A stretch of 64,000 nt of DNA from Malacoraja senta (taxonomy: Eukaryota), in assembly GCA_038087875.1 (NCBI GenBank), contig CM075988.1, forward strand, positions 4,836,001 through 4,900,000, given 5' to 3'. Numbering within the stretch: the stretch's first letter is position 1; every line of letters starts with the position of its first letter. Shown here piece by piece: positions 1-64,000 of this stretch. The notes beneath the pieces are model-generated. The model saw only the letters and a program-made list of their open reading frames with translations. It did no database searches and was not told where the DNA came from. A program made the translations under genes and the position numbers.

Positions 1-546
1 TTTGCTGGAATCTGGAGAGAACAACACAAACTGAAGGAGGAACATAGTCCTGATGCAGGGTATGAAGCCGAAAGTCCGACCATCCCTCTGCATCCTCAGA
101 TGCTGGCTGCTCCTCCAATTTCTTTGTTATTTGTTCTTGCTCTGCGTGTTTTGTTTCCACAATTTTGCATTCTTCCTTGTTGATGTCAATCAGGCTCGAA
201 CATCCTAACTTGTGAAGACTTCTCCAGGTATTTCTGATTATCTTTTCAAACTTACTTATAAATATATTTTTCAAAATAAATGTTATTATTTAAAAATCCT
301 TTTGCCAACATTTATGCTGCTATTTGGGTCTTAAAAAAATATTTCCTTTTCATTTATTTAAAAGTAACCATGCAGTTCTTCCTGGTTGTCAGCAGTTTTC
401 TCATGCACTCCCTTCGGCTTTTCAATGTATTTTTAATTTCACCAACCCCTGTACTTGCTGCCATCTTTCATCACTTATGCAGCATTGAGCCGTCGGAATT
501 TGTGATAATCTTCAGGTTTGCTTTATCCAACCCTGCATGTTCTATG

Positions 547-739
547 TGTGGGTAAGAACTGCAGATGCTGGTTTAAACGGAAGATAGACGCAAAATGCTG
601 GAGTAACTCAGTGGGACAGGCAGCATCTCTGGAGAGAAGGAATGGCTAACGTTTCGGGTCAAGACCTTGGGTCACTCATTCCTTCTCTCCAGAGATACTG
701 CCTGTCCCGCTGAGTTACTCCAGCATTTTGTGTCCATCT
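547..739. mobile_element. Fold-back mini-Penelope (inverted pseudo-LTR fragments)
   Basis: ~70-bp inverted arms (AAAATGCTGGAGTAACTCAG...GGAATG / CATTCC...CTGAGTTACTCCAGCATTTT); flanked by degenerate 15-bp direct repeat CCTGCATGTTCTATG (532-546) / CCTGTATGTTCCATG (740-754); same sequence as the 3' end of the Penelope element at 25005-25100. Confidence 0.75.
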
Positions 740-849
740 CCTGTATGTTCCATGATATCCATGGGTGTTGAGATCTGAGCGTTGTATTTTGTTTAGTTGG
801 GAATATGTTTGATCTGAACCTTCATACTTCGTCCTTGCACTTACAGAAT

Positions 850-1139
850 TGTCCATTGCATTGACACAGAGAACCCCAACAAGCCAGACTACGAGTGCTT
901 GTCTGTACGGAGTTTGTACCTTCTCCCCGTGACCTGCGTGGGTTTTCCCCGTGAGCTCCGGTTTTCTCCCACACTTCAAAGGAGTACAGGTTTGTAGGAT
1001 AATTGACGTTTTAAAGTTTGTAAATTATCCTAGTGTGTGTAGGACAGAGTTAATATATGGGGATCGCTGGTCAGCGCATGCTCGGCAGGCCGAAGAGACT
1101 ATTTTCGCGCTGTATGTCTAAACTAAAAAAAACTAAAAA
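850..1139 (+). mobile_element. HE1-like V-SINE, 5' degenerate
   Basis: V-SINE core TGCGTGGGTTTTCCCCGTGAGCTCCGGTTTTCTCCCACA; CR1-like 3' tail ending in (CTAAA)n. Confidence 0.8.
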
Positions 1140-1628
1140 TCAAGCCTGAGGAATATCAAACACTAAAAACTAGGCGGAATCGGAGGTGACATGACACCTA
1201 AATAGGTAATATCATCGGCAGTGAAGATGGTTCTCAAGAATTACAGTGGGATCCTGATCAGTTGGGCAAGTGGGCCGAGGAATGACAAGTTTAGTTTAGT
1301 TGATTGTCAAGTGTACCGAGGTACAGTGAAAAGTTTTGCTGCTTGCTAACCAGTCAGCGGAAAGACGATAGAAAATGGACAACATGAAGTTTAGTAAGTG
1401 TGAGGTGGTACACTTTCGAAAGTCAAACCAACACAGGAATTTCACAGTGAATAGTAGAGCACTGGGGATGTTGTGGAGGCAGAGGATCTGGGAGTACAAC
1501 TACATAGTTCCCTAGGGGGTGCAGAGAAGATTTACAAGGATGTTGCCAGGACTCGAGAGCCTGGGTCATTGGGAGTGTTTAGGCAGATTAGGACTTGATT
1601 CCTTGGAGCGCAGGAGGCCAGTTCCAGC

Positions 1629-1945
1629 TTAGTTTATTGGCACGTGTACCGAGGTATGGTGAAAAGCTTTTGTTACGTGCTAACCAGTGAGCAGAAAGAC
1701 AATACGTGATTACAATCGAGCCATTTACACTGTATAGATACATGATAAGGGAATAACGTTTAGTGCAACGTCAAGCCAGCAAAGTCCGATCACGGATAGT
1801 CTGAGGGTCACCAATGAGTTAGATAGTAGTTCAGCACTGCCCTGTGGTTGTGGTAGCATGATTCAGTTGCCTGATAACTGCTGGGAATAATCTGGAGGTG
1901 TGCATTTTCACACTTCTCTGCCTTTTGCCTGATGAGAGGGGAGAT
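1629..1945 (-). mobile_element. 3' fragment of a Rex1/Babar- or L2-type LINE
   Basis: Same 3'UTR recurs at ~23250-23690, 25925-26370, 33060-33470. Confidence 0.6.
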
Positions 1946-1953
1946 GTCTTTAA

Positions 1954-2127
1954 TGTGCCTGTCCCACTTGGGAAACTTTTTAGGCGAGTGCAGGAGACTC
2001 TGTGCTCGCCACATGGTCGCCACATGTTTGCTGGTGGTCTCTGGTGAGTCTCCTTCATGGTCACGAGGAGTTCCCGCATTCTGGGAACTGGTCGAGGCCT
2101 CAGTATGGTCGCCGCAAATTTTTCAAC
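1954..2127. mobile_element. PIF/Harbinger-type MITE, left part (split by L1 pair)
   Basis: TAA then TGTGCCTGTCCCACTTGGG, matching the TIR AGGGCCTGTCCC(A/G)CTTGG of the intact MITE at 50307-50933. Confidence 0.7.
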
Positions 2128-2147
2128 ACTTCCGGTGACGCCATGTT
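2128..2147 (+). promoter_or_regulatory. Putative L1 internal promoter start (ETS- and YY1-like motifs)
   Basis: ACTTCCGG (ETS/GABP-like) immediately followed by CGCCATGTT (YY1-like) at the 5' edge; motif match only. Confidence 0.45.
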
Positions 2148-2377
2148 GCATTGAACAGATGTACCATTTAGCTCCGTGCCCGTAATTAGCGAATTTTCGC
2201 TTTAAAAATCATTTTGGAGTCGGGACCGGGTGAAAAAAATAACCGGTGGCGTCATGTTAGACTAACAGACGTGCACCCAGCTCCTCTCCCGAAAAACTTC
2301 ACGATTTATCGTGTAAAACGGGTCCGAAAATCGGGATTGTTTTTAAAAACCTTACCGGAGCTTCTGGTTACCGCGCT

Positions 2378-2389
2378 GATGACGTCATC
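2378..2389. promoter_or_regulatory. CRE palindrome in L1-A 5'UTR
   Basis: GATGACGTCATC; the same palindrome is kept in L1-B at 8541-8552 although neighbouring sequence has diverged. Confidence 0.5.
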
Positions 2390-2535
2390 GTTAAACGCGA
2401 TGTTTTAAACGGTGGTTTGAAGCCCTTTAAATGAGTAAATTGACTCCAGCTGTGAGCCCTCAGAGAGCTGTGAATAAGCTGTCGAAAAAGTTCGAAGCAG
2501 AAGTTACCTCTGAAGTCTCTGAAGTGGCTGCAGAA

Positions 2536-3496
2536 ATGGATACAAGATCTAAGAAAGACTTTGATGACTTGAAGAAATCAATGAAAAATTTGAAAGATCT
2601 CGGATAATAGGGTGGAAGATAAGAAGGAAATGAAGGAAAATTCGGCAAAAATGATGGAAGGAATGGAGAAGATGATGAAGGATTTAAACGCTGGTAACCA
2701 GAAGAATATGACGGATTTACTGGACATTATGAATAAACGAATTGATGAGGTGAAAGATGGACTATCAGAGAAAATGGATAAGATGGATGTAATTACTACG
2801 GATAAGTTCACGGCTGTACTTGAAACAGTAGCTGCAAGTATGCACACAATTACGGAATTGGAGAAAAATACGGCTCGACTGGTTGAAGACATGGCGAAAT
2901 TGAGGCAAGAACATGAGCAAATGAGGCGAGAAAACGAACAAGCATCACTACAAATGGGGACTCAATTAGAGAAAGTCTCATTCAAATGCCTGGACCTGGA
3001 AGCTCGCTCTAGACGCCAGAATTTGAGAATTCTTGGTGTTTCAGAGGGGGCAGAAGGGGAACAGGTACATGAATTTGCCATGGGCTTGTTGAAACAACTG
3101 TTGAATCTTTCCAAGGAACCGAAAATCGAAGTGGCTCATCGTGTCCCAAGATTTGGAAAAAGATCTGATGCGGGAAAAGCTTATCCACGACATATTATAG
3201 TGAAATTTCGAGATACTGCAGAACTGGAATACGTTATGAGTAAAATCAAATATGGTGTACAATTACGGCTGGACAAGGACACTATTAAGATATTCAGGGA
3301 CTACCCACATGAAATTGTGCAAAAAAGAAACAAATTTGATAAGGTTAAAGATCTTTTAAGAGGGAGAGAAGGGGTCAGATTTGGGGTTTTTTATCCCACG
3401 AAAATGCGTATTTCCTTTAATGGTCTTGAAAAGTCATTTGTTAAGCCTGAAGACGCTTTCAAATATGCCCAAACGATTGTTGAAAAACAGAAATAA
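2536..3496 (+). pseudogene. L1-A ORF1p (coiled coil + RRM/CTD, Transposase_22-like), one frameshift near 2594-2604
   Basis: DLEARSRRQNLRILG motif, heptad-rich N-terminus; ATG 2536 (AAATGGATACAAGAT) aligns with the L1-B ORF1 start (AAATGGCTACAAGAT) but is out of frame with 2612..3496. Confidence 0.88.
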
Positions 3497-4052
3497 AAGG
3501 GAGCTTTGGCAGATCCGAATAATTCTCAGCTATGTTTTGTCTGGGGATAGTTACACTGTTATCTCTGGAATGTTGAAGCAAGGACATTTTCTGTTCAAAA
3601 CGTGTAAACAACTTTATAGCTGGAATATGAATTAGAAAATAATTGCTTATTGATTAAAATGTTATAACCAATTGTAAGAACTTATCCTATTAACAACTTT
3701 AAAAGTTATGCAGGTTAGATTAGAATACTAACAAAAAAAACAAAAAAATAATGAACTAACATACTAATATGAATTTTTAATAAATTGTAACCTTGTCTAT
3801 AAGCGGGAGGAGGGGATGAGAAACGAGCTCCTGACTTATGTCCAGGAGCACGTCTCGTTAACCCCTTCAACCAACAGCTGATTCTTATTGAAATCAAAAA
3901 TATTGGTTTAATAATTAAACTCTGATATATATATATGTTATAAGGAAATATCAGGGTAAAATTGTATTATATATCTGAATGTGAGGCCTCGTTTTAATAT
4001 TTTAATATGTTATGATTAACTAAGAGAGCGGAGCTAGTTGAGCAACAACGCA

Positions 4053-4310
4053 ATGGAAGTCAAAATAAGGTTTTTTCCCACCTACAGGTGGGTCACTCGC
4101 TACAGTGCCGACTATAGACACTGTAGCCTCACTTTTTTAGTTTTTTTTTTATCACATAAAATTACTTGTTTGTGTTTTGTGTTTAGTGATAAGAATAATA
4201 TGGACATACCAACAAAAGTTAATAATTCAAAAACTCCCCCAATACCTAAAGACCTGGGATATGGACGCACCACAAGATTCAAAGGTACTATAATTATTCA
4301 AAATGCATGA
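4053..4310 (+). CDS. Candidate small inter-ORF protein of L1-A (85 aa), stop overlapping the ORF2 start
   Basis: MEVKIRFF...RHCSLTFLVFF...FVFS...KDLGY; a homologous frame stays open in L1-B (10428-10667); ATGcaTGA overlap with ORF2. Confidence 0.35.
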   Translation: MEVKIRFFPTYRWVTRYSADYRHCSLTFLVFFLSHKITCLCFVFSDKNNMDIPTKVNNSKTPPIPKDLGYGRTTRFKGTIIIQNA

Positions 4311-7300
4311 CACCACACAAAAGAACCTAGGAGGAATCTCATTTTGTAGTTGGAATATAAGAGGTATTAACGAACCTATCAAAAGGGGTAAGATATTAGC
4401 TCAGCTAAAAATGTATAATTCTGACATTACCTTCCTACAAGAAACACACCTAAAACCTCAGGACCAAGTTAGGCTGAGGGCGAAATGGATAGGTCAAACA
4501 TACCACTCTTCATTCACTTCAAAATCTAGAGGCACGTCAACTATCATAAGAAAAGGTATACCATTTAAAGCAAAGAATATTATAACAGATATAGAAGGGA
4601 GATACTTAATAGTTAATGGAGAAATCCATGACACTCCACTTACTTTGGTAAATATATATGCCCCTAACTTTGATAACCCCCACTTTTTCAATAAAATCTT
4701 CAATATAATTGCAGAGTCAAACTATCAAAATGTTATAATAGGCGGAGACTTTAACTGTGTTTTAGATCCGTACTTAGATAAATCAAGTCAAAAACAGAGA
4801 GGGAATATGAAATCGAAAACTGGGGAACTCCTCAATACCTACATAAATAACACTAATATAGCAGATGTTTGGAGAATTGTGAATCCAACTGGCAGGGAAT
4901 ATTCGTTTTACTCAATGGTACATAAGACATACTCACGTATAGACTACTTTCTGCTGGATACAAAATTAATCCCCCAAACATCTAATGCAATATACCATAC
5001 AAATTCAATTTCAGACCATTCTCCACTAACTTTCTTTTTAAAACTGGAAGGATTGTCTAAGAATAATTCATTCTGGAGATTTAACTCTCAAATTTTAAAA
5101 GATCCACAAGCGAGTATATATTTAAAAGAACAAATGGAGGTCTTTTTTCAAACAAATGATACTTCAGATATATCGCCTACTTTGGGAATCTTTTAAAGCA
5201 TACATTAGGGGTATTATAATTTCATATCAAGCTTTTCAAAATAAAAAGAATAAGAATGAACAAAGACAGTTAGAAGAACTTATTAGACAAATGGATATAG
5301 ATAATGCTAAAGATCCATCAATAGATAAACATAATAAAATAATAATTTTAAAATTTAAATTAAATAAATTATTATCTGCCAAACTTATAAGACTTTTTCA
5401 AATTACAAAACAAGAGCACTTTGAATTTGGGGATAAACCGCATAAACTTTTGGCTCGCCAGCTAAAAAAACGAGAAAAGGAACATACTATACCAAAGATC
5501 AAATCAGATAAAGGGGAATTATTAACAACACCGAAGGATATTAATAAAAGATTTGCGCAATTTTACGAGAATTTGTATACATCTAAAACGATAATTGATT
5601 CCAATAATATCACAAAGTTCTTGGATACCTGTAATCTTCCAAAGTTAGAGCTGAAGGAACAAGAGGAACTGGGTGCACAAATCTCAATTAAGGAATTAGA
5701 AGATACAATAAACTCACTAAAAAATGGAAAAACACCAGGCCCTGATGGATTTACTAATGAATTTTATAAAAGCTTTTATGATAAAATAATACCAAGATTA
5801 CAAAAAATGTACCAATACGCTTTTAAAAAACGAATACTACCTGATACATTAGCGGAATCAACGATTACATTAATACCTAAGAAAAATAAGGATTTAGAAG
5901 AACCTGGCTCATATAGAGCTATAGCATTGTTAAACACAGATCAAAAAATATTAGCGAAAACATTAGCCAGAAGATTAAGTAAATACATTAGTAAATTAAT
6001 AAACCCAGATCAGACAGGGTTTATCCCTAAGAGATACTCTTCTAATAATATGAGACGTCTACTCAACATAATGCACTCACACAAATCTGAAGATCAAGAA
6101 TTATCAATTATTTCGCTGGATGCTGAAAAAGCATTTGATCAAGTAGAATGGAATTATATGGATAAAGTATTACAAAAAATTCAACTGGGAGAGAATTTTA
6201 TTTTATGGATTAAGTTACTATATAACAAACCTACAGCTAGAATACTTACTAATAACATATTATCCTCGAAATTTCAACTATCAAGGGGAAATAGACAAGG
6301 ATGCTCATTATCACCACAGCTGTTTGCTCTCATTATTGAACCGCTAGCAGAAAAAATTAGAATACACCCTGATATTCATGGATATAATACTAAAGACTCA
6401 TATAATAAAATATCTTTATACGCGGATGATATATTATTGTATATTACAAAACCTCAAATCACTATACCAAATATATTAAATTTAATTGAAGACTTCGGAT
6501 CTTTTTCTGGATATAGAATAAATTGTAATAAAAGTGAAATTATGTCAATAAAACCGAAAGATTCAACACATCTTTTAAAATTCCCTTTTAAAATAGCTAC
6601 AGAAAAATTTAAATATTTGGGAATTGAAATTACCAGAGCATATCAAGGTATGTTCAGGGCAAATTTTGACCCCCTACTTAATAAACTGAATACATTAATT
6701 AAATTCTGGAAAACGCTCCCGATGTCTTTAATAGGCCGAATAAACGCAATAAAAATGATCTTTTTACCACAAATTTTATACCTATTTCAATCAATTCCTA
6801 TATACTTACCTAAGAAGTTTTTTAAAAAACTCGACTCAGATATCACTAATTTTATATGGGACTATAAATCACATAGAATACAAAAAACCCATCTGAATAA
6901 ATCTAAAGTATTGGGGGGTCTAGCACTACCTAATTTTATGTATTATTATTGGTCAGTAAATATTAAAAACATGATTCAACTGATGGATAACTCCGCCCAG
7001 CAAGTAGACTGGATTGTAATGGAGAAAGAGGATTGCTCCTCTAGAAACATTGGAGCGATCCTCCTCTCTCCAATGAAATTGAATAACATAAACTATAATA
7101 AGAACCCAATTATTCATAGTACAATCCGTATTTGGAAACAAATAAAACAAAATTTAAAATTAAGAAACTTATCACTTTTATTACCTATAGTCAATAACCC
7201 TTCGTTTAGTCCTTCTATTATAGATAAAGCTTATACACAATGGGATAGACTAGGAATTAAAACGCTTGGTGACTTGTATGAAACTGGAAAATTACTTTCA

Positions 7301-8089
7301 TTTCAACAATTACAAATAAAATATAAACTCGGAAATAATCAATATTTTAAATACTTTCAAATATGCGACTATTTGAAAAAATATACAAAAGATCATCATA
7401 ATAACCCAGCAGATGTACTGGACGAGGCAATGCAGATAAAAGCGGAATCAGCAAACTTAATATCATATTTGTACAATATTATCTTAAATGCACAAATACC
7501 ATCTACGGAGGGTATCAGAAGAGACTGGGAACAAGAGTTAGCTATTAAAATTTCAAAGGAAAGTTGGAATGAATACTTATTAAAAGTGCATAAATGCTCG
7601 ATTAATGTAAGACACACTTTAATACAATTTAAAATTTTACATAGATTATATTATTCGAAAACTAAAATTCATAAAATTTTCCCAAACGTATCATCTATTT
7701 GTGATAAATGTCAATCCCAAGAAGCAACTATAGCGCACTCATTTGTCTTCTGTACAAAAATTCAAAAATTTTGGAATGAAATTTTTGAAATCTTTACAAA
7801 GTTATTTAAAACAAGACTGATACCCAAAGCAGAATGGATTATCTTCGGAATAACGGAAGATGATCCAGAACTAAATGTGTTTCAAAAGAAATTAATGGAT
7901 TATGGGTTAATAACTGGAAAAAAGCTAATTCTAAAATTTTGGAAGAAGGCTCCAATACCAACTATAAATATGTGGATTTCAAATATGTTTGAAACATTAC
8001 ACCTTGAAGAGATAAGACTCCTCCTAGCAGGTAAACCAGATCACTTCCACCTGACGTGGTCTGCATTTATAGAATTATTACAAACATAG
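4303..8089 (+). pseudogene. L1-A ORF2p (APE endonuclease, reverse transcriptase, C-terminal CCHC), single frameshift near 5180
   Basis: WNIRG, LQETHL, GGDFN, SRIDY, SDH (APE); PGPDG, SLDAEKAFD, RQGCSLSP, LYADD, KYLG (RT); CDKC...H...C; ORFs 4303..5196 and 5156..8089 overlap at the lesion. Confidence 0.96.
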
Positions 8090-8481
8090 GGTGCAAAAGT
8101 ACTTTAAAAAAATAAAAAATTGAGGTCGGGTAAGGGGGGATGATAGTTGAAGAGTTGGTATGTCCTATTTACGTGATGCTCAAAAAAAAAAAACATTTGT
8201 TTCTCTTTTTTTCTCTTTCTCTTTTCTTTTCTTAGGGCCTATTTCTTAACTCTTTTTCTTTTTGTTTTTAATTTCGCTCTTATAGGGTCTTCGTCCTTTT
8301 TTGTTGTTACATTTTCTACACTTTTCTACACTTGCACTTTTTCCTTCACTTTCTTCTCTCTTTCAATCTTTTCTTTCTCTAGTGTAAAAAAATAAATAAA
8401 GGGAGTACATTAATTGTAAGAAGATATAAATGACGAGTATTAATGTATGTGGTTGTAATGTAATGTACTTCTAATAAATAA

Positions 8482-8516
<35 letters not shown>

Positions 8517-8747
8517 ACCGGAGCTGCTTGTCGCGGTGCTGATGACGTCATCAGAAATCGCCGCGAAAATAACGGAGGTTTAAACTATTTATGAATCAAA
8601 AAAACAACTCCCTGTCAGAGCCCTCAGAGATCTGTCTTCAAGCAGCTGCTGAAAAAACAGTCACCACCTGAAAAAATCCAAGAACCAGAAGAAGTATCTG
8701 CTGAACTTCAAGAACCTGAAGAAGCAACTGCTGTATTAGCCCTGAAA

Positions 8748-9665
8748 ATGGCTACAAGATTAAAGGCTGAAATGGCTGAAAAAGTTTTAAAGGACAAAGA
8801 GATTGAGGAAATTAAAACTTTGGTGAGTGACTTAAAAAATGAACTTCTGGCATGTAATAAAAGTATGATGGAGAGTATGATGGAGAACATGAACATCGGA
8901 AATCAGAGAGTAATTGATTCAATCGGTAATATAAATAAACGAATAGATGATGTTCATGGTGAATTATCTCTGAAAATTGATACAGTGGAAATAGACTGTA
9001 GTAATAAGTTGGATGTGGTCCACCAAACTGTTACAACATGCTGTACTGCCATTAAATATATGGAAATAGCAATGTTACAAATGGCTGAAGAAATGCAGAA
9101 AATCAAGAAGAATTATGCAGATGTCGTGGGTCAGCTGGCTAAAACGTCGGATAAATGCCTTGATTTGGAAGCAAGGTCAAGACGGCAGAATTTAAGAATA
9201 GTTGAAGTGTCAGAAGGAGAGGAGGGGGATGATCCCCAAGAGTACACTGCTAACTTACTTAAAAATATACTCAACCTGCCAGCTAAACCGAAAATAGAAG
9301 TGGCACGGCCAAATCGGCCAAAAACAAGGGCAAACATAAAAGGAGCTCCCCCACGACAGATCATTGTGAAATTTCGGGACATTTCAGCTTTGGAAGAGGC
9401 CATGAGAAAAATTCAGCACGGAAAGATTATGAAGTTTGGGACGGACACTATCAGACTTTTTAGAGACTATCCTTATGAAATTGCTAAAAAACGAGAAGCG
9501 TTTAAAAATACACAACAGATCTTGAAAGGGCACAGGGACATCAGATATGGGATAATTTATCCGGCTAAGATGATCATTACTTATAAACACACCGAACGCA
9601 AGTTTACTGATCCAGAAGCTGCTTATAAATATGCTCAAGACATCGTAAAGGAAATAGAGGCTTAA
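8748..9665 (+). CDS. L1-B ORF1p (305 aa, open)
   Basis: KCLDLEARSRRQNLRI, PKIEVA, IIVKFRD, FRDYP motifs shared with L1-A ORF1. Confidence 0.9.
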   Translation: MATRLKAEMAEKVLKDKEIEEIKTLVSDLKNELLACNKSMMESMMENMNIGNQRVIDSIGNINKRIDDVHGELSLKIDTVEIDCSNKLDVVHQTVTTCCTAIKYMEIAMLQMAEEMQKIKKNYADVVGQLAKTSDKCLDLEARSRRQNLRIVEVSEGEEGDDPQEYTANLLKNILNLPAKPKIEVARPNRPKTRANIKGAPPRQIIVKFRDISALEEAMRKIQHGKIMKFGTDTIRLFRDYPYEIAKKREAFKNTQQILKGHRDIRYGIIYPAKMIITYKHTERKFTDPEAAYKYAQDIVKEIEA

Positions 9666-10686
9666 GTAAAACATCACATCCTCAAGACAAGGTTTTTATT
9701 CTACAGACAACGGCTGAGGGAAGGTCGATAGAAATAACTTTTTAAATTTTAAGATGGCGCAGCTTCTCCATGTGCGGCTGTCTAGACTCTCTTATCTCCT
9801 CAAGGACAAATTCGGCTTCAACATGAGCGAAAGATGGAATAACAAGGGCGTGGCTGAAGGAGCAACCCAACGAAGATGGATGGGGAAAAAAATTCCTGAA
9901 TGAAAGGAATTTATCCCTACACTAATTCCATACTAACACAAAACTACTGAACTAATATAGTAATAGTAATTAAAGTTATCGAAATTAACACACTAACAGT
10001 AACAATAATTGATTTAAAATTGAATTGCTTAATTGTAAAAATGTAATAATTCATTATAAGGATTAACCCCCCCGGGTATGGGAGGAGGGGGGCTAAACAT
10101 AAGAAAATAGATTTACAATAAACTAACAAATTAATTTAGAACTTATGATAAGTTGTAGTTCAAATTTTGGGGAAGGAGGCGAGGAGATTCAGAAGCTTGG
10201 CAAATAGCCAGGTGCCTGAATCGGGTTAACCCCTTCCAACCAAAGGCAGATTAGTATGGAAGAGAAAGAAAATGTAATCATTGTTATTATAAGTAAATGG
10301 TAGATAATTTTGCAGATTATAGAAGTTTTATTTAGATATAAAGATATGACACATAAAATTTGGTTTGGTCCCAACTCCCTTTTGTAAGATTAATCAAGGG
10401 GACGGAGCTAAATGTAGATTAACAACTACGGAAGTCATTAAATATGTAACTACCACCAGTAGGTGGATAATTGGTCACAGTGTCGTTATTTTTAGACACT
10501 GTGACCTCACTTTTTTGATTTTTTTTAAATGTCACAATAATGTACACTTTTTTGTTTTTTCACTTAAGGACAATTTTGAGAGGGATGTAATAACTGAATT
10601 TATTATTGCAAATGCTCGCCCAACAGCCAGAGACCTTAGGTATTGTTTGCACCTTAAAGGTGTTTAAAGGTATTAAATAATTCAAA

Positions 10687-13600
10687 ATGCAAGATGATAA
10701 ACAAAAGAAATTTGGAGGAATCACATTCTGCAGTTGGAATATTAGGGGTGCTAATGAACCAATTAAAAGGGGTAAGATTCTTGCACAATTGAAGTCACTC
10801 AAGACGGATGTAATATTCCTACAAGAAACTCACTTGAAACTACAAGCCCAAGCCAGATTGACGGCAAACTGGATAGGCCAAACATACCAATCTTCATATA
10901 TTTCCAAAGCTAGAGGCACAGCCATCATTATTCGAAAAGGTATACCATTTAAATCGAAGAATATCATGACAGATAAGGAAGATTCATGCTACCCCAATTA
11001 CCTTGGTAAATATTTATGCGCCTAATTTTGATAATCCTCAATTCTTTCATAAAACTCTTAATATAATTACAGAGTTCAATTATCAAAATGTGATAATTGG
11101 GGGAGATTTTAACTGTGTTTTATAGATCCATATTTGGATAAATCTTCACAACAGAGTAGGGGCAACATAAAATCTAAAACCAGGGAAATCTTAAATACTT
11201 ACATAAAAAATACAAATATAACAGATGTTTGGAGGATCGCTAACCCTGTCGGAAGGGAATACTCGTTTTATTCAATGGTACACAAAACTTATTCACGTAT
11301 CGACTATTTTTTAGTGGATACAAAATTAATTCCCTATACAATGAATCCAAAATATCACAATAGTATAATTTCTGATCATTCCCTGTTAACTTTTTCTTTA
11401 AAATTAGAGGGAATGCCTTCTAATAAATCGTTTTGGAGGTTTAATCCTCAAATCTTAAATGACCCACAAGGGGAAATATATTTAAAACAACAGATGGAAC
11501 TTTTTTAAAGAATAATGACACCCCAGATATTTCACCAGTTCTACTATGGGAATCATTCAAAGCAGTTATTAGAGGATCTATAATCTCATACCAAGCTTTT
11601 TTGAATAAAAGGAATAAGAAAGAACAAAGGCAGTTAGAAGAACGAATTAGAGATTTGGAATTAGACAATGCTAAAGAGCCTACTATAGATAAACATAATA
11701 AAATAACAATAAGGAAATTTAAATGAAACAAAATATTATCAGCAAATGTTATTAGATTATTTCAAATCACAAAACAGGAACATTTTTAATTTGGGGATAA
11801 ACCACATAAGCTTCTGGCTCGACAACTGAAGAAACGTGAAAAGGATCACACGATTTTAAAGAATAAATCAGATAAAGGGGAATTGTTAACACTTCCTAAG
11901 GATATTAACAAAAGATTCGCTCAATTTTATCAAAATTTATATACATCTAAAGCGGTAGCAGATAGTACCAAAGTTAGAGAGTTCCTGGATAATTGTAATC
12001 TCCCAAAACTCAATATGAGTGAACAAGAGGAACTAGGTGCACGAGTCTCAACCAAGGAAATAGAAGAAACAATAAATACATTAAAGAATGGAAAAACTCC
12101 AGGACCAGATGGTTTTAGCAATGAATTTTATAAAAGATTTTACGAGATAATTACACCACGACTACATAAAATGTATACATATGCCTTTAAAGAACATACA
12201 CTTCCAGAAACATTGGCGGAGTCAACGATTACACTTATACCTAAAAAAGGTAAAGATTTAGAAGATCCGGGTTCTTATAGAGCTATTGCGCTGCTAAACA
12301 CAGATCAAAAAATATTAGCGAAAACATTAGCTAGAAGGCTAAGTAACTATGTCAGTAAATTGATAAATCCGGATCAAACAGGGTTTATACCCAAGAGATA
12401 CTCAAGCAATAATCTGAGACGTCTGTTTAATATAATGCACTCACATAAAACCGAAGAGCAAGACATCAATTATTTCACTGGACGCAGAAAAAGCATTTGA
12501 TCAAGTGGAATGGGATTATATGGTTAAAGTATTGCAAAAATTTCAAATGGGTGATAATTTTATCGCTTGGGTAAAATTATTATATGATAGGCCTACGGCC
12601 AGAATATTAACTAATAATATTTTGTCCTCGAAATTTCAGTTATCAAGGGGAAATAGACAGGGGTGTTCATTATCACCTCTGCTATTTGCTCTGGTAATAG
12701 AACCGTTAGCGGAAAGTATTAGGATACATCCGAATATTCATGGATATAATACAAAATATTCAAATAATAAGATATCTTTATATGCAGATGATGTACTACT
12801 ATATATTACAAAATCACAAATTAGTATACCAAATATATTAAATTTAATTGAGGAATTTGGATCCTTCTCAGGATATAGAATAAATTGGAATAAAAGTGAA
12901 ATTATGACGATTAAACCTCAAGAATCGACACACCTGTTAAAATTCCCTTTTAAAATCGCTTCAGAAAAATTTAAATATTTGGGAATTTAAATTACTAGAA
13001 AATATAAATCTCTATTTAATGCAAACACTATGCCCTTACTCAATAAATTAAACACATTAATTAAATTCTGGAAAACCCTCCCGATGTCTCTTATAGGCCG
13101 AATAAATGCTATAAAAATGATTTTTTTTACCACAAATTTTATATTTATTCCAGTCAATACTGATATACTTACCAAAAAATTTTTTTTTAAAATTGGATGC
13201 CGATATTACAAATTTTATATGGGACTATAAATCCCACAGAATTCAAAGAAAACATTTGTGCAAACCTAAGGAATTTGGTGGATTATCACTTCCCAATTTT
13301 TTATATTATTATTGGGCCACAAATGTCAAAAATATGATTCACCTGTTGGACAATTCGGCCCAACGGGTGGATTGGATAGTAATGGAGAGAGAGGACTGTT
13401 CCCCTTTTAATATAGGAGCGATCCTTCTCTCACCAACAAAAATAAAGAATACAATATATAGTAAAAATTCAATTATTTATAGTACAATTAGAATTTGGAA
13501 ACAAATAAAATTAACGTTAAAATTAAGAAATCTATCACTACTTTCTCCTATAATGAATAACCCTGTGTTTAAACCTTCTATGATAGATAGAGCTTTTATA

Positions 13601-14452
13601 AATTGGGAAAGAGTAGGAATTAAAACGTTTGGAGATATGTATGATAATGGAAGTTTTTTAACATTTAATCAATTACAACTTAAATACAACTTGAATAGTA
13701 ATCAATATTTTAAATATTTTCAACTACGTGATTATTTGAAAAAGTACACACGAGAATATCAAAATATGTCTCCTGGCCTATTAGATGGGATAATGAATAT
13801 AAAAGCGGAATCAGCTAATTTAATATCATACCTATACAACTCCATTTTAAACATAGAAATTCCAGCATCGGACGGGATTAGAAGAGAATGGGAACAGGAA
13901 CTAGCTATAAAAATCTCGAAAGAGAGTTGGGATAGACATCTATTATATGTGCATAAATGTTCGATTAACGTAAGACATACTCTGATTCAATTTAAAATTT
14001 TACATAGATTATATTATTCAAAAGCTAAATTAAGTAAATGTTACCCTAATACCTCGGCTAACTGTGATAAATGCCTAGTCCAAGAATCAACTATAGCACA
14101 TTCTTTTGTCTTTTGTATAAAAATTCAAAAATTTTGGAATGACATTTTTGAAATTTTCTCTAAATTATTTAAAATAAAACTGAAACCGAATGCAGAACTG
14201 ATTATTTTTGGAACAACAGAAGCAAGTTCGGAGCTGACTGCGGTTCAAAGGAGTTTTCTTAGTTATGGTTTATTAACGGCAAAAAAACTGATATTGAAAT
14301 TTTGGAAAAATGCCCCTACGCCAACAATAAAAATGTGGACTTCTAATATGTCGGAATTGTTACATTTAGAAGATATGAGATTCCTCCTAGAAGGTAAACA
14401 AGACCAATTCCAAAAGATTTGGTCTCCATATGTCGACTTATTACAAACATAG
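10687..14452 (+). pseudogene. L1-B ORF2p, multiple frameshifts/stops and a short deletion near 10980
   Basis: Fragments 10687, 11134, 11883, 12505, 13030, 13193 are collinear with L1-A ORF2 (WNIRG, LYADD, CDKC, ...LLQT stop). Confidence 0.95.
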
Positions 14453-14798
14453 GGTGCTACAAAATGTTGATAATAAATGGTTTTAGGACCTGGCGAGGGG
14501 TGAGTAAAGATAAGAAGTAGACACATCCCTTTCATATTGTCCTATCTTATTTTCTTTTTTCTCTTTTTTTCTTTTCTTCTTTAACTACTTCTTGTGGTTT
14601 AGGTTCACAAGAGTGTTCCTGGACCACTTTCATTCACTCACTGACTATCTTTGCTAGCTCTTTCTATCCTTCTTTCTATTAAAGTTGAAAAACAGAAGTG
14701 GTACAAGAATTGTATAAAATTATGTTATGTTATTGCAGATAACTGTAATGTAAAATACTTCTAATTTAAAAAAAAAACTAAAATAAAAAATATATATA

Positions 14799-15341
14799 TT
14801 GGTCGCCATGGAGAAAATCGATAATCCTGTAGTCGTAGGTGCAGTTGTAGTGGGGTCGTCATGTAGTTGTAGGTAGTGGAGGTAGTCAAGGTAGTCGTAG
14901 GTAGTTTTAGTGAATCGCCTTTGCTGACCGGTCATTTTCATTGGCTCATTGGGGAAAACAAAACGTAAGCAGGAGTTTTCAGAACCAAGGATAACCGACC
15001 GGTAATGGCCTCCAAACTTCACAGCTGTGTATCTCTGGCTTATTAAAAATTTGTCTGGCTTCTTAAAAGATGTCTACACTCCTTCTCCCCCCCTCTCCCC
15101 CCTTCTCTCTCCTTATCCCCCCTCTTTTAAAGGACTTACCATACACTGTGCTAGTCTTAATTGCAGCGCCAACCTTCCTGTTCATCGCGGTGTGTGTCTG
15201 TATCACCCTGAATTTGTACCATGTGAATTTCAGACAGCGCTCCCCCGCTTGCCCTGGCCCCCACCTTTGCGATGTGTTTGTGTGTGTGTGTTCCACTCTG
15301 ACAGTCGCCAGCAGTCCGCTGAAAAATCGCCTAAGTGGTAC
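14799..15341. mobile_element. PIF/Harbinger-type MITE, right part
   Basis: Ends CGCTGAAAAATCGCCTAAGTGG, approximate reverse complement of the left end at 1962-1986; outermost TIR bases lost. Confidence 0.6.
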
Positions 15342-15752
15342 CCAGGTGGACTGAGGATAATGCTCTGAGAGCCAGCATAACCTTGATGGGCCGAATGACA
15401 CATTTTTACATTGTAAGAAGATATGAAGTATAAATAAGTTGAATTGTCCCATGTATTTTATTTTATTTTCCTTCACTGAACTGTATATCCATGTTGATAA
15501 CTACCCTAGGAAGGAACTGCAGATGCTGGTTTACACCTGAAGAAGGGTCTCAACCCAAAATGTCACCCAATACTTTTCTCCAGAGATGCTGCCTGACCCG
15601 CTGAATTCCTCCAGCTTTTTGTATCTCCCTAATGTGTTATTGTTTCACATTTAGTCCATCAAATAAGACTTTCATTTATCAAATTGTACCATTGTACCCG
15701 ACTCACTGCCAAATAAAAAAGATGATGTTAACACTCACATTTTCTTCTGCAG

Positions 15753-15793
15753 AATCTACTGACAAAAATGGCGTAAAATACTCTTCAGTATAA
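15753..15793 (+). CDS. Possible terminal coding exon (xSTDKNGVKYSSV*)
   Basis: Branch-point-like CTCAC plus pyrimidine tract TTTTCTTCTGCAG; 12 codons then TAA in non-repeat DNA; no partner exon identified. Confidence 0.25.
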
Positions 15794-15839
15794 TTCGAAA
15801 GGAACTCGGGCATGTACCTACAGAGCAAGGCAATGGACT

Positions 15840-16126
15840 CGTGTGGGAAAGAACTGCAGATGCTGGTTTACACCGAAGATAGACACGTCTCTGGAGAGAA
15901 GGAATGGGTGACGTTTTGGGTCGAGACCCTTCTTTGGGTGTAAACCAGCATCGGCAGTTCTTTACTAAACACATTAAGGTAGTTGTACTGAAATATGGAT
16001 ATACAGTCCAGTCAAGAAAAATAAAATAGTCTGAAGAAGGCTTTCGACCCAAAATGTCACTCATTCCTTCTATCCGGAGATGCTGCCTGTCTCGCTGAGT
16101 TACTCCAGCAATTTGTGTCCATCTTT
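15840..16126. mobile_element. Rearranged Penelope pseudo-LTR fragments in both orientations
   Basis: GAACTGCAGATGCTGGTTTA, GGGTCGAGACCCTT and CTGAAGAAGG...GACCC...GTCAC motifs. Confidence 0.7.
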
Positions 16127-16537
16127 GATGGATGTGTTGCTGGGTGGGATTAAACTGGTTAGCCCATTGTCAACCAACGTCGACACTTTGGGGAGAATGG
16201 ACTCCTTTTGTATTCATGGGAAGCAAGTTTCTTTAGTGGGTTTACTAAAGAGTGCCTTATGCTCAGTCTTAATTTCACAGTCAATGGTGAATTAAACAAA
16301 TTGATTCATTTTCCATAAAAGACACAATTGCTAGTTTCTTTACAGATAAATCAATGGCAAGGTAAAATTAGCTGTTTTCATGAGAGTTTTGTAAATATTG
16401 ATCTTAATCCCCAATCAAAATTAAAACATACTGGCATTATGGAGGTGTGATTCATTGAGCCCCACTCCCACACCCTCTTCCCCGCAGACCTGCACAATGT
16501 GTCCTTTCAGGTGATGAGCCAATTCTGACCCACACAA

Positions 16538-16788
16538 AATGTAGGAAGGAACTGCAGATGCTGGTTTAAACCAAAGATAGACACAAAACACTTGAGTAAC
16601 TCAGCAGGTCAGGCAGCATCTCTGGGGAAAAGGAATAGGCAATGTTTCAGGTCGAGACCCTTCTTCAGCATCTGAAGAAGTGGTCCATGTAAAATATGAA
16701 GAAGGGTCTCGACCTGAAATGTTACCTATTCCCTTTCCCCAGAGATGCTGTCTGACCCATTGAGTTACTCCAGCTTTTTGTGTCTGTC
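16538..16788. mobile_element. Fold-back mini-Penelope with 15-bp TSD
   Basis: Inverted pLTR arms; TTCTGACCCACACAA (16523-16537) / TTCTGCCCCACACAA (16789-16803). Confidence 0.8.
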
Positions 16789-16803
16789 TTCTGCCCCACA
16801 CAA

Positions 16804-17742
16804 TAGACAATAGACAATAGGTGCAGGATAAGGCCATTCGGCCCTTCGAGCCAGCACCGCCATTCAATGTGATCATGGCTGATCCTCCACATTAAATACC
16901 CCATTCCTGCTTTCTCCCCATATCCCCTGACTCCACTATCTTTAAGAGCTCTATCTTTAACTCTCTCTTGAAAGCATCCAGAGAATTGGCCTCCAATGCC
17001 TTCTGAGGCAGAGAATTCCACAGATTCATAAAGGCTCTGTCTCATGGTGTTGCGGTCATTGGCGGTGAAGCGCGGCGTCGCCGGAAGAGGGGACCGCACG
17101 TCAACCGCGAGAGCGCCGAGCCTATGCCGCGGGAGCGCCGCACGGATGCTGCGCGGGGGCCGAGTGACACGTGCCTCACTGGCGGCGGCTGTGGCGGTGA
17201 GAGTTCGACTCACGGCGCTCGTGCCTCACTGGTGGCGGCTGTGGCGGTGACCGTGCCGCACTCGTGTCTCACTGGCGGCTGCTGTGCGGTAAGAAATTAT
17301 TTTTGGACATTGCTGACTTTTTTTTAGCAACGTGCGGTGTTGGGACAAACGCCGCACGGCCCCGGCGGTGTGCGTTTGACCGAACCCGTGATCTCTGGCG
17401 GTCCACGAGCGGTAGATACTTCCTGTATCACTGCCAATGACCGCAGACTCGTGAGACAGGCCTTTAACTCTCTGTGTGAAAACGTTTTTCCTCATCTGCG
17501 CTCTAACTGGCCTACACCTTATTCTTAAACTGTGGCCCCAAGTTCTGGATTCCCCTAACATCGGAAACATGTTTCCTACCTCTAGCATGTCCAATCCCTT
17601 AATAATCTTATATGTCCCAATAAGATACCCTCTCATCCTAAATTACAGAGTATACAAGCCCAGCCACACCATTCCATCAACTTATGACAGTTCCGCCTTC
17701 CCGGGAATTAACCTCATGAATCTACACTGCACTCCCTCAATA
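16804..17742 (-). mobile_element. CR1-clade (HER1-like) LINE 3' fragment, split by a MITE
   Basis: MRGYLIGTYKIIKGLD...ESRT.GHSLRI in minus ORF; (TATTGTC)n tail. Confidence 0.88.
17032..17464. mobile_element. PIF/Harbinger-type MITE (CpG-rich)
   Basis: ~36-bp imperfect TIRs; TAA on both sides; removing it restores CR1 sequence CAGATTCATAACTCTCTG. Confidence 0.88.
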
Positions 17743-17867
17743 GGTGTGTATTTCAGAGCACAGCCACTTACTGCACAAATAGGTTTCTCCTCACTCACTT
17801 CTGTTTCTTTTGCCAACACCTTCATATGATGCCCCCCATTACTTCACACTTTCTCTCAGAGGCAGCA

Positions 17868-18109
17868 TGGTGGCGTAGCACATCGGTAGAGTTGCTGCCT
17901 TACAGTCCCAGCGATCCGGGTTCGATCCTGACTATGGCTGCTGTCTGTATGGAGTTTGTACATTCTCCCTGTGATTGTGTGGGTTTTCTCCGAGACCTTC
18001 GGTTTCCTCTCACTCTCGAAAGACGGACAGGTATGTAGGTGCGGGGATCGCTGGTGTAAGCCGAAAGGCCTGTCTCCACGCTGAATCTCTAAACTAAACT
18101 AAACTAAAC
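17868..18109 (+). mobile_element. HE1-like V-SINE
   Basis: tRNA-like head with B box GGTTCGATCC, V core, (CTAAA)n tail. Confidence 0.85.
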
Positions 18110-18412
18110 CAGTTCCTGGAGAACTCCACTACAAACTTCCTCCATTCTGAAAAACAACCTTTCATTGCTTCTTATAATTACCATTTTCGATGGATTCGAC
18201 TGCTCCTTTTTAATTCACGAATTACAGCTTTGATAAGTGGTCTGCTATGTAGCATTTTTTGTTAAGCGGCTTTCGGAACTCCAAAAACATCGCTTCAAAC
18301 CCTCTTTCCACAAGAGCTGTGAACAAATATATCAAACGATCCACAACAAACCGAGAAAGAAGCTGCATTCTGGAGACAATGAATCCAAATCTTGAATTTT
18401 CTACATACGATC

Positions 18413-19545
18413 TAGAAACATAGAAACATAGAAACATAGAAACATAGAAAATAGGTGCAGGAGGAGGCCATTCGGCCTTTCGAGCCAGCACCGCCATTCA
18501 TTGTGATCATGGCTGATCGTCCCCAATCAATAACCCGTGCCTGCCTTCTCCCATATCCCTTGACTTCACTAGCCCACAGAGCTCTACCTAAATTCATCCA
18601 GTGACTTGGCATCCACTGCCCTCTGTGGCAGTGAATTCCGCAAATTCACAACTCTCTGGTGAAAAGGTTTTTTCGCACCTCTGTCTTAAATGACCTCCCC
18701 TTTATTCTAAGACTGTGGCCCCTGGTTTTGGACTCGCCCAACATTGGGAACATTTTTCCTGCATCTAGCTTGTCCAGTCCTTTTATAATTTTATTTGTTT
18801 CAATAAGATACCCCCTCATCCTTCTAAACTCCAGTGAATACAAGCCTAGTCTTTTCAATCTTTCCTCATATGATAGTCCCGCCATCCCAGGGATCAATCT
18901 CATGAACCTATGCTGCACTGCCTCAATCACAAGGATGTCCTTCCTCAAATTAGGAGACCAAAACTGTACTCAATACTCCAGATGTGGTGTCACCAGAGCC
19001 CTATACAACTGCAGAAGAACCTCTTTACTCTTATACTGAAATCCTCTTGTTATGAAGGCCAACATTCCATTAGCTTTCTTCACTGCCTGCTGTACCTGCA
19101 CGCCAACTTTCAATGACTGGTGTACAAGGATGCCCAGGTCTCGCTGCACCTCCCCCTTACCTAACCTAACCCCATTGAGATAATAATCTGCCCCCTTGTT
19201 TTTGCCACCAAAGTGGATAACCTCACATTTATCTATATTATACTGCATCTGCCACGCATCTGCCCACTCACTCAACCTGTCCAGGTCACCCTGCAACCTC
19301 CTAACATCTTCTTCACAGTTCACACTGCCACCCAGCTTTGTGTCATCCGCAAACTTGCTAGTGTTGCTCCTAATTCCCTCTTCCAAATCATTAATATATA
19401 TGGTAAACTGTTGCGGCCCCAACACCGAGCCTTGCGGCATTCCACTCGCCACTGCCTGCCATTCTGAAAAGGACCCGTTCACTCCTACTCTGCTTCCTGT
19501 CTGCTAACCAATTTTTTATCCACGTCAATACCCTACTCCCAATAT
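18413..19545 (-). mobile_element. CR1-clade (HER1-like) LINE, 5'-truncated, with RT C-terminal half
   Basis: PQGSVLGP, IYINDL, KFADDTKL, RDLG, LYRALV.PHLEY; (TTTCTATG)n tail. Confidence 0.93.
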
Positions 19546-20289
19546 CTCTCAAATTATTTCCTTTCTGAATGTCCAAATGTTTTATCATTGAAAGTAGTTG
19601 AGAGGCCTGAATGGTGAAAGCTTTGAAATTTAGCATAACTATTTCAGAAAGGTCCATGTGTACGATTCGGAGGACCAGGAGATTCTTCCCCCAAGGGCAG
19701 AAATAGTTTAACAAATTGTTTAGCTTTTTTCATGTGTCCAATGGTGCAATGGTTCAATGGCACTTTATTCTCACGAGTACCGTGATACAGTGACATTCCT
19801 TTCTTGCATACAATTCAGTAAAAATATCGAGGTACAGTGAAAAGCTTTTTTGGTGCGGTCTGTCCCATCAGCGGAATGACTCTACATGACTCCAATCAAG
19901 CCTACACAATGTACAGACACAGGATCAAGGAAATAATATTTAGTGGAAATTAAAGCCCAGTAAAGTCCGACTAAAGATAGTCCGAGGTTTGATCCTGATT
20001 ACAGGTGTGGAGTTTTTACGTTCTCCCTGTGACCATTTGGGTTTTCTCTGGGATCTCCGGTTTCCTCCCACACTCCATAGACGTGCCGATTTGTAGGTTA
20101 TTTGGCTTCTGCAAATTGTCCCTCGTGTGTAGGATAAAGCTAGTGTACAGATGATTGTTGGTCCGTGTGGACTCGGTGAGCCGAAGGGCCAGTTTCTACA
20201 CTGTATCGTTAAACCAAACTAAAAATTCTCTACAGATGTACTTTTTGAGAAGGCTCCTTCAACATCTGCAGTAAGAAGTTGCAGATGTT

Positions 20290-20780
20290 CTACCAATCAG
20301 TGGTAGCCAGTGCCATCTTCTCCGCGGCCTTCGCTTCGTGGCAGCAGGGCGAAGGCCGCGGACGGCAACAGGATTAACAAACTCATCAGGAATCCTGGGG
20401 GCGGAGTTGGATTCATGGAGGTGATTTTGGAGGGGAGGATGCTCCTCATACTGCGGAGCATCCTGGACAATACAGCTCACCCCCTCCATGACACATTGGT
20501 CAACCTGATGAGTACCTTCAGCAACAGATTGGTCCCACCAAGAGACACCACAGGAGATCCTTCTTCCCTGTTGCTATCAAACTGTACAACTCCTCTCCCT
20601 TCTGTTGTGGGGTAGACTGAGACAGACTCCCCCCCCCCCCCCCCCATTCCCAATCTTTGCACATTCCCAATCCTTTCCACTTGTCACTTTAATTTCATGT
20701 TTAATATAATTTGTATTTTATGACTGTTGGCAGATCAATTTCCCTCCTGGGATAAATAAAGTTCTGTCGTATCGTATCGT
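20290..20780 (+). mobile_element. Rex1/Babar-type LINE 3' fragment
   Basis: RINKLIR...RML..L.SILDN..HPLH...FSNRL; AATAAA and (TCGTA)n tail; second copy on minus strand ~46060-46400. Confidence 0.75.
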
Positions 20781-21422
20781 AGGTTGCCTGACTTACTGAG
20801 TTACTCCGGCACTTTGTGCCTTTTTTAGCTGTCAAACTCCAAAGCTCTGGAATTTCCTCGCTAAACCTCTCTCAGTCTTTCTATTCATGTTATTTCTTTT
20901 GTGATCATACTTAAAATGTGCTTTTACATCCAAGCTTTTCAGCGCCCTTAATAATATCTCCTTCTTAGATTCTTTATTTTGATTTACTTTTGAGTGAGTG
21001 CTTTGCTTTGCAACACCTTGGGACATTTCAGGCTATGTTAAAGGTACTTATGAGCACAAGTTGTTGCTATAATGATGGTAATTAATTAGCTTTACAACAC
21101 TGGTAATTAATGCACCTAAATTGTTGTCTGTGTTATTTGAACAGATGTTAGCTTGTTGTAAAAATGGAATAGTAAAGGTTGTAAATGCATTGTTTCTTCC
21201 TTTTGTTTATCAAATACATTCACTTCGCCCCTTTCTGATGTAAACTGTAAATTCTTAAATTCGTAAATTCGTGAATTCTTAAGCTCGTAAATTCTTGCTG
21301 AGAGTTACAAGATAAATATCATAGAGTCATACAGCGTTGAAATAAGCCCTCGGCCCAACTTGCCCACACCGACCAACATGTCCCAACTATACTAGTCCAC
21401 CTGCCTGCACCTGGCTTATCTA

Positions 21423-22730
<1,308 letters not shown>

Positions 22731-22923
22731 TATATTACTAAAACTCTCATCTTGTTTCTATATTTCTATATTTGTACGTACCTATATTTGCGCAAAAGTG
22801 CAAACAAATTCTTTGCACACCTTACTCACCATTGTCCTGTGATGTCATTTTTTGTTCACATTGATGGTATATTCCACAAGTTATTGACATTATAAACTTT
22901 ATTTTCTACTTGCAAAACCTTCT
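22731..22923 (+). mobile_element. 5' fragment of a second Helitron family
   Basis: TCTA (21419-21422) + TATATTACTAAAA (22731-) matches the 5' end TCTATATTACTAAAA of the Helitron at 29219-30806. Confidence 0.6.
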
Positions 22924-23992
22924 TAAAAGGAGCAGGCGACATTTCGAGACCGTTCTTCAGACTTCACCAGTTTGAAAAAGGGGTAACAACCCGAAACGTC
23001 ACCTATTCCTTTTTTCCAGAGATGCTGTTGGACCTGCTGAATTACTCCAGCTTTTTGTGTCTATCTTCGGTTTTAACCTGCATCTGCCGTTCCATCCTAC
23101 ACATCTCTGGAGTTAAGTTTGTATCCCAGACCTGAGTTCAAGTTGACAGTGTATTTTGCAATGGACAGACTTTGGAGGTTAATTTTTCACACAGAGGGTG
23201 GTGGATATATGGAACAAACTGCCAGGGGAGGTAGGTGCTATGAGTTGAGTTTAGTTTATGATCATGTGTAACGAGGTACATTGAAACGCTTTTGTTTGTG
23301 TTAACCAGTCAGCGGAGAGACAATACATGATTACAATTGAGCCACCCACAATGTACATATATGCATGATAAAGGGATTAATGTGAATAATGTTTAGTGCA
23401 AGATAAAATCCAGTAAAGTTTGATCAAAGGTTGTCCAAGGGTCTCCAATGAGGTAGATAATGTAGTTGAGGACTGCCCTCTAGTTATTTGTCGGATGGTT
23501 CAGTTGGTATGACAGCTGGTATGAAACTGTCCCTGAATCTGGAGGTGTTCGTTTTCACGCGTCTATACCTTCTGCCCAAAGGGAGAGGGGAGAAGAGGGA
23601 GTGGTTGGAGTACGACTTGTCCTTGATTATGTTGGAGGCCTTGCAGAGACAGCATGAAGTGTAAATTAAGTCAATAGAGGGGAGGTTGATAGACAATATT
23701 TAGAAGACATTTACACAGGTACATGGATAGGAAAGGTTTAGAGGGATATGGGCCAAACATAGGCAGGTGGGACAGTGTAGATGGCACAACTTAGTTGGCA
23801 AGGGCAAGTTGGACATGAAGGGCCTGTTTCCAAGCTGTACAACTCTCTGACTCCATGACATATTGACGTAGAAAGTAAGCGAAGGATATTTGAAGGCAAG
23901 CTCATTAACTCAGTCATTTCTGCCACATTGTCCCATTTAATCCACAAAAAGTGTTCATTGGTGGGCTGCTATTTTACACTTCTAATATTTAA

Positions 23993-24288
23993 TGGCAACA
24001 CAGTAGTGCAGCTGGTAGAGCTGCTGCCTCACGGTGCCAGAGACCTGGGTTTATCCTGACTTCGGTTGCTATCTGTGTGGAGTTTGCTTGTTCGCTCTGT
24101 GACCACGTGGGTTAATACCTCCAGGTGCACTGGTTTCCCCCACATCCCCTAGACGTCCAGGTTGGTAGGTTAATTGGCTTCCATAAAATTGAGGGTGCAG
24201 GGAGTGGATGCGAAAGTGGGATAGCATAGAACTATTGTGAACGGGTGATCGATGGTCGGCGTGGACTGATGGGCTGAAGGGCCTGTTT
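23993..24288 (+). mobile_element. HE1-like V-SINE
   Basis: tRNA-like head, V core, GGGCTGAAGGGCCTGTTT tail. Confidence 0.8.
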
Positions 24289-25004
24289 GAAGAAGGGTCT
24301 CAACCCGAAACACCACCCATTCCTTCTATCCAATTTAATTCACATAAAGTAACCACTGGTGGGCTGCGACATTACACTTTTAGTGTTTGTTAGATGAATC
24401 GATCATTTATTCAACTTAGCCAGTTTGATACGCAGCTGTACATTGTTTAATGTCTATGCTTCCGACGGTACGATTGTGCTCGGATCGACCGTTGTGCTCC
24501 GTTAGGAAAGGGCTGAGCTTCCGGCTTGGATGGTGGTGGGGGAGGGGGGGGGGGGGGGGTTGGGGGGAGTGCTTTGCTGATCCCAAAACAAAGCTAAAGA
24601 ACATTCCTGAGCAGCCATCCCCTTAAACGGACAGAAATAGGCACTGACTCGCATTAATGGAAATGAATGGCTGTAGCATTGTGAGAGGTGATTACTCTGA
24701 TACAACAGGGAGCGGATAAAAGCTTTTGCAAAATAAAATAGAAAGGCAGTGCAATGTTCAGTTTTAGCGAAAAAAATATATAAAATGTTGACTGTGTAAA
24801 ATAAGGCAGAGTTTAATTTGAACCGTCAATTTATTGGAACGAAATGAAATAAAAAAATAAAGTGTGCTTTAACTGTAAATGAATGTACGGGCTGCAGGAT
24901 TTGCATATGTCACTTCACTCCAATCAATAGTGGGATTGGAATCATGCACTGAACCTGAAAGGAAATCTCAAGGACAACTGTGAGCTTTCCAGCATTATCT
25001 GAAG

Positions 25005-25800
25005 TTTGACACAAAACGCTGGAGTAACTCAGCGGGACAGGCAGCATCTCTGGAGAAAAGGAATGGGTGATGTTTGGGTCAAGACCCTTCTTCAGACGGG
25101 TCAGGGGAAAGGGAAACGAGAGATATAGACCATGATGTTGAGAGATATTATTAATGTTTAATGTTTTATGTGTCTTAATGTTTTATGTGTTTTATTATTA
25201 ACGTTTAATGTTTTATGTGTCATTCCTAACTGTCACTGTATGTCATGTTGTCACTTACGGGCGGAGCCCCAAGGCAAATTCCTTGTATGTGAATACTTGG
25301 CCAATAAACGTATTCATTCATTCATGTAGAACAAATGGAAGAAAGATATGTAAAAAGTAACGATGATAAAGGAAACAGGCCACTGTTAGCTGTGGGCTGG
25401 GTGAAAACGAGTTACAATGAGACTTAGCAAGACAACTTTGAAGCTACGACTACATATCTTTGATGGTACGACAATGGTGGGGGAGGGATGGAGAGAGAGA
25501 AGTTAGAGAAATCAATATTCATACCACTGGGTTGTAAGCTGCCCAAGCGAAATATGAGATGCTGTTCATCCAATTTGGGTTTGGCCTCATTCTGACAATG
25601 GAGGAGGCCAAGGACAGAAAGGTCAGTGTGGGAATGGGAAGGAGAATTAAAGTGTTTAGCAATCGGGAGATCAGGTAAGTCCAGGCTGACTGAGCAAAGG
25701 TTTGCAGCGAAACGATCGCCCAGTCTACGTTTGGTCTTGCCAATGTATAAGAGTCCACACCTTGAACAACAGATACAGCACACCACAGGAACAGGTTTAC
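25005..25800 (-). mobile_element. Penelope-like element 3' part (GIY-YIG endonuclease + pseudo-LTR)
   Basis: CICCSRCGLLYIGKTKRRLGDRF...HF...LIFRLGSLQPSGMN; pLTR at 25005-25100; unrelated LINE tail inserted at ~25146-25325. Confidence 0.9.
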
Positions 25801-26381
25801 AATGTTCATGCTGAACATAAAGCCAGGATAAACTAATCTCCTCAGCCTGTACATGAACCACAGCCCTCCATTCTCTTCATATCCACAAGCCTAACTAAAA
25901 GCCTCTTAAATGTTACTATTATTTCTAGTTTAGTTTGGTTTATTATTGTCAAGTGGTTGAAATGCAGCAAAAAGCTTTTTGTTGAGTGCTCGCCAGTCAG
26001 TGAAACGATAATGCATGATTACAATCAAGCCGTCCATCGTGTAAATACAGAATAAAGGGTATAACGTTTAGTATAAGATAAAGTCCAGTAAAATCTGAAT
26101 AAAGATAGTCCGAAGGCCTCCAAAGTGGTAGATGGTAGGTCAGGACCGCTGACTAGTTGGTGATAGGATGGTTCAGTCACCTGATCACAAATGGGAAGAA
26201 ACTGTGCCTGAATTTGGAGGTATGTGTTTTCACACTTCTGTACCTCTTGCCTGATGGGAGAGGGGGGACAGGGAGTGTCTAGGGTGAGACTCATCCTTGA
26301 TTATGCTGGTGGCGTTGCCAAGGCAGCGTGAATGGTAGATGGAGTCAATGGAAGGGCGGCTGGTTGTGTGACGGTCTAGGC

Positions 26382-26789
26382 CAGGAGTCGGCAACCTATG
26401 GCCCACCGGCGGATTTTTTGTCCCGTAATCATCCGGCCCACCGAGCGCCGAGCTCTGTCTGTACCGCATCCTGTGCAAACCCGCCGGCACGGCCGCGCAC
26501 CTTCTGTGAACACGCTTAAGAAAGAACTGCAGATACCTCGAAAAATCGAAGGCAGACAAAAATGCTGGAGAAACTCAGCGGGTGAGACATGTCAGGATTG
26601 CATGAGGCTGCCTCACCCCGCTGAGTTTCTCCAGCATTTTTGTCTACGTTCTGTGAACACGTGATTTGACGCCTGCCATCCGGGGCGGGATGGGGGCGGG
26701 ATCCATGTGTACACCTGATAGATGTGGCCCGCCATCCGCTCACAGACATGCGCCCTGGCCCCTATACAGAACAAGGTTGCCGACCCCTG
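26382..26789. mobile_element. hAT (Charlie-like) MITE
   Basis: TIR CAGG(A/G)GTCGGCAACCT; perfect 8-bp TSD GTCTAGGC (26374-26381, 26790-26797). Confidence 0.92.
26515..26648. mobile_element. Fold-back mini-Penelope inside the hAT MITE
   Basis: Inverted arms AGACAAAAATGCTGGAGAAACTCAGCGGG / CCCGCTGAGTTTCTCCAGCATTTTTGTCT; perfect 13-bp TSD TTCTGTGAACACG. Confidence 0.88.
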
Positions 26790-29514
26790 GTCTAGGCTAT
26801 GTCAGTGCAAGTTAATGTCCAGTAAATTCCAATTAAAGTACGAAGGTCTCCAATATGGTGAATGGAAGGTCAGGACTGGATGTCTAGATGTGATATCTTT
26901 AGATATCTGACCTCCTGTGGAAGAAAACCTGTCCCACATATCTCCTTAAAATGTGCCCCTTTCAGCTTAAGCTACCTTGGGACAAAAGGTTCTGACTCTC
27001 TACCTTATCGGCACTTCTCTTAATTTTATATCCTTTTTTCCGGTATAATTAAAAGGAACAATTACATGTGGGATATGATTTGCCAGGATGTTCTAAACCA
27101 GCATATAGATCTGCAGTGTGCTTAACTTGATGAAACATGTTGAAACACCAACAGTTTGGTCTGTGCATCTATACTCAACAGCTTAAGAAGTGTCGAGCTT
27201 CAGTGAGGAAGTGTACTGCCTGGTACTTCTTAAGTTCATTTTCATAAGTTACAGGAGCAGAATTAGGCCATTCAGCCCATCGTCTACTCTGCCATTCAAT
27301 CATGGCTGATTTACCTTCCCCCATTCTCCTGTCTCCCAGGTCACAATGATGTGGGACATGGAAGGGAAACTGTAGGTGCTGGTGCTCCCATGTGCTGAAA
27401 GCCTTGTCCTTCGTGTCAAGAGTCAAGAATGTTTTGTTGTCAAATGTCTCAATATATCTTTCCCTCTCAATCCCATTCTCCTGCCTTCTCCCCATATCCC
27501 CTGACACCCATACTAATCTGTCAATTTGTGCCTAAAAAATACCCAATGACTTGGAGATAGACACAAAAAGCTGGAGTAACTCAGCGGGACAGGCAGCATC
27601 TCTGGAGGGAAGGAATGGGCGAATTTTTGGGTCGAGATCCTACTTCAAGCCTCCACAGCCGTCTGTGGCAGTGAATTCCACATCTTCACCACCCTCTGAC
27701 TAAAGAAATTCCTCCCCATCTCCTTTCTAATGGTACAACCTTTTAATCTGAAGCTATGCCCTTTGATCCTAGGCTCTTCCACTAGTAGAAACATCGTCTA
27801 CAAGTCCACTCTATCCAGGCCTTTCACAATTTGGTAAGTTTCAATGAGGTCCCCCACATCTTGTTGCCTCTCAAAGCTAGGATGTGGAGACTGGTCACTG
27901 GGTGAGGGGTGTGAGGGGACAACAGATTGAGGGAGAAGAAACACAATATTTATGTGTAGGTGAGGATATATTTGTGTTCATCAGATAGACACAAAATGCT
28001 GAAATAACTCAGCGGGACAGGAAGCATCTCTGGAGAGAAGGAATGGGTGACGTTTTGGATCGAGACCCTTCTTTAGACTGGGAGACTGAGGCTATCAGCT
28101 TGGGAGTCATACAGTCCTAAAGTACTGAGTTGCTCCAGCTACTCAAGCTTTTTGTATCTATCACAGGCGACTACTTGCGTGCTGGCCACAGAAACAGATC
28201 TACAGTCACACATTGCAATCCCTCCACACTCTAAAATTTCTAATCCTACAGCAACATTGCTTACTTTAACTATGATATTCCATTATCATCTATCTTTACA
28301 CCGTAAATGGCTTGATTGTATTCAAGTATTGTCTTTATGCTGACTGGATAGCACGCAACAAAAGCTTTTCACTGTACCTCGGTACACGTGACAATAATCT
28401 AAATTGGACTGTTGAAAAAGCTCAGCAGGTCAGGCGGCGACTCTGGAGACGGAACCAGGGTTAGTGCTTCAAGTCAATCAGCCTTCGGTCGAAACTGCCA
28501 TAGGTTAGAAAGCAAACTGTTTGCAGAGACGGAGGATGCATGGAGAGAACAAAGAGAGTGTGTGTGAGACGGACAGTTGGAGTCGGTGCCTGATGACACT
28601 GGGTGGTGAAGACTTGTTGATCACAACAGATCGGTCTGGAGGAGGTGGCGACAGGAAGAGATGAATGGGAGCAGAAGTGAGAGAATAAAACACTGCTGGA
28701 ACTGTAAGATGAAGAATGCACACGGTTTTGATTTTCTACATTTGTAAAACACTGCATCTTATGCTCCACATCTCTGAAGCGTATATCTCTGAGGCCGTGC
28801 TGATGTACTGAATGCAAATGTGAATTTGTTTATCAATGCCAGCATACATGTGGGCATGGCTCACGAGATATACCAAGCAGTCAACATTTTGCAAGGTCTT
28901 GTGTGGTTCTATCTTGTTGGGGTTGGTGGTGCTAAGTGGTGAGGGCAGTTTGGTGAAGGACCTTTGCTTTGTGAATTGAGTGATTTGTCCTGTTTTTATA
29001 CACTTCCAGTTTTTACCCCCACTCTCCCTACTACAATCCATTTCAAGAAGGGTCCTAGCCTCTGACTTACAGGGGGAGGTTGAGGAGTCTGGGACTCTAT
29101 TCCTTGGAGCGCAGGAGGATGAGGGGTGATCTTATAGAGGTGTATAAAATCATGAGAGGAATAGATGGGGTAAATGCATGAGAGTAGGTGAATTGAGGAT
29201 CAGAGGACATAGGTTTAACTAGACTAAGTGGGACCCGTTGGGTCCCATGTTCACACGAGAGGGCTGGTCCCCCAACGCAATATTCCACCTCTCCACCAAT
29301 TCCAATATTGGTGACCAGTGGGGGGGGGAGGGAGGGGCTTACTGGAGTGCTAGTATGGGTATTGTGGGCTGAAGTACTGGTTTCCAGAGGGCTAGTATGG
29401 ACATTGTGGGTCAAATGGTTCTTGGGGTGGCAGCTCAGTCACTCAAGCCTGATGTGCTGGCAGCCCACACACGGCTGGTGGGCTAACAGTTGACACCCGG
29501 CGATTCCTTGAAAT

Positions 29515-29866
29515 ACTATTTTAAGCAGGGTGCAAGGCCACCAAATTCAAATGCCGTTTCCTACCATTTCAAGCAGGGTGCTAGGCCACCAAATTCAAGT
29601 GCAATTTATTACCACTTCAAGCAGGGTGCAAGGCCACCAAATTCAAGTGCAATTTCATGCCACTTCAAGCAGGGTGCAAGACAGCCAAATTCAAGTGCAG
29701 TTTCATACCATTTCAAGCAGGGTGCAAGGCCACCAAATTCAAGTGCAGTTTCATACCATTCCAGGCAGGGTGCAAGGCTACCAAATTCAAATGCAGTTTT
29801 ATACCATTTCATGCAGGGTGCAAGGCCACTGCATTCAAATGCAGTTTCATACCATTTCAAGCAGAG
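29515..29866. repeat. 48-bp minisatellite, ~7 copies
   Basis: Unit TTCAAGCAGGGTGCAAGGCCACCAAATTCAAGTGCAGTTTCATACCAT. Confidence 0.95.
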
Positions 29867-30270
29867 TGAAACCACCATAAAACCACCATAAACCACACAA
29901 TTCACCACATAAACACCACACTCACAGTTCAGTAGACATTCAGTGTGTTCAGTTGATTCACAGCTCACACAGAGTCGTGACCTCTCCCCCATCTTGCAGA
30001 GTCTGAGCCACACCCACACTTCCGGATTTTATAATCCGGCCCCCCTCTCACCGGAAAGGGCATGGCATTTATGGAGTGATTGACAGGAGAGAGATTCTCA
30101 ACATTTTTTTAAACACTATTAACACTTTTTTTTTCATTGATGGGAAGAATCTTTTGCACCTGATGAGCGGAGGGGGACTGAGTAAGATGGTCAAAAATCA
30201 CTGCCGTAAGTGGTAGCGTTTTATCTAAAATCAATATACAGTGCAAACAGGAAGTTGTCAAGTTTAGACT

Positions 30271-30430
30271 AACAACCATTTGCAGTGCAGCATTTCAAAG
30301 CAATCACCACCAACAACCATTTGCAGTGCAGCATTTCAAAGCAACCACCACCAACAACCATTTGCAATGCAGCATTTCAAAGCAACCACCACCAACAACC
30401 ATTTGCAGTGCAGCATTTCAAAGCAACCAC
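30271..30430. repeat. 41-bp minisatellite, ~4 copies
   Basis: Unit AACAACCATTTGCAGTGCAGCATTTCAAAGCAACCACCACC starting at 30271, 30312, 30353, 30394. Confidence 0.95.
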
Positions 30431-31689
30431 ATTTTCATTTTCAAACCACATTAAGGGCACTCACAGTTGAGTAGACATGTGTTCAGTGTTATTCACAACT
30501 CAGAGAGAAGTGACCCTCTTGCTTCCTCCATCTTGCAGAGACTGACTGAGGCACAATACTTCCGTGTTTTATAGTCCCTTCCCCCTCCCACCAGCAGGGG
30601 CAGCAGAGAGAATCTCAACATTTTTAAAACATTACTAACTCTTTTATTTTTCAGCGATGGGAAAAATCCTCTTGCCCTGCGCAGCGGAGGGGGTTTCTGA
30701 GTAAGATGGCTAAAAATCACAGCCATAAGTGGCAGCCTTTTTTCTAAAATCATGACACAGAAAAACAGGAAGTGGTCAAGATCAGACTTTTAGTAATATA
30801 GATAGATGTGAAAGGGAAAAGATGTAATAGGAATCTGAGGGGTAACGTTTTCACACACAGGGTGGTGGATGAATGAACAAGCTGCCAGAGGAGGTAGTTG
30901 AGGCTGGGTCTATCCCAACGTTTAAGAAACATGGATAGGACAGGTTTGGAGGGATATGGGCCAAATGCAGGCAGGTGGGATTAGTGTCTCTGGGACATGG
31001 TGGGCAAGTTGCGCTGAAGGGCCTGTTTCCATGCTGTATGACTCTATGACCTGAAATGTCACCTATCCATACTCTCCATGGATGCTGCCTAACCTGTTGG
31101 GTTACGCCAGCATTGTGTGTCTACCTTTACTTAGTGAATTCTTTGTGTGAGGCCCTTTTTCATGTTCTGTTCAGTGAATGAGGCCACAATGACCTGGAAC
31201 TGTCCTGTGAGTGTGCATGCACAGTATCATCCACATATCGCAGTTTGATGACTGAGATTTTCATGATCATGGTTTAGGAATGAAAAAAATGTACACAGAA
31301 CATAGAACATAGAACAGTGCAGTGGAGACACAAAGAACCGTAGAAGCTGGAATCTTGGAGTAACACAAGTGGTCAGGCAGCATCTCTGGAGGACATGGAC
31401 AGGCGACGTTTCAGGCCGGGATAATTATTCGGCTGAGCTGCTTCCTGATCCCTTGAGTTACTACAATGCTTCGTGTTTTATGGGACTGTACGGCACAAGT
31501 AAAGGCCCTTCAGCCCACAATATTGTGCCAAACATAATGGCAAGATAAACTAATTACTTCTGCGTGACTAGGATCCCTAGTCCCTGCATATATCTTTGCC
31601 TATTTGAAGGCCTCTTAAATGCCACTATTGTGTCGGCCATCACCCTTGGCAACGCATTCCAGTACCTCCTATCGTCTGTATAAAACACT

Positions 31690-32185
31690 AATGTTGTCAA
31701 GCTGGAAAAGGTGCAGAGAAGACTTACGAGGTTGTTCCCTGGGCTCGAGGGTCTGAGATACAGGGAAAGGTTGAGCAGGCTGGGACTTTATTCTTTGGAG
31801 TCCAGTAGGATGAGCGGTGATCTTATAGAGGTGCACAAAATCATGAGAGGAATAGATCAGGTAAATGCATGCTTTTGCCCAAAGTAGGGGAGTCGAGGAC
31901 CAGAGGACATAGGTTTAAGGTGAGGGGGGGGAAGGGTTAATAGGAACCTGTGGAGTAACATTTTTACACAAAAGATTCTAGGGTATATGGAATAAGCTGT
32001 CAGAAGAGGTAGTTGAGGTAGGTCCTGTAACAACATTGTAGAAACATTTACACAGGCTCATGGATAGATTAGGTTTAGAGGGATATGAGCCAAAGTATGG
32101 CAGATAGGACTAGCGTAGATGGGGCATGTTGGTTGGTGTGGGTAGGTTGATCAAAGAGCCTGTTTCCACACTGCACAACTCTATA
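31690..32185 (+). mobile_element. CR1 LINE 3' fragment
   Basis: AAGGTGCAGAGAAG...GATCTTATAGAGGTG...GAGGACATAGGTTTAAGG CR1 C-terminal and 3'UTR sequence. Confidence 0.8.
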
Positions 32186-32309
32186 ACACTTGTCCAGCAC
32201 ATGCTCCTCTTATCTTAAACCTATGCTGTTTAAACTTTGACATTTCCACCCTGCTAAAAAGATGTAGCTTGAGATTAAGAAGTTTTCTAATAATTCTTTA
32301 ATTTCACAA

Positions 32310-33045
32310 ATTCACAAGTTATGGGAGTAGAATTACGCCACGCGGCCCATCAAGTCTACTCCGCCATGCAATCATGGCTGATCTCTGCCTCCTAATCCCA
32401 TTTTCCTACTTTATCCCCATAACCCTGGACACCCGTTCTAATCAAAAACCTGTTTATCTCTGCCTTAAAAATATCCACTGATGGCTTCCACAGCCCTCTG
32501 TGCCAATGAGTTCCACAGATTAACTACCCTAAAGAAACTAAATCAACTACCCTAAATTAACTAACTAAAGAAATTCCTCCTCACCTCCTTTTTAAAAGAG
32601 CACTCTTTCATTCTGATGCTATGACCTCTCGTCCTAGACTCTCCCACCAGTGGAAACATCCTTTCCACATCCACTCCATCTATGCCTTTCATTATTCTAT
32701 GTTTCAATGAGGTCCCCCCTCAATCTTCTAAACTCCAGCGAGTAGAGCCCCAATGTGGTGAAACACTCATCACATGCTAACCCACTCATTCCTGGAATCA
32801 TTCTTGTAAACCTCCTATGGACCCTTTTACAGAGCCAGCACATCCTTCCTCAGATATGGGGCCCAAATTTGCTCACAGTGCTCCAAACGCAGCCTGACCA
32901 GCTTCTTATAGAGGCCTCAGCATTGCATCTCTCTTTTTGTAATCCATTCCTCTTGATATAAATGCCAGCATTGAGTTTGCCTTCCTTACTACCGATTCGA
33001 CTTGCAAATTAACTTTTTGGGAGTCCTGCTTCAGCACACCCAATT
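32310..33045 (-). mobile_element. CR1 LINE 3' fragment
   Basis: Similar to 18413-19100 and 56520-56900. Confidence 0.8.
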
Positions 33046-33469
33046 TAGCTTTTTTTCCAGCAGGAGCATCTCATAAAGGCCATCAACGTAATCAAGGATG
33101 AGTCTCACCCTGGTCACTCCCTCTCCTCCCCTCTCCCATCAGGCAAGAGGTGCAGAAGTTTGAAAACCTATACCTCCAGATTTACAAAATTTCTTCCCAG
33201 CTGTTATCAAGCAACTGAATGACCCTCTCATCAGCTAGAGAGCTCCCCTGACCTCCCGTCTACCTCATTGGAGACCTTAGACCTATTAATTAGTTGGACC
33301 TTATTGGACCTTTTCTTGCACTAAATGTTTACCCTTTATCCTTTAACTGTGCACTGTGGATGGCTTCATTGTAGTTACATGTAGTCTTTCCTTTGACTGG
33401 ATAGCACACAAATAAAAGCTGTGTACTATACCTCGGTACACTTGATGATAATAAATTAAACTAAACTAA

Positions 33470-33745
33470 TCTTGTTGGGGAGGAACTGCAAGGTTCGGTT
33501 ATGCAAGATTGGCAACACGTTTGGGCTGATGACACAGTCTTGCCTGACACATGTCTTCACTGAGACTGGGATTGAGGTGGATGCAAGGGTTAGAATCATG
33601 ACTTGTGAGCCATCATGCCTGCACGGTGTGACTTGACTGATTGAATCAAGGACCTTTGCAAGGTCACGGAGAGTGATTGATGTTACTCTCAGAGCTATCT
33701 TTAGACTTGTCACAGAATAAAGATCATGTGCACTGTGCCTCCTCA
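33470..33745 (-). mobile_element. Old RTE-type RT fragment
   Basis: IPVSVKTCVRQDCVISP resembles the RT motif (F.V.TGV.QGCV..P). Confidence 0.45.
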
Positions 33746-33889
33746 ATGAAGGAAAACACATTGTGATTCGGAGAGCATCACCTCAGCCATGGGGACGTGA
33801 TGGCTAGAAGGGATCTTGGTGACGACTTTCTCTCCGACGGACTCTTTCATTCCCGCAGTCGGATTTTCCTCCTCTGGAGAGCGAGGGAG

Positions 33890-34168
33890 ATTCGGCCTGG
33901 AAACAGGGTCCACCGAGTCCATGCCGGCCATCGATCATCCCGTCAAACTAGTTCTATGTTATCCCACTTTCTCATCCACTCCCTACACACCACGGGCAAT
34001 TAACCTACATACTTTCGCGTCTTTGGGATGCGAGAGGAAACCGGAGCACCCGGAGAAAACCCACGCGGTAACAAGCAGAACGTGCAAACTATACACAGAT
34101 AGCACCCAAGGTCGTAATCAAACTCGGGGTTCTGGTGCTGTGAGGCATCAGCTCTACCAGCTGCCACA
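33890..34168 (-). mobile_element. HE1-like V-SINE
   Basis: Reverse complement of head and core (GGAAACCGGAGCACCCGGAGAAAACCCACGCGG). Confidence 0.85.
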
Positions 34169-34843
34169 TCGTGCTTCCTTTCCTTGAAGATAATCAAGAA
34201 TAATTGGTTCTTGAGGTCACCCACCTTGCACAATTGTGTGAAAAGAGGCTGTGAATTTGTACCAGAAGTTCCTCTTCACTAAATAATTCAACTGAATCAT
34301 CCTACCACAACCAGAGAGCAGTGCTGAATTACTATCTATCTCTTTGGTTCGAAGGGCTGAATGGCCTACTCCTGCATCTATTGTCTATTGTCTATTGGAG
34401 ACCCTCAGACTATCCTTGATCGGGCTTTGTTGGTTTTATGTAACGTTATTCCCTTATCATGTATCTATGCACCGTAAATAGCTTGATTGCAATCAGACAA
34501 TAAATTAAACTGAACTGAACTGAGATACTGTTAACTACTCCCACATCCACTCAATTTACTACTAGGCAAAATTAAATGAGAGATACTGTTACTCCACATC
34601 CACTCAATTTACAATTCACGATTCAATATTTAAAAAAGTGTTTTAGAGATACAGCGCGGAAACTGGCTATATGGCCTACCGCTTTCACACCGTCCAGCGA
34701 TCCTGCACACTAACATTATCCTACACACACTCAGGACAATTTACATTCATACCAAGCCTACAAACCTGTACGTCTTTGGAGTTCGGGAGGAAACTGAATT
34801 TCTCGGAGGAAACCCATGCAGTCGTGGGGAGAACGTACAAACT

Positions 34844-36225
34844 CAAGTCAAGTCAAGTCAAGAGAGTTTATTGTCATGGGTCCCAGATAGGACAATGAAA
34901 TTCTTGCTTGCTGCAGCACAACAGAATATTGTAAGCAAAAATACAGAATAGTTCAGTTCAATATACACATAAATAAGCAGATAAAGTGCAATAGGCTGTT
35001 ACAGTTCAGAGTCTGTTTGTTGGCGAGTTTAATAGCCTGATGGCTGTGGGGAAGAAATTGTTCCTGAACCTGTATGTAACAGATTTCAGGATCCTGTACC
35101 TTCTGCCCGATGGTAGCGGAGAGATGAGTGCGTAGCCAGGATGGGGTGGGTCCTTGATGATGTTGGCTGCCTTTTTGAGGCAGTGACTGCGATAGATCCC
35201 TTTGATGGTGGGGAGGTCAGAGCCGATGATGGACTGGGCAGTGGTTACAACTTTCTGCAGCCTTTTCCGCTCCTGGGCCCTCAAGTTGCCGAACCAAGCC
35301 ACGATGCAACCAGTCAGCATGCTCTCTACTGTGCAACAAGAAGTTCAAGAATGTTCTCTTTGACATACCGACTCTCCATAGTCTTCTCAGGAAGTAGAGG
35401 CGCTGATGTGCTTTCATTATGATTGCATCAATGTGCTGGGACAGGAAAGATCTTCGGAAATGTGCATGCCCAGGAATTTGCTGTTCTTGACCCTTTCCAC
35501 CATCGTCCCGTTGATGTAAACGGGATTGTGGGTCCCAATCCTACCCCTTCCAAAGTCCACAATCAGTTCCTTGGTTTTGCTGGTGTTGAGAGCCAGGTTA
35601 TTGTGCTGGCACCATTTGGCCAATCGGTTGATCTCACTTCTATACTCTGACTCGTCCCCATCAGTGATTGGTCCCACAACAGTGGTGTCATCGGTGAACT
35701 TGATGATGGAGTTCGCATTATATCCGGCTACGCAGTCATGAATATAGAGTGAGTAAAGCAGAGGGCTGAGCACACAGCCGTGAAGTGCTCCTGTGCTGAT
35801 TGTTATTGAAGATGACACATTTCCACCATTACGGACAGATTGTGGTCTGTGGATGAGGAAGTCGAGAATCAAATTACAGAGGGTTGCGCAGAGATCCAGA
35901 TCTGAGAGCTTGGTAACCAGCTTGGAGGGGATGATGGTATTAAATGCTGAGCTGTAGTCAATGAATAACAGCCTTGACAAATGAGTTTTTGTTGTCCAAG
36001 TGGTCCAGAGTGGAGTGGAGAGCCAGTGAGAACGCGTGCACCGTTGATCTGTTATGGCGGTAAGCGAACTGCAGTGGGTCGAGGTTCTTGTCGAGGTATG
36101 AGTTGATATGCGCCATAATCAACCTCTCAAAGCACTTCATCACCACAGACGTTAGTGCCACTGGTCGATAGTCATTGAGGCACGTCACCTTGCTCTTCTT
36201 GGGCACCGGTATTATTGAGTGTGAA
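34844..36225 (-). mobile_element. Rex1/Babar-clade LINE, 5'-truncated, inserted into an HE1-like SINE (34645-34843 + 36226-36297)
   Basis: [73 protein letters not shown]; (TTGAC)n tail. Confidence 0.92.
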
Positions 36226-37072
36226 CGCACAGTCAGGATCAAACCCGGGTCTCTGGCGCTGTAAGGCAATAGTTCTACTGCTACTCCTCTGTGCTGCCCC
36301 TATTCTACAGCTTGAGTTGAAGAAGTACGCGCTCAGCCCAAAACAACCTCTAGTGCCAGTGCTTCTCAATCGACAAGTCCCTTCAAGTATCGCCATTGAG
36401 GATTTGCCATTCGAAACATGTGTGTGTGTGGTAGAGACACCTGCAGTAATGTGGGTCGTACATCGTCCACTGACACCCATCACTGTCCAGCAGTCTCTGT
36501 ACATTCGCAAGCCATATTCCCAGACAATGCCCTGCAATTTAGTGAGGCAGTTTACATATGCACAAAGTACCTGATTGCATTTAGTGATTGCTTTTCTAAT
36601 AAAATGTTAGTATGTGGCACATAAAGCACTGTGCTCTTTTATGGAGGTGGTAGCTCATAGCAATGGAGGTTGTCACAGCCAAGAAAATGGCCATCTCATC
36701 CATTATGCATGTGCCAGGCAGTGATACACTGACTGAAGCTCCCTTGCTCTCTCTCCACATATCTGTAAATCTCCCCCCTCCTATTTCTTTACAGACTTTT
36801 CAGAAAAATATCAGTGCATTCATTCCCACACCCTTTCACAGTGCCCTAAGAGTATAATAACTCACGGTTAATATGCTCCCTCGTGTTTCTACACTAGACA
36901 GAGTTTCTCTTTATTTACAGTAAGTGAACAAAACCTTCCATGATGTTATACCCTGAGAGTAATTCCCTCCCCCCCTCCCCCCCACACCCCAATCCTCTCT
37001 GCTTGATGAATAAGGTTGTCTCTTTTATCCCTGGTCCCACCTAGTAATCCCCCCTTGTACTCCTCTTTCCAA

Positions 37073-37365
37073 TGTGCAGCGGTAAAGTTGCTGCCTCACA
37101 GCGCCAGAGAACCGCGAACGATCGCGGTGTTCTGTACGGAGTTTGTACGCTCGCACTGTGACTGCGTGGGTTTTCTCCGTGTGCTCCGGTCTCCTCCCAC
37201 ACTCCAAAGACGTACAGGTTAGTAAGCTGATTTGTTTTGCGAAAAGTTGTAAATTGTCCCTGACGTGTAGGATAGTGTCAGTGCACAGAGATCGCTGGTC
37301 GGCGATCGGTGGGCCGATGGGCCTGTTTCCATGCTGTATCTATAAAGAGTAAAGTCTAAAGTCTA
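37073..37365 (+). mobile_element. HE1-like V-SINE
   Basis: Head, V core and CR1-like tail. Confidence 0.85.
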
Positions 37366-38129
37366 TAGCAGAGGGATCCTTCCCAAAGGCTGTGCCCAGT
37401 ATAGAGCTCCTATCGAGGACCAGATACATAGGTTTAAGGTGAAGGGGAAAATAATTAATAGGAATCTGGGGAATAACCTTTTCACATAAAGGGTGGTGGG
37501 TGTATGGAACAAGCTGCCAGAGGAGGTAGTTGAGGCTGGGACTAGCCCAACATTTAAGAAACAGTTAGACAGGTACATGGATAGGACAGGTTTGGAGTGA
37601 TATGGACCAAACACGGGCAGGTGGGACTAGTGTAGCTGGGACATGTTGGCCGGTGTGGACAAGTTGGGCCGATAGGCCTGTTTCCGCACTGTATCACTCT
37701 ATGACTCGATCACTCTGCAGACACAACCCTCAGTTATGGGATGTAATCACAGTTTCACAAATGATAACATGTTTTTATTTCTATATTGTGAATCTCTCAA
37801 TAAAACAATGAATGCCAGGCACATTTTAAACAAGGATTACCATTTAGTCCTGTCACCAGTATTCTTGATCTGCTTAAAATTAGATCATGTTGTCCATCCT
37901 CCCTTCAATGGATATCACCACATGCAGGCCTCACATCTATCCTTCTACCAACTGGGAACATCTCACAACTGCTATACAGTTTCTATAGAACAGAGAACAG
38001 TGCAGCACAGGGAGAAGCCCTTCAGCCCAGATTCTCTGTGGTGAACAGAATAAACTAATCTCATCTGCCTGCACATGATCCATATCCCTCCATTCCCATC
38101 ATATCCATGTGCCTATCTAAAAGCCTCTT

Positions 38130-38600
38130 CCGGAAACCGCCCGCCGCGGATCGAGGACCCGGGAACCCACCTGGAGGGCCGGTGAGCGGACTGGCTGCGG
38201 GAGGGAGTGAGCGGCCTCGTCGGGGGAGTGGGCCGCTGGAGGACCTGCGGCAGCCTGGGGCTCGGCTGGACCGGGTGCCGCTCCCAGAGGCCGATCACGC
38301 GGACCGGACGCAGCCTACAGCGGTGGAGCAGCGGCGTAGGACACCAGCGACCACGATTGGCCAGGCCGACCCTGCAACGCCGCCAGGACAACAGGCCTTC
38401 GTGGTCAGATCAAGATCCCTGCACATACAACAACTGGGACTTGAAAATGGTGCCAAACTGGCGACTCGGTGTACTGTCCCAGTGTACGACTGCTGTACAC
38501 TTGTACTGTATCTGAGATCGAGTAGTACTTTTACTGAACTGTACACAAAAATGAATTTCACTGTACCTTGGAACATGTGACAAATAAGGTGCCATACCAT
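38130..38600 (+). mobile_element. GC-rich non-autonomous retroposon fragment with LINE-type 3' tail
   Basis: CpG-rich body, tail AATTTCACTGTACCTTGGAACATGTGACAAATAA; interrupts a CR1 fragment; similar piece at ~41435-41735. Confidence 0.55.
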
Positions 38601-38889
38601 AAACACTAATATGATATCAAAATCCCCTACCACCAGCACCTTCCAAGCACCACCACTCTCTGTGTAACAAACTTGCCCCTTTAAATGTTGCTCCTCTCAT
38701 CCTCAAACTATGCCCTCCAGTCTTTGACATTACCTCTCTGGGAAAAAGGTTCTGAATGTTTACTCCACCTTATATCTCTCATAATTATACCTTCTTCCAT
38801 CAGGTCTCTCCTTACTCTCTGGCGTTCTAGAGAAATCAATTCACTTTGTTCAAACTCTGCGTGTAGCTCCTACTCATTGCTGTTTGCTT

Positions 38890-39192
38890 AGTTTTTTTGT
38901 TTTAGTTTTGAGAGATACAGCGTGGAAATAGGCCCCTTAGCCCACCGAGTCCACGCCGACCAGCGATCACATGGACAGTGGTTCTATGTCCTTCACACAC
39001 GAGGGACAATTTACAGAAGCCAATTAACCTACAAACTACACAACTGTGGAATGCGCGAGGAAACTGGAGCACCCGGAGAAAACCCACGCGGTCGCAGGGA
39101 GCATGGACAAACTCCGTACGGACAGCACCCGTAGTCAGGATTGAACCTGGGTCTCTGGTGCTGTAAGGCAGCAACTCTACCGCTGCGCCACC
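38890..39192 (-). mobile_element. HE1-like V-SINE
   Basis: Reverse-complement head, core and tail. Confidence 0.85.
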
Positions 39193-39644
39193 CTTTTTCT
39201 GATAATGTTTTGAGAATTGGGAGACGTGTTTATTCAGAAACTGTGACGTTCATACCCTTGCAGTGTTGATTAATATCGATTTTTTACACTGCTATTAATC
39301 TGGATAATTGTCTATCCTCTCTTCGTTGAGATAGCAAAAAATCCTTTACCTTGAAGACATCTGTGATGGTCCTGTTGATTGAGAATTAGACAGAAGGGTT
39401 GAGGCATGGTGGACATGCCTGGTGACCTTGAAGGAGGAAGTGAGGAAGGGAAGGGGAGCACACGTCTATGGTCCCCATCCCCTCTCAAGGAACGGGACAT
39501 CTACCTCTAGAGCTCAAGGAATATTTCATCTGAGGAGTAAAGTGTTCTGTCAATAGTAACAGGGAGTTTATTATTATTTTTATTCCTCCTATTTTCTACA
39601 GGATTTATATGTCACTTTTAAGGACAATATTTATTTCCTATCAA

Positions 39645-40045
39645 AAGACACAAAGTGCTGGAGTAACTCAGCTAGTCAGGGAGCATCTCTGGAGAAGATG
39701 GATCCAGTAGGTGACACTTCGGGTAGGGACCCCTTTTTAGACTGATTGTGAAGGGGGGGGGGGGGAGAGGAAGGGACAGGACAAAGCCTGGCAAGTAATA
39801 CGTGGATAGAGGTAAGGGGAGTTTTTGATTGTTGGACGAAGGCGAGAGATGAAAGGAGAGAAGGATTGCAGAGCTGTGAATTGTGAAGCTGGAGGCACCA
39901 TCTGACTATCAACCACCCACCCTCTCCCCCTCCCCCTCATCTGTATCAAACGATGACCTGCCCCTTCTCCCTCTCTCTCTCTCTTTCCCCTCACTAACCC
40001 GACCACAATCAGTCTGAAGAAGGGTCCCAGGCCCAAATGTCACCG
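39645..40045. mobile_element. Penelope 3'/pLTR fragments in inverted arrangement
   Basis: pLTR on minus at 39645-39745, CAATCAGTCTGAAGAAGGG on plus at 40006-40024. Confidence 0.65.
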
Positions 40046-40203
40046 ATCTAAGTTTAGTTTTAGTTTAGTTTAGTTTAATTTAGTTTAGTTTAGTATAGAG
40101 ATACAGCGTGGAAACAGGCCCTTCGGCCCACCGAGACCGCACCGACCATTAACAGTATCCTACACTAGGGAGAATGAAGATTCTGCTTTACTGCTTGCAA
40201 TAG

Positions 40204-40522
40204 GGTGGCATAGTGGCACAGCGGTATCGTTGCTGCCTAACACCGGCCAGAGATCCAGGTTTGATCCTGACAATGCTTGCTGTCTGTATGGAATTATTTA
40301 CGTTCTCCCAGTGATCTGAATGTGCTTTTTCCGGGTGTTCCGGTTTTCTCCCACATTCCAAAGACGTACAGGATTGTAAGTTAATTGGCATTAGTAAAAA
40401 AAAAGGTAAATTGGCCCTAGTGTGTAGGACAGTGTTAAGTGTGTGTGTAGGGATCGCTGGTCGATGCGGACTCGGTGGGCCGATGGGTCTGTTTCCATGC
40501 TGTATCTCTAAACTAAACTAAA
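40204..40522 (+). mobile_element. HE1-like V-SINE
   Basis: Head, core, (CTAAA)n tail. Confidence 0.85.
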
Positions 40523-42009
40523 CGCCCCCACAATATCTGGCATTCCCACACCCATTACAAACTGCACCACCAACGTGGCTCTCTGCACGAGTATGTCAAA
40601 CATGCTTTCCATTTGCTTTGCTTAGGTATTTATAGTTTATAAGATGGGACATTGTATTGCAGCTTCATTTACTGATGGTGTATAAGGGTTTGGGAAAGTA
40701 AGGTGTGGGGAGAATCTAAAAGGGATATAGATAGGCTTTTAGTCTGAAGAAGGCTCTCGACCCGAAAGGTCACCCATTCCTTCTCTCCAGAGATGCTGCC
40801 AGTCCCGCTGAGCTTTTGTGTCTGCCTACAGAGAGGCTTATCAAGAGAGCAAAGATATGGCAAGTGGGGATAACCTGCAGCAAGGTGAGTTTATGCATTT
40901 TGGCATAAGAATAGTAAAGCAGAAAATGAGTTACTAGGAGAATGATTACTATGCTGAGGGAGATAGGTGTTCTTGGGCAAGAGGCACAGAAATCTAGCAT
41001 GCAGGCGCAAAAACTAATTAAGAAGACAAATGCAATATTGACCTTTTTTACAAAGGGTTGTAGAGTAGAAATTGGAAAGTCCTTTTTTATTTTTAATTCA
41101 ATTTTTAGGAGCTGGGGATTGTTGGCAAGACCAATATTGATTGCTCATCCAAATTAGGCCCAGAGAAGGTGATGGCAAGCTGCCATCTAGAACCACTGGA
41201 GCCCTTAAGGTGAAGATACTTGCACAATGCTATAAACAAGGAACTGCAGATGCTGGAAGTAAGGGACTTTATCGGACTTTACTGTTTTTATCTTGCACTA
41301 AACATTATTCCCTTATCATGTGTCTGTACCCTGTGCAAGGCTCGATTGTAATCATGTATTGTCTTTCCGCTGGCTTGTTAGAATGCAACAAAAGTTTTTA
41401 ACCATGACAATTAATTAAACTAAACTAAGCAAGGGCCGGTAGGAAGGTGAACCGGTGTAATGCCTCCAGCGCCTTCAAGATCGGCTGCAGGCGCCCCCGA
41501 GACACAAAGATGGCCGGGCGAGGAGAGAAGAGAGACGTTGGTTCACGGGCCGATCCGGTCTAAGGCGACGGAGGAAGGCCCTGCAGGAGTCTGGGGCTCA
41601 CCTGGATCAGGAACCGCTCCAGTAGACCGAGCACGCGTGTGGGCGGACCGGACTGTGGACTGTGGGAATGGCACGAAAACATGGCGGCGCCTGCATGTGT
41701 AAATATGCATAAAGAATTTCACTGTGCAGTTGCAAGGGACATACTTGCAATGAAGTCAGATCAAAGAAAGTTCATTGAATTGAGTCGTGGGATGAGAGGA
41801 TTGATACGAGAGAGATGATGCAGGTTGAGCTGGTACTTATTGGCTCAGTATCAGAGCTGGTAGAACCACTGCCACACGGATCCCACAGCCAGCATCAGAC
41901 TCAACCTCAGGTGCTATCTGACTGGAATGTGTAAGTTTAGTCTAAGGATACAGCATGGAAACAGGCCCTTTGGCCCTCCGAGTCCACGACCATCAATCAC
42001 CCATTCACA

Positions 42010-42038
42010 CTGAAGAAGGGTTTCGGCCCGAAACGTTA
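42010..42038 (+). ncRNA. Minimal hammerhead-ribozyme-like core in Penelope pLTR
   Basis: CUGAAGA-A-GGGUU(UC)GGCCC-GAAA-CG-UU: conserved core boxes, stem II, palindromic ACGU in place of stem III; stem I weak. Confidence 0.6.
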
Positions 42039-42101
42039 CCTATTTCCTTCGCTCCATAGATGCTGCTGCACCCGCTGAGTTTCTCCAGCATTTTTGTGTA
42101 C
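42012..42101 (+). mobile_element. 90-bp mini-Penelope insertion
   Basis: Perfect 14-bp TSD CACCCATTCACACT (41998-42011, 42102-42115). Confidence 0.88.
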
Positions 42102-42569
42102 CACCCATTCACACTAGTTCTACGCTATCCCACATTCCCAGCCACTGCCTACACACTAGGGGCCATTTGCAGAGGGCCAATTAGCCAACAAACCCGCACG
42201 TCCTTTTGGGACGTGGGAGGAAACCAAAGAGCCCGGAGGAAACCCATGCGGTCACAGGGAGAAATTGCAAACTCCACACAGATCGGGATGGGATCGAACC
42301 CAAGTGTCTGGCGCTGAGAGACAGCAGCTCTACCCGCTGCACCACTGTGCCACCACAATTAATTTGGTAATTGGTAGAATTTGGGGAAGAGGATGATGTG
42401 GAGATTGATGGAAGAATAATATAGAATTAGCGTAAATGGCTGGCAGAAACTAGATGGGTAGGAAAATGCATAGACACACACAGATCATGATGACTGTGAG
42501 AGATACCGTACAAAGAACTAGAAAAGATAATTCATCAGGAGTTGCAAAGGATTTTGCAAGGATTTTAGG

Positions 42570-42875
42570 GATGGCACGGTGCAGCGGTAGAGTTGCTGCT
42601 TTACAGTGTTAGAGACCCGGGTTAGATCCTGGATGTCTGTACAGAGTTTGCCCATTCTCCCTGTGACCACGTGGCTTTTCTCTGGGTGCTCCAGTTTTCT
42701 TCCATACTCCAGGATGGACAGGTTTGTAGGTTAATTGGCTTCTCTAAATTGTTAAATTGTCCCTAGTGTGTAGGATACTGTGTTAGTGTACGGGGATCGC
42801 TGGTTGGCGCAAGCTAGGTGGGCCGAAGGGCCTGTTTCTGCGCCATGTCCCTAAAGTCTGCAGTAAAGTCTAAAG
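42570..42875 (+). mobile_element. HE1-like V-SINE
   Basis: Head, core and tail. Confidence 0.85.
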
Positions 42876-43026
42876 GATGTAAATCGTTATAAAAATATTT
42901 CCATATTAGGAAGGGAAGGGATTAACAAACGTAGTAAGTAAGATAGACAAAAAGCTGGAGTAACTCAGGCAGCATCTCTGGAGAGAACGATGGGTGATGT
43001 TTCGGGTCGAGCCCCTTCTTCAGAAT

Positions 43027-43801
43027 GGTTTCTTGGTTTCTTGGTTTCTTGGTCCTCCAAAATATTCCAAATGGAATTTAAACTGGAGATAGTGGAGGGA
43101 GGACTTAAGCCAGAAAGGGTTCTTGGGAAGAAAGAGCTACCTTAAATTTAGTTGCATCTGGTTGGGTAACTATGGTAGGGTGAAGATTATTCCATGCTTT
43201 AATTGTGCGCGGGAAGAACGAATTGCTGTACACATCTGTCTTGGTAGCTGGAATCACAAATTGGATCGAATGCCCTCGTCTGCTCCTAATTGGTTTTGGT
43301 TTGGTGTAGGTTTTGTAATCTATGTCGAGCTGACCATTTAACATTTTGTAAAAACAAGTCAAACGATGAGCTTCACGTCTGTCTTGGAGAGGGTTCCACC
43401 CCAGAGAATTCAGAAGTTTGGTAACACTCGCTTCTCTCTCATAGGTGTTAGTAACAAATCGAGCTGCCTGTCTTTGGACACGTTCGATGGAAGAAATGTT
43501 TTTGTTTGTGTATGGGTCCCATGCTGCAACTGCGTAGTCCAAATGAGGTCTAACGAGGGTGAAGTATAGCTTCTCCTTGACAGAAGTTGAACAATGATGA
43601 AAGTTGCATCTCAGAAAGTTTAGGACACCTGTTGCTTTCACCGTTGCATGATGTGTCTGACCATTCCAACGCAGATCATTCTGCAATTTGATGCCAAGAT
43701 ACTTGGTTTGTTTGGATTCTTCAAGGGTGGCACCAAGTAAGATGTTTCGCCTGGATTCCACTTTCTGGTGACAAGCATGGTTTCACATTTGGAAGGGTTG
43801 A
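43027..43801 (-). mobile_element. CR1/L2-group LINE 3' fragment (clade uncertain, unlike the HER1-like CR1)
   Basis: NPSKCETM, KYLGI.L..DL.W, LYFTLVRPHLDYA..AWDPY, IERVQRQAARFV, SFFPRTIKAWNNL; (CCAAGAAA)n tail. Confidence 0.85.
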
Positions 43802-43963
43802 GAAGGGATAAGAGAAACGAGAGTATAGACAGTGAAGTGGAGAGATAAAGAACAATGCAAGAAAGTAACAATGACAAAGGAAACAGGCCAATGTAAGCTG
43901 TTTGTAGGATGAAAAGGAGAAGCTAGTGCGACTTGGGGGGGGGGGGGTGGGGGGTGGGAGAGA

Positions 43964-44930
43964 TTGTTGTTCATCCTTCGTAGATGAAGAAGACCATGAC
44001 CAGTGTTTTTGTTTGTGGGTCCAGAGGTGACTGGTAAGACCGATAACCCGGAAGGCTCGCCCAAATATGGGACACAGTTGGGTGGGCATTGCAGTAGAAG
44101 TTGTAGTGGCTCGAGCCTTGCGCGCGGTGCGTTTCCTCTAAGCTTCTGCGGTGCGCTTCTTCTCAGCTGCACGCGCTCCTGTGGTGATCTTGCTTCGCCC
44201 CGTTGGGAGGTACGGGTCCTGAAGTCATGACTTGTGCTTGACTTGGATTAAAGTGAGGGAGAGATGCGCAAATCATCAGCGTCACTCTCTCGTCCCGGCC
44301 TATCTGGATCCAGTGGCAAGACATAGTCAAGATGCCTAACGATAGGTCAGGATCCAGTGGATGGCCACCAGTGTTCTGCGTGAACATTGTGCCCTAATTG
44401 CGCTCCACGACACTTTGCTGGGTCCACCTTCCTACCCGTTGGACCGCCAAATGGTGGTCTCCTCCGCGTATTCCGCCAGATCCAGTCTTCACCTTTCTTG
44501 AATAAGGTAATGGCCACAAGGCAGTGGAGGTTTGCATTTGGTGTTTTCCTTCACCACTCCAGGGTGCTATATGGAGGATGCCTGTGCGTGACTTTGTTTA
44601 ACGTGGGGAGACTGGTGCACAGACAGCCACCCCACGGTCCTTGACAGATCTGGGTCAGGATCCGGTGGCATGGAGTCCAAGACGATCATAGACCCTTTTC
44701 TGCTGCAGCCTTCACCCGCCTTCCCAGCCGTTGTGACGCTCCACTAAGGTCAGCCATCATCCTCCGCCTGTTCCACCGTTGAGGTCTTGGTTGGATTGCT
44801 CTTTGTCAGAATCCTCCCCCTCGACCTTCCCGCCAAGGGTGGCCCTACTAGGAGCATAGCTCCAGACGGCATCGCTCTCAGGTTCTCAGGTCCACACAAG
44901 CTTCTCCACCATGACAGGGTGACAATCCAT
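43964..44930 (-). mobile_element. Bipartite non-autonomous RTE element (5' leader joined to extreme 3' end)
   Basis: 5' GGATTGTCACCCTGTCATGGTGGAGAAGCTTG...GGGCCACCC...CTGACAAA resembling RTE/BovB-type leaders; 3' CP..GRAFR.IGLTSHL.TH and (CAA)n tail; no APE/RT between. Confidence 0.72.
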
Positions 44931-47302
44931 GGATAGGGAGAGAGGGAATGCCGGGGCTACCTGAAGTGAGAGATATCAAATTTCATTTCACTGGGCTGTA
45001 AGCTGCCCAAGCGAAATATGAGATGCTGTTCTTCCAATTTGCGTTTAGCCTCACTCTGACAATGGAGGAGACCGAGGACAGAAAGGTCTGTGTAGGAATG
45101 GGAAGGTAAATTAAAGTGTCCAGCAACCGGGAGATCAGGTTGGTTAACGCGGGCTGAGCGAAGGTGTTCCGCGAAACGATCGCCCAGTCTGCGTTTGGTG
45201 TCGCCGATGTATAAGAGTCCAAATCTTGAAGAATGGATACAGTAGATGAGGTTGGATGAGGTGCAAGTGAACCTCTGCCTAACCTGAAAGGACTGTCGGG
45301 GTCTCTGGTCAGAGTCGAGGGATGAGGTATAGCGACAGGTGTTGCATCTTCTGCGGTTGCAGAGGAAGGTACCTGGGGAGGGCATGGTTTGGGTGGGAAG
45401 GGATGAGTTAACCAGGGAGTTGCAGAGGGAATGGTCTCTGCGGAAAGGGGTGGAGATGGGAAAATGTGACTAGTGGTGGGATCCCGTTAGAGGTTGTGGA
45501 AATTTCGGAGGATTATACGTTTGTATGCGACAGCTGATGGGGTGGAAGGTAAGGACTAGGGGGGCTCTGTCTCTGTTGCGACGAGGGTGAGGGGAAGCAA
45601 AAGGCAGAGCTGCGGGGTACCAAGGAGACACGAGTGAAGGCCTCATTTATGATGGGAGAGAGGAACCACCATTCCCGAAAGAATGAGGACATCGCGGATG
45701 TTCTAGTATGGAACACCTCATCTTGGGCGCAGATGCGACGTAAGCGGAAGAATTGGGAGTAGGGGATAGAGTCTTTGCAAGAAGCAGGGTGGGAAGAAGT
45801 TTAGTCAAGATAGGTGTGGAAGTCAGTGGGTTTGTAATAGATGTCAGTTAATTGTCTATTTCTTGTGAGATCAAGAAAGGGGAGGGAGGTGTCGGAGATG
45901 GACCAAGTATATTTGAGTGCATGATGAAAATTGGTGGTGAAGTTGAGTGATATCTCTCTTGGTCCAGCTGTGGGCAAGAAAACACATAAGTGCCTCCACA
46001 TCCTCATATGACTACTGCAAGCTAGTTAGGCATGTCTCGAATGAGCCTTGCCAATTTTTACGATATGATACAATAGAACTTTATTTATCCCAGGTGGGAA
46101 ATTGATCTGCCAACAGACATAAAAACACAAAATACATGAAACATGAAATTAAAGTGACGAGTGGAAAGGCTTGGGGATGTGCAAAGATTGAGGCGGTGGG
46201 GGGCGGAGGGGAGTCAGTCTCAGTCTCAGTCTCAGTCTACCCCACGATAGAAGGGGGAGGAGTTGTACAGTTTGATAGCCACAGGAAAGAAGGATCTCCT
46301 GTGGCGTTCTGTCCTTCATCTTGGTGGAACCAGTCTGTTGCTGAAGGAACTCCTTCGGTTGACCTGTGTGTCATGGAGGGGGTGAACTGTATTGTCCAAG
46401 ATACAGATGCACTATAGAAAGCATCCTATCAGTATGCAACACAATGCGTTTGGCAACAGCTCTACCCAAGACTTCAAGTAATTAGAAAGTTGCAGATGCA
46501 GCCCAGTCCATCACACAAACCAACTTCCCCCACATCACTTACACTTCACACTGTCTTGGGAAAACAGCCAAAATAATCAAGTAGCGCTCACTCCTCCGTC
46601 ATCCCCTCTCCTCCCCTTTCTCATCGGGAAGAAGGTATAAAGGCATGAAAGCACAAATTACCAGATTTTTTAAAGCCTTTCCCCCCCGCTGTTTTCAGAC
46701 TACTGAACAGAACCCTCGTAAGCTGATCGTTTAGCTCCAATGTCCCAACCTACCACAAATTGACCCTGACACTTTTTCTTAGCTACATTCCTCCGGTAGG
46801 TCTAACACTGTCACATTATATTCTGCAGCAACAAGGTGGAGGTTTACACAAAAAGACACAAAGTGCTGGAGTAACGCGGCAGGTCAAGCTGCACCTCCAT
46901 AGGTGACGTTTTGGATCGGGATTCTGCTTGCTGGTCCTCGAAATGTCCCCGCAACGCCCATGTCCTCCCGAGTTGCTGCCAGACCCGTTAAGGTACTCGA
47001 GCACTTTGTGGCCTTTTGGGTAAATCAGCATCTTCAGTTCCTTCCTGCACATTTTGTCTGCTCCACTGCAAAATCTCCGCAAGGCATGCCTACTTGAAAG
47101 GAGAGAGGTCTGGGTTAAAACGTGGTGGTAGAGTCGGAGAGCAGTAAGTATCACAGATGGGGGGCAGTGAGAGAGGATGTTACTGAAGTTTGAAGAACTT
47201 TGAAGAAGTTTGAAGAACCTCCTTGAAGTTCTCTTCCTCTCTCTGAGAAAAAAGGGTCCTGACCCGAAACGTCACCTATCCATGTTCTCCAGAGATGCTA
47301 CC

Positions 47303-47479
47303 TGTAGATTAGTGTCACGCATACTATACATATTCCGCCCACAGGTTTAATAGAAAGCTCTTTTCCTCTCTCTCTCTCTCTCATTCTAGTGCTGCATGCT
47401 GAAATGAAGTTACCAAGCTGAATTGCTAATAAAAGACTTTGGATCCTATTCACTTTGTGTGAGTCATATCAATTCAACA
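47303..47479 (+). mobile_element. Short solo LTR (177 bp)
   Basis: TGTAGA...TCAACA termini, internal AATAAA, 5-bp TSD CTACC; interrupts a Penelope pLTR. Confidence 0.8.
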
Positions 47480-47789
47480 CTACCTTGACCCACTGAGTTA
47501 CTCCAGTATAGTGTATTGTGTCCTATTATAGTCTGCACTTGGTTATCTTTCTGATATTTGTGTATCATTTGATTGTACCTATGTTTTGTATGATTTGACC
47601 TGGCTGTAACCTGCCCAAGCGAAATATGAGATGCAGTTCCTCCAATTTGCGTTTAGCCTCACTCCAACAATGGACCATTCTATCCATGCTGGTACCTTGC
47701 CTCTAATAACATGGTCTCTTATCTAGTTTCGCAGCCTCACATGTAGCATCTATTCAAAGGGCTTTAGAAAATACAAGTAAACAATATTG

Positions 47790-48090
47790 CATGGTGGCAC
47801 AGTGGTAGATTTGCTGCCTTAAGCTGCAGGGACTTGGGTTCGATCCTGACAATGGGTGGTGACTGTACAGAGTTTGCACATTCTCCCTGTGACCGCATCG
47901 GTTTTCTCTTGGTTCTCAAGTTTCCTGCCACACTCCAAAGACATATTGGTTTTCAGGTTAATTGGCTTCTGTAAATTGTAAATTGTCCCTAATGTGTAGG
48001 ATAATGCTAGTGTACAGAGTGATCGCTGGTCAATGAGGCCTTGGTAGGCTGAAGGGCCTGTTTCCACACTGTATCTCTAAAGTCTAAACA
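47790..48090 (+). mobile_element. HE1-like V-SINE
   Basis: B box GGTTCGATCC, V core, tail. Confidence 0.85.
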
Positions 48091-48580
48091 TCTACCAACT
48101 CTTCTTTGTCTATCCTGCCTATAGTCACTTCAAAAAACCCCAACAGATTTGTCAGACTATATCTTCCCTTACCAAAAACATGCTGACTTTGGCCTGTTTT
48201 ATCTTGTACTTCTAAGAACCACAAAAACTCATCCTTAAAAATGGACTCTAACATTTTGCCCACCACAGAAGTCAGACTGAAGTCAGACACAAAATGCTGG
48301 AGTAACTCAGCGGGGCAACAACTTCTCTGGGGAGAAAGAATGGGTGATGTTTCGGATCGAGACCTTTCTTCTGATTAACTGGCCTTTAATTTCCTTTCAT
48401 TTGCCTCACTCCCTTCTTAAGGAGTGGTATCACATTTGCAATTTACCAGTCCTCTAGAACCATTCCTGATCCTAGTTTAGTTTAATTTATAGAGACACAG
48501 CACAGAAACAAGACCTTCAACCTAACGAGTCCGCACCGACCAGCAATCTCCAAACATTAACACTACCCAACACACATTAG

Positions 48581-48870
48581 ACAATAGACAATAGACAACA
48601 GGTGCAGGAATAGTCCATTTGGCCCTTCGAGCCAGCACCGCCATTCAATGTGATCATGGCTGATAATCCCCAATCAGTACCCCGTTCCTGCATTCTCCCC
48701 ATATCCCCTGACTCCGCTATTTATAAGAGCCCTATCTAGCTCTCTCTTGAAAGCATTCAGAGGACCCGCCTCCACCGCCCTCTGAGGCAGAGAATTCCAC
48801 AGACTCACCACTCTCTGTGGAGAAAAAGTGTTTCCTCATCTCTGTTCTAAATGGCTTACTGCTTATTCTT
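48581..48870 (-). mobile_element. CR1 LINE 3' end
   Basis: Same family as 16804-17742 and 58465-58943. Confidence 0.85.
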
Positions 48871-48992
48871 ACTGCTTTGCATGTCTTTGGAGTGTGGAAG
48901 GTAACTTGGGAAAAAAACACGCAGATCACGGAGAGAACGTACAGACTCCATCAGACAGGGGGGGGAGAGAGAGAGAGAGGGAGAGAGAGGGA

Positions 48993-49740
48993 GTCAGTTG
49001 GTACTGAGACTAACTACCCCTCTAATAAGCCAAAGCAGATTAGAATGTTACCATGCCCTAAAAAGAGATTATAAATTGGCAGACTATCTCTCAACTGTTA
49101 GAGACATAAAACAGAGAAGACCCTCACCAAATACAGGCTAAGTGACCACTATTTGGCAGTTGAAAAAGGAAGACAGAAGAGATTCTGGCAACCAAGAGAA
49201 AACAGAATATGCGGCCACTGTTTGACAGATGAGGTTAAAACAGAGGTGCACTTCCTCCTAAAATGCAAAAAATTTGACAAAACAAGGAAAACATACTTTG
49301 ACAAACTCAGTCAGGCAACCCCTGATTTTAAAGAACTAGATGATACTTCAAAACTAAGAATAATCCTTGGTGAAGGAAATACGGCACATCTTGGTGCACA
49401 ATACGTAACAGCATGCCATAACCTGAGAGACGGTGAATGACCAATATGCACATATGTACGCACACACTAATTGACATTAACTGACACTAAGAAATTAATA
49501 TTGAATTGCTAAACTTGCTATCCTGTTGTACTGCTTACAGCTGCAAGAACGTGTAGTAATCAATAAAGGGCTATAGTCCTCTTGCGAGTTTATGTACAGG
49601 GGCATATCTATCCGTGCACTGTATACTTGTATTTATACTTATGCATTTTAAATATGTATGTCATGTTTTATACTTTGGCAATATAACAATGTATTTTTTG
49701 TCATGCCAATAAAGTTTTTAAATTGAATTGAAAATTGAAA
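48993..49740 (+). mobile_element. RTEX-type LINE 3' fragment flanked by (GA)n
   Basis: LTKYRLSDHYLAVEKGR...RENRICGHC...VKTEVHFLLKC zinc-finger-like C-terminus; AATAAA then (ATTGA)n tail. Confidence 0.75.
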
Positions 49741-49763
49741 AGAGAGAGAGAGAGAGAGAGAGA

Positions 49764-49963
49764 NNNNNNNNNNNNNNNNNNNNNNNNNNNNNNNNNNNNN
49801 NNNNNNNNNNNNNNNNNNNNNNNNNNNNNNNNNNNNNNNNNNNNNNNNNNNNNNNNNNNNNNNNNNNNNNNNNNNNNNNNNNNNNNNNNNNNNNNNNNNN
49901 NNNNNNNNNNNNNNNNNNNNNNNNNNNNNNNNNNNNNNNNNNNNNNNNNNNNNNNNNNNNNNN
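49764..49963. other. Assembly gap (200 N)
   Basis: Run of N after a (GA)n tract. Confidence 1.
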
Positions 49964-50306
49964 GCCCAGAACATGCATGTGGGTGTGGGTGTGACTGGGC
50001 ATATTTAGTTTAGTTTAGTTTACGATAGTTTAGAGATATAGCGTGGAAACTGGCCCTTCGGCCCACCGAGTCCACGCTGTCCAGTGATCCCCGCTCATTA
50101 ACAATATCCTACACACACACACACTAGGGACAATTTATATTTACACCAAGCCAATTAACCTGCAAACCTGTATTTTTTGGAGTGTTGGAGGAAACCGAAT
50201 ATCTCAGAGAAAATCCATGTTGTCACAGGGAGAACGTACAAACTCTATACAGCCAGCACCCATAGTTGGGATCGTACCTGGATCTCTGGCTCTGTAAGTG
50301 CTGTAA

Positions 50307-50933
50307 AGGGCCTGTCCCGCTTGGGCGTCATTTGCGCGTCATTTACGCGACAGGCCCGTAGTGATTGTCGCGTGAAAATCGTCTAGCAGTACAACAGTCG
50401 CGCGCTTTGCTCTTGAGGGCCCTGCTTCTTTTGGGAGCCATTGCAATGTCGTTCGTACCGTATTGTCATTTTAGTCCGATCTCCGTGGCAAGGATTTTCA
50501 CAGTGAAAAATATTCAAAACTCGGCGGGGCTTTATATCCGGGTGATCACGTGGTGCGGCGCTCAAATGACGCACAAATGGCGTGCCGACAGCATACGCGG
50601 CGACGCATAGTTACGGACGTTGACGCACGGTGACGCATAATAAATTAGCATAGGCAATGTTCGTGCGTCACCGTGCATAACCATGTGTCACCACGTGCTA
50701 CACGTACACAATCAGTACGTCAGTGTGCGCAAGGGATAGGTCACGCAGGTAGCGCGCAAGGATTTTGAACATTACATAATCCTGGGGTGATAAGGAAGCA
50801 CCGTGCGTTACCGCGCGTCACTGCATACGCCACCATGCCTCACCACGGGCCACGCGCGTGTCATGACGCGCCAACCAATTTATAGGATGTCGCTTAAATG
50901 ACGTGCAAATGACGTCCAAGTGGGACAGGCCCT
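50307..50933. mobile_element. PIF/Harbinger-type MITE (CpG-rich) inserted in an HE1-like SINE
   Basis: 46-bp TIRs AGGGCCTGTCCC(G/A)CTTGG(G/A)CGTCATTTGC...; TAA TSD; SINE GCTGTAA|GGCAGCAACTC restored on removal. Confidence 0.93.
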
Positions 50934-51772
50934 TAAGGCAGCAACTCCACCGCTGTGCCACAATGCGTGTAAATATATGTTCATGTGGGTGCTGAGTGGT
51001 GTGGTTTATTAGTTTATTAGTTGATGTGTTAGATGTGCAAAATGTGCTGTGGCGGACAGAATGTGTGCATAACTGTGTGCTTGCAAATGAAGCTGTGTTT
51101 CCATGTCCCGAGCCTTTAGACTTTAGAGATACAGCGCGGAAACAGGCCCTTCAGCCCACTAGGTATGCGCTGACCTCCAATTACCCTGTACACCAACGCT
51201 GTCCTGCACACCAGGGACAATTTTACCAAAGCCAATCAACCTGCAAACCTGTACACCTTTGGAGTGTGGGAGGAAATCGAAGCACCCAGAGAAAAGCCAC
51301 GCAGTCATGGGGAGAAAGTACAAACTCCGTTCAGACAGTGATCAGGTTCAGGATCTCTGGCAACTCTACTGGGCCGCCCTGTATGTGTGACAACGGTGTT
51401 TGCGTATTTGTGTACCTGTGTCCCCAGGGGATTGTGCGAGTGTGTGCTTGTTTGTGCAAGTCTTCTGAGTAGTTTGTGTTTGTGTTTGTCGGTGAGGGAG
51501 TACACGATTGTGTGTCACCTTGTGTGTCTGTGTGTGTGTATGTTTGAGTGTGTGTGTGTGTCCCATGTCTTGTTTGTGTGTTGATTCTGAGCTTTGAGGC
51601 AGCGACGTGTGTTGGGACGTGTAGCGTGTGTGTGCGTGTGTGGGATGTATACCGGAGCAACAGTTCCAAGGACAGAACGCTCACTTTGACAGAGACCTTC
51701 CTGCACTGCTGCTGGTTGTGAGATGAATCAGTCTGGCAGTGATTTCGGAGACTGCTTTCTGCTGCTTCTAAC

Positions 51773-51946
51773 ATGCCTGGAGCTCTCTGGTCTGGAGTTC
51801 TACCACCCTCAGAGACCAGGACAGTGTGGTTATACTTACTCCACTGTCTACACCTTCTCTTTTGCATCCATTCCACTGCTGCTTGGCAGAAAGCGCCTTT
51901 GAGAGCTGGAGCCCTGATATCAATCATCGCAGGAGTAGGTTGGCAG
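51773..51946 (+). CDS. Possible first coding exon with signal-peptide-like segment
   Basis: AACATG context, 58 codons with hydrophobic VWLYLLHCLHLLFCIHSTAA, consensus donor CAG|GTGAGT, non-repeat DNA; protein not recognised. Confidence 0.3.
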
Positions 51947-52704
51947 GTGAGTGGTACCAAGTCGCTAAGCATTGTGTATTACCAAGGGAACAAAGCAGTA
52001 GACACTCAAAATGCACATCAATGCTTTCACAGTGCTGAGATGATGGTGCGGTGCGGAGCCACAACTATCCAATACAACAATCATTCATTCTCAAGTTAGA
52101 CACAAAACGTTGGAGTAACTTAGCAGGACATGGGTAACGTTTCAGGTCGAGACCATTCTTCAGACTATAAGTCTGAAATATCACCCATTCCTTCTGTCCA
52201 GAGACGCTGCCTGTCCCGCTGAGTTACTCCAACATTTTCAGTTTAGTTTATTGTCAGGTTTACCGGGGTACAGTGAAAAGCTTGTAAACCAGCATCTGCA
52301 GTTCCTTCCCACACAATCCTTCATTCTCATGTTTCTTGTCCCTGTCATAATGTCTCTACGAAACATCTACGGACTCCTACGGACATTCCCCAAAATTTCT
52401 TGCGGTCTTGGATGGAGCTGTTCCCAAACCAAGCTGTGATGCATCCTGATAAAATGCTTTCTGTGGTGCATCTGTAGAAGTTGGTGAGAGATGTAGGGGT
52501 CAGGCCAAACCTCCTGAGCCTTCTGAGTAAGTGGAGGCGTTGGTGTGCTTTCTTGGTCGTTGCTTCAATATGGGTGGTCCAGGAGAAGTTGTTGGTGATA
52601 CTGACTCCTAGGAATTTGAAGTTTTAAACCATCTCTATTTCGGTGCCATCAATGCAAACTGGGGTACTGCTTCACATTCTTTCCACACTATCTAGTTTTG
52701 TGTA

Positions 52705-53982
52705 ATTTAGAGATACAGCATGGAAACAGGCCCTTCAGCCCACTGAGTCCATACCAACCATCGATCACCTGTTAACACTGGTTCAATGTGTTATCCACTC
52801 GCTACACACCAAGGACAATTTACAGAGGCCAATTAACCTACAAACCTGCATGTCTTTGGGATGTGGGAGGAAACCGGGGCATCAGGTGGAAACCCACGCG
52901 ATCACAGGGGGAGCGTGCAAACACCACACAGACAGCACGTGAAGTCGGGATTGAACCCAGGTCTCTGGTGCTGTGAGGCAGCATCTCTACCAGCTGCACC
53001 ACTAATCAGCCCTTTAAATCTAGAAATTAATCAACTTCCATCTTAAATGCATTCAGTGGCTTTACCTCCACAGCCCTCAGAGGTGGAGAATTCCGCAGGA
53101 CAACTGCTCGCTGCATTAGGGAAACCTCTCGTCTTGTTTTAAGTTTAGTTTAGTTCAGGTACAGCGCGGAAACAGGCCCTTCGGCCCACAGAGTCCGCGC
53201 CCACCCGCGATCACCGCACATTAAACATTAGGGAGAATTTTACATTTATACCAAGCCAATTAACATACAAACCTGTACATCTGTGGAGTGTGGGGGGGGG
53301 AACCAAAGATCTCAGAGAAAACCCACAGAGGTCACAGGGAGAACATACAAAGTCCGTACTGACAGCACCCATTGTCAGGATCGAACCAGGGTCTCCTGCG
53401 CTGTAAGGAAGTGCTCTTCCACTGCACCACTGTACTGCCCACATGTAAATATGTTACGGACAAAATGTGTAGGAAAGAACTGCAGATGTTGGTTTAAATT
53501 GAAGGTAGACACAAAATGCTGGAGTAACTCAGCGGGACAGGCAGCATCTCTGGAGAGAAGGAAAGGGTGATGTTTGGGTTGAGACCCTTATATAACCTGT
53601 GACCTTTGGTGCTAGACCCACAACAGCAAGGTATAGAAGGCAACAGACCACGAGCAAATGTGGAGGTCAGCACTGCTATTCTGTTAAATCTTCAGTTAAA
53701 ACTGAAAGTCTTCAGTTGGGGCGGCACAGTGCCACAGCGGTAGAGTTGCTGCCTGACGGTGCCAGAGGCCTGGGATCGATCCTGACTACGGGTGCTGTCT
53801 GTACGTAGTTTGTACATTCTCTCTGACACCACGTGGATTTGTCCGGGTGCTTTGGTTTTCTCCCACAGTCCAAAGACATACAGGTTTGTAGGATAGTGTT
53901 AGTGTACCGGGTGATCGCTGGTTGGTGCAGATTCGGCGGGCCGAAGGACCTGTTTCCACGCTATATCTCTAAAGTCTAAACT
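52705..53982. mobile_element. Cluster of three HE1-like V-SINEs (52705-53002 -, 53140-53432 -, 53718-53982 +) plus a pLTR fragment
   Basis: Head, core and tail motifs as in other copies. Confidence 0.82.
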
Positions 53983-54029
53983 CAGCGGCTCATGTAACAT
54001 CACTGAAGAATAATTCCAAAGAAGGGTCC

Positions 54030-54490
54030 TGACACTGCCAGTCCATCACGGGTACTGACCACCCCACCATCGAAGGGGTTTGCAGGAGTTGCTGCCTCAT
54101 AAAGGCAGCCAGCATCATCAGAGACCCACACTCTCATTTCACCCCTGCCATCAGGAAGAAGGTACAGGAGCCTAAAAACTGTAATGTCCAGGTTCAGGAG
54201 CAGCTTCTTCCTTATAGCAATTAGGCTATTAAACACTATAACTTCCAATAAGTTCTGAAATACATAGACTATTACTGCACTATTATTGTTTGCCTGTATT
54301 TTATGTGTACATATGTGTGCATGTATATAGGTGTGTATATGTATATATATATACACACTAAACCTTTATTCTCGTTTATTATATTGTTGACAGTGTACTA
54401 TGTTTCATTCTGTTGTGATGCTGCATGTGAGAATTTCATTGTTCTACCTGGGACAGATGATGATAAAACACTCTTGACTTTTGACTTGAC
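54030..54490 (+). mobile_element. Rex1/Babar LINE 3' end
   Basis: Reverse-complement match to 35030-35240; (TTGAC)n tail. Confidence 0.8.
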
Positions 54491-55929
54491 TTCCTTGACC
54501 CAAAACTTCACCCATCCATGTTTTCCAGAGATGTTGCCTGACCTACTGTTAATCCAACGTTTTGTGGGGATTTTTGTGTGTCCTTGTGAATCTTTTCTGC
54601 CTCATTTTCCGCTTAATGTTGTCCTTCCTACGGCTGGGCGACCAGTAATGTTTTCCAATGGCATTCATAGAACTTCATCCAGAATTTTGTGGCTAGTTGA
54701 GGGAATGGGATTCTTATGAATTTATGTGAATCTAAAAATCCACCTGATCAGAAATGGGACAGTGATAGTCAAGTCAAGAGTGTTTTATTGTCATAGCGCC
54801 ATCCTTCACGTTACCAAGGTCACTCCATTCTAACTGCCTCCCTGACCCATTCCACCTCTCAATTCAAGGACCTATCTACTTCACTATAATTGTCAACTAT
54901 AAATCTTTATATCTTAGAAACAAGAACTGCAGATGCAGGTTTATCAAAAAGCCTCAAAGTGCTGGAGTAACTCAGCTATATATCTTATCATTTGATGATA
55001 GGAACTGTTGCCGATGTTTGTTATAAAAATACAGAAATAACTAACAAAGACTCTGTCTAAAACCCATTTTTCAGCTGCTAAGTAAAAGATTTTCGAGGCA
55101 CGATTCAGATGATACTGTGGTGCAATGACTTTCTAATCCATATTTATTACTGCCTTGGTGTTCAAACATATTTCAGAGGGAGAGGGTGATGTACTGTGTT
55201 TTATTACTTTCGCTTCATCTGTTGGAGCTTGTCTTGAATCCAGAGTAGGCAGCGATGATGCAGGCAGGCAATGTGCTGAATCTCTGCAAATTGTGTTTCA
55301 GTTCAATCGGGGCACAGATCCTCTTCCCTCCTATGGCAGTTTCAAAGCAAATTGAGCTGACGCTCTGTGTGTAGAATTAAGTATGGGAGCGCAGGGTGCT
55401 GCCCTGAAAACAGCAGGCAACTTTGCCGAGCGGATTGTGGATTCGGTGCTGCGCAAGGGAAGAGCAGAGAGGAAAATTAACCCTGAGATATCTATAATGA
55501 GACAAATACCTGCGTCCTACCCCAGTCAAGCTTGAAAGGGTGCTGAGAGGATTTGCGAGGATGCTGCCAGGATTCGAGGGCCTGAGCTGTAGGGAGAGGA
55601 AAGCTAAAAGATCCAGGTTCAGGAACAGCTACTTCCTTACAGCCATCAGGCTATCAAACACGGCAACCGCCAAATAAGCTCTGAACTACGTAGACTTGGG
55701 GGCATTGGTTTTGTCCTTGTGTACTTTTATTGTTTGTTTGTTTTTATGTGTATGCATGCGTGTAAATATATATATATATATATGCACAACTTTTTTCTTG
55801 TTTATTATATTGTTTCCAGCGTATTACGTTTACATATTCTGTTGTGCTGGTGTGTTGTAAGACTTTCATTGTTCTGTCTGGGACATACAACAATAAAAGA
55901 CTCTTGACTCTTGACTCTCTTAACTCTCG

Positions 55930-57850
55930 AGGTTGAGCAGGCTGGGACTTTATTCCTTGCAGCGCAGGAGGATGAGGGCGATCTTATTTGAGGTGTGCAA
56001 CATCATGAAAGGAATAGATTGGATAATTGTACTGTCTCTTGCCCAGAGTAGGGTAATCAAGAAGCAGGAAACGTAGGTTTAAGGTGAGGTGGGAATGATG
56101 TACAAGGAACCAGGTGGGTAACTTTTTTACACAAAGGGTGGTGGGTGTTTGGAACATGCTGCCAGAGGAGGTAGTTGAGGCAGGGACTATCGCAATATTT
56201 GAAACATTTTGACAAAGGTACATGGATTGGATCGGTTTCGAGGGATATGGGCCAAACGTAGGCAGGCAGGACTATTGTAGATGGGACATGCTGGTTGGTG
56301 TGGGTTAGTTGGGCTGAAGGGCCTGTTTCCACACTGTATGATTCTATGACTCAAGGACTGTATTGAATTCCTGAAAAGGAATGCTGATATTTGACTTGGT
56401 ATTTCTTCAGCACAGACATTGTGGGCCGAAGGGCCAGTTCTTGTTTTGTACTGTGTTATGTAACAGTACAACATTTCTTCCCCCACATTTTAAATCTCTC
56501 TGATCAATTATAAAATGTCATAAAGAATAGGAGTAGAATTAAGCCATTTGCCCCATCAAGTCTACTCCGCCATTCAATCATGGCTGATCTATCTCACCCT
56601 CCTAACCCCATTCTCCTGCCTTCTCCCCAAAACCCCTGACACCCATGCTAATCAAGAATCTATCTATCTCTGCCTTAAAAAAATCCATTGACTTGGCATC
56701 CACAGCCTTTTGTGGCAAAGAATTCAACAGATTCACAACCCTCTGATTAGAGAAATCTTCCTCATCTCCTTCTTAAAGGAACATCCTTTTATTCTGAGGC
56801 TATGGCCTCTAGTCCTAGACTCTTCCACTAATGGAAACACCCTCTCCACATCCACTCTATGCAAGCCTTTCACTATTCTGTATGTTTCCATGAGGCTTTC
56901 TCTAAACATGGCTTTGGAGTCTAGCAAGGTCTCCCGACACTGGGACAGCTGATGCCTTGATACTGATGAACTGAGCAACTGGATGGCACAATGGTGCAGC
57001 GGGTGGAGCCGCTGCATCACAGGACCAGACTCCCGGGTTTGATGCTGATCTCGGGTGCTGTCTGTGTGGAGTTTGCACGTGTTGCCTGTGATTGCATGGG
57101 TTTCCTCCTGGCGCTCCGGTTTCCTCCCACATCCCAAAGAAAAGATGTGCGGGTCTGTAGGCTAATTGCCCTCTGTAAATTGCCTCTGTAAATGGAAATG
57201 CAAAATAAGGAAGAACAACTGTGAACGGGTGATCGATAGTTGGCGTGAACCTGGTGGGCTGAAGGGCCTGTTTCCATGCTGTATCTTTCAATCAATCATT
57301 AGGCAAGGAAACCACATCCTAATTATCAGTTACCACCCTCCGCTGCTGCTGTGACATCAAAACACTCCAATGGTTGCCATTATTCTACACATAAAGGAAA
57401 ATGGCTGTGGTGATTGGGCATTGGTCACCCTAGGCACTTTTTCCTAGACGCAAACATCTTCATCTGCTTCATCGATGACCTCCCATCCATCATGAGAATT
57501 TGACGGCACTGAGCCTGTACTCGCTGGAGTTTAGGATGAGGGGAGAACCTCAATGAAACTTACCGAATAGTGAAAGGCCTGGATAGAGTGGGGTGTGGAG
57601 AGGATGTTTCCACTAGTGGGAGAGTCTAGGATCAGAGGCCTCAGAATAAAAGGACACACCTTTAGAAAGGAGATGAGGGGGAATTTCTTTAGTCGGAGGG
57701 TGGTGAATCTATGGAATTCATTGCCACAGACGACTGTGGAGGCCAAGTCAATTGATATTTGTAACATGGAGATTGACAGATTCTTGATTAGTACGGGTGT
57801 CAAGGGTTATGGGGAGAAGGCAGGAGAATGGGGTTGAGAGGGAAAGATAT
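55930..57850. mobile_element. CR1 3' fragments (55930-56350 +, 56520-56900 -, 57505-57850 +) and a V-SINE (56982-57295 +)
   Basis: ETYRIVKGL.RVD.ERMFPLV.ESR.RGH.L.IKG, FFS.RVVNLWNSLPQ. Confidence 0.82.
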
Positions 57851-58464
57851 AAACACTTGTTCCGTTTTGGGACAATAAAACACTCTTGACTCTTGACAAG
57901 GACAAGGATTTAACTACATGGGAACATTATCACTGACAGTTTCCATTGCATGTCCAGTCCACATTATCGTGACCTGGGAGTTTGTTGCCTGCCCTCATTG
58001 TTGCCCCATCATATTCTGGATCTCCCGGCCACCAGCACAGTGGGAGAGCCTTTACAGTGGTTCAGTATAGGATTCAACACGATCTTCACCCAGGTAATTC
58101 GGGATGGGTCTACCTCAATATGTCAATGTTTCGTTAGTGAATTAAAAGTTAACCCAAAAATTGGATTCGGAGCCTGAAGAAGTCAAAAACATCACCTTTA
58201 AACTTTAGACTTTGGACTGTGGAGATACAGTGTGAAAACAGGCCCTTTGGCCCACTGAGTTTGCGCCGACCAGCGATCATCACCTTTTACTAATTCTAAC
58301 CTGCACACCACAGACAATTTCCAGAAGCCAATTAACCTACAAACCTGCACATCTTTGGAAGGTGGGAGTAAACTGGAGCACCTGGAGAAAACCCAGTCAG
58401 TCACAGGAAGAATGTACAAACTTTGTACAGGCAGCACCCACAGTCAGAATTGAACCTGAGTCTC

Positions 58465-58943
58465 AATAGACAATAGACAATAGACAATAGGTGCAGGAGT
58501 AGGCCATTTGGTCCTTCGAGCCAGCACCGCCATTCAATGTGATCATGGCTGATCATCCCCAATCAGTACCCCATTCCTGACTTCTCCCCATATCCACTGA
58601 CTCCGCTATCTTGACATGGAAGGCCTATCTAGCTCTCTCTTGAAAGTATCCAGAGAACTGGCCTCCACCGCCCTCTGAGGCAGAGAATTCCACAGACTCA
58701 CAACTCTCTGTGTGAAAAGGTGTTTCCTCGTCGCTGTCCTAAATGGCTTACCCCTTATTCTTAAACTGTGGCCCTTGGTTCTGGACTCCCCCAACATCGG
58801 GAACATGTTTCCTGCCTCTAGGTTGTCCAAACCCTTAACAATCTTATATTTTTCAATAAGATACCCTCTCATCCTTCTAAACTCCAGAGATTACAAGCCC
58901 AGCTGCTCCATTCTCTCAGCATATGACAGTCCCACCATCCCCG
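58465..58943 (-). mobile_element. CR1 LINE 3' fragment
   Basis: MRGYLIEKYKIVKGLD...FTQRVVSLWNSLPQ; (TATTGTC)n tail. Confidence 0.88.
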
Positions 58944-59376
58944 TGATAATTACTCGTTTCTAAGCTCCCCCCCAGTCTAGTTTCAGTAAAAACATTGAAT
59001 CAAGCACTTGAAACAACTAAATTTTATTTTACCATTTACCCTGATTTACAGAAAGCCCAGACAAGGCGCAACACCTCATCCAATCAACATTTGGCAAAGT
59101 CAAACTCTGCAACATTATTTACAACTATTTACAAGGTGTATGTCTGGTTGGCAGCCATCCAATCCATTCTATGCATTTTGCACCAGATTGACAGGGTTTG
59201 CAGATCTTCCCATTCTTTGCTTGCAAATTGTATCTAAGCTCCAGACACTCTGGCACCTCTTCGCAGCTTGTCCCAGCACTGCAGAGAGTAATTCTAATTT
59301 GACCAAATCTCCCAGCAACCCTGAAACTTAACCCCATTTTGAAGTCCTAGCTGCTCCAATTTAGCCAGGATTAACA
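58944..59376 (-). mobile_element. 3' LTR (433 bp) of an LTR retroelement
   Basis: Minus strand: polypurine tract AAAAGGAAGGAA, then TGTTAAT...ATTATCA, with internal AATAAA. Confidence 0.7.
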
Positions 59377-60071
59377 TTCCTTCCTTTTATCATAATGATA
59401 ACCCATCATTAATGATAACCAAAGTGACTCAATAATCAGCTAACCAGAGATACATAAGTGTGCTTTACATTTCCCATCTATCAGTAACACAAGATGATGA
59501 TGTATCTTCTCAGAATCTTGTCAAGCGTCCCGAGTTTTCATTGGCATAACTTCACATGTTCTGTCTGAGGAGTCTGCACCTCCCGAGTTTTCGTGGGCAC
59601 GAATTCCTTCCATTTGTGTTCCTGCCCAGTCTTCTATCACCTTCCACAGTCGAACCTAAACCTTAGAAAATCCTAAGAAGCTTGGGACAAAGCAAGTTAC
59701 CATCATGCACTCATGCTTTCCCACATATTCGCTATTTATATTTCACTTGAACCTAGCCCTATTCTATTATCTATTGAACCTATTATATTGTGCTCTATTA
59801 CTAATTCCTATTCCTATTCTATTCCCTGACATATTCTTTATTATTCTAGGATCGACACTAATTATCCTTCTTCCTACCCACATGGTGTTATATTATGTAT
59901 ATCTGATGACGGGTAATCATATAATTTTCAGCTGGGTTTGGTCCAGATTCCCATACAGGCGTGACTTTAATTTGAAGCAAACCATGATAATGTTCCAATT
60001 TAACCAAATTCAGTCTCAGCCTTCAATTTACTTTTTTTTGAATTTCAATGCGCATTTCCTCTCTCATTCAA

Positions 60072-60921
60072 AGGATACAAAGGACATTTATTATCACATA
60101 CACCAATTGTAGTGAAATTTGTCTTGCCATGCAGCACACAGATAAAGATAAGACACAACATTAAAGAATTTAACAATAAACATAAAAACATCCCCCCACA
60201 ATGGTTCCCATTATGAGGGAAGGCACAAAGTCCAGTCCCCATCCCCATGTCCACCCATAGTCGGGCCTATTGAGGCCTCCACAGTCGCCGCTACGGGGCC
60301 GATGTTACAGGCCCTTCTTCACTGGGTGATGGTGCTCTGGCGTCGGGAGAACCCTCTCAGCGGCTTGGGAGGCCTGAAACGGCCGCATCCTTACTGGAGA
60401 CCCCAGCTTCCGAAGCCAACGAAGGCCGCGCTGGATGGAGCTCTACCACTGGCGATCTCGGCGAGAGATCCCAGGCTCCCGATGTTGATGTTCAGCGCCG
60501 CCGCCCGCGGCTGGCCGCTCCACAGACCCGCAGCTCCGCGATGTTGCATCGGCGGTCTCAGCTCACTGGAGTTCCAGTGCGGCGCCCCGGGCAAGGCATC
60601 GCCCGCTCCGCTCCGCGATAGCGCTCCAGCGCTGTGCCGGCTCCGAACACAAGGTTCTGGGCGATCCCCTCAGGAAACGCCGCTCCAGGCCCACTGGTAG
60701 GCCACGAGGACGGGTCGAAGTTGCTGCCCGGAGAAAAGCCGCCTCTCCGACCAGGTAGGGACCCTGAAAAGCAGTTTCCCCCTTCCCGCCCCCCCCCCCC
60801 ACACACATAAAAAAGGCTAGAACTCCGAAAACAAAAACTCAACTAACTAAAAATATAAAAAAGAGAGAAAAAACGGACAGCTGCAGGCTGGGCAGCCAAA
60901 CCCGCACCGGACGGCGCCCCC
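60072..60921 (-). mobile_element. CpG-rich non-autonomous retroposon, long copy
   Basis: Starts GGGGCGCCGTCC, ends AATAAATGTCCTTTG repeats; near-identical ends to 62196-62742. Confidence 0.75.
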
Positions 60922-62195
60922 GATTGTAGCCGATAATACAATTCCCTTCCAATTCCTGTGGCATTCCCAGCTGTTCAAATTTAATTGATTAATTTATCTT
61001 ACTACGAATTTTATCCTAAGTCCAATAAAAATGCCAATTCCAGGGACAATTTCTTTCCACCTTTATAATAGAAGCCGCTTTACCATCAAGGGTTAAACAA
61101 TTCAAATACATTGGGCGAATACACAGCGGCTCTGCCATTTCAAACACAATTCAAGATTCCCCCTACAGTTAACCAAGTCTGTCCTCCAGTATCTCCTCTT
61201 ATCTAAATATGCACTCCACACTATGGTAACTCGTTACTCTGTTGATTCTCCACTATGTTGGTTCTTTACTCTATTAGCTCTTTACTATGTTGGCTTTCTA
61301 CTATGTTGGCTTCCTTCTCTGTCTAGGGGGTTCTTGCTTTTATTCTATGGCTTCGTTCTTTGTCTTAGGGTTCTCATCTCTAAGTAGCTCTGCTAGATGG
61401 TTAGTATTGATCTTCCGAGGGGAATCTACCTCATCATTTTACACTACCACCTTACGTTTCCAGGGTATGAATATGAATGAATAATGAATGAATATAACTT
61501 TAATTGTCATTCAGGTATACACATAGACACAGTGCACATTGAACGAAATTTCGTTGCATTGACTCTTCAAAGTAACAGCGATCAGTAAAAGTGCTTAGTG
61601 TGTCCATAAAAAGTGCTTCATGTGCATAGTTAAAAAAGGAAAGTTTTTAAAAGTGGCAATGTATAAGAAAGTTTTTTGCTTTGGTTTGATTGTGAGTTCA
61701 ATAATCTTATGGCCTGGGGGATGAAGCCTGGGGGATGAAGGGATGAGGTATGTCTTCATTCCTGATATCTGCTAGGGTCTGTCCCTTCCTTAATGGTAAC
61801 TAAATGGTCCAGTCCTATAGTCGACTATTTCCTGTGGGTGAGACAAAAGAAGAATGCTAAATTAACAGTCAATTCTCTAACAATTCTAAGACTGTATCCC
61901 ATAAGCCCTCTTTGAATTAATTTACTTATAACTAAATTTTGGCGCAAAGTGAGTATTTTGCCACGAATCACAGAGAAATTCCTTTTTATTGAGATCCAAT
62001 TCTAAAGAGTAGCCATCCCAACAGTCATTATAGGTTGTCAGTGTTATTTCTTTTGGAGATGATTGAAGTGTCCTTTATTCTCCTTCCTTTTATTCCTCCA
62101 GTAGCTAGGTGATATTAAAGTTGGACACTAGGGTAGGTCCTTTTCTTTGTCCTTTCTACTGATGGTGTCTGTCACTAGGGAGTGGAGATACTGAG

Positions 62196-62742
62196 GACAA
62201 AGGACAAAGGACAAAGGACATTTATTGTCACATACACCAAATGGTGTAGTGAAATTTGTTCTTGCCATGCAGCACAAATAGACACAACATTAAAGAAATT
62301 TAACATAAAACATTAAAACATCCCCCCACAATGGATCCCACTGTGGGGGAAGGCACAAAGTCCAGTCCATATCCCCTTGTCCACCCATAGTCTGGCCTAT
62401 ATAGGCGTCCACAGTCGCCGCTACGGGGGCCGATGTTACAGGCCCTTCTTCGCCGGGTGATGGTGCTCCGGCGTCGGGAGAACCCTCTCAGCAGCTTGGG
62501 ACACTTGGAACGGCCGTCTCCCTACCGGAGTCCGCGGCTTCCGAAGCCGACAGGCCGCGCTCGATGGAGCTCCACCACTGGCGAGATCCCAGGCTCCCGA
62601 TGTAAGGTTCAGCGCCGCCGCCCGCACCACATAAAAAAGAATAGAACTCCTAAAAACAAAACAACTAACTAACTAAAAATTTAAAAAAGATGAAAACGGA
62701 CAGCTGCAGGCTGGGCAGCCATACCACACAGGACGGCGCCCC
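62196..62742 (-). mobile_element. CpG-rich non-autonomous retroposon, internally deleted copy
   Basis: Same 5' and 3' ends as 60072-60921, ~300 bp shorter; (CCTTTGT)n tail. Confidence 0.75.
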
Positions 62743-63270
62743 ATGTCGCTCTGCCTGCTGGCCTTCCCAAATGTTTTAAAGGGGCAGGACAGTATCAATT
62801 CTGCCTGCTGGTCACCTTTTTCTGGGGAGCTACATTACCTTTCGCTGTCTTCTTCCTGTTCTTAGGGGTCTGTGCATTATTTTACCTCACTCCCCAGACA
62901 GTCTCTTGTTGACATACAGTCCTGCAGGCACAAAACTCAGCAATACATTAATTCAACATCTTCTTTCCCCACTCCCATTCCTCCTGCACAGTAAGTTTCT
63001 TTCTTCTCTCCCTAGTGCCATTTCTATTCCTCAGTGTTATCTCTTTTCACGCTAGCTAATATGTTCCTTTTCTTACTCTTTTTATTGCCTCTTGGTTTTT
63101 CTTCTATCCAGCTATGTTCTGCCTTCTCGCTGGACACTCCTTGCTCCAGTGACCTGATTGGGTGCAGTTGAAACAAGCTCCTTGATTTACAATCTTCTTT
63201 GCTCTAAGGGCTTTTCTGGGGTAATCATAAGAGGGTTTATAATTTTCTTCCATAACATTTCCAGTTTTTA

Positions 63271-63891
63271 CTACAATAGTACATCCAATTCGCTCATTCT
63301 GGTAAATGACTTGAGTGGGGTGTAGAGTAGGGGTCTTGTCTCCACGCCCACAATTCCAGGGTGGGTTGGTGAGTCAGGACTGAGAAAATGGGTTCGCTTG
63401 AGTGAACGGTGTGTGACTTCTTGGTTCCTGATACTCTCTCTCTGGTTTCTTGGGTCACAGTATTCTCTTGAATTAAAGGACCTCCCATAATTCCTTGGAT
63501 TTCGGATGTCTCTATATTCTCTAGGATCTCTAAATTCTTCATAATCCTGGAAATCCCTTCTTTGACCCCTCTCTTTCATCCGTTCCTTCGTTGGACAGGC
63601 CCTACTCCAATGTCCCATCCCTTCGCAAGTATAGTATTGGTTAAGCAGCATTGTTGGTCTTATTCTACCCCTGGGTTCCATGGAAATGTGCTTGAGATTG
63701 GGAGTATAACGGTGATAGTAATCTGAGTAATCTGGGACCCTAATATCTCCCAATCGGTAATTTGCTGGCACTCTGGGAATCCATGGTTCAGAGATAGATT
63801 TTGCTAATTCTTCCTTTGCTGTGCGTTCACTTTCTCTCCTAATTACAGAATTTTTTTTCTGGTTCCTACCTTCCTTCCAATAATATCTCAC
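63271..63891 (-). pseudogene. gag-like ORF with decayed CCHC zinc knuckle
   Basis: Q(Y)YTCEGMGHWSRACP = Cx2Cx4Hx4C with the first Cys replaced by Tyr; followed by 6-aa R/D/E-rich repeats. Confidence 0.65.
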
Positions 63892-64000
63892 AGCTCTGGC
63901 TATTTGACTGGCTCAGCTCTCAGACCAGTTCCTGTTAATAGTTTAATTAATTAGTAAGATTAAATCGAAAACTTACCAGTTGGAAGTTTGATCTTTATTT

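Follow-up and report, generated by a model that had tools for sequence, protein, structure and literature searches.

How L1 retrotransposons translate ORF2 across the 0.3-1 kb spacers of fish, frogs, lizards and basal mammals is a standing question. In human L1, ORF2 is described as the product of unconventional termination-reinitiation (Alisch et al. 2006, as cited in PMC5972666 and PMC4072516); in reviews, reinitiation is called improbable at spacer lengths of 0.3-1 kb, and the current proposal is a predicted IRES (PMC5381506, PMC3894237). The DNA analysed here (the window, a 64-kb stretch of Malacoraja senta) contains a head-to-tail pair of L1 elements, L1-A (about 2130-8513) and then L1-B (from about 8514), and the spacer of each carries an additional open frame that leads up to ORF2. 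The question raised by this locus is whether such a third ORF is a selected feature, and what it could do for ORF2.

Membership of the L1 clade is indicated by a PF03372 match for the APE endonuclease of ORF2 (E 3e-17), a poly(A) near 8490-8513 and a reverse transcriptase part recognised by its motifs, and PF02994 of Pfam matched ORF1 weakly (E 0.005, below cutoff). No further pieces matching L1-A ORF2 were found in the 64-kb window. Within 8490-8520 the poly(A) tail of L1-A directly adjoins the start of L1-B, so that two families stand in tandem. The parts of the two elements are listed below, where the letters A to H denote groups of L1 copies in this genome.

2594-3496, + strand: L1-A ORF1, open 3' part, with a frameshift break near 2600 and the weak, sub-cutoff PF02994 match
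3497-4302, + strand: L1-A intergenic spacer, 806 nt, with 13 AUGs between the ORF1 stop and the third ORF (10.7 expected)
3802-3880, + strand: long predicted spacer hairpin, with an L1-B counterpart of different arms at 10167-10242 (z -4.9 and -5.0), not consistent across other groups
4050-4060, + strand: start block NNN-(ATG/ACG)-GAA-GT of groups A-E (AAG in D); TTG/CTG/TCG-GAA-GT in group H
4053-4310, + strand: third ORF of L1-A, 85 codons, frame -1 relative to ORF2, start GCA ATG G
4077-4092, + strand: predicted hairpin 1, CCAC..GTGG core, about 24 nt 3' of the start codon, near-invariant in groups A-E
4099-4127, + strand: predicted hairpin 2, at the same site in groups A-E with differing arms; its 3' arm is the "RHC" block
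4255-4259, + strand: UGGGA, like TURBS motif 1, 53 nt 5' of the stop; in 93 of 101 A-group copies, missing in most other groups
4303-4310, + strand: stop-start junction AUGcaUGA, with the geometry of AUGucUGA of RHDV (PMC3542737)
4303-8089, + strand: L1-A ORF2 (endonuclease-reverse transcriptase), frameshift near 5190
8595-9665, + strand: L1-B ORF1, an open reading frame
10428-10676, + strand: third ORF of L1-B from ACT ACG G; family stop TAA at 10674-10676, private earlier stop at 10665-10667 in the window copy
10453-10506, + strand: L1-B hairpin 1 (10453-10466) and hairpin 2 (10473-10506), predicted folds
10687-14452, + strand: L1-B ORF2, open reading frames with several frameshifts

The initial annotation had proposed a third ORF at 4053-4310, and this ORF exists: it has 85 codons, and its TGA (4308-4310) begins 5 nt downstream of position 4303, the A of the ORF2 ATG. 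The matching stretch of L1-B (10428-10667) is open as well, with ACT ACG G where L1-A has GCA ATG G. The gaps between the anchor blocks are indeed +1, -1 and +2 codons, and the two peptides are 41% identical over 64 columns in BLASTP. The caveat that the 3' ends differ in frame was mistaken, because both stops lie in frame -1 relative to ORF2 (4308 against 4303; 10665 against 10687). The position of the L1-B stop upstream of ORF2 was correctly read in the window copy (22 nt before ORF2), but that stop is private, and other B copies read through to -13.

Several other observations concern the two elements and their copies. The 5' end of L1-A (2128-2360) apparently carries a tandem unit of about 115 nt, as one stretch of copy L328 matches both 2128-2246 and 2243 onward. 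The sequences ACCGGAGCT and GCTGATGACGTCATC are common to the 5' ends of L1-A and L1-B, and CGGAGC, from the L1 5' ends, is found again just 5' of the third-ORF start. In the L1-B spacer, AAGATGGCG (9753-9761) is kept in the B copies shown and resembles a YY1 site. Near-identical pieces of L1-A, from 3742-4697, occur in low-depth contigs of sequencing runs labelled organisms B, C and D (for example, 554 nt with 3 differences) and may come from close relatives or carry-over; contigs from four sequencing runs yielded no informative joint.

To follow the frame through this genome, 189 loci were gathered by DNA and pattern searches, and the 180 with an endonuclease anchor were clustered into nine groups and four singletons, with 50-84% identity between groups; group A2 was added later. 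Three singletons and the copies without a placeable ORF2 ATG were left out. Of the 141 copies of nine groups (a count that omits 30 near-identical A copies), 77 keep frame -1 open over 55 codons or more, against 4 for frame 0 and 4 for frame +1. The third ORF measures 72-96 codons in groups that are not all homologous: groups A-E are of common ancestry, and the spacers of F, G and H have no evident homology to them. The modal stop relative to the ORF2 AUG is +5 (A, F, G, H), +8 (D) or +11 (A2), and in the groups that stop 5' of the AUG it is -4 (C), -10 (E1, E2) or -13 (B). All ten values thus fall between -13 and +11, within the distance of about 20 nt between stop and start given for TURBS-type reinitiation in PMC10275272.

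Frame retention, a check that the initial annotation had suggested, is borne out: between subfamilies, counted by alignment column, stops occur in 16 of 1,297 aligned codon pairs, compared with 116 of 1,275 and 95 of 1,280 in the other frames. Among six A subfamilies (clusters of three or more copies, taking in 91 of 101 copies) that are 6-10% apart, no stop is found in 411 codon pairs (10 and 43 in the other frames), and the modal distances from start to AUG (253, 256, 259 and 265) are all 1 mod 3, differing by whole codons. Group D is the weakest, with 2 of 12 copies intact, stops in 1 of 239 column-wise codon pairs and distances of 1 mod 3 in only 3 of 11; the distances in group F are mixed. 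At 0.4 neutral substitutions per site, an 85-codon frame has a survival probability of 0.02-0.09 per lineage, before indels are considered.

Two variants of the junction were seen among the copies. In six A-group copies (L307, L310, L327, L347, L348 and L383) the third ORF has moved into the ORF2 frame with its stop 12 nt before the AUG, which may be a subfamily variant preserving the stop-start spacing. In L032 and most group B copies, the last 25 nt before ORF2 contain an in-frame ATG five codons before the family stop, giving a minimal MFKRY ORF that is missing from the window's L1-B copy.

L1s of other hosts were collected from metagenome contigs, in which repeats are possibly collapsed. 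An earlier scan using a single protein had found nothing; the scan with an endonuclease alignment gave 80 loci, of which 69 had the motif and 52 an ATG preceded by at least 450 nt, leaving 44 non-redundant elements with a median endonuclease identity of 37%. An out-of-frame stretch of at least 60 codons ending between -20 and +26 of the ORF2 AUG is present in 34 of the 44, against 4.8-5.6 in dinucleotide shuffles, and the excess persists at thresholds of 50 and 75 codons. When in-frame ORFs stopping just upstream are included, the count is 36 of 44 (at least 60 codons) against 8.0-8.7 in local block shuffles (maximum 18); 8 of the 44 have no such frame. With the anchor moved upstream, only 3-5 of 32-44 elements have one. 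Both other frames contain stops in all 36 frame-bearing elements, and the AUG-started length is at least 50 codons in 32 of them. The frame is found in non-homologous spacers and stands in differing frames (-1, +1 and 0) relative to ORF2; in three elements, L260, L291 and L246, a long upstream frame lies in the ORF2 frame with its stop 3-12 nt before the AUG.

The junctions themselves are not randomly placed. AUGnnSTOP (9) and AUG-n5-STOP (7) are the commonest, and UAAUG and AUGA also occur; among the frames that run over the AUG, 23 of 35 stop within +11 (8.6 expected), with clustering at +5/+8 (p 4e-7). In-frame AUGs are enriched in the 5' part of the frame (53 vs 43 in the two other frames, the latter count being somewhat depressed by conditioning on a stop-free frame). 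A favourable Kozak context is not enriched at the first AUG of the frame (purine at -3 in 50% vs 41%, p 0.35), and the 36 elements yielded no shared structure profile.

The codon at the start of the third ORF varies among the groups. In the A group, of which 90 copies were taken in genome order, 78 of 80 motif-bearing copies have ATG with a purine at -3. ACG stands there in 29 of 30 B, 11 of 13 C and 12 of 15 E copies, and in 23 of 23 A2 copies, which were found by an ACG pattern and are hence not independent. Group H has TTG (7), TCG (3) or CTG (1) after ACT or GCT, group G has AAA ATG in 7 of 8, and group F, read by eye, has GAG ATG G with ATT and ACG variants. Group D has AAG in 11 of 11, a poor start. 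On the 5' side of the start block the frame is not kept, with a 1-nt shift in B and a TAG in many A copies. Initiation at near-cognate codons is known where the context is strong and a hairpin follows (PMC3542737). Of these features, a purine at -3, G at +4 and the hairpin are seen in A2, B, E and H, and C and D have a pyrimidine at -3; the hairpin lies at about +22 to +25 from the candidate near-cognate start, not at +14.

Two hairpins are predicted after the start in groups A-E, at about +24 and +46. Hairpin 2 has one set of arms in A/B, another in C/D and a third in E, and in A/B four of its pairs are changed on both sides. RNAalifold on C, D and E recovered hairpin 1 alone, its pairs being invariant and not covarying, and gave no consensus hairpin 2. 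The initial annotation had warned that RNA structure may explain some of the conservation; on the predicted folds this holds for the conserved RW and RHC blocks, which are hairpin arms, but not for the open frame. Two further candidates were dropped: recent CpG decay as the source of the A-group ATG, as ATG is kept in five of six A subfamilies, and a branch point with a 3' splice site at the CCTCAC/T-run, which is not kept in groups C-E.

Selection on the peptide was compared with selection on ORF2. Among the six A subfamilies the third ORF has a dN/dS of 0.92 against 0.12 in ORF2, with changes at the three codon positions of 23/15/19. In the pooled subfamilies dN/dS is 0.70, inside the range of non-coding controls (0.57-0.91), and the positions are flat (120/134/124); for the ORF2 endonuclease the same comparison gives 0.26 and 55/44/92. 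A dN/dS well below 1 with a third-position excess is therefore absent from the third ORF, with group F (0.34) as the exception. Compensating non-triplet indels separate intact copies (in pairs chosen for being intact), and the spacer evolves slowly at all sites. The dN/dS values and the flat codon positions, together with an in-frame hydrophobicity not above that of the other frames (p 0.15), speak against the small hydrophobic peptide that the initial annotation had offered as one function. A dN/dS near 1, named there as a refuting outcome, is what was found for the peptide, and it leaves a bridging function unrefuted.

Searches with the peptide gave little. The protein search with the A peptide returned no candidate at near lengths, the Pfam scan of six spacer peptides no family, and the ESM Atlas no usable match. 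A profile search of 1.84 billion proteins had four matches, two of which are true relatives, P0001 (E2-like) and P0004 (C-like), both in Logan only; the other two were repeat-rich chance matches. The AlphaFold model of the third-ORF peptide is one long helix with a mean pLDDT of 57 and is uninformative.

As far as sequence comparison can tell, what is kept is the start (AUG or ACG/UUG/CUG), the openness and the stop position, and not the peptide. The features under selection, namely a start, the absence of stops and an end at the ORF2 AUG in any frame, are those of a translated track and match the layout of termination-reinitiation. We infer that the third ORF is probably a stop-start reinitiation bridge that delivers ribosomes to ORF2. 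Ribosomes translating the frame of about 75-95 codons would terminate beside the ORF2 AUG and re-initiate there, the frame would be a delivery track for ORF2 and its peptide mostly dispensable. ACG, UUG or CUG would act as starts, aided by the hairpins just 3', and termination-reinitiation would also hold ORF2p scarce. The bridging uORF of the initial annotation thus gains support from the conservation of frame, start and stop position in ten groups, from the 36 of 44 unrelated L1s, and from stops that lie nearer to the AUG than expected by chance (the 23 of 35 within +11).

The weak link is how ribosomes reach the third-ORF start. It sits 550-760 nt after the ORF1 stop, past 13-15 AUGs. The stretch leading from ORF1 to the third ORF shows no depletion of AUGs (265 in 26 elements, where 224 are expected), and ribosomes that simply scan on from ORF1 therefore do not arrive at the third ORF. 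Reinitiation after a long ORF normally requires a tether. The calicivirus-type TURBS motif 1, UGGGA, is found in only 8 of 46 elements overall (2.5 expected), and the region of motif 2/2* (4200-4320) folds weakly (z +2.0, empty centroid). Access might be by relay over short ORFs, by shunt or by internal entry. The tight length of 72-96 codons, which a pure bridge leaves unexplained, and the dN/dS of group F count against this function in its pure form; the AAG start and off-phase distances of group D and its few intact copies also count against it. The feature is nevertheless real, selected and apparently widespread, and its mechanism is probably a variant of termination-reinitiation.

Other explanations of the third ORF differ in how much of this they can accommodate. 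That it is an untranslated by-product of conserved RNA structure, T-rich composition or common ancestry is largely refuted, and we consider it barely credible: the conserved blocks are indeed hairpin arms, all sites of the spacer evolve slowly and groups A-E share an ancestor, but only one frame is open (77 vs 4 and 4), composition-preserving shuffles give 8.5 of 44 and not 36, the frame recurs in non-homologous spacers in all three frames, and survival over 85 codons at 0.4 substitutions per site is as improbable as given above (0.02-0.09 per lineage). A fast-evolving small hydrophobic protein, acting in trans or as a nascent chain in cis (ribosome pausing, membrane docking of L1 RNA), with ORF2 coupling secondary, is unlikely, though it would account for the length kept in non-homologous groups. 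Consistent with it, hydropathy exceeds 1.6 over a window of 19 residues in 37 of 46 peptides, with its peak 45-59 codons ahead of the stop; group F combines its dN/dS of 0.34 with positions 8/11/19; and two intact relatives, P0001 and P0004, exist among predicted proteins. The dS of the frame is low (0.05 vs 0.15 in ORF2), and dN/dS is blunted because dS itself is low. Yet dN/dS is 0.92 in A, 1.12 in B and 0.7-0.8 in C, D, E and H, not below that of other frames; the T-richness of the whole spacer makes the other frames equally hydrophobic (38 of 46, p 0.15); T is about as frequent at codon position 2 as at position 3 (0.41 vs 0.40); local frameshifts are tolerated; residue E2 alone is invariant among 16 peptides; and no Pfam family is matched.

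Two further explanations were weighed. The third ORF could be a repressive uORF that overlaps ORF2 and diverts ribosomes, keeping ORF2p low, with ORF2 reached by internal entry or leaky scanning. Its stop overlaps the AUG in 35 of 38 out-of-frame cases, weak near-cognate starts would permit leakage, and an IRES is predicted in 32 of 36 long spacers (PMC5381506), which fit this arrangement; we regard it as quite improbable, since repression does not require a stop near the AUG and the stops cluster at +5/+8 (p 4e-7), groups B, C and E stop before the AUG, no fold signal is seen beside the ORF2 AUG (z near 0), and loss of spacer AUGs lowered activity in the megabat element (PMC4072516). Very unlikely, in our judgement, is a separate RNA, in which the frame is a spliced exon extending ORF1 or the first ORF of a shorter, internally promoted transcript. 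Such an RNA would remove the access problem, and several groups have pyrimidine runs followed by AAG upstream. By eye, however, no YAG acceptor of constant phase is seen, and the 90 A-group copies contain neither a precise deletion from ORF1 to the frame nor 5' ends at its start. Six of about 25 truncated A-group copies have their 5' ends within 3639-3718, a marginal concentration in an AT-rich stretch of 80 nt; these truncations could reflect shorter transcripts, but no site is common to their junctions, and several AUGs remain upstream. CGGAAGT at the third-ORF start resembles an ETS site, but it becomes TGGAAGT or AGGAAG in A, D and H with the near-cognate reading retained. The enrichment of in-frame AUGs also argues against a separate RNA.

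The third ORF as a reinitiation bridge can be compared with several known systems. With human L1 it shares an ORF2 that is thought to require termination of an upstream ORF near its AUG; there the upstream ORF is ORF1 itself, 63 nt away, whereas here ORF1 ends 0.3-1.5 kb away and a separate ORF of about 85 codons reaches the AUG. The megabat L1 also has a long spacer whose AUGs and 3' third aid retrotransposition: removing the spacer AUGs lowered it 3.3-fold, deleting the 3' third 6.9-fold and shuffling 8.8-fold (PMC4072516), which would fit a bridge. Yang et al. (2014) invoke small spacer ORFs and reinitiation for this element (PMC4072516); as far as their account of the spacer goes, they describe no single conserved long ORF that ends at ORF2 and give no analysis of frame conservation. 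The TURBS of caliciviruses and influenza B likewise have stop and start within about 20 nt (PMC3542737, PMC10275272), and the AUGnnUGA geometry of RHDV is the commonest junction type here, but in the viruses, as described there, the upstream ORF encodes a major protein and UGGGA motif 1 is required, compared with 8 of 46 here.

SART1 is another non-LTR retrotransposon with ORF2 made by stop-start coupling, through UAAUG (Kojima et al. 2005, as cited in PMC10275272 and PMC3894237); in those accounts it differs in having no spacer and no third ORF, and in needing structure 3' of the junction, for which no signal is seen here. The predicted L1 IRES concerns the same region and the same question. 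Boissinot and Sookdeo (2016) predict dicistrovirus-like IRESs in long L1 spacers, no more than 10 nt from the ORF2 AUG, and regard long spacers as the ancestral state in vertebrates (PMC5381506). The main text of that study mentions no spacer ORF; here the stretch before the AUG is unstructured and lies inside the open frame. In the last 160 nt before the AUG, 70-nt windows have z near 0 (in a model that excludes pseudoknots), unlike what an IGR IRES would give, and an Rfam scan of 2000-15000 returned no IRES match and four chance-level matches. The ORF0 of primate L1, also a small extra ORF, is antisense and lies in the 5' UTR, whereas the third ORF here lies within the spacer in sense orientation, and its position is bound to the ORF2 start.

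That ORFs in the spacer help reinitiation has already been suggested by Yang et al. (2014). Among the openly accessible main texts consulted, none describes a conserved third ORF in L1 spacers. A more far-reaching proposal, which we think unlikely, is that long-spacer L1s, the ancestral form in vertebrates, are functionally tricistronic. The third ORF would be an obligatory gate to ORF2, often with a near-cognate start, and its hydrophobic nascent chain of about 85 residues would act in cis, by ribosome pausing or by docking of the L1 RNA at the ER, with the result that ORF2p is produced on, and loaded onto, the RNA that encodes it. Mammalian L1s with short spacers would have lost the third ORF, with ORF1 taking over the role.

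If the third ORF is a reinitiation bridge, a selected frame that runs to the ORF2 AUG would bring long spacers into line with the reinitiation model for human L1, would explain why the long spacer is not simply deleted, and would account for the megabat mutant results. Such a bridge would also lend itself to tests by point mutation. It would further be a clear case of selection on the translation of a frame without selection on its peptide, in which start codons interchange among AUG, ACG, UUG and CUG.
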